Part shown: piece by piece, positions 1-64,000 of the stretch
Layout of the letters: the number at the start of each line of letters is the position of its first letter
Numbering within the stretch: the first letter of the stretch is position 1
Source of the DNA: a bacterium
GTDB taxonomy: Bacteria; Electryoneota; Electryoneia; Electryoneales; Electryoneaceae
Reading direction: 5' to 3'
Assembly: GCA_963669175.1 (NCBI GenBank)
Contig: OY769902.1
Coordinates: 864,001 to 928,000, forward strand
Length of the DNA stretch: 64,000 nt
Position numbers and translations under genes: made by a program
Notes under the pieces: model-generated
The model's database searches: none
The model's input: the letters and a program-made list of their open reading frames with translations, nothing else
Told to the model about the DNA's origin: nothing

Positions 1-503
1 GCCGGATCGACCTCTTCCAGCACATGGCTCCAGAACTGGGGCGCAAGGGTTTCAAGCTGATCAGAATCCAGCAGGGTGAGAGTAGCAAAGACATTCATCA
101 GGGGAAAACGTCCCGGGTATTCCCCGAAATTACTTTCGATACGCAATACCGCGGCAACCACTTCCGGTTCGACACGGCTGTCGCCCAGGACAGTGATGAA
201 TACGTCTTCGTGTTCTTCAAGGAAAATGCGGGTCCGTTCAACAGACGCCGGTTCAGTGAATTTCAAGTAAACATTGGTTACATCCGGTTGACGGATATTC
301 ATTTTCAACAGTTCGGGGATCAGCTCGAACCGTTCATCTTCGAAAAGCCGGTTAACTGTTGCCGGTGGCAGGCCGTCAGCGATCAGGCGCTTACGTAACG
401 GGGAAAAATCCGCTTCCGGGGTTGCTGCAATGGAGGGTAATGCCATTGCAAGGAAGACCGTGCAGGCGAAAAACAGCTTCAGGAAACATCTGGGGGCAGA
501 CAT
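1..503 (-). CDS. Lytic murein transglycosylase B (MltB/SLT_2) family protein, 3' end runs off window
   Basis: Not in ORF track. Manual translation from ATG 503 (AGGAG RBS upstream): MSAPRCFLKLFFACTVFLAMALPSIA (signal peptide)...VEPEVVAAVLRIESNFGEYPG, resembling the MltB catalytic-Glu motif (GVPxEIIVAIIGVETxYG). Confidence 0.75.
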   Translation of the reverse strand, partial: MSAPRCFLKLFFACTVFLAMALPSIAATPEADFSPLRKRLIADGLPPATVNRLFEDERFELIPELLKMNIRQPDVTNVYLKFTEPASVERTRIFLEEHEDVFITVLGDSRVEPEVVAAVLRIESNFGEYPGRFPLMNVFATLTLLDSDQLETLAPQFWSHVLEEVDP

Positions 504-570
504 GACAACAACTCCTGGTACGATTATAAACGCTTCATAGTATACTGGCAAATCCTTGACCTCAGTTCCA

Positions 571-1569
571 CTAGTCCACGATTAATTCCTTTGGCCCCTG
601 AGCCAGCCAACGATTGTATTTCTCCAGCAGAATCATCACTGCACGCATGACAATCTGGAAACCACGGCGCGCTGTGACTTTTGGCGCTTCGGGACGCTTG
701 ACCACGCCATGCACAATGCGGTTACGGAAGTCGGTCAGGTCTTTCAGGTGATCGCCGAATTCGACCGGCCAGTCGCCCAGGTTGGCGCTGAGGAGCTTCA
801 GTTTGGCGCGTTTTTCATTCATGCCCGGACGACGTCCCACCCGGCGAATAATCGGGTAATCAATTCCCAGCCGGTCCAGGATATGATCATAGAAGAAATC
901 CAGCGCGATCAGCAGCATCACAACTGCCGCCAGCTCTTCCTCCTTACGAACCAGGTCTGCCGCGTTCTGCAGGTAACTCAACCAAAGCGGCTTTTCATAA
1001 TCACCGGTTTCTCCGATAGCCATCCACATCAGCTTGAGGGGGTGGGCATCCTGTTCCGGGGCGAGGGTTCGAGTGAAAAATACAACACTGGTTTTACTGG
1101 TTGACAGGGGAAACGCAATCTGGTTGTTCAGGATAAGCTCAGGCAGGGTTTTTCCGCCCGGCATCAGGAAAAAGACATCCGGTTCCTTGTTGTAACGGAT
1201 ACCAAAGTCCACACTGACCAACTCGTTTGGAGGCAGGGTAACCTCACCGCCTACGGAATATCCTGGTACCAACGGGATCGGGTGAACATCATCAACAAAA
1301 ATTTCGATGTGCGCCTTGTAATTGTTCAGGTAACCGTCCACATAGAGAAACGTGTGACCGCAACTGGTGCAGGTTACCTGCATATCCAGGCTTTCGCAGT
1401 TATGTTCCCACTGATATTCGCAATTCGGGCAGCGAACAAGCTGAATTGCCAGCGCAACAGGCCCTGCAGGCCGGACCGGTTCGGCAGCGTTCTGAACCTG
1501 TTCTGCTACCTGTTCACGGTTTGAAGGTGTTGACGAACCGTTGGATTCAACAGGATGTTCCTGCAACAT
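571..1569 (-). CDS. Zn-ribbon protein with C-terminal HEPN-like domain
   Basis: CPNC...CTSC near N-terminus; C-terminal helical region AAVVMLLIALD...LTDFRNRIVHG (RxxxxH). Start at ATG 1569, just after the upstream gene's stop. Confidence 0.65.
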   Translation of the reverse strand: MLQEHPVESNGSSTPSNREQVAEQVQNAAEPVRPAGPVALAIQLVRCPNCEYQWEHNCESLDMQVTCTSCGHTFLYVDGYLNNYKAHIEIFVDDVHPIPLVPGYSVGGEVTLPPNELVSVDFGIRYNKEPDVFFLMPGGKTLPELILNNQIAFPLSTSKTSVVFFTRTLAPEQDAHPLKLMWMAIGETGDYEKPLWLSYLQNAADLVRKEEELAAVVMLLIALDFFYDHILDRLGIDYPIIRRVGRRPGMNEKRAKLKLLSANLGDWPVEFGDHLKDLTDFRNRIVHGVVKRPEAPKVTARRGFQIVMRAVMILLEKYNRWLAQGPKELIVD

Positions 1570-1573
1570 AACC

Positions 1574-3310
1574 TTAGTTCCTCTCCCGTTTGCCGACCGA
1601 ATTGAAGCGTATTTGAATCCCCAGGCTGCCATTCCGGGTGGTTTCAGAGGGCGTTTCCAAAGTACGTGCGAATTGGGCTCGGGTCCAGCCCTCTACCGTA
1701 CGGAACACACGGAAAGTAATTGTTGCACTGCCATACAGTCCTTCCGTTCCTACCTGCCGGAACGGGAACAAGCCGGGAATAAACGGTTCAATCAGGGTTA
1801 CAGTAGCGCCGTTGTCAAACTGACGAACCCAGCCTATTTGCACTGCGCCGTGAACAGCCGGGTTAATATCGGTCTGGAAATAGCCCGCCAATAGTTCCCC
1901 GTCCCCGTTATCTTCCCAGGTATGTTCATAGCGTAGTCCTTTACGAATGGCATCCATCTCATGATAGGTATGCGCCCGAAAACTTCGGCGACGGTCAGAT
2001 GTATCCTGCTCATACACATTTCCCAACGAACCACGCACATCGAGATGCCATCGTTCGTTTATTGGGCCAGAAGCATACAGACGTATCCCGTTGCGGTGTT
2101 GACTGTCATTGCCCCCGATCGGCTCACGATGCTCGCCTGCCCACCAGCCGCCGACAAGCCAGCGATGGAAAGAGGTTTCCAACCCGGTATAAAGACCGCT
2201 ACGTCCTGCGGGGTCATCGCCGAAAGGCAGAAACGGCCGTGCATGCAGAGGTTGAAAGGTGATTGTAGCACGGTAGACCATTGCAATCAGGGACAGGTTT
2301 AGAAAAGAGCGTTGCAGGATACCAGCTCCACCCCAGGCATCGTTATCCAGGTGAGTGATTTCTCCTGAAAAAGCCCAGATTTTGTTTTGCCACAAGCGTC
2401 CATCCACTCCGAAGCTGCGTATTGTCCGGCGTGAATCACCATAACGAAAACGAGATGCCAGCCCGTCGGATGCCAGCGGAGTATCCCATCGCGATATCCA
2501 CCCGGTAGCGCCAAGTTGGAATAATGTGCCTGTGTTGTTGTTATCGGCAAGCGTTTCCCAGGCTATATGAGCCCCAGTATGGGACTCGCCCAGGTTAAGA
2601 CTGTTATCGGTGCGTGAACCGGTGTGATCACCCTGGGTACTATAGGGCAGCGGACCATCCGAACCCTCACGCGCGTCATAGAAAGATCTTCCGGCCCAAA
2701 AAGATGTGTTAAGGGAACGATAATGATAGTCAAATCCGCCACCCTGCCAGCCTCGCCCCTCTTCACCGGAACGGTTGGCAGAAATTCCAGCAGTCCGGTT
2801 TTGTGAAGGACTCAGGGAAGCGTAGCTGGCAGGCAAAGAAGGCGAGCTGCGTATGGTCCAACCTAATCCCTGGTTTGCCTGGAAGCTGCCGAGCACGAGG
2901 GTTTGGTTGTCGGTAGCATGCTCCAGGTAAATGCGATACAGGTCTGTGAAGCTTCTTTCGTTGGCATCCCGTGCAGTCAATCCTCCAATACCCCACTCTT
3001 CTGAACGAACATCCAGGCGATTCCACAATGAAGGAGTATTGCCGGTTTCGATGTTTCGGTATCGTCCCTGGAGCTGGATGAAGAATGGGCGGCCGGTTGT
3101 GAGGGATGTGGTTGGGGTGTTTGGTGAAAAAGTTGATCCATCACCCGACAATGACAATTGGTCCAACCAGGATTGACCGGATACCAGGGAAGCGTTTTCC
3201 AGCAGACGTACCAAGCTGTCCGGATAAACCTCCGCACTTGGGCTGGGAATTGGGCAAGCTGCTGTCAGTATGCCTGTGACAAGGATATGTATCAGTCTAT
3301 TCCCTTGCAT
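1574..3310 (-). CDS. Putative outer-membrane beta-barrel protein, resembling the barrel of FCB ComEA/HhH-associated proteins
   Basis: 578 aa, signal peptide, LVLGSFQANQGLG motif (cf. GDYxxxFGQGL), amphipathic strands ending GSLGIQIRF. Confidence 0.5.
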   Translation of the reverse strand: MQGNRLIHILVTGILTAACPIPSPSAEVYPDSLVRLLENASLVSGQSWLDQLSLSGDGSTFSPNTPTTSLTTGRPFFIQLQGRYRNIETGNTPSLWNRLDVRSEEWGIGGLTARDANERSFTDLYRIYLEHATDNQTLVLGSFQANQGLGWTIRSSPSLPASYASLSPSQNRTAGISANRSGEEGRGWQGGGFDYHYRSLNTSFWAGRSFYDAREGSDGPLPYSTQGDHTGSRTDNSLNLGESHTGAHIAWETLADNNNTGTLFQLGATGWISRWDTPLASDGLASRFRYGDSRRTIRSFGVDGRLWQNKIWAFSGEITHLDNDAWGGAGILQRSFLNLSLIAMVYRATITFQPLHARPFLPFGDDPAGRSGLYTGLETSFHRWLVGGWWAGEHREPIGGNDSQHRNGIRLYASGPINERWHLDVRGSLGNVYEQDTSDRRRSFRAHTYHEMDAIRKGLRYEHTWEDNGDGELLAGYFQTDINPAVHGAVQIGWVRQFDNGATVTLIEPFIPGLFPFRQVGTEGLYGSATITFRVFRTVEGWTRAQFARTLETPSETTRNGSLGIQIRFNSVGKRERN

Positions 3311-4115
3311 GGCGCGGTTCCCAGTTAAGTTGATAGGATTGGGACCAGCCCAGGCAAGGGTGGTGATCGTAGCCTGTGTTTGCGGAGAAAGTAGCCCAGG
3401 CCAGGTTACATCCGATCAGGATACGTCTGGCGCCAGTATCATAGCCGGTGAAAAGCCTGATAGACTCCCAAACCGGAATGGATATAGCGGTAAACCATGC
3501 TGGTGGGAAGCTCTCTTCAAATACAACATTGCCCGTAAGCGAAAATGATTTCGAGACTTGCCAGTTTGCATGCAGCAACAGTGTTTTTTCAGGAGTTCCG
3601 TCGAAGCGATCCATTTTACTCGAAAAAAGGTTTTTGCCGGATAATCCTGCTGAAACGGGAAAGCAATGATAGATTACACCGGCGTGGACACGCCAAACAT
3701 GGTCGCTCCCGTAATTTTTTATCTGCACCTGGCCCCAGTCAACAGCTATTCCGGAAGCGACATTTGAAGTGATCAAGCCGCCAGCATGAATCCCGCATTC
3801 TCGTTCTGTGTATAGAGTACGACCAAAACCTGAAATGTGTATTCCAATCCCATAATTGCCAACAGGAACACAGCCGGACATGACGAAATGATCCAGTTCC
3901 TGCAAACCGAATTTACGGGCATATCCGGCCCCTATTGAAGGGTGCTTTTGGAATGGAAGAAAGGCAGGATTTGCAAGGAAAGAAGAACCAGAGAGTGCAA
4001 TTGAACCCGAATATTTTAACCAGGTTACTTGATGGTTAAAGGCTGCATGAGTTATTCCTGATCCCCAGAAAAGGATCAGAATAGCCAGACAATAGGGTAG
4101 TGTGGTACGTTTCAT
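3297..4115 (-). CDS. Putative outer-membrane protein (PorV/FadL-like)
   Basis: Signal peptide, early FLANPA motif, beta-strand pattern; overlaps next gene. Confidence 0.55.
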   Translation of the reverse strand: MKRTTLPYCLAILILFWGSGITHAAFNHQVTWLKYSGSIALSGSSFLANPAFLPFQKHPSIGAGYARKFGLQELDHFVMSGCVPVGNYGIGIHISGFGRTLYTERECGIHAGGLITSNVASGIAVDWGQVQIKNYGSDHVWRVHAGVIYHCFPVSAGLSGKNLFSSKMDRFDGTPEKTLLLHANWQVSKSFSLTGNVVFEESFPPAWFTAISIPVWESIRLFTGYDTGARRILIGCNLAWATFSANTGYDHHPCLGWSQSYQLNWEPRHARE

Positions 4116-4153
4116 GAGCCCAAGCGCTGAATGAAAGTGCTAATAATCTATAA

Positions 4154-7100
4154 TCAGGTCGTGTCCGTATGCTGGTTAAAGGTTTGTTCTGTTTGTGCTG
4201 AAACGGGATTTCCGGCAGAATCCAGGAATACATTCAAGTCCAGGATCCGGATGCCTTCAACATAATTGATTTCTTTGATTTCTCTAAGCTTTAAGAGAGT
4301 ATTTACCAAGTTTTTCATTCTTTCAACTTGTGCGGGAATTCGTTGGATCATACGTTCACGCACATCTTCAGACGCTTGTGGCATATTATAAAGATCGGAA
4401 GCGCCCTTGATAATTGCCAGTGGATTGTTGAATTCGTGTGCAATTGTTGCGGCAAGTTGGTGTGCTGTTTTCAATCTTGCCATTTCTATTTCAAGTTCAC
4501 GTTGCTGTTTCTTTCTTGCCTGGGTGATTCGCCAGCGGATAAACAACAGCACAAAAAATACGACAACGATCCCTACGAAGATGAAAAAGGCTGAAGTTTC
4601 ATAAAAGTAGGCCGGAACGACCAGTATTATTGGTGTAAGCATGACTCGTTTCTGCCCCAACCCATTCCAGGCGTTTACCTGAAACTCGTGTTTTCCCGGT
4701 GTGAGGTTGGTATAAAACACATGGTTGCGGTGGGTTGGTATTCTGAAATGGTCATCGAGTCCGGACAGGCGCCAGGAATACCTGTTTCTGCCCGGGTTCA
4801 GAAAATCAGGGAATCCAAGATTGATTTCGATTCTCCGTTTCCCCAAGGGCAGTGACACAAATTCGCTGACCGGGATACGTGTTGAATCCGAATAGATTGA
4901 GGCAACAAACGGCATATCGCCAGGTAGAAGCGAAGAAATCAGCTTGTTGGTGTTGAAGATAAAAAAGCCGTTAGGTTGCACCACCGCAAGTCTTTCATCT
5001 TGCATGACAACCATTTCATTGATCCTGGTTTCCGGCAAACCAAAGTATCGATTTAACAAGATTTGCAAGGAATCGCAGGTAATAAAAAGCCCATGCGAAG
5101 TTGCGTAAAAACTGTTGCCTGTTTCATCCTGGTATAATTGAAAGGTAGTGGCGTCTTCAGGTGTCGGATCACGTAAAACTTCAAGTGAATCCTTCGTTAT
5201 TTTAACAATTCCCGTATCAAAAATAAAATACAGATCACCATTCGGGTGACGGAATGCAGATTGAACATTATCATCGGGCAACCCATCACGGTGATCAAAA
5301 ACCTGCACTGAATCACCGTTGGCAATTTCAGACGAATCTGTAGCAATGCGCATCAAACCTGCCGCGAAGGTGCCGAACCAGTATGCGCCGTCCGGTCCGA
5401 TTTCACTACACACGGCAGCGGGTTCGCGCAAGTGCATATCGTAGGGAAGCCATGTGGCCGCGAGGTAGTCTTCTCTAAGGGTATGGCGACTGAATTTGTC
5501 CATGGTACCGAATCGCCGTTCAGCATCCCCATATACCCAGAAATGGCCATCTTTTATTCTAACGGTATATACCCAGCCACTTATAAAAACACTGTTGTCC
5601 TCGGTGGCAAGTATGGTTAATGGATAGGAGAACCACACCGATTCTTCCGCAAGAACACGAAGTATTTTCCCATCCCAGCGATAGAGTTTTCCGGATAATG
5701 CCGTAACCAGGCTTCCATCGGGTGCGGTAGAAATGTAAAAACGTCCTGGATGTGGTGGAAGGACCGGGGTTAGCGGGCGCATCTTCCCGTCAGCAATAGT
5801 AAGAAGGTATAACCGGTTAATTGTGGATATCAGCACATTGTTGTTTCTATCCAGGGCAAAAGCCCGGACAAGTTGTTCATTGGACAGGGCCTCTGAAATA
5901 ACGCGCAACTTGCCGTCTTGAAACAGGGTTATTCCCAGTTCGCCAGAGAATATCAACCCTCCATCCGGAAGAGCAATACTGTTGCTGATATTATGTAAAG
6001 CCGGAAAATCATTTTCTGAATACACATCCAAGAGGGTGGTTGTAAGACGTGATATCAAACCATTTCCATCCACCAACCACAGTGTTCCGGAATGATCAAT
6101 CATACCAGTCAGTATTACATTAGAGGGTAAACCTCTCGAATGGTCCAGCAGATTCCATTCTTCATCCTGTTGCTGAAACACACCAGATTCTGTCAACAGA
6201 AAAAGCTTATTGCCAGGTAAAAGAATAATCTGGTTTAAAACAGTGGTCCCAAGTCTTTTTGCCATTGGTGATATTTTCATGTTGCCATCTACCAATTGGT
6301 AGATAACGTGGTGATTCCAGGCATAGATAGTTCCGTTTTCAGAAATGGCCAAGTCTCGGAATTCTTTCAAACCGGTTGCCATGAATTCGGTGGGAATATT
6401 CTTGACAGCGCTGTTCCAGAGCTCAAGCCTTCGTTCCGATTCCGAGATTCTATATGCAGATAGCGCGATGGGCCTGCAATCATCCGGGTGGGGAAAATGG
6501 TATGGTTTAAAGACCAGCGAGTCATAATGGGGACACAACTCATGTTTTTCAACGCTCTCGTTGATATCAAGCAAGCACTTCAGCGAATCAACATCAATCC
6601 GAAACAATCCATGTCGTTCAGTTGCAGCCCAGACGACATTTTCCGATGGATTTCTTGCGAGGGCATGCGCCATTGTTTCCATGTGTTCCTGACGCGTACT
6701 GTCATAGAAGGCTATATAATGAGTGTGTTCTTTATAAGAAGCTAAAACGCCAGCATTGGTTGCCAGCAAAGTAACATCATCAACACGAATAATATCTCGA
6801 ATGGTTCTGTCTTGAAGGGGAATAGGTTCTGAAAGGTTTCCCGTTGTAAAATCATAAAGCCTTAGCCCGCGAAACGTACAGAAATACATTTTTGTTGGGG
6901 AATACTCAACTACTTTGTAGACATAATTATCAGGTAATCCATCCCTTACAGTCAGTTTTTCAAATTGAATTCCATCATAGAAAGAAACGCCCTCATTTCC
7001 CCAGAACCATATGATACCGCGACTGTCCTGCATCATGCCCAGAACATCACCAATGTTGGGGGTCTCGTCTTCACTGAAAGAAAAAATCGGGTAACTGTAG

Positions 7101-7186
7101 GAAGCTGACGGAGATGAGGCTGATGCCATACCTGGAAGTATTGCAACTAACAGGAAAAACCATATTCTATGCAAGAATGTAGCCAT
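4154..7186 (-). CDS. Sensor protein: two-component regulator propellers + YYY domain + TM + HisKA, no HATPase
   Basis: GLPDNYV/GLPSNVI/GLPDDNV repeats, YTNLTPGKHEFQV, TM helix, AATIAHEFNNPLAII; ends about 85 aa after the His. Confidence 0.85.
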   Translation of the reverse strand: MATFLHRIWFFLLVAILPGMASASSPSASYSYPIFSFSEDETPNIGDVLGMMQDSRGIIWFWGNEGVSFYDGIQFEKLTVRDGLPDNYVYKVVEYSPTKMYFCTFRGLRLYDFTTGNLSEPIPLQDRTIRDIIRVDDVTLLATNAGVLASYKEHTHYIAFYDSTRQEHMETMAHALARNPSENVVWAATERHGLFRIDVDSLKCLLDINESVEKHELCPHYDSLVFKPYHFPHPDDCRPIALSAYRISESERRLELWNSAVKNIPTEFMATGLKEFRDLAISENGTIYAWNHHVIYQLVDGNMKISPMAKRLGTTVLNQIILLPGNKLFLLTESGVFQQQDEEWNLLDHSRGLPSNVILTGMIDHSGTLWLVDGNGLISRLTTTLLDVYSENDFPALHNISNSIALPDGGLIFSGELGITLFQDGKLRVISEALSNEQLVRAFALDRNNNVLISTINRLYLLTIADGKMRPLTPVLPPHPGRFYISTAPDGSLVTALSGKLYRWDGKILRVLAEESVWFSYPLTILATEDNSVFISGWVYTVRIKDGHFWVYGDAERRFGTMDKFSRHTLREDYLAATWLPYDMHLREPAAVCSEIGPDGAYWFGTFAAGLMRIATDSSEIANGDSVQVFDHRDGLPDDNVQSAFRHPNGDLYFIFDTGIVKITKDSLEVLRDPTPEDATTFQLYQDETGNSFYATSHGLFITCDSLQILLNRYFGLPETRINEMVVMQDERLAVVQPNGFFIFNTNKLISSLLPGDMPFVASIYSDSTRIPVSEFVSLPLGKRRIEINLGFPDFLNPGRNRYSWRLSGLDDHFRIPTHRNHVFYTNLTPGKHEFQVNAWNGLGQKRVMLTPIILVVPAYFYETSAFFIFVGIVVVFFVLLFIRWRITQARKKQQRELEIEMARLKTAHQLAATIAHEFNNPLAIIKGASDLYNMPQASEDVRERMIQRIPAQVERMKNLVNTLLKLREIKEINYVEGIRILDLNVFLDSAGNPVSAQTEQTFNQHTDTT

Positions 7187-7222
7187 CCAATCAACCTGTC
7201 AAAGCAATATGGTAAACTTCTT

Positions 7223-8575
7223 CTAGCGAAGGCCTGGTTTTATTTGCTGCCTGGCACGCGGACTGGAAATACGATAAGGGGCAACTTTGTTTTTGTCCAG
7301 TTCTATAACTGCCAGGATAAAACCGATAACAATGGTAACATCCTTTGAAGCATACCCACTGGTAGCCAGCAAATACGTGCCATATTGCAGCAGTAACAGT
7401 TTTGCAGCCAAGTTGAAGATTTTATAGTTGCTCGTTCGTAACAGTTGCAGCCCCAACGCTATCCAACTTCCGCCATACAACAAAAACGCCAATAGCCCCC
7501 AGTTAATCCAGACTTGAATAAAGCTGTTATGGGCAACAGACCCCTTTTCACCCTTACCCGTTTTATCATACTTGGTGCCAACAAACCATGCAGCGTGAAA
7601 ATTCCCTTCACCAACCCCCAGGAGTGCGTACTCAGAAAATTGTTCTAAAGCAGCCGCATAGACACGTTCACGTGAATCCTGTTCCAATTCCTTATCAATA
7701 ATACTGAATGTCCACCGAGACGTTACAATATCAGCAGCGTAATAACTGATGCCAATAATGGCAATAGAAGCATAGACAAAAATCTTAAAACTACTCCCAA
7801 AACCAAATTTAAAACTGAAGTAAATTATCAAGCTACCGCCAAGAAGCATGATAATATATGCTGTACGCGATACGGTCAGAATCAATGAGATACTCGATAT
7901 AAAAAGAGCTACGTATAGAAACCATTTGGGATAATATTTTTTTCCAAAAATAAGCATGATCAATATCATAGACACAGACAATGCATGAAGTACGCCATTA
8001 TAGTTCCAGTTTAATCTAACAAACATCAAAGAATCAACACTTGTTCTTACATAATCAACATTACTCTTGCCAAACAAACCGATAGATGTGAAAGAATAGT
8101 TAGAACCATAGATAATGGAACGTATTATAAAAAAGAACATGAAGTATTTCAAAGCCCTGTAACTGTGTGCCACGGAAGCAATCGAAGCAGCCCCAAACAC
8201 CGTAAAGAAAAGATTGAATACACGTAAATAATAGGAATATGGATGATAAAACTCATTAGCCATAGAATAAACAAACAACAACAACATCAAAACCAAAGAA
8301 GTGTTTGTAATATATCGCATAAATATATGATATTTAAAAGATATGGCATAAACACCAAGAATTACAAATAAATAAAACAATATAGTTCTTCCAAACAGCA
8401 TATATTGATTGAGCGTGTCTGAAGCTGGCGAGAAAATAACAATTAACCCTAACAGAACCATATCAAACGTGAAATTGCTCGAAACATTCTTTGATGAAGC
8501 ATCAAGAAGCCGATAATCAGAAAAGAAAACGGTTTGGTGTTTACTTAAAAGCATATTTTTAGGCGAAACGCGCAT
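7223..8575 (-). CDS. O-antigen ligase/polymerase (Wzy_C) family membrane protein
   Basis: Many TM helices, LTVSRTAY, LLGVGEGNF, AHNSFIQVWINWGLL; start uncertain; AT-rich. Confidence 0.8.
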   Translation of the reverse strand: MRVSPKNMLLSKHQTVFFSDYRLLDASSKNVSSNFTFDMVLLGLIVIFSPASDTLNQYMLFGRTILFYLFVILGVYAISFKYHIFMRYITNTSLVLMLLLFVYSMANEFYHPYSYYLRVFNLFFTVFGAASIASVAHSYRALKYFMFFFIIRSIIYGSNYSFTSIGLFGKSNVDYVRTSVDSLMFVRLNWNYNGVLHALSVSMILIMLIFGKKYYPKWFLYVALFISSISLILTVSRTAYIIMLLGGSLIIYFSFKFGFGSSFKIFVYASIAIIGISYYAADIVTSRWTFSIIDKELEQDSRERVYAAALEQFSEYALLGVGEGNFHAAWFVGTKYDKTGKGEKGSVAHNSFIQVWINWGLLAFLLYGGSWIALGLQLLRTSNYKIFNLAAKLLLLQYGTYLLATSGYASKDVTIVIGFILAVIELDKNKVAPYRISSPRARQQIKPGLR

Positions 8576-8745
8576 CTAAAACACCTGTATAGTACAAAAA
8601 ATCTTGAAAAGAATACACCGACGCACACTCCTCGAAAACCCATATCTGTTATACAGGTTGTCTTTCCGAGCAGCGCAAAGTACTCAAAATAGAAAAGATA
8701 AATCAATGCCGCAAAAAGGCAAGATAGTCCTCTTCTGGAGGGGTA

Positions 8746-9999
8746 TTATTGATCCCAGCCACATCGCTGAACAATGAGCTCTGCCGGATGGAGCACTTTG
8801 ATGTGATCGTAACCCCTGTTATGAAAACCTTCCTGAAGTTGCTGGCCACACCCGGGACTGGCTGCAATAACAATACTAACACCCACCTCGATGAAGTGTT
8901 TCACTTTGCGTTGTGTCCATTGCTGGGCTTCTTCCGGGTAGAGGGCAGAAAAGGATCCCCCAAAACCACAACACAATTGGGATTCCTGTGATTCAACGAT
9001 TCTGACACCTGGGAGACGTCCAATCAATTCACGCAGCTTTCCGTGCGCTTTTTGAGTGTGTGTCAAATGGCAGGCATCGTGAATCGTTACATCCAGCGGC
9101 AACTGTTTCGTTTCAGGAAAATGCGGGTCGAGGCGATCGACCAGCAAGCTGGGAAAATCCATTGTTTTCTGTGCAATTTCACGCGCTATGAACGCATAAT
9201 CCTCATCCTCTTCGAGCAACGCGGGGATCTCATGCCGAAACGCTCCGCCGCAGGTTGCGTCTTCAGAGAGAATAAATGTCGGGTTCGCTTCCTGCAAAGC
9301 ATCCAGGTTTCTTTTCGCCAATCGTCTCGCGGTTTCCCAGTCGCCGTTGTTGAAAGCGGGGGCGCCACAACAAACCTGTTCCCGGGGGATAACAACTTCC
9401 GCGCCCAATTGCTGCAAGACTTTCAAGGTAGCCAGCGCCGGTCCGGGAAGGACATAATTGGACATGCAGCCGAGGAAATACGCTACACGCATCCGTCGAC
9501 GCCCCTCCGGCTCAACTGTTTCAGGCAAGCGTTTCAGCAGAGGGGTAGCCTGTAATTTCGGTACAGCCATTCCTCCTGCAACCATTTCGATGATTTTATT
9601 GCCACCGACCTTTTGTGTCATCGAACCCAGTTTCAGGGCTGTTTCAATTTTCCCCGGGTTTTCAAGGGCGTTGAAGACACGCTGTTTTGTCTTTTCGATC
9701 CCAACAGAATCAGCAACAATCTTTCTTGCGGTAATGAACAACAGGTCGGTTTTCACGCCTGCGGGGCATGCTGTTTGACAAGCGTAACAGAGAGTACAGA
9801 AATCGAATGTATCCGGTCCGATGTCTTGAGGGGTGAGATCACCCGCCAGCAAACGTCGCAGCAGGATAATCCTGCCACGAGGGGAAAGCAGTTCACGTTC
9901 TGACAACTGGTATGTTGGACACACCGTGTGGCAGATGCCGCAAGTTACGCAGCGATCAAGTTCTGCGTGCAGTTTGTACAAGTCCGGATAGTTTATCAT
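8746..9999 (-). CDS. glcF: GlcF-like (Fe-S)-binding protein (4Fe-4S dicluster + two CCG domains)
   Basis: CVTCGICHTVCP, CTLCYACQTACP, CCGAP, HDACH, CCGFGG. Confidence 0.85.
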   Translation of the reverse strand: MINYPDLYKLHAELDRCVTCGICHTVCPTYQLSERELLSPRGRIILLRRLLAGDLTPQDIGPDTFDFCTLCYACQTACPAGVKTDLLFITARKIVADSVGIEKTKQRVFNALENPGKIETALKLGSMTQKVGGNKIIEMVAGGMAVPKLQATPLLKRLPETVEPEGRRRMRVAYFLGCMSNYVLPGPALATLKVLQQLGAEVVIPREQVCCGAPAFNNGDWETARRLAKRNLDALQEANPTFILSEDATCGGAFRHEIPALLEEDEDYAFIAREIAQKTMDFPSLLVDRLDPHFPETKQLPLDVTIHDACHLTHTQKAHGKLRELIGRLPGVRIVESQESQLCCGFGGSFSALYPEEAQQWTQRKVKHFIEVGVSIVIAASPGCGQQLQEGFHNRGYDHIKVLHPAELIVQRCGWDQ

Positions 10000-10112
10000 G
10001 GCGACACTAATATACAACTACAAAGTACCGGCATGAAGAGTGAAAGGCAGGGAATTCAGAAAGAGGATCACTTCACGGATCCAGTATAATCAGGCAATAA
10101 AATCGACAAAAT

Positions 10113-11075
10113 TCATTGTTGCTGTACTGGCACATAAATCAGTTTTTCGAGCAGGCGACCGATAGCGTGAAGCGTTTCGCTGTTACATTGTTCTGCAGTG
10201 TCTGAATGTGAGTGCCTGTAGGGATAATCCTGATCCACAATTGCACATGTTGGAATTCCACCTTTTACCAGGAAAGTGTGGGCTCCCAGTATCCGTTTCC
10301 CCATAGCAACCTGAAACCAGTCCGGTTCTGCGGCATGTGCAGCGACAAATACATTCGTTGTCCATTCCGGGTATTCGGTCAGGCACTGTTCTTCTTCCAT
10401 GAACAGTGGAGATGCAGCGCCAACAGTATTCAGGGTGATTGTTCCAGAAGGGGCGCGTCCGGCGAAATGCGCCGCAAAGAATTCACTTCCTTTACACCAG
10501 CCTTCATAAGAACTGTCAACACCGGATTCTTCCAGGTCAAAAACAACCAGGTCAACTCGAATTGGTGGTGGCTCGATTGCGAAAACACGGGCCAGTTCAA
10601 GCAGAATTGCCACGCCGGAAGTATTGCCGTTGGCGCCGGGGCATGGCTGATCCGAATAGTTGATATCAATTCCACTGCACCAGGAGCGCGTGTCGTAATT
10701 GGCGCAAAGCATCAGTTCGGCTTTGGCTCGTCTGGGACCAAACTGGGCAATAAGATTGATGCCTTTCTGCTTCCGGGTTTTTCCTTTTCCAAGAGGATCT
10801 GTGGGCAGTTTGGCATGGAAAACCTGCTGACGAACCTCAGCGCCACACTGCCTGAACCAGCCTTCGATATTTTCTCTGGCTTTTTCGTGTGCCTCGCTGC
10901 CGGGGTAACGTGGACCAAGCTCCACCAGCTTGTAGAGGAAATAAAACGCCTGTGCGCCATCAAATATTGGTTCGCGTGGCTGAAGGTTCTTCTCTGGTTG
11001 GGCGCACACGATGGAATTTGCAGCGGCAAGAACAATTACAACTGCGCTTGAAGTGTAGATGTACCGTCGAAACAT
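10113..11075 (-). CDS. M28 peptidase / glutaminyl-cyclase-like protein with degenerate metal ligands
   Basis: GPRYPGS, NLIA, LCANYDTR, GANGNTSGVAILLELAR, FDLEE, YRHSHSD. Confidence 0.8.
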   Translation of the reverse strand: MFRRYIYTSSAVVIVLAAANSIVCAQPEKNLQPREPIFDGAQAFYFLYKLVELGPRYPGSEAHEKARENIEGWFRQCGAEVRQQVFHAKLPTDPLGKGKTRKQKGINLIAQFGPRRAKAELMLCANYDTRSWCSGIDINYSDQPCPGANGNTSGVAILLELARVFAIEPPPIRVDLVVFDLEESGVDSSYEGWCKGSEFFAAHFAGRAPSGTITLNTVGAASPLFMEEEQCLTEYPEWTTNVFVAAHAAEPDWFQVAMGKRILGAHTFLVKGGIPTCAIVDQDYPYRHSHSDTAEQCNSETLHAIGRLLEKLIYVPVQQQ

Positions 11076-11076
11076 G

Positions 11077-11289
11077 TCACTCTTTATTGTGCTTCTTCAT
11101 GATTGCCTGCCAGGCAGACTCGTCAAGTTGCTCGGATTCATCGATCAACATTACAGGAATGCCGTCTTCTATGCGGTACATGCGACGGGAATGCGGATCT
11201 GTAGAAACCAGTGTATCACCGTCCAGCACCAGGGACGCTTTTGTCTCCGGGCAGACAAGTATATTCAGCAATTCTTTGTTGAAAGGCAT
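11077..11289 (-). CDS. Trm112/YcaR family protein
   Basis: LLNILVCPETKASL...YRIEDGIPVMLIDE. Confidence 0.9.
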   Translation of the reverse strand: MPFNKELLNILVCPETKASLVLDGDTLVSTDPHSRRMYRIEDGIPVMLIDESEQLDESAWQAIMKKHNKE

Positions 11290-11487
11290 TTTTCTCTCCA
11301 TGATCGTGGTTGCACAGAGGAGTGTAGGTAGGAAATCGAAATTTCGCAAGCGGAAACAGGGGCAATGCTGATTCGACTCATGAATCGATCCACAAGAATG
11401 ACAAAAAACGGTTTACATCGTTATCAATGCCACTTAGCTTATGTTACGGAGCCGAAGACCGGAAGGCGTATTCGCTGGGAGGATAAG

Positions 11488-12903
11488 ATGAATTCCATGG
11501 ACAGATTTTTCGTTATAACGGGGCTACTCCTCATGGGAGCCTGTTCGGCGTTCGGGCAACTTTCCTATCCGGAAAGCGCGGTTTATGATGGGCTTTACAA
11601 TCGATACCTGGTGTCCAATGTGGGCAACAATACCATTTACCAGATTCAACCGCAGGGTGAAGACAGTGTCTGGGTGAGTGAAGGATTAACCCAGCCAAAA
11701 GGAATGGTTATTGAAAACGGGATTGTTTATGTCACCAATGTGACCGTAGTAAAAGGCTTTAACCTGAATACCGGCGAAGAGGTTTTCTCGCTGACAATCG
11801 AAGACGCAGAAGCGCTCAACGATATCGAAAGTGATGGCGGCTATTTATACGTATCCGATTTCACTGCGAACGTAATATTTCGGATCGACATCGAAGAAGA
11901 AACCGTAGAGACATGGGCTGCGAACGATCTGGATACCCCAAATGGCCTCCTGATTGACCCTGTATACGGAAGGCTTCTGATTGTGTCATTCCGCGATGAT
12001 TCGCCAATTCAAGCTGCCGACCTGGAGACAGGAGTTGTGTCGGATGTTTTACCAACGACCGGGTTCGACAATTTTGATGGGATGGCGCGTGATGGCGAGT
12101 ACAATGTGTACATCTCCTGTTGGGGTACAGGATCTGTTTACCGGTATGACGACGAATTCACCATGGACCCGGTAACCATCTCGGAAGGTCACGATGGCCC
12201 TGCCGATATCTGTTTCAATATTCCGGACAATTACCTTGTCATTCCAAACTTGAACGAAAATACTGTTTCCTTTGTCTATATGGGCCCTCCCGGTGTGATT
12301 TCCATTCCAGAAAACGGGTATGATTTCGGCCAGGTTGAACTGGGTGATTCTGCTTCGTGGATGATGGAAATCGAGAACCATGGTGAAGGTGTACTGGTGG
12401 TACGTGAAGTTGAAAGCTCGATCCCCGAAGTATTTTATACAGTTCCCTTTGATTCGTTTGTGATTGCTGCGGGCGGCAACGAGTATCTCGAGATTCGTTT
12501 TCGACCGCAGGTTACCGAGGGAAGACTGGCTGTTCTGGATATCTCTTCCAGCGATCCGGAAACACCTGTCGTGAACGTCATGGTACAGGGAAGCGGTATC
12601 GATACTGACGTTCCTGATACCCGAAAAGGAATACCGGACTCATACCGGGTCAGCAGTTTATATCCGAACCCTTTCAACCCCGAAACAACATTGGAAATAA
12701 GTTTGCCTGGCAAAACCCGGGTTCACGTGGAGCTGTTTGATGTACTTGGGCGACGAATAAAAACACTCGCTGCGGCACAGATGGAGGCAGGATATCACCA
12801 GGTTCACTTTGATGGATCGAACCTGGCAACAGGGATATACCTAATTCGTGTTTCTGCCCTAGGTTATGGCACGATTACTCGTAAGGCTACACTTGTTAAA
12901 TAG
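11488..12903 (+). CDS. SMP-30/gluconolactonase-like propeller + Ig-like domain + T9SS sorting domain
   Basis: PESAVYD, PKGM, LNDI, PNGL, DGM, GPADI repeats; YDFGQV Ig-like segment; YPNPFNP...GIYLIRV...LVK. Start set at ATG 11488 after GGGAGGA. Confidence 0.85.
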   Translation: MNSMDRFFVITGLLLMGACSAFGQLSYPESAVYDGLYNRYLVSNVGNNTIYQIQPQGEDSVWVSEGLTQPKGMVIENGIVYVTNVTVVKGFNLNTGEEVFSLTIEDAEALNDIESDGGYLYVSDFTANVIFRIDIEEETVETWAANDLDTPNGLLIDPVYGRLLIVSFRDDSPIQAADLETGVVSDVLPTTGFDNFDGMARDGEYNVYISCWGTGSVYRYDDEFTMDPVTISEGHDGPADICFNIPDNYLVIPNLNENTVSFVYMGPPGVISIPENGYDFGQVELGDSASWMMEIENHGEGVLVVREVESSIPEVFYTVPFDSFVIAAGGNEYLEIRFRPQVTEGRLAVLDISSSDPETPVVNVMVQGSGIDTDVPDTRKGIPDSYRVSSLYPNPFNPETTLEISLPGKTRVHVELFDVLGRRIKTLAAAQMEAGYHQVHFDGSNLATGIYLIRVSALGYGTITRKATLVK

Positions 12904-12975
12904 GGTATAATGATTTGCTGTTCAGGTTAAACAACTTTGTTCTGTGAAAAGAAGATGGCTGATTGGCAATACAGC

Positions 12976-13005
12976 AAAACAGAGGTGCAAAGCCTCTGTT
13001 TTTTT
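12976..13005 (+). terminator. Intrinsic terminator, possibly bidirectional
   Basis: AAAACAGAGG-tgcaaag-CCTCTGTTTTTTT. Confidence 0.65.
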
Positions 13006-13107
13006 ATTTGTATTCGTTTTGACCGTTTGAAAGCAAAACTTCATGGGACACATTCTCTGTACTTGCGATATTCTGGTCGGGAATGTGCAACATGAGGAGA
13101 ACGTGTG

Positions 13108-15195
13108 ATGGGACAACTTTACAATGACGGCGGCAAATTCAGTTGGTGGGCCAGCCTGAGCGTCCGGTTTAAATTACTGGGATTTGCGGCGCTGGTTGTT
13201 TCTTTATTGATCATTATCAACACGGTCATGTTCGTAAATATCTTCAGAAGCAACTCTATTACGACTCTGGTGCAAAAAGCTTCTGCCTTTACCGCATCCA
13301 GTGTTTCAACCATGAACCACGTGTCCACACTTCAGAAAACAGCCTCGTTTGACGAAGCATCCCTGGTTCAGGAAGCCGGCGAGATCCTCGCAGAGGGTGG
13401 CGACTATACCACAGCCCGTTTTTTCAAAACCATCCCGGTTGTCGCAGCCTGGCTTTCTACAGAAGCAGCGGCCAACATGGAAGGTATCGAATTCCAGGTG
13501 GCCTCTTTTAATGCACGAAATCCAGCCAACGACCCCAGAAACGATCCTGATACTAAAACAGGGGAATTTCGTGCTGCCCGGCTTACCGAAATGGAATCAG
13601 CAAATGGCGAGTCTGTCTGGGGTATAAACAAGAACAACAACTCCATCCATTTCTTTCGTCCGATTCACTTGAACGAAACCTGCATGATGTGCCATGGCGA
13701 TCCCGGAACCAGCCCCAACGGCGATGGCACAGATCTCCTTGGCTTCAAGATGGAAAACTGGCGACCAGGTCAGCTTCACGGCGCGTTTGAAGTTGTCATG
13801 CCCCTGGATGAGACTGATGCTGCTGTGGCGGGATTCACGATCAAAAATATTGCCTTGAATCTTCTTATCGGCGTAATCATGTTTGCTATTCTCGGGCTGA
13901 TGATCAAACGGTCCGTTCTCGTACCATTACAGAGACTGGGGGCCGATGCCGATGCAATTGCTGCGGGAAAACTGAACCACGAAGTAGTTGTTACCAGCTC
14001 AGATGAAATCGGCAAACTGGGATTTACATTTAAACAGATGGCCGGTGATTTGCGTGTCATGATAGGCGAAATCCTGAATGTCAGCGGCCGTATCGGGAAC
14101 ACGTCCAATACACTGTCCGGCATCTCTGCTACCACAGCATCCAGCGCAGAAGAGATGAATTCACAGGCACAAACAGTCGCTTCTGCCGCAGAACAGATTT
14201 CAACAAATGTCACCACAATCGCAGCGTCAGCAGAAGAAAGCAGCTCACTGGCCGAAAACATCACCCGGATGACACAATCCATGTCATCTTCCATGTATAC
14301 CATTGCCGGCAATGTCGGCGAAACTTCGGCTGGATTAACAAATGTTGCTAATTCTATTGATGAGGTAACCAGTGGTGTCCAGAGCATTGCTACTTCGATA
14401 GAAGAGTTAAGTGCATCAACACGTGAAGTCGAGAGTAACACCTCGAAAGCAAATATCATAGCAACTGATGCCAACCAGCGTAGTCATTATGCTGCGGATA
14501 CCCTTGGCAAGTTTGATACGGTTGTCAAAGAAGTCGCAAAAATTGTTGACACCATCAAGCATATCGCGGACCAGACCAATATGCTGGCGCTCAATGCCAC
14601 TATCGAAGCCGCCGGCGCCGGTGAGGCCGGGAAAGGATTTGCTGTGGTGGCCGCAGAGGTGAAGGAACTGGCACACCAGAGTGCGGAAGCGGCGGACATG
14701 ATCAATGATAAAATTACCGCTATGCTCAGTACAAAAGATGATGTTGATGCTTCGATAGACCAGGTGGCTGAAATTATTCGGAACCTGGCAGAAATCAACC
14801 AGTTTATCGCCGGGGCGACCACTGAACAGTACAGGACGGTTCAGGAAACCGCGGAAATCGTGAGCCGAGTATCACATAATGCCGGGACGGTTACAAACCT
14901 CTCGCAGAACATGTCCGAAAAGGTAGCTTCTATTGCGAAATCCTCGAATGAAACATCAGCGACAGTCGAGGAAGTAGCCAGCAACATCAATGAAGCCCTG
15001 GTTGCCATGAAAGACATTGCCCATATGATTAATGAAGCGGCTTCGGGGGTTGGCGACGTTACCCAGAATGTTCAGGGCATGAGCATGGCAACAGGAGAAA
15101 TTGCCGAGGGTGCAAGCAGAACCAAAGCCTCGGTTGATGAACTGAATACACTTGCTGCCAACCTTCAAAAACAGGTCAGCTCATTCCAGTTGTAA
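13108..15195 (+). CDS. Methyl-accepting chemotaxis protein with heme-c (DUF3365-like) sensor and HAMP
   Basis: Two TMs, ARNPAN and CMMCHG in periplasmic part, [44 protein letters not shown]. Confidence 0.92.
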
Positions 15196-15223
15196 TTGTG
15201 AAAGCACAAAGGATTTCTACACG

Positions 15224-15247
15224 CGGCCCTGTTTCGGGCCGTTTTTT
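15224..15247 (+). terminator. Intrinsic terminator
   Basis: CGGCCC-tgtttc-GGGCCG-TTTTTT after MCP. Confidence 0.75.
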
Positions 15248-15494
15248 AGCGCTTCTGTATTCAAAGTAACAAATTGATAACCATAGCTTCGGAAGGCGAA
15301 AATAGGGACGGAATCGCAAAAGTCAGCCCATATTTCTTCTTTCGTGAAATCCCACGTTACTGTTAAAACATCTTTTGTCAAGCAGAAGTAGAACTTCTGA
15401 ATACTTTCACTGTTTCAACTCCGCCGGCAAGCATGCGCGAGAGCCAAAAACCAATGTGTCAGAGATCAACTATATAGTTGGAAAAAGAGATGGC

Positions 15495-15632
15495 AAAAAG
15501 GGACAGTTTCCTTTTCTATGAATACTTCGGGAATATTCTACATAAGCGCGAGGAAAAGGATCCCGTCCCCTTTTCCCGGCAATCTCTATTATGTCGTAAT
15601 AAAATCGAGAACAGCCTTACAAGAACTGTTTT
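15495..15632. repeat. GGGACAG/GTCCC palindromic intergenic repeat; empty paralog of the IS110 target
   Basis: Closely similar to 22538-22652 joined to 24025-24047 (AGCGCGAGGAAAAGGATCCCGTCCCCTTTTCCCGGCAATCTCTATTATG identical). Confidence 0.9.
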
Positions 15633-15775
15633 CATCAATACTCATTTTGTCCCTGGTGAATCGTGTTTGTTGGAAAGTTGACTTGGCATAAGACGTCAAG
15701 TTCAATAAAATGAGATATGTCCTGCTTGATAGTACTCGACAAGTGGAACCATTCACTTCATGAGGGAGGGGTGAT

Positions 15776-17014
15776 ATGCACATTCGAAAGCTGTGTTTGG
15801 TAACGGTAGTATTGTTTTTGGTCAGGGTGTATCCGTTGTTCGGTATCGAGTTAATCGGTTATATCGACACTCCGGGTGAAGCCAGGGATGTGGCATGTAC
15901 GGGTGACTACGCTTATGTCGCCTCAGCATACAGCCACCTTGTGATTTTATCCATTTCCGATCCGGCCAACCCCACAGAAATTGGTTCAATTAACCCCGGG
16001 GCATCGACAAAGGGTGTTACTGTTTTGGGAGACTATCTTTACACTTCAAATTGGATCGGTGGCTTATCTGTAATGTCGATTTCCGATCCGGCTAACCCAC
16101 AATTCATGGGAACCTATGATACAGGGGATGATGCTCAGTCCGCTGTCATCAGGGGTAATTACGCCTATGTCGCAGATGGATCAGATGGGATGGTAGTTGT
16201 TTCCATAGAAGATCCCGCCAATCCATCACTGGTGTCGAATTATGCGTATGATGGTGACACACGTGAGGTTGCCCTGTCTGGAGAATATGCGTATTTGGCG
16301 CAGGGGTCATATGGGTTGCGTGTTGTGTCCATTGCTGATCCGGCCGATTTGACAGAAGTGGGTTCATTTGAAACATCGCGTGGCGAAGCTATCGCTGTAT
16401 CTGGGGATTACGCCCTGATGCCGAGCCGAGAAAACGGGTTTTATATACTATCCCTGGCAGACCCGACTACCCCGGAAGAGCTGGGACATGTCATGCTGTC
16501 GAACAATGCTGTTGATGTTGCTGTTTCGGGAACCAATGCTTTTGTAGCGGCACGTGAAAACGGCCTGTATATCATTTCATTCGCCGACCCAACCAACCCG
16601 GTTGTCGTGGATTCATTTAATACCGATGGTACGACAATAGGCGTATATCTCTATAACGACATGGTGTTCCTGTCTGATTATACCAATGGTGTTGTTATCC
16701 TGGATGCTTCAGACTACACCAACACACCTGAGCAGGAACCTCCTGTGCTTACCGGTTGGGAGTTATCTCCTGCCTATCCAAATCCATTCAACGCAACCAC
16801 TCGTTTATCCTATACCATTCCAACTGCGACAGAAATCATGTTTGATGTGTACAACACAAATGGCCGCTTGATTTCCAGAAACGTGCAAGGAGTCCAAACT
16901 GCAGGAAGACATGAATTGGTGTGGCACGCAACTGGTCTTGCAAGCGGCACATATCTGTTACGTGTCAACGCTGGTGGATTTACTCAAACAAGAAGAGTTG
17001 TCCTGATGAAATAA
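15776..17014 (+). CDS. LVIVD-repeat protein with T9SS sorting domain
   Basis: Repeats of GxYAYVA...GLxVxSIxDPxNP; AYPNPFNA...GTYLLRV...VVLMK. Confidence 0.9.
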   Translation: MHIRKLCLVTVVLFLVRVYPLFGIELIGYIDTPGEARDVACTGDYAYVASAYSHLVILSISDPANPTEIGSINPGASTKGVTVLGDYLYTSNWIGGLSVMSISDPANPQFMGTYDTGDDAQSAVIRGNYAYVADGSDGMVVVSIEDPANPSLVSNYAYDGDTREVALSGEYAYLAQGSYGLRVVSIADPADLTEVGSFETSRGEAIAVSGDYALMPSRENGFYILSLADPTTPEELGHVMLSNNAVDVAVSGTNAFVAARENGLYIISFADPTNPVVVDSFNTDGTTIGVYLYNDMVFLSDYTNGVVILDASDYTNTPEQEPPVLTGWELSPAYPNPFNATTRLSYTIPTATEIMFDVYNTNGRLISRNVQGVQTAGRHELVWHATGLASGTYLLRVNAGGFTQTRRVVLMK

Positions 17015-17107
17015 GCGGTGTTGATGGAGATATCGGGACGGGCAGAAATTCCTAACCTTGAAACATCTGTCTGTCCCGTTTTTTTTTGTATGTATTATGC
17101 TCACCAA

Positions 17108-18001
17108 TCAGGCTTCCAATGTCCTGGGACGTTGAAAGGGTGAAGCAAACAAAGGTGTAGCAGAACGCACAAAGAAAGCGTCTTCGTCGGGTGTTATCGG
17201 CTGTTGTTCCAGATCCGGATGGTCCATCAGGCCCAGCTTATCGGGGGTGAAATGGAAAATGATGTCACTGGTTGGTGGGACCGGAATCGCATGTTGAATA
17301 GCAGCAAAGGAAACAGGTTTGTGGCTGATGATATCATACAGGTGGAGTGTTGTCCCCTGCCACTGCATGAACAACAGGCATTCCGGATCTGACAGCTTGA
17401 AAAGCGAATCCGGCACCAGGTACATGGCATGGAAAAGGAAGATATCTTCGCCTTCCAGAACGCCAAATCTGTTGGATACAGGGACGCGTTGTTTTACAAA
17501 ACGCCTCACCGTTGCACGTATTTCCTCATCATTCAGATCAAGTTGTTCAAGGTCAGTAAAGTCCGCAGTATCTGATTGTAATGCCAGGCTGAAATGGGTT
17601 TCGGTTACCTGTTGAAAATCGAATCGTGGATAGAAGTCAAAGGTGCTGTTGTTGGCAAAGAGGAAGAACAGGTCTGTATCGGCCTTGTACGTCTCTATCA
17701 CCTGTTTCATGAGCGTAGCGGCATGTCCACGGCCACGATATTCCGGGTGAGTCATGACGGTGCCGATCTGGACGGCGCGACGTGGTTTTCCATCCAGCAT
17801 CAGGGTGAACCGGCTGGCAGACACATTGGCGATGGCGGTATCGTTCAGGAAAAGTGAAAAGGGGACATACCAGCTATCCAGGTATCCCAACTGGTAGAAC
17901 TCCTCGAGAGAAAAGCCGAAAACATTGTCCAGCAACCGGTTAAATGCCGTACGATGCTGGTCATTTGCCAGGTAATCGTGTGCCAACCTGATTTCCGCCA
18001 T
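17108..18001 (-). CDS. GNAT family N-acetyltransferase
   Basis: QIGTVMTHPEYRGRGHA, FYPRFDF; start after GGGAGAG. Confidence 0.88.
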   Translation of the reverse strand: MAEIRLAHDYLANDQHRTAFNRLLDNVFGFSLEEFYQLGYLDSWYVPFSLFLNDTAIANVSASRFTLMLDGKPRRAVQIGTVMTHPEYRGRGHAATLMKQVIETYKADTDLFFLFANNSTFDFYPRFDFQQVTETHFSLALQSDTADFTDLEQLDLNDEEIRATVRRFVKQRVPVSNRFGVLEGEDIFLFHAMYLVPDSLFKLSDPECLLFMQWQGTTLHLYDIISHKPVSFAAIQHAIPVPPTSDIIFHFTPDKLGLMDHPDLEQQPITPDEDAFFVRSATPLFASPFQRPRTLEA

Positions 18002-18092
18002 ATTATCTCTCCCTGGGATCCACTTCTGTTTACGAGATAGAAGCAAGATGGGAATAACGAGGATCAGATTTCAACACGACAGAGAAACGTCA

Positions 18093-18347
18093 TCAGGAGT
18101 GAATATTGGAAGAGGCGCCACGTCTAGCCTGCATTCTGTTTCTTATGGATTGATAACCCGTCTGCACACGTGTTTTCATCCCATGCAGCAGCGATCTGGC
18201 CCAAGTAAATTCTGTAGCCAGAATCGCCAGCCCGAGAGCGATAAACAGCAACCCCGGTCCCGGCAATACCAGTAACACGACACCGAAAAGTATCGTGGAT
18301 GTTCCGGAAATAAGCGCTATGGTTTTCTTTAGAGCTGTCGTTGCCAT
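18093..18347 (-). CDS. PGPGW-family small membrane protein
   Basis: GVVLLVLPGPGLLFIALGLAILATEFTWARSLL. Confidence 0.85.
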   Translation of the reverse strand: MATTALKKTIALISGTSTILFGVVLLVLPGPGLLFIALGLAILATEFTWARSLLHGMKTRVQTGYQSIRNRMQARRGASSNIHS

Positions 18348-18725
18348 GTGTATCCATGTTGTTTCTTACAAGATGCTACCAATTACACCTTGCATGGCAA
18401 TAGCAGGTTTCGCAAAATTCGCCTGTTCTGAGGTTGGATAGAGCCGGTTGTTTGTCTACAAGGAATTCGCGTTCAACAATGTATCGTGGACGATCATGTG
18501 CCATTGGCAAACCAGAAGCACAACAATCCATTATATTTCATTTTACTTCAGCAATTAAACAGAAGCAGTCATTCTCATGTATTTGTTTGATTACACAATC
18601 CATAATAGTCACATAAGTAGCAAATTTTTCCATAGTTAGCCCCTCTGGAACCGCTACAATGCTATTGTGTTGGTCAGGATAAGGCTGTATACTTTACTCT
18701 GGTTCCTGGAACAACCGGAGACAAT

Positions 18726-21700
18726 ATGCCACGTTCCGATTCGCCACAACATTCGAACCCACCCAACGATATTCAATCAGATCAGCCTTCAGCGCTATCC
18801 GACGATCTTTACGCCCGCATGCTGGATATTTCGCCATCCAGCACAGTTATTCTTGACCAATCGGGGAAGATTCTGGTTGCCAATAAGGCATTTCATGGCT
18901 TGTGGAGATATAAGGACAGCTCGCAGACAGTTGGACAGGATTGTCAAACACTTCTCCATCTTGAGCCTGACCTTGAAAGACTGTTGGAAGGTGTCCTGAA
19001 GTCAAAGACCTGGCAGGGCGAATTTACCGGACGGAAGAAAAACAAAACCCTCTTGATGGTGGAAGCAACCGCGCACCTGGTATCCAACGGGCAGAACAAG
19101 GCAGATTTGATAGCGATCAACTTTGTTGAAGCCGGGCGAGAACAACTGCTTCGTCGTGCGTTGAAAAGCAGCGAAAAACGGTTCCTGGATCTGATTGAAA
19201 ATCTTCCGGAAGAAGTTCTTGCTCATGATATGAATGGAAATATAGTTCTTGCCAACGAACTGGCTCGCAAGAGTGCTGGCTATAGCAAAGAAGAAATCCT
19301 GAAATTGAATGTAGCCGATCTCGATGTCGGGGGACTGGACCTTGCAGAACGAGAGGCCTTCTGGCAAGGCATGGAGCCGGGGGTTCCGGTTCATGTCTTC
19401 AGCCAGATCAAACGGAAAAACGGGTTGATCATCGATGTCGAGCTTCATCTGAATAAAATTGAACTTGATGGACAACAGGTGGTTCTGATTATTGCGCGCG
19501 ATATCACAAGCAAGGATCGCGACAAGGCATTTATCCGTGAGAGTGAAGCACGTTACGCGGATATTTTTGAAGGTGTTGATTCTGGAATTATTTATGTGAA
19601 CAAGCTTGGCACGGTGTTGGATGTCAATGAACGCTTCACCGAAATCACCGGTATCCTGCCAGAACGTGTGTTAGGCAAATCCTCGTTTACTCTGGCAAAA
19701 ATGTTCTTGTCCATTCGCCAGATACCCTGGATTTTCAAAATCATCAAGACAGGTTTGACCGGGGAACAGATCGGTCGTTTTGAACTCGAATTCAATGGGA
19801 AAATGCTGGAAATCAGCACACGATCAGACCCGCAACGTGCCGGCGTGACAGGTGTTATAACAGATATCACTGATAGAAAGCAGGCTGAAAATGCAGTGCG
19901 TGAAAGTGAACGGAAATACCGTCGCCTGATCGAGATGTCCCCCTTTATCACTCACCTTCTTTCCTTACAGAAAGGAGTTGTGTTCTGTTCATCGGGCATG
20001 GAAAAAACTCTTGGCTATACCGAGGCAATGATTTCCGAAGATCCGTTTATCTTCTTTAAAAACATTCACTCGGAAGATCGGCCCCAATTTGACAAAGCGC
20101 TGCATAAGGCCATGCAAGGACACAAGGAGATAGTCCGTTACCGGGCAAGAAACCTGAATGGGGAATGGCGCTGGCTTGAGACGCGATTGTTTGATGCCCA
20201 CAGGCATGAAAACGATATCGTTATCGAATCAATATCGATAGATATTTCCGACCGGAAAAAGACAGAAGACGAACTGGAACGTCAACGCTGGATGCTGGCG
20301 GAAGCCGGGAGAATGGCACGTATTGGCGCATGGGAATACGAGGCTTATTCAGAGATATTCAGTGTTTCCAGGGAATGGCAGCAGATCGTGGGTGTTGACA
20401 AAGCCAACCTGACCCTCGAGGAAGTACTACAGATATCCCATCCCGACGATGCCACAGCCATGCATGATGAGTTTCAGCGTGCCATAAATGATAAAGATGA
20501 ATACCATCTGACCCAGCGCATTATTCGACCGGATACCGGTGAAACTCGCTGGATATTATGTCATGCTGAAGTCCAGATGAATGATCGTGGCGATTTCTCC
20601 GGCATGGTTGGCGCTATTCAGGATATTACCGATCAACGCCAGACCGAAGATGCCTTGCGACATGCTCAGAAAATGGACGCTGTAGGCCAGTTGGCTGGAG
20701 GAGTTGCTCACGACTTCAACAACTTGCTGACAGCGATCATCGGATCTGCGGAACTGGCGCTGGGGCAAATCGAAGCGAACCACCCCCTGGTTGAGGATTT
20801 GCGTGAAATCAGCTTCACTGCAGACCGTGCCGCACAATTGACGAAAAAACTGCTTACCCTGAGTAGAAAACAACTTCCGCAGGTCACTCCTGTTAAAATG
20901 AACCATATCCTGCAGGATATGGAGAGGTTGTTGAAGCGCACCCTGGGAGAGCAGATTCTGTTTGAGTCCAGCTACGCGGACGACCTGTGGGCGATCTTGG
21001 GCGATTCCGGGCAAATGGAACAGATCATGCTCAATTTGGCGGTGAATGCGGTTGATGCCATGCCGGCAGGCGGAACACTGAAGGTTACTACCGAAAACGT
21101 CACCCTGGATCAAATGCAGTGCATGTTGTGTTCGGAATTCGTGTCGGGTGACTATGTCCAGCTAAGCGTGAAGGATTCCGGAACAGGAATGACGCAGGAG
21201 GTTCTGGAACGCATTTTTGAACCGTTCTTTACCACCAAGGAACAGGGAAAAGGAACCGGGCTGGGATTGGCCATGGTGTATGGTATTATGGTGCAGCACA
21301 GTGGTCATTTACGCCTTATCAGCCAATCTGGATCAGGTACGGAGTTTCAATTGTATTTTCCAAAAACAGCAGAGAAAATTGTTGATAAATCTGCCCAGGA
21401 AATAGATCCGCAAACCCTGTACGGCGAAGAGACGATCCTGGTTGTTGAAGATGATCCTATTGTTCGAAAAAGCGCCGTGCGTTCCCTGGCCCGCTTCAAT
21501 TACAAGGTCTTTTCCGCTGATTCTGCGTTAGACGCTCTTGCCAAAATAAGCGGTGAGGAACTGAAACCACATCTTATCGTTACTGATGTCGCCATGCCGA
21601 AAATGAATGGGCGAGAATTTGCCGACGAGCTGAAAGAACGCGGGATTTATACTCCGGTGTTGTTCATGTCCGGGTACGCGCGTGACCATATACAGGTGTC

Positions 21701-21794
21701 CGATATCCTGGATCATGGTATTCCGTTCATAGCCAAACCATTCAAACTACTGGATCTTATTAAGAAAGTTCGGGAAATCCTGGATTCCCTGTAA
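18726..21794 (+). CDS. Cytoplasmic multi-PAS hybrid histidine kinase with receiver domain
   Basis: Several PAS/PAC units, [43 protein letters not shown]. Confidence 0.95.
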
Positions 21795-21906
21795 GCATCA
21801 CCTCCATTCTCGGTTTCGTAAATCAAAGGTTGCGATTCTCCGCGTTAATTGCTAAATCCATGTATGAATCGGGAAGTGGTTTTGATCAACACAACGGGCG
21901 ATACCC

Positions 21907-22161
21907 ATGAAGGAACACAAACAACAACACGATACCCAATCGCAACAGGGCAGGAATTCCGGCATGATTGTCTTCGCCGGTATTCTGATGGTTGCGGGCC
22001 TGATTATAAGCGTGATCAGTACCGTGGTTGTGTTGAAACTGTATTTCAGCAAAAAAGATGAAGCAGACCCGGTGATAGAGGAATCGTATATCGAACAGGT
22101 TGAGGCGTTACCCCTGGCGGAACTGCAAGCGCCTGACGGCTTGCTGGTGGAAATGGATTAG
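21907..22161 (+). CDS. Small single-pass membrane protein
   Basis: 84 aa, one hydrophobic helix, acidic tail. Confidence 0.6.
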   Translation: MKEHKQQHDTQSQQGRNSGMIVFAGILMVAGLIISVISTVVVLKLYFSKKDEADPVIEESYIEQVEALPLAELQAPDGLLVEMD

Positions 22162-22251
22162 TTCACGAAAGAAATGTTTCATGTTTGTGAAATCAGATTG
22201 AGATATTCCACGGTTTGATCTCAAACTCACACATTCTGATGCGACATTGTT

Positions 22252-22323
22252 TTCAAGATAGATTACATCCTCAAGACTGACTATACCTTCAAGACGGAGG
22301 TTATTTTAAAGACTGATTATACA
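22252..22323. repeat. Four degenerate 18-bp tandem repeats
   Basis: TTCAAGATAGATTACATC / CTCAAGACTGACTATACC / TTCAAGACGGAGGTTATT / TTAAAGACTGATTATACA. Confidence 0.7.
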
Positions 22324-22428
22324 TTTTTTGGGAGTGACTCAAGGTTTTTCTTATATAGCTACTCTTGAAAATAAAGCGTCATGATAGTATCCGACGAACG
22401 ATTCATAGGTGATAGGAAAGAAGCATAT

Positions 22429-22652
22429 GGAAAAAGGGGACAGTTTCCTTTCCCTGAAGCAAAGCCTTCCCGCTGTGAGCATGGACCGGGAAAGGTGGCT
22501 GTACCCTTTTTCTTGAGAGCAGGCAGGAATTACACGGAAAAGGGGACAGTTTCCTTTTCCATGAATGTCTCAAGCGTATTCTGTATGAGCGCGAGGAAAA
22601 GGATCCCGTCCCCTTTTCCCGGCAATCTCTATTATGACGGAATAAAACCGAG
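22429..22652. repeat. Cluster of GGGACAG/GTCCC palindromic repeats, interrupted by IS110
   Basis: AAAAGGGGACAGTTTCCTTT twice with partner arms AAAGGTGGCTGTACCCTTTT and AAAGGATCCCGTCCCCTTTT. Confidence 0.8.
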
Positions 22653-22739
22653 TTCCTATGTTAAACGACAGGCGCATCAAGTCGTGTTGGAACTGCTATC
22701 TTAGCAGTATTCCATTTTTCCAACACAAGGAGAAGCGCC

Positions 22740-23801
22740 ATGTCGAAGAACCAAGTTATTGCAGCGGACCGTTCATTGTCTATAGGTCTGGATGTTGATT
22801 CGCAGACTTCTTTCGCCGTTGTGCTCGACACCCAGACTGGTGAAGTGCTCTTTGAGAATCGGATCAAGCATGACTCAGCCGCTTGGGAACGCTTCTTTGC
22901 CCGTTTTCCCAACTGCCGCATGTGGGCGTGTTATGAAGCGGGCCTCACCGGCTTTGGCCTCTGTCGTTACCTGATCGGCCAAGGTGTTGACTGCCAGATC
23001 GCGCCGCCCAGCCAAGTTCCCAAAGGGGCGCAAGCGAAGCAGCAGAAGACCGATCATCTGGATGCCCTTACCTTGGCCCACATGTTCTGGACACCACCTC
23101 GTACCTGGGTACATGTCCCCACAGAACAGGAAGAGGCGGATCGTCAGTTGTCTCGCACCCGTGACCAGGTGATGAATGATCGCGTTCGGGTCAAAAACCG
23201 AATCAAGAGTCTGCTATTGTTTCACGGTTTACAGTCACCGTTTCCGCCGCAACGCTATTGGACAAAGGAATACCGGCGCTGGTTGCGAACGTGTGATTGT
23301 CTGGCTGCGACACGGATAGCCATTGATGTTGCTCTCGATGAGCTGGAGGCCATTGAACAGCAACTCAAGGTGATCACCAAAGCGATCAAGGCGATGAATG
23401 CGTCCGCAACGTATCGGGACCGTACCCAGCGCCTGTGCCAGGTGAAAGGCGTGGGCGAGCTGACCGTGAACGCCTTCGTGACCGAGATGTATCGTCCCGA
23501 ACGCTTCGCATCCGGTAAGCAAGTCGGCGCACATCTTGGCTTGACGCCGTGTGAATGGTCAAGCGCCAACACACGCCATATGGGACACATTACCCACTGG
23601 GGACCGTCCCATCTACGAAAACTATTGGTCGAAGCTGCGTGGCGTTGGGTGCAAAAAGATCCGTATGCAAAGAAGAAATACGATGCGATCCATGCCGGGA
23701 AAACACGGAAAGTGGCGATCGTCGCCATGGCACGAAAACTAGCCGTGATACTGTGGGCCATGCTGGTCAAAGAACAAGACTACAATCCTGCCTGCGTATA
23801 A
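22740..23801 (+). CDS. IS110-family transposase/recombinase (DEDD RuvC-like + Transposase_20)
   Basis: IGLDVD, YEAG, KTDHLDA, GVGELT, GLTPCEWSS, LRKLLVEAAW, AIVAMARKLAVILWAML. Confidence 0.96.
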   Translation: MSKNQVIAADRSLSIGLDVDSQTSFAVVLDTQTGEVLFENRIKHDSAAWERFFARFPNCRMWACYEAGLTGFGLCRYLIGQGVDCQIAPPSQVPKGAQAKQQKTDHLDALTLAHMFWTPPRTWVHVPTEQEEADRQLSRTRDQVMNDRVRVKNRIKSLLLFHGLQSPFPPQRYWTKEYRRWLRTCDCLAATRIAIDVALDELEAIEQQLKVITKAIKAMNASATYRDRTQRLCQVKGVGELTVNAFVTEMYRPERFASGKQVGAHLGLTPCEWSSANTRHMGHITHWGPSHLRKLLVEAAWRWVQKDPYAKKKYDAIHAGKTRKVAIVAMARKLAVILWAMLVKEQDYNPACV

Positions 23802-24000
23802 CCCCAGCACTGCTGGCAGGTAGGTAAAGCATAGATTGTGATTGAATCGTCCGATGCCATTGGGAACACGCGACCCTGGTAGTTATTCTGTTGCTTGACA
23901 ACGATTCGAGTTTAGGGCGCCGCTGTTCCGTGCGAACAAAAAACTTGTGCCACGAGCACGAATAGCAGAACGGCACATGGGACGATACAAAGGCTCTTTA
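23802..24000 (+). ncRNA. Candidate bridge/seek RNA in the IS right end
   Basis: Non-coding; stems 23846-58/23972-86 and 23874-79/23912-17 enclose segments matching the donor junction and target; boundaries approximate. Confidence 0.7.
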
Positions 24001-24056
24001 CACCCTTGACTGTTTACATAGCAGAACAGCTATACCAGATATGGTTAAGTTTTTGT

Positions 24057-24238
24057 ACTCCGCAGGAGTACGATAAGTGAGCCCAGGGTTGGCAAGTAGC
24101 GTACATCCTATTCCCACCGTGAGCGCCAAACAGACGGCGCTGGACGGTGGGCTAATTCAGGGAACCACTGCCGTGGTTCTTGCACTGGCCGTTCCATCAA
24201 GTATCACATTGAAATTCCAATGGTGAAATATCCGGGCT
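24057..24238. repeat. REP-like palindrome cluster (family B)
   Basis: Near identical to 63246-63399 and similar to 40860-41014: CCCACCGTGAGCGCCAAACAGACGGCGCTGGACGGTGGG, AACCACTGCCGTGGTT. Confidence 0.9.
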
Positions 24239-24361
24239 AATGGCAGATTAAACAAAAAAACGGGACCGACCCTGATGAGTCAGTCCCGATTTCAAAACAT
24301 CATGCTATCCGGACATCAGAATCGATGATATCCTTCAATCCTTGTTTTCTGTGAAGAGCTT

Positions 24362-24841
24362 CTAGTCATCGAGTTCACGCAACCGGCGCAGAATACCCAA
24401 TGCGCTATCACCCTGTGCGATCTGGCCGATTTTCTCCATTCGTGTCACATCCGCCTGGAATTTCTTCTTCATACGAGCTTCGTACGCGTCCTTCAGGGTT
24501 TCGATCAACTTATCCAGTTCGTACGGTTTTGGCAGATAGCCGAACGCGCCCAGGCGAGTGCATTCCACCGCGCTGTCAATAGAACCATGCCCGGTCAGAA
24601 TAATCGCTTCGAGGAAAGAGTTCTCTCCTTTCAGGATTTCCATGACCTCTCGTCCGTTAAGGCCGGGCATTTTCAGGTCCAGAAGAGCGATATCGAACGG
24701 CTGTTGACGCGCCAGTTCAATCGCTTTTTCACCATTTTCCGCCTTGGTGACATCGAAGCCACGCATTTCCAGCCGTTTGGCGATGGCGTCGAGAAACTTG
24801 ACTTCGTCGTCAACGATCAGGAGCTTGATGGGAGTGTCCAT
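24362..24841 (-). CDS. Response regulator (receiver + short tail)
   Basis: LLIVDDE, LLDLKMPG, ILTGHGS, YLPKP. Confidence 0.92.
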   Translation of the reverse strand: MDTPIKLLIVDDEVKFLDAIAKRLEMRGFDVTKAENGEKAIELARQQPFDIALLDLKMPGLNGREVMEILKGENSFLEAIILTGHGSIDSAVECTRLGAFGYLPKPYELDKLIETLKDAYEARMKKKFQADVTRMEKIGQIAQGDSALGILRRLRELDD

Positions 24842-24875
24842 GTTGTACCTCACTATTTCTGACTATCGTTGTTTT

Positions 24876-26915
24876 CTATGACGGGAACCCGATCCACTGC
24901 CAGTACCCCAGGATTACCCATACCCACAGCACCACAAAGCTGATCAGCAGAACAAAAAATCCGTGCTTGAAGAAATCAGCCAGTGTAACAAGCTGTTCGC
25001 CTGTCACCGGATCTTTCGCCATGGCATACGCCAAAGCGTTGGAGGGTGTGCCGATGATCAGCATGTGAGCGAAACTTGACGCGAATGCGGTTGCAAAGCC
25101 GACCATCCAGGGATGGGTACCGGCGATCTGGGCCATGGGTACTGTAATCGGCCCGATGGCGGCGACTGTTGCGCCATCACTCATGAAGTTGGTTGCCAGA
25201 CCGGTGAAAATGCTGGCCGCAATGGCAAGGCCGCTGCCTTCCTGCATAATGGGCGGCAGGATGTTGACAAAGGTGTCCGCCATAACCAGTGCAGCGCCGG
25301 TGGTCGCCAGTCCTTTCCCGATAGCGCTGGCCCCGGCATACAGGAAAACCACTTCCCAGTGAATTTTCGCCATTTCACGCCAGGGCAGAACACGGAAAAT
25401 ATTCATCAATACCAGCCCCAGGATAACCGGGCCACCCATGCCCAGGGAATCGCTGGCGAAAATCCACAAGAAAATCACAATCAGCAATATGGCTGCGGTG
25501 ACATATTCATCACGGTTCATCTTGCCGATTTTTTCCGCCGACTGCTTTACCATTTTCGAAGCGTTCAACTGCTTGACCTGAACCTTCGGACGGACAGCAA
25601 CCAGCAGGTATATTGCGATGGACAGGCTCATCACCGGGACCATCGGGAAACCGTACTTGACCCATTCTCCAAACGACGGAGCCAGGTTGTAATCGGCCAG
25701 GATGCCGATCATGATGGCGTTTCGTCCTCCCGCTGCCGGTGATCCCGGACCGCCGGTATTGGCCGCGTAACAAACCGCCAACGCAAACAACACCATCAGC
25801 GCCTTGTCTTTCTTGATGCCTGCCGCACGACATGAGCTGGCGTACACCATTACAAAAATCGGCATGATAAACGCCACCAGCGCATGTTCGCTAATGAAAG
25901 AACAAGTCATGGAAAGCGTAGGCATGAATACCAGCAGCAACAGCGTAAGGTTCTTCGCCGGAGAAAGCAGCAGCAATCCGATACGACGATCCAGCCCGGT
26001 ACGACTGATCGCTTTTGACATGGCCAGCACGCCAAAGATGAACACCACAGCATCCTTGGCGTACGCCTGGGCGACTTTATCAGGATCAAGCACATTGAAG
26101 CAGATCATGATCACACCCACGATCAGTGCAGTCACACCTACCGGGACTGCGCCCGTTGCCCAGAACAAGGCTGCAATCACAATTACACCAAGCATCACTT
26201 TGGCGCGTGTGAAAACCTGCTCCGGATTCAACAGGTCTTTCTTGCCGTCTTTCTCCGTGTACAGGCTGTTCTTCTTTGCGTAATAGTGGACAATATTCTC
26301 GCCATCGGACATTTTCCGGTATTCCGAATACCCCATGTTCATATCGACTGCGGCGTTTTCTATTCGTGGTGTTTTCGGAACAGTCAACAGCTCTTTCATC
26401 CGTTGCGGTGTGGGCATGAAAACGACTGCCGCAAATGCCAGGATACCGACCAGGATAAACAACGGGCGGGAATTATGCTGTCCCATCAGCCATTTCCACA
26501 GCGATGAACGCTCGGTTTTTACGACTTCCAACCGTTCCATGGCGTAGCCATGCTCTTCACGCGCCGCCTCGATCCGGCCTATCAGGAAGTCCAGATCCTC
26601 TACCGGTTTTTCCATATAATCGAAGGCGTCCAGCTTTCCCGCTTCCTTAGCGCTTGCCAGGCTGCCATGAGCGGTCAGCATGATGATCTGCATGGCGGGA
26701 CGGAAATTCTTCAGTTCCTTCAGGGTTTGCTCGCCACTCATGCCCGGCATTTTCCGGTCGAGCAGGGCGACATCAATCGAAGCATCCTGGCGAATCAGCT
26801 TGATCGCATCATCGCCACAGGTGGCTTGTACGACTTCCAGGCCACGCATTTCCAACCGTTTGGCCAAGGATTGACGAAACTTTTCCTCGTCGTCAATTAA
26901 CAACACTTTTGGCAT
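24876..26915 (-). CDS. Receiver-domain / DASS (SLC13) anion transporter fusion
   Basis: N-terminal LLIDDE...LLDRKMPG...LTAHG...KP; polytopic domain with ISEHA, GGPGSPAAGGRNA, NFMSDGATVA, LIIGTPSNA. Confidence 0.9.
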   Translation of the reverse strand: MPKVLLIDDEEKFRQSLAKRLEMRGLEVVQATCGDDAIKLIRQDASIDVALLDRKMPGMSGEQTLKELKNFRPAMQIIMLTAHGSLASAKEAGKLDAFDYMEKPVEDLDFLIGRIEAAREEHGYAMERLEVVKTERSSLWKWLMGQHNSRPLFILVGILAFAAVVFMPTPQRMKELLTVPKTPRIENAAVDMNMGYSEYRKMSDGENIVHYYAKKNSLYTEKDGKKDLLNPEQVFTRAKVMLGVIVIAALFWATGAVPVGVTALIVGVIMICFNVLDPDKVAQAYAKDAVVFIFGVLAMSKAISRTGLDRRIGLLLLSPAKNLTLLLLVFMPTLSMTCSFISEHALVAFIMPIFVMVYASSCRAAGIKKDKALMVLFALAVCYAANTGGPGSPAAGGRNAIMIGILADYNLAPSFGEWVKYGFPMVPVMSLSIAIYLLVAVRPKVQVKQLNASKMVKQSAEKIGKMNRDEYVTAAILLIVIFLWIFASDSLGMGGPVILGLVLMNIFRVLPWREMAKIHWEVVFLYAGASAIGKGLATTGAALVMADTFVNILPPIMQEGSGLAIAASIFTGLATNFMSDGATVAAIGPITVPMAQIAGTHPWMVGFATAFASSFAHMLIIGTPSNALAYAMAKDPVTGEQLVTLADFFKHGFFVLLISFVVLWVWVILGYWQWIGFPS

Positions 26916-26930
26916 GTTCACATCTCCCGA

Positions 26931-27518
26931 TCACGATTCGTGGTGGTTGTTCCGTTCACATTCGCGAAGATTTTCGCAGACAGTATCGAAAACGTCCGAA
27001 AGACGTAAAATCCCGGTGACATTGCCCTGCCGCGTAACCAGCAGGGACAGGGTGTTGTGCTTGTTCATCAGGCGGAGGGCTTCCATCAGGCTGGCGTCTT
27101 CCGCAATGTTGATGGTTCCCGGAACGCAGACATCACGAACTTTGATGTGCGCGGCCAGCTCGCACAGGTCCATGGTCTCGCTTTCCAGCATCTCCATGGC
27201 GTCCATGGCGCGAGACACCAGCTCTTCATCAATGTTGGCTCGTTGAACCACACTCTGTTCAAAGGCGGCACGGTGATGTGGCAGCAGCGCTTGCAGGAAA
27301 GCGTGATAACCCAGCTTTCCGACAAATTCGCCCTTCCTGTTCCGTACCAGCACAGCACGGTGTTTCTGCATGCCTTCCTGCAGCTTGGCCTGGGCGGCGT
27401 CCAATGCGTGTAACGCATCCAGCAGGGTCGCGTCGTCGTTTACCACGGCATACAACGACAATGGCAGCATGATCTCTTGTACCTGAATTCGAAACGGCAT
27501 CGTGTTCTCCTCGCACAT
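26931..27518 (-). CDS. CBS-domain protein
   Basis: VQEIM...DATLLDAL...RAVLV...VGKL; VRDV...DASLMEAL...GILRLSDVF. Confidence 0.85.
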   Translation of the reverse strand: MCEENTMPFRIQVQEIMLPLSLYAVVNDDATLLDALHALDAAQAKLQEGMQKHRAVLVRNRKGEFVGKLGYHAFLQALLPHHRAAFEQSVVQRANIDEELVSRAMDAMEMLESETMDLCELAAHIKVRDVCVPGTINIAEDASLMEALRLMNKHNTLSLLVTRQGNVTGILRLSDVFDTVCENLRECERNNHHES

Positions 27519-27604
27519 GACGTGCGTTCGGTGTCGAATCTTCTCTTCGCTTGTTCGTATGCTTTTTGCTTACTCGTAAAACTCAAACTCATTATTTCCC
27601 TCGA

Positions 27605-27629
27605 GATCCCCGTTCAAGCCGGGGATGAC
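27605..27629. repeat. Short REP-like palindrome
   Basis: GATCCCCGTTCAAGCCGGGGATGAC. Confidence 0.5.
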
Positions 27630-27775
27630 ATCTGAGAACAATACCTTTATTCCAGACAGACGGGTCTTTTATTAGAAATTTTATCTCCCACATCCCTGAT
27701 CATGTGCAAGTTTGGCCCGACTGCTTGCTGTCGGGATGCTCTTCGCGCAGAACCTGAACACGAGTAATGCGCGAC

Positions 27776-29467
27776 CTAATCCATCATCCTATAGGGCAGC
27801 TCCACGATAAAGGTGCTTCCCGCACCGGGTGCGCTTTCCACATATATCTCGCCGTGCATGTTCTTGACAATGCTGTGACTTACCGACAATCCCAGCCCGG
27901 TTCCCTTGCCCGGCGCTTTGGTCGTATGGAATGGCATGAAAATCTTTTCCATCTGCTCGGAAGTCATGCCGCAACCGGTATCCTTCACAGCTATCAGGAC
28001 CAACTTGTTGTAACAGGTTGTGGTGACGGTCAGGGCGCCACGACCGTCCATGGCGTCGACCGCGTTTTTCATCAGGTTCAGCAACACCTGTTCAAGCTGG
28101 TTTTTATCGGTATACAAGGGTTTCGGGTTGTCGCAGTACTCACGCACGATTTCCACATTGGACCCGTTCAGCTCGGAACTCAGCAGGTTATTGATCACCT
28201 CTTCGATAATTTCATGTACATCATATTCATCCACTCGAACTTCCTGTTTACGTACGAAACCGAGCAGCTTGCGTGTGATGTCACGTGCGCGGAAGGTGGC
28301 GTCATGGATATTGTTCAGGTGCGGCGCCAGTTCTTCCAGGGTGATGCCCTCGTTCCACTGCGGGTCCATCAGGTCTTTCATAAGGCCGGATTCTTCCGCG
28401 ATGATAGCCAGTGGATTGTTGATCTCATGGGCGATCCCGGCAGCCAGTTCACCCACCGAAGCCAGTTTGGACGCCTGCACCAGTTGCACCGACAGCTCTT
28501 TCTCGGTCTTTTCAACCTGGAGTTGACGTCGCACGAGAGAACGCGCACGAATCCAGATCACGATCAGCCCCATACCGAAAAAGAAGACAAACATCGCTGT
28601 CATCCCGCCATGCAAGCCCATGAAGACGTTATGGGACAAACGCTTGTCGGTGGCCTGAACAATCAGCGCCCAGTCCGTGCTGGTCATCCAGGCGTAGGCA
28701 TACCATTTTTTCTTGCCATCACGGGTTTTCGCGATGCCATGGCCGGGATCGGACGGTGGCTGGAAAGGGGATGCCTGCAACGGTTGCCCCAGGCTGGGTG
28801 ACGTCAACTGAAAAACCCCCTGCGGGTTGATCAGGGCTGTACGGACCTCCTCGGAACCTTCCTGGCGGGTGACGTAATCATAGATCTCGCCCGGGGTCAG
28901 CGCCGCACGCAACACTCGAAGGGAATCACCAATCTCACGCTTGACTGCGATAGTGAAATGGGGACGGTCGCGGAACCCCAGGTAAACATCGGTGATGACA
29001 CAAGGGTTATCTTCCACTAACAACCGTTTGAACCACTCTTCCTGCCCGTAATTACGGTTCTGCAGGAACATGTAAGGCCCATCATACGCGATAGATTGCC
29101 CGGACCCATCCAAAATGCTGACATCGGAAAAGGCGTTTGAGGTCTGGCGCAGGCCTGAAAGGATGCTTTCGACATACCCGGCGCTGGGGTTCGGCTGAAA
29201 GGAAGGATCGTCAATCTTGTTGGAAAGGTTGACCACACGCTCCATCATGAACAGGTCAAGTGTGTTGGCCTGATGCTCGGCAATGGCGGACATATGCAGC
29301 CGTTCACTCTCCAGCAGCATACGGCTGTACTGGAGTAGCGAAAACAGGGCAAGTAACACCAGCGGCACGAAATACATGACAATCAACTTGACGATGGTCT
29401 GCTGAAAGACCTCGCGGTAATGCTTCAGATCGTCACGATCCTCGTGAGATTGAGGGGTATCGGCCAT
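27776..29467 (-). CDS. Membrane sensor histidine kinase (Cache-type periplasmic domain)
   Basis: Two TMs, WFK...[38 protein letters not shown]. Confidence 0.93.
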
Positions 29468-30067
29468 GTCCTGCCATCCTTTCGTCGACCCTCTCGCACG
29501 AAATCAAGATTTCGTGAAACGATTCACAAACTTTCCAAAAAAAAATCAAACACCTTTTCTCGCGTTTTCACACGAAAAGAAGACAAAAAGGCAGACGAAG
29601 GCCCGAGATTGACCGCCGCAGTCAACCCCCTGTTTCGCAACCATTTTATCCCCTTAAAAAGTTAGGAGTAATCAAAATTCCTGATCAAGGGGCTGAGAGT
29701 AGGAATATGTTAGGTTTATATAACAACAACACTACACCAACACTTCAAAAGATTTTGTTATTTACTGTTTATCAAAAGTTTGAATTTTTCTGGGTGATTT
29801 GGGAATAGGGGATTATTGTACCAAAACAGGCTAATTGTTAGGGGGTTCTAATTCTCAATAATTACGTCTGGATTTTTTTTGCCGGTTTTGGTGGGGGAAT
29901 AACGTGAGAAAATGTTGGGGGCCTCTTACTTTTGGTTGTGGTTTTCGAATTCTTGATTCTGAGGCTGTGGAAAATAGAGCCTTCGAAAACCAGTGGAAAC
30001 AAGCATCTGCCTCTTGTAGCGAGCCTGCAACTGGCTCTCGGCAATCGTGAGCCGTATATTAGCCGAA

Positions 30068-30248
30068 GTCTTCGGGGCCTGGTGCAATTCCAGACCGGCG
30101 GTGAGAGTCCGCGACTCCCGGGATAGCCTGTGAAAGAACAGCGGGTTAGAGGTCAGACAACATGAGCCTGCTACCCAGTTCTGAGGCGTTTCGGGACTGA
30201 ACCGGTGAGATTCCGGTACCGACGGTGAAAGTCCGGATGGGAGAAGGC
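30068..30248 (+). promoter_or_regulatory. FMN riboswitch (RFN element)
   Basis: TCTTCGGGGCCTGGTGCAATTCCAGACCGGCGGTGAGAGTCCGCG...TGAACCGGTGAGATTCCGGTACCGACGGTGAAAGTCCGGATGGGAGAAG upstream of ribD. Confidence 0.95.
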
Positions 30249-30372
30249 GGACCGGCGAAAGCCGGATACAAGCATGAGCGGGGGCGGCTGTATGCCGATC
30301 TCCCGAAACCACGTCCGCGTACGGATTAACGTCTGTATGGCCGGGTGTGCATGCGTTGCCATGACCCCTACG

Positions 30373-30410
30373 CCCCGACGGTTGTAAAACCGCAGGGGCT
30401 TTCTGTTTTT
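30373..30410 (+). terminator. Probable riboswitch terminator
   Basis: GCCCCGACGGTT-gtaa-AACCGCAGGGGC-TTTCTGTTTTT. Confidence 0.7.
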
Positions 30411-30500
30411 AGCCCTTTAAGTTGGAAAGTTATAGATTAGAAAATTATCAAGTTAATGCGTTATTGTGGTTCCGGAAAGTTTTACTGATTAGAAGGCAAT

Positions 30501-30704
30501 TAGCCTGCTTCAGCAGGCTCCTCTTAGCACCCGGCTTTAGCCGGGTGGCTGGGGATAACAGAAGCTATGAGCGCGCTTTAGCGTGCTTCAGTGTCATAGA
30601 ATCTATACAAATCCAGAAAGCACCCTGAAGGGCGCTCGAGTCCTTGTTGTCCTTGTTCCCCCGGCTAAAGCCGGGGGCTAAGAGGAGCAGGCTAAAGCCT
30701 GCTA
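30501..30704. repeat. REP doublet (REPIN-like) in the rib leader
   Basis: 45-bp arms 30501-30545 and 30660-30704 are near reverse complements, each made of small palindromes (CCCGGCTTTAGCCGGG). Confidence 0.85.
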
Positions 30705-30895
30705 ACAAAAATGAATATAAATTTTCGAAAGAGTGCAATCCGGGAAAATCAGACGCTATACAAGACAATGTAAGTTCTTCATCAGAATGTTTTTATCCTT
30801 GACATCCTGATCATCCTTTACATCCTGTAAATGGAACAGATACAGGCAGTAAATGCAACAGATACAGGCAACGACAGCAAACAACATACAGGCTT

Positions 30896-32008
30896 ATGTC
30901 TACATTCAGCGAACAAGATCACAGCATGATGCGTCGGGCGTTACGGTTGGCCAGGCGTGGACGTAGCTGGGTTGCGCCGAACCCGATGGTCGGAGCGGTG
31001 GTGGTGCGTGATGGTGAAATTGTGGGCGAGGGGTATCACCAGCGGTTCGGCGGTCCTCACGCCGAAGTGCATGCCTTGGAAAATGCCGGGGAGCGGGCGA
31101 AAGGCGCTGACTTGTATGTCACCCTGGAGCCTTGCTGCCATTTCGGGAAGACGCCACCATGCTCCAACCTGGTGATTGAAAAAGGGATCAAACGTGTTTT
31201 CGCGGCCATTGTGGACCCGAATCCATTGGTCAACGGTCGCGGATTGGAGCAGCTACGTAGCGCCGGGCTGGAGGTTCATGTCGGTCTGGAAACGGAGCAG
31301 GCGCGTGCCCTGAACGAATTTTACCTGAAGAAAGCCGCCACCGGGAAGCCGTGGGTCACTCTGAAGCTGGCCCAGACATTGGATGGCCGCATCGCCACAC
31401 GTACCGGGCACAGTCAGTGGATCACCGGTCCGAAAGCGCGTCAGATGGGCCATGCGCTGCGTGCCATGCACGACGCTATCCTGGTCGGCGCCGGGACAGT
31501 GCATGCGGACGATCCCACGCTCAATGTTCGTCACGTTCGCGGACGTAATCCCATCCGTATCGTCCTGGACACCAAGTGCGGCTTGCAGGAAAACTGCACC
31601 CTGTTGAACTCACCGGACATCGCCCCTACCTGGATTATCGCGTCAGACAGATGCAAGAATCTTCCCGACTGGGACACTCGTGATCACGTCAGCATCCTGC
31701 GTGTGCCGGAAGATGACGAGGGCACGATTGACCTGCATGAGCTGATGAGTATCCTGGGGCGGCGTGGGGTGAGTTCCATCCTGGTCGAAGGGGGACGTCA
31801 CATCTGGACACGATTCCTCGAAGAAGGCCTGGTAGACAAAATCGAAGCCTTTATTGCGCCGATGATCATGGGCGAAGGACTGGAAGCGATTGGCGATCTG
31901 GGCGTATTGAAGATTCCGGATGCTGTGAAACTGGATGATTTCCGCTGGCGCAGGGTTGGAACGGATTTACATGTGGTGGCCAAGGTTCACCCGCATTGGA
32001 GGCCGTAA
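30896..32008 (+). CDS. ribD: Riboflavin biosynthesis deaminase/reductase
   Basis: PNPMVGAV, HAEVHAL, TLEPCCHFGKTPPC, LDGRIA, VEGG. Confidence 0.98.
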   Translation: MSTFSEQDHSMMRRALRLARRGRSWVAPNPMVGAVVVRDGEIVGEGYHQRFGGPHAEVHALENAGERAKGADLYVTLEPCCHFGKTPPCSNLVIEKGIKRVFAAIVDPNPLVNGRGLEQLRSAGLEVHVGLETEQARALNEFYLKKAATGKPWVTLKLAQTLDGRIATRTGHSQWITGPKARQMGHALRAMHDAILVGAGTVHADDPTLNVRHVRGRNPIRIVLDTKCGLQENCTLLNSPDIAPTWIIASDRCKNLPDWDTRDHVSILRVPEDDEGTIDLHELMSILGRRGVSSILVEGGRHIWTRFLEEGLVDKIEAFIAPMIMGEGLEAIGDLGVLKIPDAVKLDDFRWRRVGTDLHVVAKVHPHWRP

Positions 32009-32664
32009 TGTTTACCGGACTGGTGGAAGAAGTCGGCACAATTCGCATGATGCGCCGCCGTGGGGACGGAGCTATCCTCACCATAGAAGCTCGCAGGGTG
32101 CTGGAAGATGTACAAAAGGGCGACAGCATCGCTATTGCCGGGGTTTGTCAGACTGTCGTGCATTTCCAGCCGGGCTGGTTCCAGGTGGAAGCGGTGAAGG
32201 AGACGCTTGAACGGACACGTTTTGCCGAGTGGAGCCGTGGGCAGAAGGTCAACCTGGAACGCGCCATGCGTCCCATCGACCGGCTGGGCGGACACCTGGT
32301 GCAGGGGCATGTAGACGGTATGGCGGAGGTAGCGGGCATCAAACGCCTGGAGAGTTCTCACCGCCTGACCCTCCGTCCGCTTAATGGTGACATGACCTAT
32401 ATCGTGGAAAAAGGTTCGATCTGCCTGGATGGGATCAGCCTTACGGTAGCGTCACTGACTGACAGCACATTTGATGTGGAAATTATTCCGCATACCTGGG
32501 AAGCTACCACGCTGCACCTGCTGAAGGGTGGCGACAAGATTCACCTGGAGTGGGATGTCATCGCCAAATATGTGTACAAGATGCTACATGCTTTCAAAAG
32601 TGGAACAGACAAGAAAGAATCCGGCGGCCTGACTGCGGAAAAGTTGATGGAATATGGATTCTAA
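32008..32664 (+). CDS. ribE: Riboflavin synthase (alpha chain)
   Basis: MFTGLVEE, VNLERAM...GGHLVQGHVD, EKGSICLDGISLTV. Confidence 0.97.
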   Translation: MFTGLVEEVGTIRMMRRRGDGAILTIEARRVLEDVQKGDSIAIAGVCQTVVHFQPGWFQVEAVKETLERTRFAEWSRGQKVNLERAMRPIDRLGGHLVQGHVDGMAEVAGIKRLESSHRLTLRPLNGDMTYIVEKGSICLDGISLTVASLTDSTFDVEIIPHTWEATTLHLLKGGDKIHLEWDVIAKYVYKMLHAFKSGTDKKESGGLTAEKLMEYGF

Positions 32665-33193
32665 GTAAAGAAGGTAAAAAAAGTAAAGAAGGTGATAGAG
32701 TGTGACAGAATATTTTAAAGAGGGGTAATAGCATGACTACGAAATACAAGAGCTTTGAAGAGTTGGAAATATGGCAAAAGTGATGCAGGTTGGCAGCGGA
32801 TATTTACAGGGAAACCAAAGAAGGTTCCTGGAAAAATGATTATTCATTACGTGACCAAATCAGGAGAAGCGCAGTATCAATTCCATCCAATATTGCAGAA
32901 GGGTATGAACGAAACAGCAGAAAAGAGTTTATCCGTTTCTTGAAAATAGCAAAAGCATCATGTGGAGAATTTCGAACACAATTATATATAGCAAAAGCGA
33001 TAGGATATATGAATAAGGAGACTTTTGATAAGTTTCACGAATCATCAAGAAAAGTCAGCGCAATGATCCAATCTTTAATAAATAGTATCAGAGATTGAAG
33101 ACTTGGATATTCAAGATGTTACGAACAACATTCAGAAGCATTAAGAGGTTTTTACTTTCTTTACCTTTTTTACGTTTTTTACTTTTTTCACTT
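32662..33193. repeat. Inverted 9-nt-period repeats bracketing four-helix-bundle cassette 1
   Basis: Left 32662-32695 AAGTAAAGAAGGTAAAAAAAGTAAAGAAGG; right 33149-33193 TTTACTTTCTTTACCTTTTTTAC...ACTTTTTTCACTT. Confidence 0.8.
32733..33098 (+). pseudogene. Four-helix-bundle (23S rRNA IVS protein / Avd-like) gene with in-frame TGA at codon 17
   Basis: MTTKYKSFEELEIWQK*CRLAADIY...LRDQIRRSAVSIPSNIAEGYER...AKASCGEFRTQL; TGA 32781-83 aligns with GGA (Gly) of the paralog at 35082. Confidence 0.85.
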
Positions 33194-33213
33194 ATCCATA
33201 AGGAGAAACAGTC

Positions 33214-34416
33214 GTGATTTTTCATCCCATCGAAGAAGCGATAGAGGAGATCCGTGCAGGACGCATGATTATCCTGTGCGATGATGAAGACCGGGAGAAC
33301 GAAGGTGATCTGGTAATGGCGGCCTCGAAGGTGACCCCGGAAGCGGTCAACTTCATGGCGAAAAACGGGCGTGGCATGATCTGTATGTCCCTGAGCGAGG
33401 AAAAGGCTCATCAGCTCGACCTGGCGCCCATGGTGGATACCACGCATAATACCGCGTTGCACGGCACCAAGTTCACCATCACTATTGACGCTGCCGAAGG
33501 CACCACTACCGGTATTTCCGCCGCGGATCGTGCGATAACGATGCAGAAGGCTGCAGAAGCGGATGCCAAGCCGGAAGATTTCGGACGTCCGGGCCATGTT
33601 CACCCGATCATCGCTGCGCAAGGAGGAGTGTTGCGTCGGGCCGGGCACACCGAAGGCACAGTCGATCTGGCGCGTTTGGCCGGATGCCCACCATTGGGTG
33701 TTCTGTGTGAAGTGATGAACGAAGACGGTACTATGGCGCGTGTTCCCGACCTGCACAAGCGAGCGCAGGAATGGGGCCTGAAGATGTTCACTATCCGTGA
33801 TCTGATCGAGTATCGTCAGCGTACGGAAAAACTGATTGAACGTACCGTGACCGTCCCCCTGCCGACCTGGCATGGTGATTTTATGATGCACCATTACCAC
33901 GAGGTAGCTTCGGGCAAGGAACATGTTGCGTTGACATTGGGCGAGTGGGAAGAGGATGAGCCGGTGCTGGTGCGTGTGCATAGTGAATGCCTGACCGGGG
34001 ACACATTGCATTCCAAGCGCTGCGATTGTGGGCAGCAACGGGATCGCGCCCTGGAAATGATACAGGAAGAAGGCAAGGGTGTATTCCTGTACATGCGTCA
34101 GGAAGGACGTGGTATCGGCCTTGAAGCGAAGCTGAAAGCGTATGCCTTGCAGGACAAGGGACATGATACCGTGGAAGCCAACCTCTTGCTGGGATTCAAG
34201 CCAGATCTGCGTGACTACGGAATTGGCGCCCAGATCCTGCGTGATCTCGGGGTGCGCAAGATGAAGCTGATGACCAACAACCCGAAGAAAATCGTCGGCT
34301 TAAAGGGATACGGGCTGGAAGTAGTGGATCGTGCGCCGATCGAGATCGAGGCCAACGAGTACAATACCTACTACATGCAGACGAAAAAAGAAAAAATGGG
34401 GCATTTGTTGCACTAG
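33214..34416 (+). CDS. ribBA: DHBP synthase / GTP cyclohydrolase II
   Basis: [47 protein letters not shown]. Confidence 0.98.
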
Positions 34417-34489
34417 AAGTGAAAAAAGTGAAAAAAGTGGGCAGTGAAAAAAGAGCTTGAGTGGAAGCACTCTCAACTCTGACAGACTA

Positions 34490-34753
34490 GTGGACCATTG
34501 CACCTGATATGAGTTGTTCTGCTTGTTTTTGATGAGTCGATTTCAAGGCAGTTTCACGAAATCATAGTGGTTCTATTCTGAGTAAAACTAACGCAGAAAT
34601 CGGCCATCAAAAACAAGCCCTAAGGGAGCGCGCGCTTTGCCCCATGACTGCGTTGCTTTCCCTTGAAATAGCCCGCTATGTCTGTAGTCAAGCACCTTGT
34701 CCTGAGGTAAAGTGCGCAGCTCAGAAAACATCATAGCAGGTGCAATGGTCCAC
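34490..34753. mobile_element. Putative MITE, about 264 bp
   Basis: TIR GTGGACCATTGCACCTGATATGA / TCATAGCAGGTGCAATGGTCCAC (1 mismatch); flanks CTAG/CAAG; no ORF. Confidence 0.75.
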
Positions 34754-35081
34754 AAGCACGAAAACGGGAAACATGATAAAAGAAAACCAATAGAGAGTTA
34801 ATGAAAACCAAGAATTATAAAGTGTTGGACATTTTGAGGTGAATATAAGCATTAGTGGTTGATTTTTGTGGCGTTGCTGGTAAGCCGGATTGGGTCAAAG
34901 GTTTTGTCTGGCGTGATTACCTGCATAAAAGCGCAGTATCCATTCATTCGATTTTGGAAGCATAGAGTTTTCTGCCATGATTCAGTCGCTAATAATACAT
35001 TTATCGAGAGAGAATTAGTAAAGCAGTTTCTTTTTTCACTTTTTTCACTGTCAACTTTTTTCACTTTAGCAGGAGAACCGT

Positions 35082-35447
35082 ATGGCTACCAAGAAATTTG
35101 AAGAGTTGGATATCTGGAAGCGGGGATGCAGGTTGGCTGTTGATCTTTACGGCCTGACAGGAAAAGGGAATTGGGCAAAAGATTTTTCACTTCGAGACCA
35201 GGTCAGACGATGCGCAGTGTCTGTTCCGTCCAATGTTGCGGAAGGATTTGAACGTGGTGGAGTGAACGAATTCCGTCGTTTTCTCCGTATCGCCAAGGGA
35301 TCATGTGGCGAACTTCGTACCCAACTGTATATAGCACAGGCAATCGACTATATTTCCAAACCTGATATGGATCCTATTGTTCAGGAAACACGTGAAATCA
35401 GCGCCATGATTCAATCGCTAATAACCCATTTATCGAAAGAGAGTTAG
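35082..35447 (+). CDS. Four-helix-bundle protein (23S rRNA IVS protein / Avd-like)
   Basis: FEELDIWK...LRDQVRRCAVSVPSNVAEGFER...AKGSCGELRTQL; AGGAG RBS. Confidence 0.93.
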   Translation: MATKKFEELDIWKRGCRLAVDLYGLTGKGNWAKDFSLRDQVRRCAVSVPSNVAEGFERGGVNEFRRFLRIAKGSCGELRTQLYIAQAIDYISKPDMDPIVQETREISAMIQSLITHLSKES

Positions 35448-35510
35448 CAATACGGTTTCCTTTTTCACTTTTTTCACTGTCTACTTTTTTCACTCCAACA
35501 AGGGGTTATT

Positions 35511-35981
35511 GTGAAAACTATCGAAGGCATTCTGGACGGCAAGGGCAAGAAGTTTGGCATCGTTGCCAGCAGGTTTAACAGTTTTATCGTGGATCGGTTG
35601 ATTGAAGGCGCAGTGGATGGCTTGAAACGTCATGGCGTGGAAGAGGATGACATTATCCTGGCACGTTGTCCTGGCAGCTTCGAGATTCCTGGCGTGGCGA
35701 AGAAGATGGCCCGGAGCGGCAAAGTGGATGCCGTCATTGGGATTGGCAGCCTGATCCGTGGTGCAACAACCCATTACGATCACGTGGCCGCAGAAGTAAC
35801 AAAAGGCCTTGCGACGCTTTCGTTTGAGGGTGACATTCCGGTAATTTATGGGATTGTTACGGCAGAAAGCATTGAACAGGCCATTGAACGTGCGGGCACA
35901 AAAGCTGGCAACCGTGGCTTTGCTGCGGCCGAGAGCGCATTGGAAATGGTCAATCTTTACGGGAACCTGTCGTCCCTTTAG
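35511..35981 (+). CDS. ribH: 6,7-dimethyl-8-ribityllumazine synthase
   Basis: [37 protein letters not shown]. Confidence 0.98.
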
Positions 35982-36075
35982 ACGGTTAGAGTAATACTAT
36001 AGATCGAGACCGGCAGCGCGTTGTTCCAGGAAAGGGACAACGCCCGGACAGGGATGGGGATAGATTGGAGGACGT

Positions 36076-38445
36076 ATGCGCGGCCGCACTATGACTCTGC
36101 CTCTGGGAGTCCTGGTATTAGCCTTATTTGCCGATGTGGCGTTTGGGGATACCTGGCGAACAATCACTGCCGGGTGGAAACCCAACCGAGTTGCCATTGC
36201 CGGTGGAAAAATCTGGGCGTGTTCGGAAGGTGGATTGTACGATGTCGCAGCGGATTTCTCCGACATTCGTCTCCTGAACAAGGATGACGGGCTCTATGCG
36301 AATGATGTCAATGTGGTGCGCGCGGAAGCGGACGAGTCCCGCATATGGATCGGGTATGATGATGCCGGAGTTGATCGTATTGATCCGGCCACAGGTGACA
36401 TTGTTCAACGTATCCTTGATTTTGTCGAATCGAACGAAGTCTTCTCCATCTATGATATTTTCCTGTCCGAAACAGAAGCTTACGTTGCAACAGATATCGG
36501 TGTAAGCAAGCTTATTCCTTCCGATTATGACGATCTCTGGGTCGTAAGCGAAACCTACCGAAACTTCGGAGTCGGGACAGATGCCTGGCCTCAGCCGGTC
36601 AAGGTGGAGTCTGTGTTTTCGGACGGGGAATGGTTGTTTGTCGGTGGTATAAACGGTATCGCGGTCGCGTCGCTGGAAGACAATCTGTTTGATCCCGGGG
36701 TATGGCAGACATTTGACTTTGAGAGTGACCTTCCCCATCGTAGTGATGTGACAAACAATGTGAGCTGGTTTCGTCAGATGAACGGCGAAATCTATGCTGG
36801 ATTGTACCTGTTTACTGTCGTGCGCTGGGATGGAGAAGAGTGGGATCAGGCCACTCCGAACTACAGATTCTATTTCGGTATGACGGACTCGCCTGACAGC
36901 ACGATTTACTGTGGCGCCGGCAACGGTTTATATAAATGGAATCGTGATGACAACACCTTTGACCTGCTGATCCCCGACAGCCTGACCCAAAAAGTCTTTG
37001 ATCTGACCTGGGCTTTTGGCAATGTTGTGGGAGTTCTTGATACGGACGCCAAAGATAAGGGTGGTGTATTCAGGTTTGATCCTGATACAGGCGAGTATAT
37101 CGTAATTCACCCCAACACTCCTGGTGGGAACCAGGCTACCCAATTGCACATCGATGAAAGCGGTACGGTTTGGATTACAGCGCGCTCTTCCAATCAGAAC
37201 GGTATCTATGGGTTGACGGCGGAAGGGGTATGGGAATCGATCACACGTTTGGATCTGACTCAGGATGCGTTCAACTATACGTTCCTTGATATCGGGACAG
37301 ACGATGCCGGTGGGGTCTGGATCGGCAGCCGTGGCGATGGTCTTGTTCACATCATGCCCACTGACACCGGTCTTGTTCCAACCTGGTTTAATGCGGACAC
37401 CAGTACGGGGGCACGTTTGCAACCAATGTCCAATGATGGTTTTGTTCTGATCGGTGGTGTAGCACGTGAGCCGGGAAAAGGAATGTGGTTGGTAAACACC
37501 TATGCTGGCGATGAATTATCCGGTGTGCTTCGCAAGCCATTGATCTTTGTTCCTCTCGCCTGGTATACCGACCCGACCACAGAATGGCAGACATACAGCA
37601 CGGTTGATGGTGTACCAACGATTGATATCAAGAGTGTAATACGTGACCATTATGGACGTTTGTGGTTTGGTCCTCTTTCGGACGCTGACCAGTATTCCAT
37701 GGTGATGATGAACCCGGCCGGAACACCCATGAATCCGGATGATGATTCCTACATGACATTTGGCACCGGGGATGTCGGATTCACCATGGTCAACGATATG
37801 GTGCTGGATGATGAAGGGTTCCTGTGGGTTGGTGCGCCGGATGGATTGTACTACATCGACACGAACCATGACGATAGTTTTATCGTTGGATCTGTCACTG
37901 GTGCGCTGGGAGAGGAAATCACTGCTGTAGCCCTGGACCCGATGGGGCACATCTGGTGCGGTACCCACAACGGCGTGTCGGTATTTAATCCGGCACGGAT
38001 GAGCTGGGTGAATCACTATACGGTTGCCAGTGGCCGCTATCCGAGTCGATTGGTTGACGATGATATCACCTGCATGGAATTCAACGGAGAAACCGGGGAA
38101 GCCTGGATCGGGACCAACATCGGCGTTTCCGTGTTGACGACACCATACCGGAATTTCGGAGATGAACTGGGTGAGATTGATGTGCGTCCCCAACCTTTCC
38201 TGCTAGGTAATGATGGCGTATCCCTCCAGTTTATGGGGGAAAGCCTGGTCAACGGTGCAACGATAAAGATTTTCACTCCTTCAGGCAGACTGGTGCGTGA
38301 ACTTAGCTTCAGCGAAGCCTCTTCAGAGGGGTGGGATGGACGCAACAAGGAAGGTGAACTGGTTTCCAGCGGAGTCTACCTGTTGCTGGTGACAGACCCG
38401 GAAGGACATTCCAAAGTTGGGAAAGCGGCTGTTGTGCGTAAATAA
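36076..38445 (+). CDS. PorZ-like T9SS propeller protein
   Basis: GDTWRT, LNKDDGL, YVATDIGV, propeller repeats, GEAWIGTNIGVS, RPQPF...IKIFTPSGRLV...WDGRN...SSGVYL...KVGKAAVVR. Confidence 0.8.
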   Translation: MRGRTMTLPLGVLVLALFADVAFGDTWRTITAGWKPNRVAIAGGKIWACSEGGLYDVAADFSDIRLLNKDDGLYANDVNVVRAEADESRIWIGYDDAGVDRIDPATGDIVQRILDFVESNEVFSIYDIFLSETEAYVATDIGVSKLIPSDYDDLWVVSETYRNFGVGTDAWPQPVKVESVFSDGEWLFVGGINGIAVASLEDNLFDPGVWQTFDFESDLPHRSDVTNNVSWFRQMNGEIYAGLYLFTVVRWDGEEWDQATPNYRFYFGMTDSPDSTIYCGAGNGLYKWNRDDNTFDLLIPDSLTQKVFDLTWAFGNVVGVLDTDAKDKGGVFRFDPDTGEYIVIHPNTPGGNQATQLHIDESGTVWITARSSNQNGIYGLTAEGVWESITRLDLTQDAFNYTFLDIGTDDAGGVWIGSRGDGLVHIMPTDTGLVPTWFNADTSTGARLQPMSNDGFVLIGGVAREPGKGMWLVNTYAGDELSGVLRKPLIFVPLAWYTDPTTEWQTYSTVDGVPTIDIKSVIRDHYGRLWFGPLSDADQYSMVMMNPAGTPMNPDDDSYMTFGTGDVGFTMVNDMVLDDEGFLWVGAPDGLYYIDTNHDDSFIVGSVTGALGEEITAVALDPMGHIWCGTHNGVSVFNPARMSWVNHYTVASGRYPSRLVDDDITCMEFNGETGEAWIGTNIGVSVLTTPYRNFGDELGEIDVRPQPFLLGNDGVSLQFMGESLVNGATIKIFTPSGRLVRELSFSEASSEGWDGRNKEGELVSSGVYLLLVTDPEGHSKVGKAAVVRK

Positions 38446-38469
38446 ACACTGAATCGCCCCACTCATTAT

Positions 38470-38507
38470 CGGGTATTCCCTCGAAGCAGGGTAATACCCG
38501 TTTTTTT
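38470..38507 (+). terminator. Intrinsic terminator
   Basis: CGGGTATTCCCT-cgaagc-AGGGTAATACCCG-T7. Confidence 0.8.
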
Positions 38508-38616
38508 GTCAGAAACCTGTCTTTCCAATCGGTTGAAATTTGTTTTCTTGAGAGTTATACTCCACCGGGGTTAGAAAAGTGAGTGGGTATAGATTTTTTG
38601 TAACCGGAGTCCCCCA

Positions 38617-39651
38617 GTGGCAAATCCTTCTTCAGGTTTTCAATTGCTGGAAACCATCCCGCAGCCCGTCATTTTTACCGATACTTCGAAGCAAATCATT
38701 GCTGTCAATAGTGCATTCTGCCGTGAATATGGTTATGCATGCGACTCGCTGAAGGGTAAAGGGCTGGAAGCAATCCTGCAAAGCGAATCGTTGACAACCG
38801 TATCGTTTTCAGAGCTTCTGAGCGATGCGGATAGCCAGCCGGCAGAAAACAGGCATAAAGCAGTGATCAATGGCCATAATGGGAATTTATATCACATTTG
38901 TGTTTCTGTCGTGCCAATATATAACGGGCAGCAGGATCCACTATTTGCTCTGTTTGTTTCCTGTGATACAAAAGCTTCTCTGAAAAACGTATATGAAGAT
39001 GAAGTTGCTATTGAAATCATGGATATTTTCACAGATGGTATCGTATTCCTCAAAATGGATGGGACAATAATCTATGCCAATTCCTGGGCAATGGACTTGT
39101 TTGGAAAGTCAGTCAAAAACTTTTCTGACCTGAACATTCTTTCTATAATCACACCCGCAGATCCCGAGCTGGCAAGGCTGGAACAAACCCTGGATATATG
39201 GATAGGGGGAGGGATTGGCCAGGAAGGTTTGATTCAACACGATGAAACTGGTGAATTTCCTGTTGAAGTAAAAGGGGTGATGCTATCTACGGAGCAACAC
39301 AGAAGTGCATTTGTCTGTCTTATTATTCGTGACCTGCGGGAACGAAAACAGTTTGAAAAAACCCTGATGGAACGTGAACAGTTTGAAACAGCAGTTCAAA
39401 TGTCAATCGCTTTGGCGCACGAAGTGAATAACCCCCTGGCTGTGATCAAGGGCAGTATTGACATGATGAAGATGGGGGAATACACAGAAGAACAGCTTTC
39501 CTGGCTTGAAAAGATGGACAGTCATGTCACTCGAATTATCAAGATTGTCAAGGATATGACAGAGCTTCATTTGATAAAAAAGCGAAGCTACACGACGGAT
39601 TTGAAATATATCGACATCCACTCCAGCGCTGAAAAAGATGAAAAGGAGTAG
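38617..39651 (+). CDS. PAS-PAS-HisKA protein lacking HATPase
   Basis: Two PAS domains, IRDLRERK, ALAHEVNNPLAVIKG; ends about 75 aa after the His. Confidence 0.85.
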   Translation: MANPSSGFQLLETIPQPVIFTDTSKQIIAVNSAFCREYGYACDSLKGKGLEAILQSESLTTVSFSELLSDADSQPAENRHKAVINGHNGNLYHICVSVVPIYNGQQDPLFALFVSCDTKASLKNVYEDEVAIEIMDIFTDGIVFLKMDGTIIYANSWAMDLFGKSVKNFSDLNILSIITPADPELARLEQTLDIWIGGGIGQEGLIQHDETGEFPVEVKGVMLSTEQHRSAFVCLIIRDLRERKQFEKTLMEREQFETAVQMSIALAHEVNNPLAVIKGSIDMMKMGEYTEEQLSWLEKMDSHVTRIIKIVKDMTELHLIKKRSYTTDLKYIDIHSSAEKDEKE

Positions 39652-39673
39652 GAGCAGCATCGCAATTTCATGT

Positions 39674-39700
39674 GCCACCCCTTCGAGGTGGCTCTTTTTT
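39674..39700 (+). terminator. Intrinsic terminator
   Basis: GCCACC-ccttcga-GGTGGC-TCTTTTTT. Confidence 0.7.
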
Positions 39701-39926
39701 TGGCTATGTTCATTCAAAGCAGAAAGTATCCCGCCACTTCGAGGTGAATTCTCACCACAACATGAACTGGATTCATGTATACACATTGTTCGCTAGCCCG
39801 AATATTTCATGAACAAAACATGGATAATCATCTTAACACATTTCATATCAGCACAATACAACTGATTCATACAGCATTTTGCAGGGTACAGTTTGCTCCG
39901 GTATCCCTTTGCGTGTTTATTCCTTG

Positions 39927-40259
39927 GGCTGCTCACAAGAATTTGTGCATATTATCGACGAGCACGTTTCGTCAGGTCTTGACGTGATGCCTTTTTCTTG
40001 TTTTTCTCCGTAATTTCAGACATCTGTCCGACTTCACACCTGCTATTTCGCATGATAGATCGTCGTCAGGCATCACGTTGTGACCTGACGACAGCGAGAG
40101 TGCTGATACAGGTGGCAGGTCACAACGCGACAATAACAGTACGAGAGGTGGTTTCAGTATCATCGTGTATTCGGGAAAACATCGCGAAAGCCGAAAACGG
40201 AAAGTCGCGTCAAGACCTGCCACAACTTTGCCCGAATGCACAAATTCTTGTGAGGAACC
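39927..40259 (+). mobile_element. MITE family A copy 1 (333 bp)
   Basis: 24-bp TIR GG(C/T)T(G/C)CTCACAAGAATTTGTGCAT; 8-bp TSD ATTCCTTG. Confidence 0.93.
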
Positions 40260-40350
40260 ATTCCTTGTTTCGCTGACAAACTGAAGCTGAGTTTCGGAAA
40301 CCGCCCCGGAAGGGGCAATCTGTATTAGCCCAGGGCGGCCGCCGTTAGTT

Positions 40351-40746
40351 CTGTCTCTTACCCACATCTTCTGAAAGCTGTATCAGTAAAAGAGTTGTGG
40401 ACATAGCATTTTTAGAATCCCGGCGGGATTCCCTATTTTAGCATAGTGTACAGGCCGTCTGTTTGGCCTGTACACTATGTCAGGTATTCTAACGAATAAT
40501 CAACCCTGGAAGGGTTGCATAATACGCGATTCATATTAGTACGTTCAATAAATACAGGAAATAACGCATTTTATATTCTATACAAACCAATTGGGTGTAA
40601 ATTATACGTTATGCAACCCTTCCAGGGTTGAGATAAGGTTTGATCTTTTTCGTAGGGTAGACGCTAAACAGACAGCGTCAACCCTACGCTAAAATATACC
40701 ACCCCCTCTGGGGTGGCAGAAACACGAAGATGTGAGCAAGAGACAG
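40351..40746. mobile_element. MITE with IS50/Tn5-like (IS4 family) ends carrying an internal REP doublet
   Basis: Ends CTGTCTCTTACCCACATCTT / AAGATGTGAGCAAGAGACAG; 10-bp direct repeat GCCGTTAGTT both sides; similar uninterrupted site at about 63129-63148. Confidence 0.88.
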
Positions 40747-41014
40747 GCCGTTAGTTGGCGGCTACCTTGGGAGATGAATCCCACTACTATTTACTCCGGC
40801 AGGAGTAACCTGAATATTATTATTGGTATACAGTTTGGATTCTTAGGCAACCACTGTCGGGGTTGGCAGGTAGTCTACACCCTTTTCCCACCGTGAGCGC
40901 CAAACAGACTGGAGCTGGACGGTGGGTTTATTCAGGGAACCACTGCCGTGGTTCTTATCCCGCCCGTTCCATCAAGTATCACATGTGAAAGTGCCAGTCG
41001 TGAAATATCCGGGC
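40747..41014. repeat. REP-like palindrome cluster (family B)
   Basis: Colinear with 63130-63399 and 24086-24238. Confidence 0.85.
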
Positions 41015-41422
41015 CAGTAACACCATGTTTCGTACATAGACGAAACAGCGGGACCTTCCTGATAGCATAGTGATGTAGTAAAGAACCCACCCATCACCCA
41101 GCCTGCGCACCAGATTCACAGGGTAAGCACCAGCTTCGCAGTTTTTCTTGGTACATATAGCTTTCAGGTTTCTCTTTCACAACACTGGAGCCCTGATTTA
41201 CCTCTCTTGTTCACCTTCATGACAATGAAAATCTATTCGGGCAACAGGTGTCTGCTTAGCCTTATTGCCTACAAGCTAAAAAGAATTCTGAAACGATCGT
41301 AATACAGTCGAATTCCTTATCAGAAGAGGAATTGCATTTTCAATTGGAGTAATTCTTGCTCGTGTTTGTGTCGGGGATCACTTCGGCGTGTGAAGGGGAT
41401 CACGCGACCAAGGGGGGATAGA

Positions 41423-43744
41423 ATGAAAGTGCAACGCATCCTTGCAGGAGTATTTTTACTTCTTGCAGCATTCACCGGACCTGTTTTCGGTGAAGCGATT
41501 ATGATCCCGCAAACCGAAGGTTACACCAGTGAGCTTGTCCCGCTAAGAAAAGTAGCCGCTTCCATTTCCATCCAGGACCAGGTAGTCATTACAGAAGTTG
41601 ATCAGAAGTTTGATGCTTTCTGGGGCGGTGGGCCACTGGATGTGTTTTACGCTTATCCGGTTCCGGAGCTGGCGAGTGTGATCGGGTTCGGACGCTGGGT
41701 GGACGGCGAAATATCCTATTTTCCGCTCGTGCAGGAGGAACAGCAGGAGCCGGGTGGAAATGGGGGCAGCCATTTTGAAGAAATCATGGAATACCTGCAA
41801 CCCAATCCTCTTTTTGCGCCACTTTACGAATTGCCGGACGAAATCCTGAACATGCGTCTCGAATATGCCCAACTCATGGAATACGATTTCGGCGAATATG
41901 TCTTCACCTACCCGCTTGGAACCCCCTTTAATGCTGGCAGCATCGATACGGTGATAGTCAATATTGCGATAGAATCCCAGCGGACCATTAATGGTTTTAT
42001 CGTTGAAAACTATAACGTGGAAATCCTGCACCAGGATGCGGACAGCATATCGCTGCAATTCACTGATTTCACCACGCTACCCAACGAAGACCTGACTATC
42101 CGTATCATGGTTGACCAGGAAGACACGGGCATGTGGGTGATGTCCTATTGTGAACATCCTGATTCCATGGGGCATTACCTGGCGGTTCTGGAGCCGGGTG
42201 AAGTAGAACCGGACAATATCCTTCAGAAATACTTCACTTTTGTGCTGGATATCTCTGGAAGTATGGCAGGCACCAAGATTCAGGAAGCACGGGATGCAGC
42301 CATTTTCTGCATTGAACACCTGGACGAAGAGGATTATTTCAACATTGTCACGTTTGAGGGGCAAGTTGCCTGTTGGATGCCGGACCCTGTCATTGCTTCT
42401 GTTGAAAACAAGGCGGCAGCAGTCAGTTTCCTGAATTCACAAACAGCAGGAGGCGGCACCAACCTCAATGGCGCAATGATGCAGGCGCTTGGTCAGGTGA
42501 TGGACACAACGGCTGCAATCCAGGTTCTTCTACTCTCTGACGGTGAACCGACATCGGGTATCACCTATCTGCCATCCATTCTGGATAACATTCAAGAAGC
42601 AAATGTATCAGATGCTTCCATTTTCACCATTGGGGTTGGGGTTTCACAAGCCAATGGCAGCAGTCCGCTCGATTTCCTGAACATGATTGCCTATGAAAAC
42701 CATGGCCTCAGCCTCTTTATCGACCAGACAGACCCGGATATCGCCGGACAGATCGAGAATTTCTTTACTCGCTTTGCTTCTCCTGCCGTGGTAGATATTC
42801 ACATCGGGTACGGCGAGGTTGGTGTGTTCGATTATTATCCGCCTGAACCGTATGCAGTATTCATCGGTTCCCAGACCTTGATTGCCGGACGTTATGAACC
42901 GGGCGGCATGGATTATTGCACCATCACCGGCCGTGTTTCCGGGAATACCTTTGAGGAAGTCTACGGCCCCTTCAATTTCACCGAAGAAGCCCAGGAATTT
43001 CCTTTTGTACCACGTATGTGGGCCATGTCCAAGATCGACTACTGGCTGGCGTACATGGCCGTAAATGGCGAAGATGATGAGATCGTGGATATGATCGTGG
43101 AGCTGTCGCTTCGCTATGGCATCGTCACGCCTTATACCTCATATGATACCGGCGGTGGTGATGATGGCGGCGGTGGCGACGACAACCCGGTATACCGTGG
43201 ACTGTTCCTGACCGCAACCTCCAAATCAGATGGCATCCACCTGAGCTGGAATGAGCCGTCAGTTACCTGTGCAGTGTCCTATGTCATCTATCGCAGTGAG
43301 GACGGCGGACGGACCTTTGCGCGGCTGAATGCAGTTCCCTTGCAGGCGACCAGGTATGTCGATACAGAAATAGTCTCCGGACAGGATTATGTCTACCGTG
43401 TCGAAATGATCGGGCATGACGGGCCTCCGGTATACGGTGAAACAGAAGTGCGCAGCCGTGGAGACATGGATACTGACGCCTTCAGCCTCTATCCAAATCC
43501 GTTCAACGCCGAAGCGAAGCTGAACTTCACTCTTGAAACATCAGCGGCGGTACGTGTGGATCTGTTCAATGTGCTTGGTCAGCAGGTTGCGACCCTTGCG
43601 AACAGCACTATGGGCGCCGGTCAGCACAAATTGTGGATTGATGCGAACCAGTATGCCAGCGGCGCCTATTTCCTGCATATGCACGTACAGCCTGTTGGCG
43701 GTCAACCAGTCACACGGATTCAGCGATTGGTCATAACGAAGTAA
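41423..43744 (+). CDS. VIT + VWA domain protein with FN3-like and T9SS domains
   Basis: VIT-like N-terminus, FVLDISGSM, GGTNL, LLSDGEPT, LSLRYGIVTPYTS, YPNPFNA. Confidence 0.9.
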   Translation: MKVQRILAGVFLLLAAFTGPVFGEAIMIPQTEGYTSELVPLRKVAASISIQDQVVITEVDQKFDAFWGGGPLDVFYAYPVPELASVIGFGRWVDGEISYFPLVQEEQQEPGGNGGSHFEEIMEYLQPNPLFAPLYELPDEILNMRLEYAQLMEYDFGEYVFTYPLGTPFNAGSIDTVIVNIAIESQRTINGFIVENYNVEILHQDADSISLQFTDFTTLPNEDLTIRIMVDQEDTGMWVMSYCEHPDSMGHYLAVLEPGEVEPDNILQKYFTFVLDISGSMAGTKIQEARDAAIFCIEHLDEEDYFNIVTFEGQVACWMPDPVIASVENKAAAVSFLNSQTAGGGTNLNGAMMQALGQVMDTTAAIQVLLLSDGEPTSGITYLPSILDNIQEANVSDASIFTIGVGVSQANGSSPLDFLNMIAYENHGLSLFIDQTDPDIAGQIENFFTRFASPAVVDIHIGYGEVGVFDYYPPEPYAVFIGSQTLIAGRYEPGGMDYCTITGRVSGNTFEEVYGPFNFTEEAQEFPFVPRMWAMSKIDYWLAYMAVNGEDDEIVDMIVELSLRYGIVTPYTSYDTGGGDDGGGGDDNPVYRGLFLTATSKSDGIHLSWNEPSVTCAVSYVIYRSEDGGRTFARLNAVPLQATRYVDTEIVSGQDYVYRVEMIGHDGPPVYGETEVRSRGDMDTDAFSLYPNPFNAEAKLNFTLETSAAVRVDLFNVLGQQVATLANSTMGAGQHKLWIDANQYASGAYFLHMHVQPVGGQPVTRIQRLVITK

Positions 43745-43971
43745 GTCGATTTTACGGCCCTGGAAGCACAGAGCCTTGGGTAAATGTCACTTTTTCTGAA
43801 ATACGAACATGAAACACGGTAATGAGTCATTCTGAAAAGACGCCGGGATTCAACACCGGGCGATGAGCCGGACCGATGACACCGAATAAACCACACGTCT
43901 AGGCTATGCCAGGCAACCATGATACGATTTTCTGACAGGTTCTATGACACCGAATAAAACGCAGGTATGAA

Positions 43972-44106
43972 ATGCTCAATGAAACGGTGTACCTCGTGGC
44001 GCAGGGGGCGATCCTCGACACGGTTGGCAATGCGGTTTCCTATGCGCACCCAGGAAGTCTCCTGGAAGCAGGCATCCTGATCGGACCTCCAGGATGTCAC
44101 CAATAG
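43972..44106 (+). CDS. Possible 44-aa small protein
   Basis: MLNETVYLVAQGAILDTVGNAVSYAHPGSLLEAGILIGPPGCHQ, followed by a hairpin and terminator; no homolog recognised. Confidence 0.25.
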   Translation: MLNETVYLVAQGAILDTVGNAVSYAHPGSLLEAGILIGPPGCHQ

Positions 44107-44136
44107 CCCGCGGGATCCCGCGGTACAGTATCACCC

Positions 44137-44174
44137 GGGCTGTCTCGGTTTCGAGGCAGCCCCTTTGTTTTTCT
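44137..44174 (+). terminator. Intrinsic terminator
   Basis: GGGCTGTCTCG-gttt-CGAGGCAGCCC-TTTGTTTTT. Confidence 0.75.
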
Positions 44175-44501
44175 GGCTGCTCACAAGAATTTGTGACTAT
44201 TATCGACGAGCACGTTTCGTCAGGTCTTGACGTGATGCCTTGTCCTTCTCCGTAATTTCAGATATCTGTCCGACTTCACACCTGCTATTTCGCACGATAG
44301 ATCGTCATCAGGCATCATGTTGTGACCTGACGACAGCGAGAGTGCTGATACCGGTGGCAGGTCACAACGCGACAATAACAGGACGAGAGGCGGTTTCAGT
44401 ATCATTGTGCATTCAGGCAAACATAGCGAAAGCTGAAAACGGAATGTCGCGTCAAGGCCTGCCACAACATTGCCCGAATGCACAAATTCTTGTGGGGAAC
44501 C
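44175..44501 (+). mobile_element. MITE family A copy 2 (327 bp)
   Basis: Same TIRs; 8-bp TSD GTTTTTCT. Confidence 0.93.
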
Positions 44502-44640
44502 GTTTTTCTCTACAGCGTGTTAAGGATTCACGCCATATTTCTGTATCTCAAACAGCTTTTCCCTTGCTCAGCCTGTTCTTCTGTCGCATATTAGTGTCAG
44601 AGCTGGATCTTGCACGGTTGTCCCTGGTCTGGGAGGAGTT

Positions 44641-47600
44641 ATGTCTACCCGAATCCGCACCATATTCATTTTGCTATCCCTGTTGCTTTTTCCTGTTGTG
44701 AGCCTGTCCCAGGTTACGCTTGAGGGTGCCCTGAGCGGTACACTTGAGGCGGATACCTATGAAGTCGTTGGTTCGATCACGGTAAATCCTGAAGATACCC
44801 TTGTGATTGAAGCCGGGACACGTTTTGAGTTCATGGGATTCTACACATTCGCGATACAGGGATACCTTGAAGCCGAAGGAACTGAAGAAGATTCTATCGT
44901 TTTCATGGCTGGCGATACGACGGCTTGGAGCGGGATTGTTTTCCAGGGCGAACATGAAGATTCCTGCCGCATTTCATATGCTCTGATTACAGGGGCGTCA
45001 ACGGGAGCCATATACTGCCAGAACAGCGCCAACCCGGTCTTTCACCATGTCGATATTGTACACAATGCAGGTTCCTACGGCGCCGGGATCTCATGCAGCT
45101 CCTCTAACCCGCGCATCAGCTATTGCCTTTTGCTGGAAAACAATGCCTCGGTAAAAGGTGGCGGAATCTATTGTATTCAGTCCAGCCCGCATATCTCACA
45201 CAGCCAGTTTATCCGTAATGATGGCGGGAGCTGGGGTGGTGGCATGAACCTGTATACCGGATCAGCCCCCCTGATTGAATACTGCACCATTGAAGACAAT
45301 GTCGCCGGATCAACCGGTGGCGGTTTCCATATCAGTGGCAGTTCACCGACGATCCGTAACAGTGTCATCGATGGCAACGACGCCCCGAACTATGGTGGCG
45401 GGATTAACCTGTACAACGGCGCTACTGCGTTGGTGGACCACTGTCTCATTGTCGGCAACACCACGAATATCGGCGGCGCGGGTATTTATCACACACGTTC
45501 CAGTTCGCAAATCCGCTATTGTACTATCGTGGATAATGTGGCCGGTTCTTACGGTGGCGGTGTCTGTTTTTATGAGTCGGACAGTACTTCGATTGTCGGG
45601 TGCATTGTATCAACCAATACAGGTTTTGGGGGGCTTTACAATACTGCTTCCGATGTGCTGGTCGGCTATAACCTGGCTTTTGGGAATGATGGTGGAGAGT
45701 TTGCCGGTGAATGGGCGGACTGGATCGGTGATGCGGTGATTACCAATGCCAACGGTGATGATTGTGACCTGATGTATAACATTCAAGTGGATGCCGGGCT
45801 GGCGGAGGATTACACGCTGTCTGACGTGTCACCGGCGCTGGATGCCGGGAATTGGAATGACGAGGCTGACCCGGACGGCACCCTTCCCGATATTGGCGCA
45901 TTTTATTATGAGCACGAGGATTCGCCGGAAGTGCCCGAAGCCCCGGGCACGACTACCATGAACTGTGTAGCACGGCTCCAGTACAGCAATAACCACGCAG
46001 GGATAAAGATTGTTCTTGTGCCCCAGTCACCGTTCGCAGAACGAGATAGCACCTATACCAACGCAACAGGCAATTTCTCGTTTTCCGTAATAACCGGTGT
46101 ATATGACCTGGTGTATTCGTATGATGAGTACCAGTCCATCACCCTCCCGCTTCGTGGGATTTACGAAGGCGCATATATAGCCATGCAAACTCTCGCTCCC
46201 GATCCCATTTCCGGTAGTATCTCCGGGATCATGGGCCCGGGTTTTTACCGCGTCGATGATACCCTCCGAGTGGAAACGGAAGACAGCTTGACAATTATGC
46301 CCGGTACGACAATACTTTTCGATGGAGATGTCGTTTTTGAAGTGAATGGCGTCCTGCTTGCCGAAGGGACATCGATAGACAGTATCCTGTTTTATCCCTC
46401 TACGACCACCAACTGGCAGGGGATTCACCTTACCGGCGATCAGGCTGGCGGCAGCCGTTTCAGTTATTGCCGTATGCTGCATGCCACCCCGCATGCGGTG
46501 GAAATATCAGGCTCATCACCTCAGTTTGTGGACACGGAATTCCGAAACAACAATGCGGGGAACCGAAACGGCGCCGGTGTTCTTGTTGAAGACGAAAGTG
46601 CGCCCCTGTTCAAGCGTTGCCTGTTCCGTGGAAATACGGCCGCTTCCGGCGGTGGCGCTGTGGCTGTAACGAACAATGCCGAAGCTGAATTTGTCCAATG
46701 TACATTCGTATCCAATACCGGTGATTATGGGAGCAGCGCCTATATCATGGACAGTTCACCCACGTTTAATTCGTGCCTGTTCACCAACGACAACGGTCAG
46801 TTCCTGTTTGCCTTGGCAAACTGCGCCGGATTGAGTATTCATCATTGCCTGATGGATACGGAAAACAATCTCTTTTACGGTGAACAGGAGTTGCCTGCAG
46901 GTATGGGCGTGGTTGACAGGGTGAACGCCTCGAATGATTCCACGGATATCTTCTTCAACCTGTATTGCCCGCCACTGCTGCGGAATGTGAACCTCAGGTA
47001 CTATACTCTTACAGTCCATTCCCCGGCGCTGAATGCCGGTGACCCGGACTTGCCGTTGGATGCTGACTATACGGTCGCGGATATCGGGGCGTTTCCCTAT
47101 ACGCATCAGGGTGCAGGCTCACGTTTCCCCGAGACCATTCACAGCTTCGGTGAATTGACAATCATGGAGCCCGTTGTCTGGGAATGCCGGGTTGTGAACA
47201 CCGGGTCCGAAAACCTGGTCATGTCCATCTGGGAATGCAACACGGATGCTTTCCGTATTGAACTGGGTGATTCCATGGTTGTTGCCCCGGGTGAATTCTC
47301 CACCATTCCGGTCTGTTTTGATGGGGACGAAGATGGGGTGTATAACGGCATCCTGACGATATATACCAACAACCCGCTGTTACCCGAGGTTGTTTTACGG
47401 TTGACCGGTTCTATCAACACAAACGATGTTGCTGAGGGAACCCGTCCGCCCATTCCGGAAACCTTCTCTATTACGAGCGCTTATCCAAATCCTTTCAATG
47501 CTCGTTTGTCGGTGGAGGTTGGTCTGCCGCAGTCGGGACGTCTGTTACTGGATGTCTATAATGTACTGGGACAGCGAGTAACACAGCTTGCCGATACGGA

Positions 47601-47727
47601 ATACCGCGCGGGATATCACCTGTTCTCCCTGGACGGGGACGGACTGGCAACGGGGCTCTATTTCGTCCGGGCACAATTTGGTGGAGATCGTAATGTGGCT
47701 ATGCAGAAGGTGATGCTTCTGAAGTGA
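44641..47727 (+). CDS. Right-handed parallel beta-helix repeat protein (two helices) with Ig-like and T9SS domains
   Basis: GGGIY/GGGMN/GGAV repeats, SPALDAG...DPDGTLPDIGAF type motif twice, AYPNPFNA...VMLLK. Confidence 0.9.
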   Translation: MSTRIRTIFILLSLLLFPVVSLSQVTLEGALSGTLEADTYEVVGSITVNPEDTLVIEAGTRFEFMGFYTFAIQGYLEAEGTEEDSIVFMAGDTTAWSGIVFQGEHEDSCRISYALITGASTGAIYCQNSANPVFHHVDIVHNAGSYGAGISCSSSNPRISYCLLLENNASVKGGGIYCIQSSPHISHSQFIRNDGGSWGGGMNLYTGSAPLIEYCTIEDNVAGSTGGGFHISGSSPTIRNSVIDGNDAPNYGGGINLYNGATALVDHCLIVGNTTNIGGAGIYHTRSSSQIRYCTIVDNVAGSYGGGVCFYESDSTSIVGCIVSTNTGFGGLYNTASDVLVGYNLAFGNDGGEFAGEWADWIGDAVITNANGDDCDLMYNIQVDAGLAEDYTLSDVSPALDAGNWNDEADPDGTLPDIGAFYYEHEDSPEVPEAPGTTTMNCVARLQYSNNHAGIKIVLVPQSPFAERDSTYTNATGNFSFSVITGVYDLVYSYDEYQSITLPLRGIYEGAYIAMQTLAPDPISGSISGIMGPGFYRVDDTLRVETEDSLTIMPGTTILFDGDVVFEVNGVLLAEGTSIDSILFYPSTTTNWQGIHLTGDQAGGSRFSYCRMLHATPHAVEISGSSPQFVDTEFRNNNAGNRNGAGVLVEDESAPLFKRCLFRGNTAASGGGAVAVTNNAEAEFVQCTFVSNTGDYGSSAYIMDSSPTFNSCLFTNDNGQFLFALANCAGLSIHHCLMDTENNLFYGEQELPAGMGVVDRVNASNDSTDIFFNLYCPPLLRNVNLRYYTLTVHSPALNAGDPDLPLDADYTVADIGAFPYTHQGAGSRFPETIHSFGELTIMEPVVWECRVVNTGSENLVMSIWECNTDAFRIELGDSMVVAPGEFSTIPVCFDGDEDGVYNGILTIYTNNPLLPEVVLRLTGSINTNDVAEGTRPPIPETFSITSAYPNPFNARLSVEVGLPQSGRLLLDVYNVLGQRVTQLADTEYRAGYHLFSLDGDGLATGLYFVRAQFGGDRNVAMQKVMLLK

Positions 47728-47777
47728 AAAAAGTGGACAGAGAAAAAAAGGTAGCCCGTCCATGCCTGGACGGGTTT

Positions 47778-47963
47778 TTACTGACTATAGTGATCACGGA
47801 AAACCAGGAAAAAATTGCGGCCGCATTCCCCGCAGTGGTAGGGGTGCCAGTTCAGCATGGGCCAGATCACCATCTGCACGAAACCTTTTCGTCCCTCGCG
47901 CCGGATACGCTGGCTGCCACAATAGGGACACGCTTTTTCTCTAAAACGGTTCAGGAAGCCCAT
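47778..47963 (-). CDS. Small Zn-ribbon protein
   Basis: CPYCGSQRIRR...PYHCGECGRNF; AAGGAG RBS. Confidence 0.75.
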   Translation of the reverse strand: MGFLNRFREKACPYCGSQRIRREGRKGFVQMVIWPMLNWHPYHCGECGRNFFLVFRDHYSQ

Positions 47964-48174
47964 TACGGGCGCTCCTTGTAGCAAAGTTTCACATGGCTTT
48001 TGCAGGGAAAGTACGAGGTTGATTCCCTGGATTCAAGTTGCGAGAGGTCATGTACAGGTGATAATCGAGTAGGAAACCATTCGCTGGAACCTCCTCGCTT
48101 CTTGCCATTGCCTGACATAAGCTATAGCTTATAGAGAAACGAAGGGTGGGTATCCTTCACGATTGGGAGGCAGG

Positions 48175-48810
48175 ATGACACGAAAGTTCCTGGTTTTTAC
48201 ATTGATTTTGCTGGTGCTGACGCCGGCTGCATTTGCGAAAAGAGATGCGTACTACATCAACGCGGGTGTATTCAACCCCAAAGCCACCGACAGCGGCCTG
48301 ATGATTCATCTGAATACCAGCAGGGTATTCGATGAAAAGGTCGATTTCGGCGTTTCGCTGGACTTTTACAGCAAGACATCAACGGATGATCAGCGCATTA
48401 CCTGGCAGGATCCGAATACAAACACCAGCATTGACACGGTAGTGACCAGTTTTGAATCACGGAAAGTGATGCTTCCGGTCATGGCTGAGCTAAGTATCCG
48501 AATTCCTGTTGAATTTCCGGTTTACCCGTTAATCAAGGCCGGTCTCGGGTACGCTTTCCTGTGGAACAGCTTTGACAACTATAAGACAAAAGAGAGTGAA
48601 ACCCAGTTCTATCACGGCATGTGCTGGCGACTGGGTATTGGCGGGATGTACCGTCTGGGTCACAGCAGCGCCTTGACCGTGGAGGGGTTCTACAATGGCT
48701 GTAAAACCAGCCGTAAAGAGGATTCCGTGATCGGGTTGCCCACACGTACTGAAATAGACATGAGTGGCCTTGGTTTTATGGTCGGCCTTCGCCTGGGTGG
48801 TTTTTATTAA
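48175..48810 (+). CDS. Outer-membrane beta-barrel protein
   Basis: Signal peptide, PLIKAGLGY, MSGLGFMVGLRL. Confidence 0.75.
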   Translation: MTRKFLVFTLILLVLTPAAFAKRDAYYINAGVFNPKATDSGLMIHLNTSRVFDEKVDFGVSLDFYSKTSTDDQRITWQDPNTNTSIDTVVTSFESRKVMLPVMAELSIRIPVEFPVYPLIKAGLGYAFLWNSFDNYKTKESETQFYHGMCWRLGIGGMYRLGHSSALTVEGFYNGCKTSRKEDSVIGLPTRTEIDMSGLGFMVGLRLGGFY

Positions 48811-48832
48811 GCCGAAACACCTGAGATTTCCC

Positions 48833-48861
48833 AACGCCGGGTCATACGATCCGGCGTTTTT
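48833..48861 (+). terminator. Intrinsic terminator
   Basis: AACGCCGGGTC-atac-GATCCGGCGTTTTT. Confidence 0.7.
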
Positions 48862-48971
48862 CATATGGCAATCATTGTCAGTATCTTACACTTGCAGAAC
48901 AGGTTTTCAGATAGCACCTTACAAGCAGATTCTTTTTTCTTCTTCCACCCAGTTTTCGAGAAGGCAAATCC

Positions 48972-50252
48972 ATGACCAGGACGCGTTCAATTCTTATATC
49001 AGCCATCCTGATCCTGATAGCTGTCGTCAGCCAGTCTACGGCCGGCATCATCCTTTCGCCTGAACCGAATATCCGCAAGGAGCCGGTCAGGAAAACGCCG
49101 CCCAATGCGTCCCAACTGGATACGACAACTCCGCAACCGACTGCGATCCTGCCGGACAGCCTGCTGATTACTACCGAACCGGATACCATCACTCTGCTTG
49201 CGGTCGGTGATATCCTGTTCCACGATACCTGCATTCGTTCCGGGTTTGATCCAAAAACCAACACTTATGATTTTTCCGCCATATTCTCCGAAGTGGCGCC
49301 CCTTTTCCACAAAGCCGACCTGGTTATCGGGAACATGGAAGGCAAGCTGGCCGACACGGAAATCAAGGTTAATATCTGGGAATACAAGGATTTCGGCGGG
49401 TATACCGGCTATCCCCTTTTTAATGCGCCGCCACAACTCGCCACAGACCTGAAAGAAGCCGGTTTCACCGCAGTTACCACCGCTAATAATCACGCCATGG
49501 ATCGTCTTTCTGCGGGCATTTTCAGCACCAACCGGCACCTTGATGAAGCTGGACTGATCCACGCTGGCACGTCAACCAGCCAGGCGGACCGGGACTCGAT
49601 ACGAATTCTCGAAGCGGATGGGTTCCGGATCGCGTTTTTGTCCTGTACGTATGGCACCAACGGTATCCTGCCGGACAGCAGCCAGCCGTGGCTGGTGAAT
49701 TATATCGATCTCAAGCAGATCCGTGCCGATGTCGAGCGTGCCAAAGCGCTGCACCCGGACCTGATCCTGATCACTCCGCATTGGGGAATCGAATACCAGC
49801 GGACCCCGAATGATGTGCAGACATCCCTGGCCGACTCCATGTTCGCCATGGGGATCGACATCATCCTGGGCAGCCATCCGCATGTTGTCCAACCCTGTGA
49901 AATCCGCTATTCCGAGACGGATTCCACTCGTATTAAAGGTGTTGTCATTTACTCTCTCGGCAACTTCATTTCCAACCAGAGCAACGAATTCACTGACGAA
50001 GGCCTGATCTTACAGGTTGACATCGCACGAGATACTACCGGCGTAGTCTTTATCGCCGATGTTGTCACGCATCCGACCTGGGTGCAACGCTGGGACGTGG
50101 ACAGTATTCGTTATTTCAAGGTCATCCCAATCGAAGAAAAGATCCTTGTGGATAAAGATCATCCCCCGGCGCTGGATCGTGCGATGCTGGAAAAACTGTT
50201 TGACCGCGCCCAGAAACACCTTCAATCACTGGATACTGATGAGCAGCCTTGA
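48972..50252 (+). CDS. CapA family (PGA_cap) metallophosphoesterase-fold protein
   Basis: VGDILFH, GNME, ANNHAMD, PHWGIEY, GSHPHVVQ, YSLGNFIS. Confidence 0.93.
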   Translation: MTRTRSILISAILILIAVVSQSTAGIILSPEPNIRKEPVRKTPPNASQLDTTTPQPTAILPDSLLITTEPDTITLLAVGDILFHDTCIRSGFDPKTNTYDFSAIFSEVAPLFHKADLVIGNMEGKLADTEIKVNIWEYKDFGGYTGYPLFNAPPQLATDLKEAGFTAVTTANNHAMDRLSAGIFSTNRHLDEAGLIHAGTSTSQADRDSIRILEADGFRIAFLSCTYGTNGILPDSSQPWLVNYIDLKQIRADVERAKALHPDLILITPHWGIEYQRTPNDVQTSLADSMFAMGIDIILGSHPHVVQPCEIRYSETDSTRIKGVVIYSLGNFISNQSNEFTDEGLILQVDIARDTTGVVFIADVVTHPTWVQRWDVDSIRYFKVIPIEEKILVDKDHPPALDRAMLEKLFDRAQKHLQSLDTDEQP

Positions 50253-50979
50253 GCGACCACGCTACCTGTCGCCCGGTTTAAACCCGCAGCAGTTCCCTCC
50301 TGTACCGGAGAACTTCTGGGGCCAACTCTTCCAACATCTCTGGGATTACTGGGGTGATCCCTACTGGTGGCCGGGTCAAGACGCCTGGGAAGTGGCTGTG
50401 GGAGCTGTCCTGACTCAGAATACCACCTGGACCAATGTGGAGAAAGCGCTGGTTGAACTGCGGTCACGTAAGCTGACTACTCCTCCCGCTATCCTTGGCA
50501 CAGCTCGAGCAGAACTGGCGCCGATTATCCGGAGTGCAGGCTATTTCAACCAGAAAGCGAAGAAACTTCACGCTTTAGCTGAACTGTGGCTTTCGGAATC
50601 CTTCAAGCAACGCCTGAAACTGTTAAGTGGGACAGGGAACCCGGACTTTTTATCCGTACAAAGTATGCGTGATTCTCTGCTACAAGTCTGGGGAGTCGGG
50701 CCTGAGACGGCTGACAGTGTCTCATGCTACTCGCTGGGGTTGCCTGTTTTTGTTGTGGATAAATATACTCAGCGTATGCTTGCACGGGTAAATGGAACTT
50801 CCATATTGCCTTCTTATTGTGACGTTCAAGAGGATGTTCACACCTCTCTTCCACGCGATACCATGCTTTTTAACCATCTGCACGGCCTGATCGTCAACCT
50901 GGGCAAGGATATTTGTACCGCACGCGTAACCCATTGTGATCGTTGCCCGTTAAACGAGATGTGCGCCTCCCGGGTTTGA
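50239..50979 (+). CDS. Endonuclease III-related HhH-GPD DNA glycosylase
   Basis: EVAVGAVLTQNTTWTNVEKA, GVGPETAD, FVVDKY, C-terminal Fe-S cysteines. Confidence 0.9.
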   Translation: MSSLERPRYLSPGLNPQQFPPVPENFWGQLFQHLWDYWGDPYWWPGQDAWEVAVGAVLTQNTTWTNVEKALVELRSRKLTTPPAILGTARAELAPIIRSAGYFNQKAKKLHALAELWLSESFKQRLKLLSGTGNPDFLSVQSMRDSLLQVWGVGPETADSVSCYSLGLPVFVVDKYTQRMLARVNGTSILPSYCDVQEDVHTSLPRDTMLFNHLHGLIVNLGKDICTARVTHCDRCPLNEMCASRV

Positions 50980-51221
50980 GTTAAACACCAACTATATAAA
51001 GGGATAACACACTCTCTTCAGCCTCTTTTTGAAGGGATGAGCCTAATCTTTGTCTCTGAGGCGACCTCTCGGAGGCTCTCGCTTGCATTTCACGTTTTTC
51101 CGGTTTTTGTTCCGTATACTCTATCCGTAAGAAAGCTCCGGGATGTTGGGGTTTTCGATGAGAACCAGGCCTTGGGAGGTGCTGGGAGGGTCGGAACGGT
51201 TGGGAAACCAGCGAGGCGATC

Positions 51222-51476
51222 ATGACAGAGGCGAAGACAGTACGTTTGGAAGTCCGCTTGCCTGAACGCATGATGGAGGAAGTCAAGAAGATTGCTCCTC
51301 CGGACGGATCAGGTCGGCCGAATGTGAGCCAGTTGGTCCGGGATGCATTGCAGGCCGAACTGCAAAAGCATGCGGCGCAAGGGATGGTCAAGTGGGCAAA
51401 GCGTAGCCAGGATGTCTTGCGGGGAGTTGAACATGAATGGAGCGTCAGCAGTTCAGACGGAGTCTCTGCGGGTTGA
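51222..51476 (+). CDS. Ribbon-helix-helix antitoxin-like protein
   Basis: VRLEVRLPERMM...NVSQLVRDAL; overlaps downstream PemK gene. Confidence 0.75.
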   Translation: MTEAKTVRLEVRLPERMMEEVKKIAPPDGSGRPNVSQLVRDALQAELQKHAAQGMVKWAKRSQDVLRGVEHEWSVSSSDGVSAG

Positions 51477-51846
51477 GAACCTCCGTCGCGGCGACATCTG
51501 GTTTGTCAAGATGGGCCGCATGGACGGTAGCGGGCTTCGTAAAATCATGCCCTGCGTGATCGTCCAGATTGACGAGATGAACCAGTCGGGCGCGTTGGAT
51601 ACGGCTGTGATTGTTCCCCTTTCCAATCGTGTTCCGGCTGACGACGAACTTACCGAGTACGATGTGGTGCTCGATCCTCAGGACACCGGGCTGCCGAAAC
51701 CTGCCATTGCGGCTTGGACACAGATCCGAACTTTATCCCCTGATTTGATGATGAAACGCACCGGACGGGTAAACGGGGAGATTATGCGCCAGTTGGCGGA
51801 TAATATCGCTATGCTGGTGGGGAAACTACCGGAGCGTTTCGATTGA
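51433..51846 (+). CDS. PemK/MazF family toxin-like protein
   Basis: RRGDIWFV, PCVIVQ.D..N, IVPLS, TGLPKP, QIRTL. Confidence 0.85.
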   Translation: MNGASAVQTESLRVENLRRGDIWFVKMGRMDGSGLRKIMPCVIVQIDEMNQSGALDTAVIVPLSNRVPADDELTEYDVVLDPQDTGLPKPAIAAWTQIRTLSPDLMMKRTGRVNGEIMRQLADNIAMLVGKLPERFD

Positions 51847-52814
51847 ACCTACCCGACTCCATGTGGGCGGTGCGGGTTGATAGCGGCATGAAAGCCGTGA
51901 GGACCGCTCTGCCTCCACGTCACCCTGGTGACTGCCTGGTCAAAATCCAACGTATCGGCATTTGTGGAACCGACCTGAAAATGTTTGAAGGATATACCGA
52001 TTTTCAGGGCATTGTAGGGCACGAATTCGCAGGTACCGTGATCGAAGCGGATGATCCTTCCTGGATCGGCAAACGTGTTACATCTTCCATCAATCTCCCC
52101 CCTGCTGACGCCGATTCTTCCTTTGATTGGGCGTCGGTGAAACATCATCCCCGTCGCCGAGCCTTGGGAATCCGTAACTATGACGGTGTGATGGCGGAAT
52201 ATGCTTCTCTGCCGCCGGAAATACTGGTTGAACTCCCGGATTCGGTAGATGATCTGGCCGGGGCAATGGCGGAGCCGTTGGCTTCTGCGCTTGAAGCGGT
52301 GGAGGTTCTGCCGAAGAAATACAATCCTGTGCTGGTGGTTGGCGACGGACGTGTGGCGCAACTGGTGATTCGTGTGCTGGACGCCGCCGGGCTGGAAGTA
52401 CACCTGATGGGGAAACACGCAGACAAAATCAAGCTGGCGCAACAATCCGGCGCGTTCCTGCGTGATAAGGCAACCATTACCCCGGAAACACGTTACCCGG
52501 CCGTCATCGAAGCGACCGGGTCCGCTTCTGGCGTACAGGATGCCCTTACCGCGACTGCACCGGAAGGAGTGCTGGTGCTGAATACGACTCTGCCGCATGG
52601 GGTTGAGCTTGACCTGGCGCGTATCGTAGTCGATGAAATCAAGCTGATCGGATCGCGTTGCGGGGATATATGTAAAGCGGTGGCACTGCTGGAACACGGC
52701 AAAATCAACGTGGACGACATGGTCTCGGCTACGTATCCCTTGCAGGAAGCGGAAACCGCTTTTCGGAAAGCGCAGGAAAAAAGTTCGCTGAAAATACAAC
52801 TTGTTGTTAATTAG
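51843..52814 (+). CDS. Zn-dependent alcohol dehydrogenase (MDR) family
   Basis: GICGTD, GHEFAG, EPLA, VVGDG, IGSRCG. Confidence 0.9.
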   Translation: MNLPDSMWAVRVDSGMKAVRTALPPRHPGDCLVKIQRIGICGTDLKMFEGYTDFQGIVGHEFAGTVIEADDPSWIGKRVTSSINLPPADADSSFDWASVKHHPRRRALGIRNYDGVMAEYASLPPEILVELPDSVDDLAGAMAEPLASALEAVEVLPKKYNPVLVVGDGRVAQLVIRVLDAAGLEVHLMGKHADKIKLAQQSGAFLRDKATITPETRYPAVIEATGSASGVQDALTATAPEGVLVLNTTLPHGVELDLARIVVDEIKLIGSRCGDICKAVALLEHGKINVDDMVSATYPLQEAETAFRKAQEKSSLKIQLVVN

Positions 52815-53096
52815 GAATTAGAAATGAGGATTTAGGAATTGACAACGGGTGGCCCGAATCGCAACTGATCCTGCCTGCTTTACATCGCTTTCAGAATATT
52901 CTATTCGGCGCTGACAGTGAAATAATGCTTGGAGCGCTTCGGGGATTATCCTGGTTCGAATTTTCGATGATTCTTGCTGTGAGTGTTTAGGCATGCCTCG
53001 ATGTATCAATTCTGCCGGGTCACGCATGAGTGGGCTACAGACTAACTTTCCCGATTCAGAACCCTCCTTTTTCACTTTTTTCACTGCTTGCTTTTT

Positions 53097-54134
53097 TCAC
53101 TCAAAACTCCATACCGCCAACGCCTGCGGAGGATCATCGAGGTTGATCGAACGTATCACCGCGTCATCTTCGACAACATCAAGCTGCACCGCATCTTTGC
53201 AGGCTACATACAGCCGTCCCGTTTCCGGATCAACCGCCACATCCAACGCCCCCGTCCCAGTGGCAATGGAATCAAGGGCGCCAAGTGTGTTCTCATCGTA
53301 GGTCAGCACCAGGCCGTGCTGATCGCCATCCAGTTCAAACCCACCGGCTGCAAGGTACATGGTCCCATCCGTACCACGAGCGATACGGCCGGGGTACGCA
53401 TTAAATTCGATGGCGTCCACCTCATCAAACGGATCAAGCTGATAAACACGCACTTCCCCGGTTACGTTGTCATAGTTGCCGGTGCAGACCACATGCAGGC
53501 GTCCCTGGCTGTCCAACGTACCAAACTGGCTGTTCATCCCAGTTTCCACAGTGAAACGACGTGTGCCGGTCTCAAGATCAAACGCCCAGATAGATCCTCG
53601 ATTGTGACGCAGGTTGTTAAAATCGAACCCGGTGTTCAACACAAAAGCCATATCGGATGTGACCAAAACACCTTCCGGCGCGACACCCGTTGCCCAGACA
53701 TCGGTGATAGTCGCGTTCACCAGATCCACAACGCTCACCGAATTGCGCATCAGGTTGGTGACCAGCAAATCGCCATCCGAGGTTAAAACGCCGCAATAGG
53801 GATTGTTGTTCGATCCCAGCCCGATATCAAAGGAACCCGCGAGGGATATAACGCCGTCTGAAGCTTCGAACACGTTGATATCGTTGGACAGGCTGTTGAT
53901 GACGTACATACGGTTCCCATCCGGGATCGCCCAGTTCGGAGCGTTCCCCAGCCCCAACGGTTCCTCGATCAATTCGTTTGTGGTCAAATCAAACAGGCGC
54001 AGGGTACTGAACCCGATGATCGCCAGGTAACGGGTGTTATCCACATTCGCTACAGGATCATCAGCCTTATCATCGCAACCTGTAGCCAAAATCAATCCGG
54101 CAAGTAACAGGCAGATTAACGTGTACTTTTTCAA
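53097..54134 (-). CDS. YncE/BtuG-like beta-propeller lipoprotein
   Basis: Lipobox ATGC, YVINSLSNDI, NNNPY, GVAPEG, HVVCTG; last gene of B12 operon. Confidence 0.75.
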   Translation of the reverse strand: MKKYTLICLLLAGLILATGCDDKADDPVANVDNTRYLAIIGFSTLRLFDLTTNELIEEPLGLGNAPNWAIPDGNRMYVINSLSNDINVFEASDGVISLAGSFDIGLGSNNNPYCGVLTSDGDLLVTNLMRNSVSVVDLVNATITDVWATGVAPEGVLVTSDMAFVLNTGFDFNNLRHNRGSIWAFDLETGTRRFTVETGMNSQFGTLDSQGRLHVVCTGNYDNVTGEVRVYQLDPFDEVDAIEFNAYPGRIARGTDGTMYLAAGGFELDGDQHGLVLTYDENTLGALDSIATGTGALDVAVDPETGRLYVACKDAVQLDVVEDDAVIRSINLDDPPQALAVWSFE

Positions 54135-56443
54135 TTCCGGCTCCTCCAGGATGTGTCGAGTGATATTCGCCAGATTCGCCCGGGCATGGGCATGCGGTCC
54201 AGGAGTTCATACTGTGTGTTGGTCACGTTGTCCACACCCAGCTCCAGGGTAACACGCGCCTGTTCACGCGATACATCTCCCCCGACAGCGATATCAATTA
54301 CTCCGTATGGTTCAAGCCCGCCACCGGCCAGCGACAGGTAATCGAGGTTACTTTCGGTGGAGTAACGGCGTGCGGAGAATCGCCACTCGGTACGGGCAAA
54401 CCACTGCCGCCACGCTAGTGAAAGCTGCGAGGAACCATACCAGTCCGGTTGGAACGGGATATGGTTTTCGTAATAGGGTGAGTTCGGATTATTGTTGCGT
54501 ACGTGCTGCCAGGTAAAAGCGTTACGCCAGGTAACCCGGTCCTGGAACAGGGATAGCCCGAAAGCTGTTTCAAGCCCCTGTGTCAGCGCTTTACCCACAT
54601 TGGCCGGGTAATACTGACCACGATAGTTCTGTCGCCAGGTGATCAGGTCACGGGTTGAACGGTAAAATCCTGTCAGCGAAATATCTAGTGTGGAAAACAT
54701 GTCGGAACGTCCCAACGACACCCCGCCGCTGACTTCCTGCGCTTTTTCCGGCTCCAGCTCCGGGTTGCCCAGGGCAAAGATGGATTCGCTCAGGAAAGAT
54801 GCGGAAAAAGGTGGTGGGGTGAAGCTGTTGCTTCCGCCGATATGTAGCCCCCAACTCCATCCGTCCTGCACGGCTTGTTTCCAGGTAAAGGTGCAATTGC
54901 CGATAAATAGCTGTGTTTCCTTTTCGACGCTGTTGGTTACCAGATCGCGATATCCCGCCACACCAGCGTTGACACGTGTTTCCAGGGGATAGCCGAACAA
55001 CGGCAGCGCTCCCCGAAACTGTGCGGTTGCATGCCCGTTGCTGCGATACACCGTTCCCAGCAGGCGCTGTTCAACGCCTCCTGATTGCGCTCGATCCTGG
55101 CTGTCGAAAGATTCATAGGAGCCGCCAATGGAAAAGCCTGCGCTCTGTCCTCGGACTCCCGGGCTGGCGGCATCCAGGGACACCGAACCGCCATAGACTA
55201 TTGACAGCTCTTCCAGGTGAACCGGGGTATAAAACATGGTTTCCTGCGTGTAAGGATTCACCTGTCTCGCGGGATTCTCAAATTCCCGTGCGTTGCTGGT
55301 GACATACCCAATAAAGACCAGCTCGCTGTTGCTGACCGGACGGCTTATTTTCAGGCTGCTTCGTGTATGTAACTGGGAATGTTCCGCGTCCGGTGTTGGG
55401 GGCTGGTATAAAGGTGCGGGGCTGCCAGCCTGATATCCGCCCGCTGAAACGTCCAGACGGCTTTTCCAATTATTCACGAACGTGTATTCGTTGCCAAACG
55501 ACAAGTTGACACGTTTCATTTCGTTGTTGTTGCGCTTAAACGACGCGCTGTTATCTTCGTATTCGAATTTTCCATCGGCATTGGAAAGCTGTCCTGCGGT
55601 GTACCAGCGTGAAGTAGCGCCGTTGCGTTCGATGGACCAGCCGCCACGAATGCCGCCATACTGCTCCAATTCCAGATAGCCACGTCCGTTATTCGCAAAC
55701 GGGCTTCCCTGCTGGGTCAGGATGTGCAGCACACCGCCCTGTGCATTGCCATGATCCGAACGCGGTTCGATTTCAATCTTGTGGACATTTGCCAGTGGGA
55801 TCGTTGCCAGATCAACCGCGTTCCCGGAACCGTCGTTCAGGAAAACACCGTCAACTTCAACCAGTACCTGTTCGGGACGGCACCCACGATAGGTAATCCG
55901 TTTGGCGCTGCCGAGACCACCACTTCCCAGCAAGTTCACGCCGGGCAGGGTGGAGACCGCTTCGCCGACATCTTCCCAATTGGCCTGCTCGATACGTGTA
56001 CGGTCAATCATGTTCGGTTCAAGCGACGGGGTTGTTCTTTGTCCGCGCACCTGAATCGGCGTCATTTCTATAGTTTCAGGCAACAACCGTAATGTTTTCC
56101 AACTGGACATGCCTTCACGAATCCGAACCGGAACCAGTTGCTGGTGATAGCCAACGTGTGTCACAGTCAGCGTCCAGTCACCCGCAGCAAGCGAAACGAA
56201 GGAGAAGCGACCGTTTTTATCTGCTACTACCAGCAACCCCAATTCAGTCAAGCGAATATGAGCGCCGACCAACGGCAAGCCGGTCTCATCATCCAGCACC
56301 TGGCCTTCAAGCAGGGCGGGGGATTGGGATACGGAAAGCGTGATGTCCGGTGAGGCCGCACCTTCCCCGTGTTCACCCGCCACGGCCACACCGGCCAGCA
56401 GCAGGATCAAGAACAAGGCGCTATGTCGGCACACACTTTTCAC
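54131..56443 (-). CDS. btuB: TonB-dependent receptor, probable cobalamin transporter
   Basis: N-terminal carboxypeptidase-regulatory-like domain, plug (LPGV...YRG...VLVEVDGV), GNPELEPE, PMPGR; under cobalamin riboswitch. Confidence 0.85.
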   Translation of the reverse strand: MKSVCRHSALFLILLLAGVAVAGEHGEGAASPDITLSVSQSPALLEGQVLDDETGLPLVGAHIRLTELGLLVVADKNGRFSFVSLAAGDWTLTVTHVGYHQQLVPVRIREGMSSWKTLRLLPETIEMTPIQVRGQRTTPSLEPNMIDRTRIEQANWEDVGEAVSTLPGVNLLGSGGLGSAKRITYRGCRPEQVLVEVDGVFLNDGSGNAVDLATIPLANVHKIEIEPRSDHGNAQGGVLHILTQQGSPFANNGRGYLELEQYGGIRGGWSIERNGATSRWYTAGQLSNADGKFEYEDNSASFKRNNNEMKRVNLSFGNEYTFVNNWKSRLDVSAGGYQAGSPAPLYQPPTPDAEHSQLHTRSSLKISRPVSNSELVFIGYVTSNAREFENPARQVNPYTQETMFYTPVHLEELSIVYGGSVSLDAASPGVRGQSAGFSIGGSYESFDSQDRAQSGGVEQRLLGTVYRSNGHATAQFRGALPLFGYPLETRVNAGVAGYRDLVTNSVEKETQLFIGNCTFTWKQAVQDGWSWGLHIGGSNSFTPPPFSASFLSESIFALGNPELEPEKAQEVSGGVSLGRSDMFSTLDISLTGFYRSTRDLITWRQNYRGQYYPANVGKALTQGLETAFGLSLFQDRVTWRNAFTWQHVRNNNPNSPYYENHIPFQPDWYGSSQLSLAWRQWFARTEWRFSARRYSTESNLDYLSLAGGGLEPYGVIDIAVGGDVSREQARVTLELGVDNVTNTQYELLDRMPMPGRIWRISLDTSWRSRN

Positions 56444-56570
56444 ACGCTATACTTTCTGCAGGTGGTGAATTTTCTTTGCATCAGAACGCTATACAATGAA
56501 CTTCCCCGATTGCCCCATTGGCTTGTCAAACGGGGTTTACAGTATATGAATCAAAGAGCCAAGTCCTTGT

Positions 56571-57476
56571 TTATCTCACCAAAACCACCCGTGTCATCTG
56601 AGTCTGTATTCCATTTCCCACCTGTACCCAATACACGCCCGCACTGGTTGTGGATGCAGGTTGCCACACCCAGGTATTCACCCCGAAAGCGGCTTCATGA
56701 TAAATTTCCCGTCCCAGAGTATCGAACACGCGTACCGGCGTATTTCCATACACACCGCCACTCCACTTAAAACGCACCACACTGTTAAACGGGTTCGGCC
56801 AGGCAGTGATCGTGAGTGCATCCGGAAGACTGTTTTCAGAATCGTTTATCCCATTCCCTGACTCACCATGAAGAACAGCAACCGCATCCAGGTCGAAGCT
56901 GGGGCCGGAATCGGGCACGAAATCACCGGAATCGGTGATACGAACATACGCCGCATGCGCGAGCCCGACATCTGCCAGGTCAAAAGCGTCGCCACCACTG
57001 AAAGTGGGGTCCAATGGATCTGCGGAACCATCTACTGGCGTTACCCCGGCCAGTCCAGCGAACGTGTCCGGATCATACGGGAATTCATACCACGTTACCC
57101 CATCTTCACTAACTGCCACAATCGCTGTTTCACGATACACCAGGCTATCCATTCCATAGTAGAAGGGGTTTTCGAACACGGTAAAATCAGGTCCGGCGCC
57201 ATCGACAATTCCACCATCCCGAAATGCCAGAATGATGACACCGCTTGTACCGAGAGTCAGCAGTTCTACCGGCGAAGATGACGGCACGGACGGCGTGGCT
57301 ACCGGGTCCGGTGGGCCGAGAATGTTGTCCGGGAAAGACTCCTGCCCGAAACCGGCCCCAACTCCATAGGTCACACTGATCACCTCATCTGGCCAGGGAT
57401 CCACCGCCCCGGCCTGTGAAGCCATCAAAAGCAAACCCCAGTACAGGGCCGTTATCGTCAGGATAGTCCTCCGCAT
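56571..57476 (-). CDS. Cell-surface protein (BtuH-like) with T9SS domain
   Basis: GAGPDFTVFENPF, VAVSEDG..WYEF, GGDAFDL, YVRITD, SFDLDAV; WPNPFN tail. Confidence 0.65.
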   Translation of the reverse strand: MRRTILTITALYWGLLLMASQAGAVDPWPDEVISVTYGVGAGFGQESFPDNILGPPDPVATPSVPSSSPVELLTLGTSGVIILAFRDGGIVDGAGPDFTVFENPFYYGMDSLVYRETAIVAVSEDGVTWYEFPYDPDTFAGLAGVTPVDGSADPLDPTFSGGDAFDLADVGLAHAAYVRITDSGDFVPDSGPSFDLDAVAVLHGESGNGINDSENSLPDALTITAWPNPFNSVVRFKWSGGVYGNTPVRVFDTLGREIYHEAAFGVNTWVWQPASTTSAGVYWVQVGNGIQTQMTRVVLVR

Positions 57477-58822
57477 TAACGCACCAGTACCAGTTTCTGG
57501 GTCAACGTGCGTCCTTCGCTGGTCAACACGGCGAACCAGGTTCCGCTGGCGAGATCCTCTGCTTGTATGGCAATCGTGGACGTGCCTGCTGTATAGGTGC
57601 CATTTGCCAATGTCCGAACGAGACGCCCCTCCACCGAATACAGATCGATCCGTACATCAGCGGCACGGGACAGGGTAAAGGAAAGTCGAGTTGTTGAGTT
57701 GAAGGGATTCGGCCAGGCCGGCTCAAGGGTGATTGTTGATGGTAATTCTTTGGACGATTCCGCAACATCCGAACCGCCGAAACCTTCGAAGAAACCAAGC
57801 GAAACCACTTCCCCGGTAAAAGTGCCCAGCAGGGTCACTTCCGACCAGTCATAGCTGCACCATTTAATCCAGCTATCACCGGCATAGTTTGCATTACCGA
57901 TGAATATCCCGTTCAGCCCGGTGGCCAACGCATTACCGCCGACCAGTGTATCGGGAACCTCGGTATCTTCAACAAACATAACCGCGTCATATGCGGAAAT
58001 GTTCGGCGTGGTATAGGCGTATTCATCACCCAGCACCAGTTTCGGCCCCTGGCAACATTCCGGGTATACGAGTGCAATCTGGCCCGGATTGCCTGCTACA
58101 GTAAATGACGTGCTGTCACCATCTTCCGGGTCATAGCGATATACACTTCCGCCAACCGGTTCATCGCCCCAGCTACGTCCGCTGCACAGGATGGTAAAGA
58201 CGCCAGTTGTATCTACCACGGACCATTGGGGATTGTCGCCGGTCAGGACAATTGTATCAACCATCATTGTCTCCGGATTGACCAGCACTGCCTGTGCGCC
58301 TGATCCCCACCCGGATTCCGCCACGCAGATTAGCGTGCCGTCTGTGGACATGCCTTCCGGCGCGTTCAGGCCGGTCAGGGTATCTACCGCTTCGCCCGTG
58401 GACAAGTCGATTTTGAACAGGCTGCCGGATGAGGTCAGGGTAACAAAAGCATAGCCCTCCAACACCAGTACATCCCAGGGATTGGACCAGGCGGGCAATT
58501 CGATGATTGTCCAGTCAGGGCTGGTATTCCCCGCAATTGCGGCTTCGATGTTTTCCAGTGTGGTGTACCAGACTTCGGCGCCTTCACCAGTGGTATAATC
58601 ACCGGAGTGGACGACGTAAACAGTATCTTCGAAAACACGGACAGAATTGGCAACAGACCCAAGCGCATCGATCAGGGTTATATCCCCATTGGTTGTCACG
58701 TAGGAAAGCGACGGGTTGGAATAGCCCGTTACAGCGAATACACCCGCTTCATCGAGTACGGTTGCGCTGGAAAAGGACACGACAATCAGGGCCAGCACAA
58801 AACTGGCAAACAGGCGCTGCAT
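57476..58822 (-). CDS. YncE/BtuG-like beta-propeller with T9SS domain
   Basis: LGSVAN, YVVHSG, SNPWD, APEGM, GDNPQ, LCSG; AWPNPFN...KLVLVR. Confidence 0.75.
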   Translation of the reverse strand: MQRLFASFVLALIVVSFSSATVLDEAGVFAVTGYSNPSLSYVTTNGDITLIDALGSVANSVRVFEDTVYVVHSGDYTTGEGAEVWYTTLENIEAAIAGNTSPDWTIIELPAWSNPWDVLVLEGYAFVTLTSSGSLFKIDLSTGEAVDTLTGLNAPEGMSTDGTLICVAESGWGSGAQAVLVNPETMMVDTIVLTGDNPQWSVVDTTGVFTILCSGRSWGDEPVGGSVYRYDPEDGDSTSFTVAGNPGQIALVYPECCQGPKLVLGDEYAYTTPNISAYDAVMFVEDTEVPDTLVGGNALATGLNGIFIGNANYAGDSWIKWCSYDWSEVTLLGTFTGEVVSLGFFEGFGGSDVAESSKELPSTITLEPAWPNPFNSTTRLSFTLSRAADVRIDLYSVEGRLVRTLANGTYTAGTSTIAIQAEDLASGTWFAVLTSEGRTLTQKLVLVR

Positions 58823-58948
58823 GAAAAAACCCTCCCGGTTGGTCGAACCACCGAAAGGGAGAGTACTTGACGAAAAGAAGCTGACTTGGCAGAAACGTAG
58901 ACGCTTCACCCCATCATGCCACCCCTCCCGGGTGGTCCGGGTTGTGCT

Positions 58949-59128
58949 GAAGCCGGTCTCCGGGCTCGCGGGTCACTCTCCTCCGGCGCCTTCCCAGGAA
59001 GCCGACCGCTGTCTTCGCGATCTACTCTTCCCAGTGGCAGGTTGCCGGACTCGTCGCCGCATACCGTGGCGGGGGCCGCTCCCGTATTTCACGGGATTCC
59101 CGATTAAGCCAAATGGCACTTCAGACAG
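58949..59128 (-). promoter_or_regulatory. Cobalamin riboswitch
   Basis: Minus strand: AATCGGGAATCCCGTGAAATACGGGAGCGGCCCCCGCCACGGTA...GCCACTGGG...CTGGGAAGG...GAGCCCGGAGACCGGC. Confidence 0.93.
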
Positions 59129-59431
59129 TTAGTAAAGAACAAGTCGCTCAAATGTAGCCCGCACACGGAGAGACTGCAAGCAAATGGGAGGGATCTACTC
59201 CATTGGCCGTTCTACCCAGGGAATGAAAAAGAAAGAGTCACAAATTTATCAAAATCAGGAGCCAGTGAAACCTGCCATTTGAAGAGCCAATAATAGCGAA
59301 AATCACATGGAGTATATCCCGGACAAGGCTAAACGACAGTGTTTCCAGGATGATAGGAGCGGCGAAAAATGGGGCTGTTACCTTTGCATTTTCCCAAATA
59401 CATGATAACCGAATCAGGGTTGATGAAAAGG

Positions 59432-59763
59432 GGTTCCTCACAAGAATTTGTACATCCGGGCAAAGTTGTGGCAGGTCTTGACGCGACATTCCGTTTTCGG
59501 CTTTCGCAATGTATTTCTGAATGCACATGATACTGAAACCACCTCTCGTCCTGTTATTGTCGCGTTGTGACCTGCCACCGGTATCAGCACTCTCGCTGTC
59601 GTCAGGTCACAACATGATGCTTGATGACGATCTATCATGCGAAATAGCAGCTGTGAAGTCGGACAGGTGTCTGAAATTGCGGAGAAGAACAAGAAAAGGG
59701 CATCACGTTAAGACCTGACGAAACGTGCTCGTCGATAATATGCACAAATTCTTGTGAGCAGCC
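59432..59763 (-). mobile_element. MITE family A copy 3 (332 bp, inverted)
   Basis: Same TIRs; 8-bp TSD TGAAAAGG. Confidence 0.93.
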
Positions 59764-59817
59764 TGAAAAGGCAACTGTGCCGAATTTTTCGCCTGCTTTT
59801 GTTCGATATCCAAAGGA

Positions 59818-59944
59818 AAATCCTGGGACAGCTACCTTTTCTGCAATTTTATTGTTTAAATACAGGTATTTTATCTACATAACCAGGCATTGACCTTGTG
59901 TTCGGGTAACATCTCTTGCAGAAAAGAGTAGCAGTCCCGATTTT
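59818..59944. repeat. GGGACAG/GTCCC palindromic repeat
   Basis: GGGACAGCTACCTTTTCTGCAA ... TTGCAGAAAAGAGTAGCAGTCCC. Confidence 0.65.
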
Positions 59945-60067
59945 CTGCCAAATCTGATCACGTAGTTGTTGCTGTGGAGAGGAAGAGTGTAATCATACGA
60001 ACCATGTTGTATGGTAATCGGGACGCTTGCGTACCGATCTGTTCAGGTGTCCTGTTCCAACGACAAG

Positions 60068-60102
60068 AAAAACCCCCACTCCGGAATCTGCCGGAATGGG
60101 GG
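60068..60102 (-). terminator. Intrinsic terminator
   Basis: AAAAA-CCCCCACTCCGG-aatctg-CCGGAATGGGGG downstream of the 60155 gene. Confidence 0.65.
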
Positions 60103-60154
60103 CTGAATGTTCAAAGGTGAAAGTTGAAATCAAATAACTTTCAAACTTTCCAAC

Positions 60155-62584
60155 TTACTTGAGCAGCATGACTTTCCTGACGGAATTGAAGCCATTGGCG
60201 TTCATGCGGATGAAGTACATGCCGCTGGCCATGTTTTCAGCCTGCCAGGTCACGTTGTAGGAACCCGCAGCATAACGACCGCTGGCGAGCTTGGCGACTT
60301 CCTGGCCCATCAGGTTATATACCGCGATGGTCAGGTCGCTGCTCATCGGCACCTCGAAACGCAGGTTGGTGCTCGGGTTGAACGGGTTCGGATAGGCTTC
60401 GCTCAGGCTGAATGCTGACGGCAGAGCGTCATCGCCCAGGTCAACCACGCCTTCTACGTAATCTGCCCAGCCGACGACATGGATAAACCAGTCCGCGTCA
60501 GCAGCCGTAACCGTTTCGCCATCGAATTCAAAGCAATGGCCTTCGCCCCATTCCGGGCCGCTCCACAACGGGTGCGGGAAGGCGCTTTCGTCTATCAACT
60601 CCATCCAGACCCAGAAATCACCGAGGTCACGCAAAGCGTCAACCGTGCTGAAGTTCAATACACAGGTGTTACTGTAAATCAGATACTGGTTGATCCAGAA
60701 GTTCTGGGAATAGAGCTCTGTGCCAGGTTCGATCCCGGGGTTGGAATCATCGGAATAGAAATGGACCGTGATTTCAACGGAATCGATTTCGTTTTCCTGG
60801 AAGTCACCATTCCACAGGCAGCGAATCGAGTCGACATCAAAGTTGGCCAGGTCTTTCGGCAGTTCGTAATACATCAACGGACCCTGACCCTGCTCGAAAC
60901 GGCTGGTCGTATAATCGACGATACGGTTGTTGTAACCGAGTTCGTACTGACCTTCCGGCATAACATCCACTTCGATGGTCTCTGTGGTGTTGTTGGACGC
61001 ATTTTCATCCGGGCTGGCCAGGTGACGTGCGAAGAAAGTGTTGGCGCCTGAGGTCGTGGGCACCCACGCATCCAGACCGTCGTTCGGATCCGGATCCATG
61101 AACAGGGTAACGGTTTCGTCCGGCGCCAGGGTCAATTCTGTTCCAAAGACCTGCGGCACGCCATTGAAGTTCCAGAACGCGCTGAAGGTTTGTTCGTTGT
61201 TGCCCAGGTTGGCGTAAGTCGCACGAGCGCTTGTCGGGTAGCCGACAGAGGTCGGGAAGGGGATATCCAGCGGCAGAACCGCGATATCATATTCCAGACC
61301 GGTTGTGGAATGAATCATGACATCGTCGATGTACAGGCCTTCACCGGCGCCGCCATCATCATTGTCATCGGTACGTGCTTTGAAACGCAGTTGGACAGTT
61401 TCGCCCGCCCACGGGGTCAGATCGATATCTTCTGTCTGTGTACCACCACTGATGAGACCGTTGGTACGCAGCACCCAACCGGCTTCCGAATCGCCGCTGC
61501 CGTTGTCGTAACCATAATCATAAACTACCTGCACCCAGGAGACACCACCATCGTCGGTGATTTCAATCATGTAGTAGTCTTCGAGGGAGTTGTCGCCACT
61601 GCCATCGTCGTCCAGCATGTTGCACCAGACCCAATAGGTCATAAAGGTGGCCGGCCATTCTTCCTGGCTTGGAATCTCAATTTCCGGGGAAACCAGAGCA
61701 TCCAGGATTTCCGGTTCAACCGGGCAATGCCAGGCATGGGATTCGCTGTGGTACGAGGTTGTCTGCAGTTCCCAGAAGTCACCATTGCCACCCTGATCCA
61801 GACCGACAAGATCACTTGGGGTAGCTGTGCCATCGGCATCATTTTCCAGGTACGTTGTGCCACCATCGGAAAGAAGGATGTCATCAAGGAACCAGCTCAA
61901 ATAGCCGCCATCCGGGGTGGATTCACCCGGGTCGGCGCAGAAAGCAAAACGAATCTGGAAACTGCTTTCACCAGCGAAGTCGCCCAGGTCGAAGCTGACA
62001 GCCATCCATTCTGTCGCCAGGTCGCCATCCCAACCGGGGATTCCCGCACCCATACCGAACTCGCTGCCGAACCCATAGAGGCTTTCGGAACCGTAAGGTA
62101 CAGATGGGTCTTCCATGACGTTCCAGGTTTCACCGTCGGTGGAGTACCACACGTTGGCGCCATCCCAACCATCGTAGGGATCATCTGCGCCGGCAGAACC
62201 TTCGCAATCCAGGTACATCATAAAATCGAGAGCCAGATCATCGGACGCATTGGTCAGATCCAGTTCCGGGCTTTCAAGATACATCAGCCAGTGGTCGTTG
62301 TAGCCTTCCAGTTCGGGATCGGCACACCACCAGGAGTTGCCGTCATAGGCGTTAAAACTGTTTACATGCCACATGCTTGGCGAAGCAGTAAGATCACGGG
62401 GATCCCATGCATCCATGCCGCCCTCGAAATCATCGGTCCACCAAGTGGTGTCCTCATCTAATTCCGAGGTGGTAACCAGACTCTGCACGCGCCAGTTCTC
62501 CATGGGGATGGCACGTGAGTACGTGCCAGCGAACGCCGCAGAAGCAAGCAACGCCATCACCAAAATTAGAACCGTTTTACGCAT
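60155..62584 (-). CDS. Large acidic T9SS-sorted protein with tandem jelly-roll (immune inhibitor A/MAM-like) domains
   Basis: DDFEGG, LESPELDL, WDGANV..STDG, QIRF...WFLDDI, second copy GLYIDDV; AYPNPFNP...VMLLK; AAGGAGG RBS. Confidence 0.82.
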   Translation of the reverse strand: MRKTVLILVMALLASAAFAGTYSRAIPMENWRVQSLVTTSELDEDTTWWTDDFEGGMDAWDPRDLTASPSMWHVNSFNAYDGNSWWCADPELEGYNDHWLMYLESPELDLTNASDDLALDFMMYLDCEGSAGADDPYDGWDGANVWYSTDGETWNVMEDPSVPYGSESLYGFGSEFGMGAGIPGWDGDLATEWMAVSFDLGDFAGESSFQIRFAFCADPGESTPDGGYLSWFLDDILLSDGGTTYLENDADGTATPSDLVGLDQGGNGDFWELQTTSYHSESHAWHCPVEPEILDALVSPEIEIPSQEEWPATFMTYWVWCNMLDDDGSGDNSLEDYYMIEITDDGGVSWVQVVYDYGYDNGSGDSEAGWVLRTNGLISGGTQTEDIDLTPWAGETVQLRFKARTDDNDDGGAGEGLYIDDVMIHSTTGLEYDIAVLPLDIPFPTSVGYPTSARATYANLGNNEQTFSAFWNFNGVPQVFGTELTLAPDETVTLFMDPDPNDGLDAWVPTTSGANTFFARHLASPDENASNNTTETIEVDVMPEGQYELGYNNRIVDYTTSRFEQGQGPLMYYELPKDLANFDVDSIRCLWNGDFQENEIDSVEITVHFYSDDSNPGIEPGTELYSQNFWINQYLIYSNTCVLNFSTVDALRDLGDFWVWMELIDESAFPHPLWSGPEWGEGHCFEFDGETVTAADADWFIHVVGWADYVEGVVDLGDDALPSAFSLSEAYPNPFNPSTNLRFEVPMSSDLTIAVYNLMGQEVAKLASGRYAAGSYNVTWQAENMASGMYFIRMNANGFNSVRKVMLLK

Positions 62585-62852
62585 TCCCATCCTCCTTAAA
62601 GTTTTACGGATCAACAGGCAATCTTTTTCTCTCAACACTAACCACCAAAACGCCACCATAGCACGAGATTAAGGTTCCCACACCGGTAGCGAGTGTATCC
62701 CAATACCTCTATGGCAATGACCTGATGGCCATTGAGTACAAGATTGCGTTACAACCCAACTACATATACTAGGCACTCAGAACATTGCAACGCAATAGCT
62801 GAAGACGTTTTTAAGCGAGTGCTTCTAACAATTTACGAACTGCCTGGTGACT

Positions 62853-63399
62853 TTGCTTGGCAATCACGCACTCCCCTTGGCTACTCCTGCTTGGCAACTC
62901 CGACTGGCAACCCTGCCCGGCAACTCCATCTGCCACCTCCGCTTGGCACGCACCCGGGGTAAAACCACAACCACTATTCCAACCCTGAAGGGGTTGCATA
63001 AAGGCTGAAATAATGCAGCAAATGCCCGTATCGACTCATAAAACCATCCATGAAGCAACACCGTTCATTTTGAACTTTATCCAACTCCTTCGGAGTAGAA
63101 TAGATTGGCATTCAAAACCCAGGATTGCCGCCGTCAGTTTGGCGGCTACCCTGGGAGATAATGCGCACAACATATTTACTCCGGAAGGAGTAACCTGATA
63201 ATTATCACAAGTATACAGTGGTAATATTCAGGCAACCCGCAGCCGGGGTTGGCAAGTAGCGTACATCCTATTCCCACCGTGAGCGCCAAACAGACGGCGC
63301 TGGACGGTGGGCTAATACAGAGAACCACTGCCGTGGTTCTTGTACTGGCCGTTCCATCAAGTATCACATTGAAATTGCCATTGGTGAAATATTCGGGCC
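62853..63399. repeat. REP-like cluster (family B) preceded by degenerate (CT)TGGCAACTCC tandem
   Basis: CAACCCTGAAGGGGTTG, CTCCTTCGGAG, CTCCGGAAGGAG; 63246-63399 near identical to 24086-24238. Confidence 0.85.
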
Positions 63400-63479
63400 A
63401 AGGTACTCCGCAGAATTTTTTGTTAGTCTTGAAGGTAAAATCAGTTTTTAGAACTACGATCTATATCCGGCAAAGTTAG

Positions 63480-64000
63480 CTACATGAATGTCAGGGAAAA
63501 TTTGGCCCTTTGTTCCTGTTGCTGTGGAGGAAACTGAATACGACTCAGACGTTGACGAACACAACGCTCTATCTCTTCACCGGTAAGGGGAGCAGACCAC
63601 TGAGAATTGGTGGTGCTGATGTTTTGAATGTGACCTGAAGGGCTTATCAGCAATTCAATCTGCATTTTTCCGCGCAACTGTGGGTTTTCACTTTTATGAG
63701 CCTGGTAACAAAGGTTCAATTTGGGTTTTGCCGCCCCGATAACACTCATAATCTCGTCCTGGCTCTTACGCTCGGATTTTTTTTCCGGTTGAACCGTTTC
63801 TGCCTGGTCGTTTTCCGGGCCTGTCTCGATCTGGAAGGGTACCGGTGTAAATACAATCCGTTTGAATTCTTCCAACTCGATCATTTGTACATCCGGCAGT
63901 GACAGCTTCTGATGGACAGGCTCCCGATTTATACCCTTTCGCTGCAGAGCAATATCGGCCATGTTTTTTTTGGTAATTTCCGATATGAATTGCAGGATTT
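63480..64000 (-). CDS. AgmX/PglI C-terminal (TonB_C-like) domain protein, 5' end off window
   Basis: LNLCY...NPQLRGK...ISPSG...ERCV...IQFP; frame open to window edge. Confidence 0.8.
   Translation of the reverse strand, partial: ILQFISEITKKNMADIALQRKGINREPVHQKLSLPDVQMIELEEFKRIVFTPVPFQIETGPENDQAETVQPEKKSERKSQDEIMSVIGAAKPKLNLCYQAHKSENPQLRGKMQIELLISPSGHIQNISTTNSQWSAPLTGEEIERCVRQRLSRIQFPPQQQEQRAKFSLTFM

What the first reader, a model, noticed from the sequence alone, without database searches (positions are those of the whole stretch)
23802..24000. Candidate bridge RNA with the target loop nested inside the donor loop
Seen: outer stem ATCGTCC..TGCC (23846-58) / GGCA..GGACGAT (23972-86) closes a loop. 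Its 3' side ATAGCAG (23962-68) equals the donor junction left arm plus core (7/7). Its 5' side TGGGAAC (23861-67) complements GTTCCTA (6/7 plus wobble). Inside, stem CCCTGG/TTAGGG and hairpin GTTG-cttga-CAAC frame a second loop: GTTATTCT (23882-89, 6/8 vs complement of AGAACAGC) and ATTCGAG (23904-10, 6/7 vs AATCGAG of the empty site). Both loops place the bottom-strand guide first. Known: IS110/IS1111 use bridge/seek RNAs. Inference: a programmable recombinase with AG core and best target near ATTCG-AG-AATAAC. GCTGTTC (23922-28) also matches the target but appears paired with GAACA.
Basis: partly seen in the sequence, partly recalled or inferred. Interest (0 to 1): 0.85.

Follow-up and report, generated by a model that had tools for sequence, protein, structure and literature searches.

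The report
Guide RNA of an IS1111-type element
The stretch after the transposase gene of this 12-copy jumping gene very probably encodes its guide ("bridge" or "seek") RNA, a kind of RNA described in 2024, so it is a well-supported but ordinary new example, with one of the four proposed guide segments probably misplaced.

Summary
The window holds one of 12 intact copies of a 1372-bp IS110-family element of the IS1111 type (22653-24024). Its 3' non-coding end folds into a structure kept in relatives. [quoted passage not shown] Helices covary: 71% of cells are paired, against 35-45% when the partners are slid.

- GTTATT+CT pairs with the right flank.
- ATTCG+AG equals the left flank plus core.
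- ATAGC+AG equals the right end plus core.

These segments covary with flanks and ends across relatives; no permutation reached the observed values for the two target guides.

The fourth guide, TGGGAAC, lies in a covarying helix and fits the donor only in this window (1 of 34). The family-wide right-donor guide sits just 5' of hairpin P4. So the RNA is a three-way junction with two like-built modules, not a target loop between two donor guides.

Durrant 2024 already notes donor nucleotides in a multi-loop for IS1111 elements, and Siddiquee 2024 reports the same guide order. Earlier reports in this scan describe guide RNAs of the same kind in other genomes. No expression data were obtained. This is a new member of a known kind.

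The parts
22653..24024 (+). IS1111-type insertion sequence, 1372 bp counting one AG core copy (24023-24); the other AG is at 22651-52
   Evidence: 12 copies in the genome share exactly this span. Empty sites join ..AATCGAG to AACAGC... A 1373-nt contig 22650-24022 has about 10x the depth of its flanks in runs X2 and X3.
22500..22652 (+). End of the dispersed ~150-nt repeat that is the main target
   Evidence: 116 BLAST rows; 72 copies with an aligned end, 66 of them empty with ..AG.
22656..22666 (+). Left subterminal inverted repeat CTATGTTAAAC
   Evidence: Read: it is the reverse complement of 24012-21 with one extra T. The same pairing is seen in relatives.
22657..22662 (+). -10 hexamer TATGTT of the predicted circle-junction promoter
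   Evidence: TTGACT (24006-11) + 13 nt of the right end + 4 nt of the left end gives a 17-nt spacer (read). TTGAC before the right end is kept in relatives.
22740..23801 (+). Transposase gene, 353 aa
   Evidence: Pfam PF01548 and PF02371. NCBIfam NF033542 'IS110 family RNA-guided transposase', 246 bits against a cut-off of 140. All 12 copies are open.
23846..23986 (+). Bridge/seek RNA core, closed by outer stem P1 (141 nt)
   Evidence: Model R1 scores 116 bits here and matches 69 of 85 sources. Covariation.
23846..23858 (+). P1 5' strand: ATCGTCC (P1a) + GA + TGCC (P1b)
   Evidence: Pairs with 23972-86. 6 of 6 P1a pairs and 3 of 4 P1b pairs have changes on both sides. The repeat finder I7.
23863..23867 (+).
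   Evidence: Pairs with GTTCC 23925-29 in the centroid fold. 4 of 4 pairs have changes on both sides in relatives.
23870..23879 (+). P2 5' strand GCG-A-CCCTGG
   Evidence: Pairs with TTAGGG-CGC 23912-20; helices 4 and 5.
23882..23889 (+). Right target guide GTTATT plus core complement CT
   Evidence: Perfect complement of AG+AATAAC, the right flank of 3 of 12 copies. Covaries with right flanks.
23890..23902 (+). Hairpin P3, GTTG-cttga-CAAC
   Evidence: A hairpin is present at this place in relatives, poorly modelled by R1.
23904..23910 (+). Left target guide ATTCG plus core AG
   Evidence: 6 of 7 to AATCGAG; TTCGAG matches the second target class. Covaries with left flanks.
23912..23929 (+). 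3' strands of P2 (TTAGGG-CGC) and P2ext (GTTCC); holds GCTGTTC
   Evidence: No family signal for GCTGTTC as a guide.
23939..23945 (+). Candidate right donor guide AAAAACT, the 3' end of junction strand J2/4 (23930-44)
   Evidence: Its reverse complement AGTTTT matches AG+TTCC at 4 of 6 here. In relatives identity is at least 5 of 6 in 15 of 34, and no permutation reached the observed value (0 of 10,000).
23945..23961 (+). Hairpin P4, TTGTGC-cacga-GCACGA
   Evidence: Helix 8 (80.8% of cells paired); also found by RNAalifold alone.
23962..23968 (+). Left donor guide ATAGC plus core AG
   Evidence: Equals 24018-24 exactly. Variant relatives change in both places: ATAGCTG, ATAGTAG, ATAACAG.
23972..23986 (+). 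P1 3' strand: GGCA + CATG + GGACGAT
24006..24011 (+). -35 hexamer TTGACT of the junction promoter
   Evidence: Read; TTGAC is kept in relatives.
24012..24021 (+). Right subterminal inverted repeat GTTTACATAG
   Evidence: Read.

Best explanation
Window 23846-23986 encodes the bridge (seek) RNA of an active IS1111-type member of the IS110 family.

Structure. The RNA is a three-way junction closed by stem P1.
- One arm (P2ext-P2) carries an internal loop, the target module. Its 5' strand GUUAUU-CU pairs with the top strand of core plus right flank. Hairpin P3 follows. Its 3' strand AUUCG-AG has the sequence of left flank plus core, so it pairs with the bottom strand.
- The donor module is built the same way in the junction itself. 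The 3' end of strand J2/4 (..AACU) pairs with core plus the first bases of the left end. Hairpin P4 follows. Then AUAGC-AG matches the right end plus core.

Mechanism, inferred by analogy with IS621 and ISEc11. The element leaves as a circle whose joint makes the promoter TTGACT-17-TATGTT. The transposase with this RNA aligns the circle joint ATAGC-AG-TTCC with sites like ATTCG-AG-AATAAC at the ends of two repeat families, and exchanges strands at the AG core.

Shown here: the anatomy, the covariation of helices and of three guides, and the insertion sites. Inferred: that the RNA is made, binds the protein and guides the reaction.
For: Element:
- There are 12 copies with open 353-aa genes.
- The protein matches Pfam PF01548 and PF02371 and NCBIfam NF033542.
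- The ends are fixed by 66 empty sites.

Structure:
- Model R1 matches 69 of 85 sources, all on the + strand.
- On that alignment 71.1% of cells pair, against 35.2-44.6% for slid partners. The covariation score is 0.313 against 0.056-0.096, and no shuffle of 500 reaches the observed value for four of the five measures; for the fifth, pairs with a change on both sides, 4 of 500 do.

Target guides:
- By alignment column, the right guide shows 4.40 of 8 identities against 2.24 permuted, 0 of 10,000, n = 40.
- The left guide shows 3.45 of 7 against 1.87, 0 of 10,000, n = 33.
- Without column anchors the values are 6.00 of 7 against 4.29 (n = 49) and 5.29 of 7 against 3.92 (n = 38), both 0 of 5,000. 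Control segments give no signal.

Left donor guide:
- It is identical to the right end in the window.
- The variants ATAGCTG (L055, L059, L061), ATAGTAG (L058) and ATAACAG (L094, L095) occur in both the RNA and the right end.

Right donor guide at J2/4:
- 2.65 of 4 against 1.65, 0 of 10,000, n = 20.
- Identity is at least 5 of 6 in 15 of 34.

Within the genome: right flanks within one mismatch of AATAAC are 3 of 7 occupied sites against 7 of 66 empty ones, Fisher p = 0.049.

Literature:
- IS1111 seekRNAs have the top-strand match 5' of the bottom-strand match, and a short form lies within a long form of about 150 nt (PMC11187229, sections 8, 9 and 14 read).
- Many IS1111 orthologues have donor nucleotides in a multi-loop (PMC11208160, section 12 read).
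- The IS621 loops are pseudo-symmetric: stem, guide, stem loop, guide (PMC11208158, passages read).
Against: - No expression evidence. The one RNA run (X1) covers only part of the gene, at 95-99% likeness, and all runs were held as contigs.
- No Rfam family matches.
- The alignment used for pair counts was fitted to my own structure, which favours it.
- Relatives are not independent, so the permutation counts overstate.
- The window's own right donor guide at J2/4 is weak: 4 of 6, effectively only AGTT.
- ATAGCAG is nearly invariant in the family, so its covariation rests on a few lineages. My search for right ends used its first five letters, which makes the LDG permutation test circular for those positions.
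- L056 has ATAGCTG in the RNA but ATAGCAG at its right end.
- In L035, L057 and L063 the flank that fits the right target guide starts 3-6 nt beyond ATAGC plus two. In L049 neither flank fits.
- R1 did not match the regions after the IS5075-like and two other plasmid-borne transposase genes (0 matches in 3 loci).
- For ISEc11 the short RNA alone sufficed for transposition (PMC11187229, section 14).
Confidence: 0.85

Rival explanations
1. TGGGAAC (23861-67) is the right donor guide on the 5' side of a donor loop closed by the outer stem, ATAGCAG is on its 3' side, and the whole target arm is nested between them.
For: In the window TGGGAAC pairs with GTTCCTA at 6 Watson-Crick pairs plus one wobble. 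That is better than the 4 of 6 of the J2/4 candidate. The aligned segment shows a weak family signal: 1.90 of 6 against 1.60, 165 of 10,000.
Against: GGAAC pairs with GTTCC 23925-29 in the centroid fold. That helix has changes on both sides in 4 of 4 pairs. The aligned segment varies freely (TTTCGGG, GGGACGG, GGCGG ...) while the donor right arm stays TTCCTATG or TTTCTATG. Identity reaches 5 of 6 in 1 of 34, the window itself. A match this good arises in 4.7% of simulated regions.
Confidence: 0.08
2. Only the inner arm (about 23863-23929, the 'short seekRNA') guides DNA. The outer part (P1, P4, ATAGCAG) is a processing or protein-binding scaffold. ATAGCAG equals the right end because both are one protein-binding motif, not because RNA pairs with donor DNA.
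For: For ISEc11 the short RNA was sufficient and the role of the long form was left open (PMC11187229, section 14 read). CGAATAGCAG is almost invariant in 69 matches, as a protein site would be.
Against: Where the RNA motif changes, the right end changes in the same way, in at least three lineages. The J2/4 segment covaries with the donor right arm. The donor module has the same build as the target module (read).
Confidence: 0.1
3. The conserved right end acts only as DNA, as transposase-binding sites and promoter parts, and no functional RNA is made from it.
For: There is no expression evidence. The -35 box and the inverted repeat do act as DNA.
Against: Helices keep pairing through changes on both sides in 26 of 31 pairs, and G-U pairs are strand-specific. 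DNA sites do not need this. Relatives of this family have been shown to bind such RNAs (PMC11187229, section 8).
Confidence: 0.03

Closest known systems
seekRNAs of IS1111-family elements ISEc11, ISPa11, ISKpn4 and ISPst6 (Siddiquee et al. 2024, PMC11187229)
   Same: The RNA is encoded downstream of the transposase gene. The segment complementary to the top strand lies 5' of the one complementary to the bottom strand, and they overlap at the insertion point. A target-reading inner part of about 70-100 nt sits within a longer form of about 145-170 nt; here the inner arm is 67 nt and the P1-closed form 141 nt. Also shared: subterminal inverted repeats, a circle-junction promoter and a repeat-element target (as for ISPa11).
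   Different: The transposase is only about 25-28% identical to the IS5075/IS4321-type proteins found on plasmids. Model R1 does not match three such loci. No RNA or activity data exist for this element. Here the donor-matching segments of the long form are assigned by covariation, whereas that paper left the role of the long form open.
Predicted IS1111-group bridge RNAs of Durrant et al. [quoted passage not shown]
   Same: The bridge RNA lies in the right end and donor-binding nucleotides lie in a multi-loop, not a simple internal loop. Guides of about 8-14 nt match target and donor.
   Different: I could read only the text and the legends, not the drawings. I cannot say whether their drawings place the right donor guide 5' of the hairpin as here.
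IS621 bridge RNA (Durrant 2024; Hiraizumi et al. 2024, PMC11208158)
   Same: There are two like-built modules, each made of a guide, a stem loop and a guide. The left guides carry top-strand sequence including the core, the right guides pair with the top strand, and the core is a dinucleotide. The DEDD and Ser residues of the recombinase are kept: D18, E66, D105, D108 and S274/S275 are invariant in the 33-sequence alignment.
   Different: IS621 encodes the RNA in its left end. Its guide order is left then right, its two loops sit in two successive stem-loops, and its core is CT. Here the RNA is in the right end, the order is right then left in both modules, the donor module is the multi-loop of a three-way junction, and the core is AG.

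Membership tests
IS110 family, IS1111 group (insertion sequence) | DEDD (RuvC-like) transposase with the PF02371 C-terminal domain | tested here: met
   PF01548 at 5e-18 and PF02371 at 1.4e-19. NF033542 scores 246 bits against a cut-off of 140.
IS110 family, IS1111 group (insertion sequence) | The longer non-coding region lies downstream of the transposase gene | tested here: met
   The right non-coding end 23802-24024 is 223 nt; the left one 22653-22739 is 87 nt.
IS110 family, IS1111 group (insertion sequence) | Subterminal inverted repeats of about 7-17 bp | tested here: met
   CTATGT(T)AAAC at 22656-66 against GTTTACATAG at 24012-21: 10 bp with one extra T, short and imperfect (read).
IS110 family, IS1111 group (insertion sequence) | GL-P----S(t)G motif in the C-terminal domain | tested here: inconclusive
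   The window reads GLTPCEWSSA: Ser-Ala where the consensus of 33 relatives has SSG. Siddiquee et al. mention occasional TA. All 12 copies are open.
IS110 family, IS1111 group (insertion sequence) | Site-specific insertion without target duplication other than the shared core; a circle-junction promoter | tested here: met
   12 insertions lie at ..CG-AG|..|AA.. sites of two repeat families. TTGACT-17-TATGTT forms across the joint (read). The circle itself was not observed.
Bridge RNA / seekRNA (IS1111 type) | An internal loop whose two strands match both strands of the target, overlapping at the core, with the top-strand match 5' | tested here: met
   23882-89 and 23904-10. Permutation tests are, none reaching the observed values.
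Bridge RNA / seekRNA (IS1111 type) | Segments matching the donor (the right end-left end joint) | tested here: inconclusive
   The left donor guide is met: 7 of 7, and variants co-change. The right donor guide is assigned to 23939-45 by family covariation but is weak in the window itself (4 of 6).
Bridge RNA / seekRNA (IS1111 type) | A conserved secondary structure with covariation | tested here: met
   with the caveat that the alignment was fitted to the structure I gave.
Bridge RNA / seekRNA (IS1111 type) | The RNA is made and binds the transposase; changing the guides changes specificity | not testable with these tools
   Runs X1-X4 gave no usable RNA signal.
IS621-type bridge RNA (IS110 group) | Encoded in the left end; two successive stem-loops, each in the order left guide, stem loop, right guide | tested here: not met
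   The RNA is in the right end, the order is right guide, hairpin, left guide, and the donor module lies in a three-way junction.
Any Rfam family | A match to a curated covariance model | tested here: not met
   cmscan of 22100-24400 at E up to 1 gave only four weak chance hits, all outside the RNA and far below their gathering scores.

The most novel reading that the evidence does not exclude
IS1111-type bridge RNAs may be mirror images of the IS621 type in mechanism as well as in layout. Both modules run right guide, hairpin, left guide, and the donor module is built into a three-way junction. In this genome all 4 copies that read GG at the right junction read the donor's AG at the left junction; empty sites of the repeat family that holds 3 of them have a GG core. 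This is the opposite of what top-strand exchange 3' of the core, as in IS621, would leave on the top strand. It could mean that the first strand exchange happens on the other strand, or on the other side of the core, in this group.
Probability: 0.15. Interest if true: 0.55.

Novelty: new member of a known kind. Interest (0 to 1): 0.3.

Why it matters
It adds a well-resolved, recently active IS1111-type element from an environmental bacterium. The element has 12 intact copies and two natural target families.

It also gives a covariance model that finds the same RNA after the transposase gene in 69 of 85 sources. That alignment assigns the donor-matching parts of the 'long' IS1111 RNA, whose role the experimental paper left open. 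It also shows that both modules share one build. The guide-to-site rules read off here (5 + 2 nt on the left, 6 + 2 nt on the right, AG core) would let one predict or reprogram its targets.

The principle itself has been known since 2024.

Tried and rejected
- Rfam scan: nothing relevant.
- RNAalifold on the plain MAFFT alignment found only P4, because the other helices were misaligned. I therefore gave my own structure to the model.
- The search for related loci in genome contigs with the single protein gave only 3 loci. The genome search over 60 relatives gave 2 further genomes with a match.
- Model R1 on three plasmid loci (IS5075-type in E. coli, an IS110-family gene in a Klebsiella plasmid, and a Rhodococcus plasmid) gave 0 matches with default filters. 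I did not repeat this with filters off.
- Sequencing runs. One metatranscriptome (X1) holds two 151-nt contigs inside the gene, at 95-99% likeness. X2-X4 are of unrecorded kind. All were held as contigs, so nothing can be said about transcription, RNA ends or circle joints, and no joints were listed.
- GCTGTTC 23922-28 as a second right target guide. The exact match has a 0.7% chance. There is no family signal: 4.24 of 7 against 4.18 permuted, 1501 of 5000. The segment is part of the 3' strand of P2ext. Rejected.
- Promoter scan inside the element: 0 sigma-70-like sites in 22500-24200. An internal promoter for the RNA is therefore not supported. The tool cannot scan across the circle joint.
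- Automatic left-end finding failed twice before a gapped search worked. L031 and about 20 distant loci were left without a left end and are missing from the left-flank and donor tests.
- Rows dropped before counts. Only one row per identical guide string was kept. Loci lacking a flank of the needed length were left out. Misaligned rows (for example L113, L116, L106) were kept in the column-based tests.
- The figures and supplements of Durrant 2024 and Siddiquee 2024 (Extended Data Fig. 10c, Supplementary Figs 6-7, Supplementary Table 5) were not seen. I did not ask for the supplements. They may already show this topology.

Full report
**The element.** The ORF 22740-23801 (+) encodes a 353-aa protein. 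It matches Pfam DEDD_Tnp_IS110 and Transposase_20 and the NCBIfam equivalog 'IS110 family RNA-guided transposase' at 246 bits against a cut-off of 140.

The genome holds 12 copies at 98.9-100% identity, all with open frames. Comparing the copies and their flanks with empty copies of the flanking repeat fixes the ends:
- Left junction: ..AATCG-AG|TTCCTATG.
- Right junction: ..ACATAGC-AG|AACAGCTATA.
- Empty site: ..AATCG-AG-AACAGCTATA.

The element is therefore 22653-24024, 1372 bp with one copy of the AG core. In runs X2 and X3 a contig of 1373 nt covers 22650-24022 at about ten times the depth of its flanks, which agrees.

Short subterminal inverted repeats are present: 22656-66 against 24012-21. 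Joining the ends makes TTGACT, a 17-nt spacer and TATGTT (read). The longer non-coding end lies downstream of the gene. These are the marks of the IS1111 group (PMC11187229, section 6; PMC11208160, section 12).

**Targets.** Seven copies sit at the end of a ~150-nt dispersed repeat. Of 72 repeat ends that aligned, 66 are empty, and 51 of those 66 read AATCGAG.

Three further copies sit at the end of a second repeat family made of 18-nt units. Its empty ends read ..CTTTCG-GG-AACNNCTATA. Two copies are at single sites.

Right flanks of the 12 copies are AACAGC (4), AACAAC (4), AATAAC (3) and AATTTC (1).

**The observation.** RNAfold of 23840-23992 gives the outer stem, the CCCTGG/TTAGGG stem and both hairpins, with z = -2.4. 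The full 223 nt is not unusually stable, z = -1.05.

In simulated regions the exact ATAGCAG occurs in 1.2% and a TGGGAAC-like pairing in 4.7%. The window alone therefore does not prove the target guides.

**Relatives.** A protein search found 803 proteins at E up to 1e-30. From an alignment of 33 of them, a scan of metagenome contigs returned 80 loci, and two genomes of relatives gave more.

The regions after the stop codon align. By eye they share one build:
- an outer stem P1 in two parts;
- a long arm (P2ext and P2) with an internal loop capped by hairpin P3;
- an A-rich strand with CGAA;
- hairpin P4;
- the nearly invariant CGAATAGCAG;
- the 3' strand of P1.

I wrote this structure onto the alignment and built model R1. 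R1 matches 69 of 85 sources, always on the + strand. In the own genome it matches the 12 copies and nothing else.

On the resulting alignment 71.1% of cells are standard pairs, against 35.2-44.6% for partners slid by 1-3 columns. The covariation score is 0.313 against 0.056-0.096. Of 31 pairs, 26 have changes on both sides. P1a has 6 of 6, P1b 3 of 4 and P2ext 4 of 4. The alignment was fitted to my structure, which favours it, but the gap to the slid controls is large, and RNAalifold found P4 without my help.

**Target guides.** For each locus I located the right end and, where possible, the left end.

Using alignment columns only:
- The 8 nt before the conserved CU-G of the loop's 5' strand are complementary to the right flank: 4.40 of 8 on average against 2.24 after permuting flanks among 40 loci with distinct guides, 0 of 10,000.
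- The 7 nt before the conserved AG of the 3' strand equal the left flank: 3.45 of 7 against 1.87, n = 33, 0 of 10,000.

Without column anchors:
- The best 7-mer match is 6.00 against 4.29. It is 7 of 7 in 21 of 49 loci.
- For the left flank it is 5.29 against 3.92.
- Both reach 0 of 5,000. The same flanks find nothing in a control segment (1501 and 4717 of 5,000).

GTTATT-CT is the exact complement of AG-AATAAC, and ATTCG-AG is one letter from the common left flank.

In the genome, sites within one mismatch of AATAAC are 3 of 7 occupied against 7 of 66 empty (Fisher p = 0.049). This is a weak hint that sites closer to the guide are preferred.

The order, with the guide for the top strand first, is the one reported for IS1111 seekRNAs (PMC11187229, section 9).

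**Donor guides.** ATAGC-AG after P4 equals the last seven bases of the element plus core. The motif is nearly invariant, but where it differs the right end differs in the same way:
- ATAGCTG in L055, L059 and L061;
- ATAGTAG in L058;
- ATAACAG in L094 and L095.

In L059, L094 and L095 the end is fixed independently by 7-8 of 8 matches of the flank to the right target guide. L056 is an exception at the first core base. My permutation test for this guide is circular for five positions and I do not lean on it.

GGAAC of TGGGAAC pairs with GTTCC 23925-29 in the centroid fold. That helix covaries. The aligned segment differs widely among relatives whose left ends all begin TTCCTATG or TTTCTATG. It reaches 5 of 6 against the donor in 1 of 34 distinct guide-donor pairs, the window itself, with a family-wide signal of 1.90 of 6 against 1.60 (165 of 10,000).

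The six bases that end at the first base of P4 behave differently. They are complementary to core plus the first four bases of the left end at 5 of 6 or better in 15 of 34 and at 6 of 6 in 6 of 34. They follow the donor across clades: TTTC with GAAA, AGTC with AACU, ATAG with CUAU, ATAC with GUAU. The signal is 2.65 of 4 against 1.65, 0 of 10,000, n = 20.

In the window this segment, AAAACU, fits only AGTT. That is the weak point of my assignment.

With this placement the two modules have one build: [right guide]-CU-hairpin-(G/A)-[5-nt left guide]-AG. This is the pseudo-symmetry described for the two loops of IS621, with the guide order reversed (PMC11208158, bRNA architecture passage).

**What it is.** It is the bridge or seek RNA of an IS1111-type element. 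The outer stem does enclose both modules and the donor guides lie in the multi-loop, so 'nested' is half right. But the target arm is beside the donor module, not between its two guides.

[quoted passage not shown] Siddiquee et al. found short target-reading RNAs within long forms of 145-170 nt, whose role they left open (PMC11187229, section 14). Two full-text searches found no paper with an experimental structure of an IS1111-type RNA; they are no proof that none exists.

Earlier reports of this scan describe the same kind of RNA in other genomes (ISSso6, ISEc81, ISEc45).

**Limits.**
- There is no evidence of transcription.
- Relatives are not independent.
- Several close relatives (L035, L057, L063) have right ends whose flank match starts a few bases further out, and L049 fits neither flank. 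I cannot explain these from single metagenome contigs.
- Figures and supplements of the key papers were not seen.

**Verdict.** It is a new member of a known kind.

Noticed in passing
window 22651-52 and 24023-24; genome copies 7-10: Empty sites of the second target family have a GG core. The 4 of 12 copies with G at 24023 all read AG at the left junction and GG at the right junction. Three of them lie in the second target family and one at a single site. So the donor's core base ends up on the left and the target's on the right.
   Followed up: partly
window 22671-22739: The leader of the transposase gene can form a long hairpin, 22671-92 with 22718-39, that covers the ribosome-binding site AAGGAG (22727-32). 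Its tip is the palindrome CTGCTATCTTAGCAG (22693-22707), which contains the reverse complement of ATAGCAG, the right end and left donor guide (repeat finder I2 and I5; terminator-like hit). A CTGCTAT-like motif is kept in the leaders of L048/L031, L051 and L057 but not of L053-L059.
   Followed up: partly
window 23945: This is the only variable base of the RNA region among the 12 copies: T in 9 and C in 3. It is the first base of P4 and the U of the CU that would face the core.
   Followed up: no
window 23559-23567 (protein residues 274-276): The transposase reads Ser-Ser-Ala where the consensus of 33 relatives has Ser-Ser-Gly, the SG motif reported as needed in the related Piv invertase (PMC11187229, section 6). 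Even so, 12 near-identical copies at different sites argue for recent activity.
   Followed up: no
genome C1:4232934-4233080 and C1:3016950-3017190: The second target family ends arrays of tandem 18-nt units (..ATCGAATCAGCAATAGAC..) that follow a GCCTGCTGAAGCAGGC palindrome. Many copies are spread over the genome.
   Followed up: no
window 24083-24200: Another dispersed repeat begins about 60 nt after the element. At least 10 further copies at 96-99% identity lie elsewhere in the genome.
   Followed up: no
L120:1318-1430: A distant relative of the element is inserted next to ..GTCGCAGGTTCAAATCC.., which looks like the T-arm of a tRNA gene. Its right target guide matches this flank 8 of 8 by eye.
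   Followed up: no
window 22433-22628: Weak Rfam 'microRNA' hits (21-24 bits against gathering scores of 88-99) fall on the palindromic GGGAC...GTCCC units of the target repeat. They are chance matches to long hairpins.
   Followed up: yes

Follow-up and report, generated by a model that had tools for sequence, protein, structure and literature searches.

Why does a small gene, enclosed by two arrays of short tandem units, lie between the stop codon of ribE and the ribosome-binding site (RBS) of ribBA in a riboflavin operon? The question arose in a stretch of 64,000 nt, here called the window, whose positions are used throughout. The original prediction was of an mRNA-level element of the intervening-sequence (IVS) type, with two complementary arms and an insert that they loop out. 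We refer to such a gene with its two arms as a cassette, and to the element between ribE and ribBA as cassette 1.

Layout of the ribE-ribBA Insert

The features of the locus are as follows.

31996 to 32664, + strand: ribE, riboflavin synthase alpha chain (PF00677 Lum_binding, 2 stretches, E 2.7e-47; sequence)
32653 to 32659, + strand: TATGGAT in the last ribE codons, predicted outer 7-bp stem extension (outermost helix of the minimum free energy [MFE] fold; may be chance)
32662 to 32700, + strand: cassette 1 5' arm, purine-rich, 9-nt spacing, GTAAAGAAG / GTAAAAAAA type (direct repeats D2 and D9; inverted pairs I1 to I5)
32733 to 33098, + strand: cassette 1 PF05635/TIGR02436 four-helix-bundle gene, broken by a TGA (Pfam 132.2 bits; NCBIfam; T>G at 32781 in run X4)
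33149 to 33194, + strand: cassette 1 3' arm, pyrimidine-rich 9-nt units TTTTTTACN / TTCTTTACC (D1 family, 4 to 5 units; complements the 5' arm and closes the fold)
33200 to 33205, + strand: ribBA Shine-Dalgarno AAGGAG, immediately 3' of the stem (sequence)
33214 to 34416, + strand: ribBA, DHBP synthase / GTP cyclohydrolase II (PF00926, E 1.6e-84; PF00925, E 2.7e-74)

The insert measures ~530 nt (533 nt). Its 5' arm starts on the ribE stop codon, the TAA at 32662 to 32664 being the first triplet of the array, and reads in order TAAGTAAAG AAGGTAAAA AAAGTAAAG AAGGTGATA; the purine repeats of 9-nt period are thus where they had been predicted. The complementary pyrimidine repeats likewise end, as proposed, just before the ribBA RBS, with 5 nt left between the 3' arm and AAGGAG and the GTG start of ribBA at 33214. 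Pair I1 (32663 to 32693 with 33154 to 33184) is 87% complementary over 31 nt across a distance of 460 nt, and further pairing registers are offset by 9 nt (I1 to I5). The local-alignment score of the two arms is 42, whereas 30 shuffles averaged 18.4 and never exceeded 28.

In the predicted RNA fold of 32650 to 33225, the arm stem encloses the whole insert at an MFE of -128.7 kcal/mol, a stability reached by 0 of 100 shuffles (mean -105.9, z -4.29). The outermost helix pairs TATGGAT with ATCCATA (33194 to 33200), which abuts the ribBA RBS, so that the predicted stem and this helix would draw the ribE stop and the ribBA RBS together. GC content is 0.30 to 0.40 in the insert vs. 0.53 to 0.62 in ribE and ribBA. 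Fold and composition therefore agree with the claim that pairing loops out an AT-rich insert and joins stop and RBS. The insert had also been described as having no transposase of its own, and in fact the PF05635 frame is its only sense-strand ORF above 62 aa; the ORF list contains no transposase or recombinase in or beside the rib-operon cassettes. A search of window positions 29500 to 36200 against Rfam (E 0.1) returned an FMN riboswitch as the sole match and nothing in the cassettes. Between 32500 and 33300 no promoter-like or terminator-like site was detected on the sense strand, and counts did not differ from those of shuffles; the consensus used may be ill suited to the source organism.

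The Cassette 1 Gene and Its Protein Family

The original prediction assigned the protein to a family that is encoded in 23S rRNA IVSs and resembles Avd of diversity-generating retroelements (DGRs). Family scores sustain this assignment: the cassette 1 protein reaches 132.2 bits for PF05635 and 131.1 bits for TIGR02436, and that of a second cassette downstream (cassette 2) 116.2 and 114.2 bits, where the curated cut-offs are 33.8 and 24 bits, and the available parts of two published reports link the family to IVSs (PMC4990558) and to Avd (PMC10053308). Among solved structures searched by sequence, the nearest is XCC0516 (PDB 2gsc; E 3.4e-16 for the cassette 2 protein, followed by 2rld at E 0.004). 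A conserved S23p-family motif, GxxRxxxSxxxNxxE, is given in the available part of PMC3936711; RSAVSIPSNIAE in cassette 1 and RCAVSVPSNVAE in cassette 2 match RxxxSxxxNxxE, the leading G lying off the expected spacing.

One correction is needed, since the original prediction treated the cassette 1 gene without mention of a break. An in-frame TGA (32781 to 32783) interrupts the frame at codon 17, with a read depth of 32 and no alternative letter in run X1 of the source. In a metagenome relative that is ~91% identical (run X4), codon 17 is GGA. Recoding of TGA as glycine was ruled out: the neighboring genes are all open under table 11 and the relative has GGA, so the TGA is a plain nonsense mutation and the cassette 1 gene a fresh pseudogene in the source genome. 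The protein was under selection until recently. Third codon positions make up 19 of 26 among the differences listed between the two ORFs (hand count). Between the source genome and a genome of the same genus, the cassettes have dN values of 0.33 and 0.28, with synonymous sites saturated and no dN/dS ratio given; ribBA in the same comparison has dN 0.055 and dS 1.76.

Further Cassettes and Their Presence Among Relatives

The spacer between ribBA and ribH is more complex and contains an intact cassette next to a degraded one.

34417 to 34453, + strand: second-region 5' arm, GTGAAAAAA units, 1 nt past the ribBA stop (sequence; pairs with 35456 to 35494 in the fold)
34486 to 34764, + strand: MITE-like repeat within the degraded left cassette (genome copies; terminal inverted matches; strong internal hairpin)
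34801 to 35020, + strand: remnant of a further PF05635 gene (tblastn hit L034 3088 to 3237, equal to window 34801 to 34950; sequence similarity)
35027 to 35066, + strand: internal pyrimidine arm, TTTTTTCAC units, closing the remnant cassette (direct pair with 35461 to 35494; DIR 899030/899461)
35082 to 35447, + strand: cassette 2 PF05635 gene, intact (Pfam 116.2 bits; PDB 2gsc, E 3.4e-16)
35456 to 35494, + strand: cassette 2 3' arm, TTTTTTCAC units (sequence and fold; 9 nt before the RBS-like AAGGGG of ribH)
35511 to 35981, + strand: ribH, lumazine synthase (PF00885, E 3.2e-52)

The N-terminal 50 residues of the remnant are 42% identical to cassette 2 and its C-terminal tail is alike; at the nucleotide level, 34975 to 35066 resembles 35405 to 35494. 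The MITE has four other genomic copies of about 270 to 280 nt at 93 to 96% identity, plus partial or more diverged ones. Contig joints at window positions 31900 to 35600 have short sides (22 to 40 nt) and fall on repeated arrays; we attach no interpretation to them.

A third PF05635 cassette lies between two genes for 2-oxoacid:ferredoxin oxidoreductase subunits, with 7-nt arm units AATTAAG and a fold z of -3.95. Inverted arms thus accompany 3 of 3 PF05635 genes of the source genome, and all three copies are placed from stop codon to next RBS inside operons, with arm units that differ from one cassette to another (GTAAAGAAG, GTGAAAAAA, and AATTAAG). Inspection by eye of the borders of cassette 1 and of the third cassette revealed no target duplication.

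Comparison of rib operons among relatives, proposed as a check of the original prediction, revealed absence in most: the operon lacks a PF05635 gene in 28 of the 30 relatives examined. A tblastn search of these 28 rib operons with 14 family members (E 0.05) found no gene remnants in the spacers, its one weak match lying at the margin of L052. The ~91% identical relative (run X4) carries cassette 1. In the same-genus genome, the 408 nt that precede ribBA show no more of it than a short pyrimidine remnant; cassette 2 is retained in that genome between ribBA and ribH, and its two arms (GTGGAAAAC / GTTTTCCAC vs. GTGAAAAAA / TTTTTTCAC in the source) are altered in concert.

Armed Cassettes Across Bacterial Phyla

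Arms were counted as inverted at an alignment score of at least 36, with reversed but not complemented sequence as the control. Inverted arms flank the gene at 24 of 26 PF05635 loci in the bacterial family of the source genome, at 17 of 25 loci of closer relatives within the phylum (control maximum 22), and at 44 of 75 loci of other phyla (controls, 0 of 75), the last set covering Acidobacteriota, Desulfobacterota, Planctomycetota, Nitrospirota, Verrucomicrobiota, Bacteroidota, Chloroflexota, and others. Over the in-phylum and other-phyla sets, 0 of 100 reversed controls reached the threshold; 39 of 124 loci fall below it. The median element is 509 nt long, with 33.5 nt of pairing at 89% complementarity. 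Carriers include the cultivable, non-pathogenic strains Vreelandella sedimenti QX-2, whose arms measure about 200 nt, Hymenobacter saemangeumensis JCM 17923, and Geobacter sp. AOG1. Of 68 arms, 52 are periodic, with a unit period of 7 nt in 41 of the 52, and at least 48 distinct repeat units occur. Given this diversity at 89% complementarity, complementarity has evidently been kept while the sequence changes.

Polarity and placement recur as well. The 5' arm has G>C in 74 of 85 cases, GC content inside the cassette is below that of the flanks in 61 of 68, and at 37 of 65 loci an upstream ORF of the same strand ends next to the start of the 5' arm (offset -10 to +15 nt). Relative to co-directional neighbors, 52 of 100 loci have the same orientation and 11 the opposed one. 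The mismatches in 68 arm pairs display no G-U excess (65 of G-U type vs. 84 of A-C type; asymmetry test per locus, 25 vs. 24 with 19 ties), and so nothing in them indicates that complementarity is kept by selection on the sense RNA rather than by a DNA or copying process. Searches of freely available full text turned up no paper in which, other than in rRNA, the PF05635 family is tied to inverted tandem arrays on either side of the gene.

Read in the other direction, the association is loose. Arrays with the 9-nt units seen here number about 60 in the source genome, against 16 in the control. Most are solo, with no PF05635 gene nearby; such a gene adjoins only the arrays at the two cassette sites of the rib operon. 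Other inverted array pairs, ACGCAAAG ... CTTTGCGT, enclose 185 to 357 nt of AT-rich non-coding DNA, and short-period arrays of all kinds number 622. The original prediction would have suffered from repeats unlinked to the family, and here the outcome is split: the gene predicts inverted arrays very strongly, but the array does not predict the gene. The many solo arrays, together with the 622 in all, mean that an IVS-type explanation leaves array life unaccounted for.

Comparison with rRNA Intervening Sequences and Other Systems

ORF-bearing IVSs occur in 23S helix 45 of Coxiella burnetii and also in Leptospira, according to the available part of PMC4990558, and the origin and purpose of these IVSs and of their very large protein family have been open since the early 1990s (PMC4990558, same portion). 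As described there, the Coxiella IVS of 428 to 444 nt carries an S23p ORF and a 28-bp terminal stem, has three tandem GACAGAT heptamers of variable copy number upstream of the start, and is cleaved in its stem by RNase III in vitro (PMC4990558). The likeness to cassette 1 extends to the protein family (S23p / PF05635), to a near size (533 vs. 428 to 444 nt), to an ORF enclosed by complementary termini with a stem of ~30 bp (31 nt at 87% in cassette 1), to tandem short repeats of varying copy number in a purine-rich 5' arm before the start, to a GC content below that of the host, to the lack of a mobility gene, and to a decay-prone ORF (the nonsense codon here, deletions in IVSs). In contrast to IVSs, which lie in 23S helix 25 or 45, cassette 1 lies in the spacer of an mRNA operon and has 9-nt rather than 7-nt units. 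RNase III cutting is demonstrated for the IVS and would be expected for cassette 1; the pieces of a cut rRNA are held by the ribosome, whereas a cut mRNA has no such scaffold. The source genome possesses an RNase III gene (rnc), and its only 23S gene, 2954 nt long against a model of 2925 positions, carries no insertion. Thus, of the claim of an mRNA-level IVS element, the anatomical match to rRNA IVSs held up, and selection at the RNA level did not appear in the arm mismatches (65 vs. 84).

Avd is a homologous four-helix bundle that forms pentamers (2gsc vs. 4DWL) and acts within a protein-RNA complex, as stated in the available part of PMC10053308. Homology of this kind connects the cassette protein with DGRs, from which the cassettes differ in lacking template and variable repeats; RVT_1 reverse transcriptase has 0 matches in the whole source genome (95.9% complete). 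The search of solved structures by sequence did not have Avd among its matches to the cassette protein.

Intergenic heptamer arrays are known from cyanobacteria as STRR. The available parts of two reports describe intergenic TAACTGA repeats of Beggiatoaceae (PMC4679880) and GGGAATC repeats of Xanthomonas, of which 70 to 75 pairs are convergent (PMC4692102), and in these parts the terms "four helix," "S23," and "intervening sequence" have 0 occurrences and a four-helix-bundle gene goes unmentioned. Cassette arms share with such arrays the short period (7 to 9 nt), the orientation to genes, and at times the arrangement in inverted pairs; in the cassettes the inverted pair surrounds a four-helix-bundle gene. 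RNase III processing stems in the early mRNA of phage T7 were reportedly described by Dunn and Studier in 1973 (cited in PMC4990558), and stems of this kind also occur in the rRNA operon. These too are long imperfect duplexes between genes of one transcript, but they are short local hairpins, unlike the 460-nt loop of cassette 1 with a gene of its own.

Weighing the Alternatives

The arms might act at the DNA level, as a hairpin, cruciform, or recombination substrate of a foldback element mobilized by a host or trans-acting enzyme, with RNA pairing as a by-product. The arms of foldback transposons are built of tandem units, a construction that those of the cassettes recall. Symmetric mismatches (65 and 84) would be expected if one arm were copied from the other or if templates were switched within a strand, the order of the second region (purine arm, remnant, pyrimidine arm, gene, pyrimidine arm) resembles the product of unequal recombination between arms, and both the gene-free inverted pairs around 185 to 357 nt and the presence or absence among relatives suit an element of this type. 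We nevertheless consider it rather unlikely. No recombinase or transposase is found in or beside the cassettes, the eye detects no target duplication at cassettes 1 and 3, and arms that differ between copies of one genome offer no common end for an enzyme to recognize. Co-orientation (52 vs. 11) and conserved polarity (74 of 85) point instead to a transcript or a strand-specific process, and the homologous rRNA element is demonstrably a substrate of RNA processing in the available part of PMC4990558. An ordinary transposon remnant with terminal inverted repeats, a MITE carrying the gene, or a chance meeting with generic intergenic arrays, already disfavored, appears very improbable: this genome is indeed rich in small repeats (the 622 arrays and the multicopy MITE of the second region), and 9-nt arrays are widespread without the gene, but the gene is associated with inverted arrays across phyla at a threshold that 0 of 100 controls reach, the arms vary within a genome as transposon ends do not, a transposase is absent, and 3 of 3 copies occupy precisely the interval from a stop codon to the RBS that follows.

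The arms could also be putative binding sites, in RNA or single-stranded DNA, of the ring-forming protein that they enclose, with one unit per protein clade and a role in autoregulation, duplex protection, or spread. Units with an AAGT core of 8 to 9 nt accompany, by reading, about 15 of 19 relatives at least 44% identical in the clade of cassettes 1 and 2; AATTARG units accompany 6 of 6 in the clade of the third cassette; and AGGCTGW-like units accompany the commonest clade in many phyla. Period (7 nt in 41 of 52) and polarity are kept despite sequence drift, and the relative Avd works in a protein-RNA complex (PMC10053308, available part). Common descent of gene and arms would, however, give the same correlation without binding, and a single clade, compared inside one bacterial family, has disparate units (GTCCTGA, GGCTATA, GGGCTCG, GAGCTGT, and others). 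The arms of cassette 1 remain even though its gene is broken, and solo arrays greatly outnumber genes, so that a cognate system of this kind seems to us improbable.

A Probable IVS-Type Cassette in an mRNA Spacer

Since the same packaging surrounds relatives of the gene in many phyla, cassette 1 has the look of an IVS-type element, and on balance it is probably, if by a modest measure of confidence, a hairpin-armed cassette of this type in an mRNA spacer, cotranscribed with the operon, whose arms form an RNase III-type duplex. It would then be one copy of a widespread cassette in which one PF05635 (S23p / Avd-like) gene has an array of short tandem units on each side, the two being inverted to each other. 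Its arrival between ribE and ribBA presumably took place within the lineage of the source genus. It exactly fills the gap from stop to RBS, appears to have neither promoter nor terminator of its own, and would be part of the rib operon message. In that RNA the arms may pair into an imperfect duplex of about 30 to 45 bp with the gene looped out, a likely substrate for an RNase III-type enzyme by analogy with the Coxiella rRNA element in vitro. Cutting would free the cassette RNA and leave the 3' end of ribE and the 5' end of ribBA held side by side at the base of the stem; the "excision" of the original prediction is accordingly to be taken as RNase III cutting without rejoining. With these two ends held at the stem base, the insert would, we propose, do the operon little harm. 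A cut in an mRNA spacer could equally reduce ribBA expression, which counts against a harmless insert. The gene itself would have been newly lost by nonsense mutation, with the arms persisting.

It is tempting, as a tentative extension, to assume that rRNA IVSs are one niche of widespread and undescribed cassettes that settle in any transcribed spacer, of mRNA operons and rRNA helices alike, in most phyla, that a ring protein recognizes the periodic, clade-specific arms in the transcript or DNA that encodes it, and that shed arrays explain part of the excess of intergenic 7- to 9-nt repeats, including the ~60 solo arrays and several hundred others here. Cassettes are a possible source of the intergenic arrays of heptamer type in Xanthomonas, cyanobacteria, and Beggiatoaceae. 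For annotation, arrays beside PF05635 genes call for caution, as they can be mistaken for other repeat systems. Finding IVS anatomy in ordinary operons provides a much larger and more tractable set of cases for the origin and purpose of IVSs and of the four-helix-bundle family. These cases, which share the gene, a length of ~0.5 kb, one fixed polarity, and a ~30-bp stem built from short tandem units, occur in dozens of phyla, cultivable strains included, and make testable the RNase III processing of such mRNAs, the neutrality of the insert for its operon, and the binding of the protein to its own arms.

PF05635 cassettes in the riboflavin operon

By profile search, the + strand of the window carries a riboflavin operon that stands behind an FMN riboswitch, with spacers of 549 nt between ribE and ribBA and 1094 nt between ribBA and ribH.

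30064-30252: FMN riboswitch RF00050, 94.9 bits
30896-32008, + strand: ribD
31996-32664, + strand: ribE
32733-33098: cassette 1 gene, matching Pfam PF05635 (23S rRNA intervening-sequence protein) at 132 bits (cut-off, 33.8) and TIGR02436 (four helix bundle protein) at 131 bits
33214-34416, + strand: ribBA
35511-35981, + strand: ribH

The gap of ~640 nt between the riboswitch and the ribD start (30896) is full of small repeats. At 36076-38445 lies the gene of a 789-aa, type IX secretion-related protein with a PorZ-type N-terminal beta-propeller, two-component-regulator propeller repeats, and a C-terminal FlgD-Ig-like domain.

The insert of the first spacer (32662-33205, cassette 1) opens with a purine-rich, 9-nt-spaced array (32662-32700), whose first triplet is the ribE stop codon, and closes with a complementary pyrimidine array (33149-33194) that ends 5 nt short of the ribBA Shine-Dalgarno sequence; a single gene lies between these arms. 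Sequence, arm complementarity, and fold thus all confirm the anatomy given in the original prediction. The insert has a GC content of 0.30 to 0.40, versus 0.53 to 0.62 in the flanking genes. Over 31 nt, complementarity between the arms reaches 87%, several 9-nt-shifted registers also pair, and the alignment score of 42 exceeds that of every one of 30 shuffles (maximum, 28). In an MFE-type RNA fold of 32650-33225, the arm stem closes the entire insert (z-score of -4.29; 0 of 100 shuffles as good). The remark that pairing would bring the stop codon and the ribosome-binding site (RBS) together is correct for this fold, because the stem is prolonged by pairing of TATGGAT, in the last ribE codons, with ATCCATA, which abuts the RBS.

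As a correction to the earlier description, the cassette 1 gene contains an in-frame TGA at codon 17, where the reads of the source run show only T (depth of 32). A contig from sequencing run X4 of another study, ~91% identical and covering 32665-34103, has G at this site, giving GGA, and the aligned position is glycine in cassette 2, the intact copy of the second spacer, and in its same-genus orthologue. The TGA is therefore a recent nonsense mutation, and recoding was rejected on the same grounds. By hand count, 19 of the 26 ORF differences to the X4 relative, among the differences listed, fall at third codon positions, which indicates that the protein was under purifying selection until recently.

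The ribBA-ribH spacer shows the same design twice over.

34417-34453: GTGAAAAAA array, immediately 3' of the ribBA stop codon
34486-34764: MITE-like repeat of ~275 nt with ~35-nt terminal inverted repeats, within the degraded left cassette
about 34801-35020: PF05635 gene remnant, in which the N-terminal 50 residues share 42% identity with cassette 2 and a C-terminal tail remains
35027-35066: TTTTTTCAC array, the pyrimidine arm closing the remnant cassette
35082-35447: intact PF05635 gene (cassette 2)
35456-35494: second TTTTTTCAC array, just before ribH

In the predicted fold, the first array (GTGAAAAAA) pairs with the last (TTTTTTCAC). Since the remnant, the third PF05635 gene of the operon, has a pyrimidine arm of its own, the spacer is a tandem of two cassettes with one common purine arm. 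Four further copies of the MITE-like repeat (~270 to 280 nt, 93 to 96% identity) and additional partial or diverged ones occur elsewhere in the genome; read depth in the source run is raised across 34486-34764.

Only one further PF05635 gene is found in the genome, between both subunit genes of a 2-oxoacid:ferredoxin oxidoreductase and in the same orientation. The AATTAAG arms of this third cassette extend from the upstream stop codon to 9 nt before the next RBS (fold z-score of -3.95). Each of the three copies thus exactly fills an intra-operon spacer and has an arm sequence peculiar to it.

Distribution among relatives

Cassette 1 is present in the X4 relative. A same-genus genome carries a cassette between ribBA and ribH; the cassette protein shares 71% identity, compared with 90 to 91% for RibBA and RibH, and both arms have been altered in concert, to GTGGAAAAC and GTTTTCCAC. 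This genome also has the oxidoreductase cassette. Its contig ends 408 nt upstream of ribBA; in this stretch we found no PF05635 gene, and a short pyrimidine remnant ahead of the RBS is all that is seen. The rib operon lacks a PF05635 gene in 28 further genomes of the phylum, 14 from the same family and 14 from other families, and in the more distant ones the rib spacers are mostly <120 nt. Because of this pattern, in which presence and absence differ even within the genus, the cassettes are insertions of limited age.

Several gene-free rib spacers of these relatives hold solo short-period arrays. In loci L038, L044, L046, L047, and L049, from other genera of the family, such arrays (units AGGCTAC ×4, AGAGCCC ×5, GCAACATACA ×2, CACACAGA ×3, and GGGAGTC) directly follow the ribE stop codon or precede ribBA. 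Possibly they are scars or landing sites.

Hairpin arms are widespread at PF05635 loci

To score arms, the 260-nt upstream flank of each PF05635 gene was aligned to the reverse complement of its 260-nt downstream flank, with a threshold of at least 36. Within the bacterial family, arms were detected at 24 of 26 loci (one more was left out because its flank was short); cassette 2, whose partner arm is 630 nt off, and a locus scoring 32 did not pass. Among closer relatives in the phylum, 17 of 25 had arms (one more left out on the same ground; control maximum, 22), as did 44 of 75 loci of many other phyla (5 of the 80 fetched were left out for short flanks), where the control, with the downstream flank reversed but not complemented, reached the threshold in 0 of 75. 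The longest arms seen, ~210 nt with a score of 219, are those of the cultivable strain Vreelandella sedimenti QX-2 (L163), pairing GTGAGTG/GTGAATG-type heptamers with ACAACTC units.

The first 68 armed cassettes have a median length of 509 nt (415 to 827) and a paired stretch of 33.5 nt at 89% complementarity. Arms are clearly periodic in 52 of them, with periods of 7 nt (41 cassettes), 8 nt (7), 9 nt (2), and 10 nt (2), and 48 different repeat units occur. Since complementarity is kept despite such sequence change, what is maintained is the pairing of the arms or a process that copies one arm to the other. In 74 of 85 cassettes, the 5' arm has more G than C. Among 100 loci, the gene has the same orientation as its co-directional neighbors in 52 and the opposite one in 11, by a crude ORF-based neighbor call. 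The unit core tracks the protein clade: AGGCTGW-like units mark the commonest clade, AATTARG units the third-cassette clade (6/6), and AAGT-core units the one that includes cassettes 1 and 2. As the latter units are 8 to 9 nt long, the 9-nt period seen here is a rare variant of an 8-nt design.

Arrays outside the cassettes

The interpretation in the original prediction is partly supported, by the protein family, the analogy to rRNA intervening sequences, the lack of a mobility gene, and the empty sites in relatives. The repeats are not exclusive to the PF05635 gene: arrays of the 9-nt units recur at ~60 genome places (63 array calls, against 16 in reversed-sequence controls), mostly solo, and many adjoin GC-rich hairpins and other arrays. 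The genome contains 622 non-overlapping tandem arrays with periods of 6 to 11 nt (206 of 9 nt, 190 of 8 nt, and 112 of 7 nt), which belong to a few unit families: AATTAGG, ACGCAAAG, AGGATAAA, AAGTTGGA, and GTAAAGAAG. On a crude gene map, G-rich arrays lie a median of 37.5 nt from the upstream stop codon and C-rich arrays nearer the next start (median, 91 nt), which is the polarity of the cassette arms; on the same map, convergent genes have three times as many arrays between them as divergent genes do (108 versus 37). Solo arrays may be arms shed by cassettes, sites where cassettes land, or something unrelated to them.

Four inverted pairs of ACGCAAAG and CTTTGCGT arrays, each ending GTTTCAC, surround 185 to 357 nt of AT-rich DNA on the contig of the window (contig coordinates).

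1520977-1521210: inverted array pair
2546071-2546405: inverted array pair
2908035-2908328: inverted array pair
3842457-3842862: inverted array pair

With no convincing ORF inside, these hairpin-armed elements carry non-coding cargo. A ~4.2-kb unit occurs in two inverted copies (283497-287850 and 1939768-1944114 of the same contig), and at the borders of each stands a common ~90-nt sequence with a 9-nt array behind it, in direct orientation.

Mechanism and relation to known elements

An intervening-sequence-type cassette in mRNA is the best-supported reading. Cassette 1 runs in the direction of its host operon and fills precisely the space between stop codon and RBS; a site scan, itself weak evidence, detected neither a promoter nor a terminator signal belonging to it. 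In the transcript, the arms would pair into a long imperfect duplex of the type cut by RNase III in the homologous rRNA element. The cut would free the cassette RNA, and the insert would do little harm to the operon because the two host fragments would remain base-paired at the stem foot. We infer all of these RNA-level steps, from pairing to cutting and release.

A DNA-level foldback mechanism is a serious rival, because the arm mismatches, of which 65 are of the G-U and 84 of the A-C type with no sign of selection on the sense RNA, are equally expected from copying between arms at the DNA level. Specific binding of the PF05635 protein to its own periodic arms is likewise a serious contender; the RNA cassette, DNA foldback, and protein-binding readings are compatible with one another. 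A plain transposon is unlikely, since the arms differ between copies in one genome and there is no transposase. The role of an accessory protein in a diversity-generating retroelement (DGR) is excluded for this genome, in which no reverse transcriptase was found.

Published work on the Coxiella burnetii 23S rRNA intervening sequence (PMC4990558) describes an element of 428 to 444 nt, of lower GC content than the genome, with a decaying S23p ORF of the PF05635 family. Its termini form a 28-bp stem, a long duplex that RNase III cuts in vitro, and three tandem GACAGAT heptamers, varying in copy number by strain, stand just upstream of the start codon. As far as described there, this anatomy matches the cassette point for point and differs in location only, in rRNA rather than an operon spacer. 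The single 23S gene of the present genome has no insertion; an RNase III gene is present. Intergenic heptamer arrays are known from Xanthomonas, with 70 to 75 convergent pairs, and Nostoc (PMC4692102) and from Beggiatoaceae (PMC4679880), but neither paper mentions a PF05635-family gene. Two CRISPR surveys place PF05635-family genes inside cas loci (PMC3936711; PMC10910872), which fits a cassette lodging between operon genes. In largely open-access full-text literature, we found no description of a hairpin-armed cassette outside rRNA. The cassette is a variant of the ORF-bearing intervening sequence, placed in the spacer of an mRNA operon.
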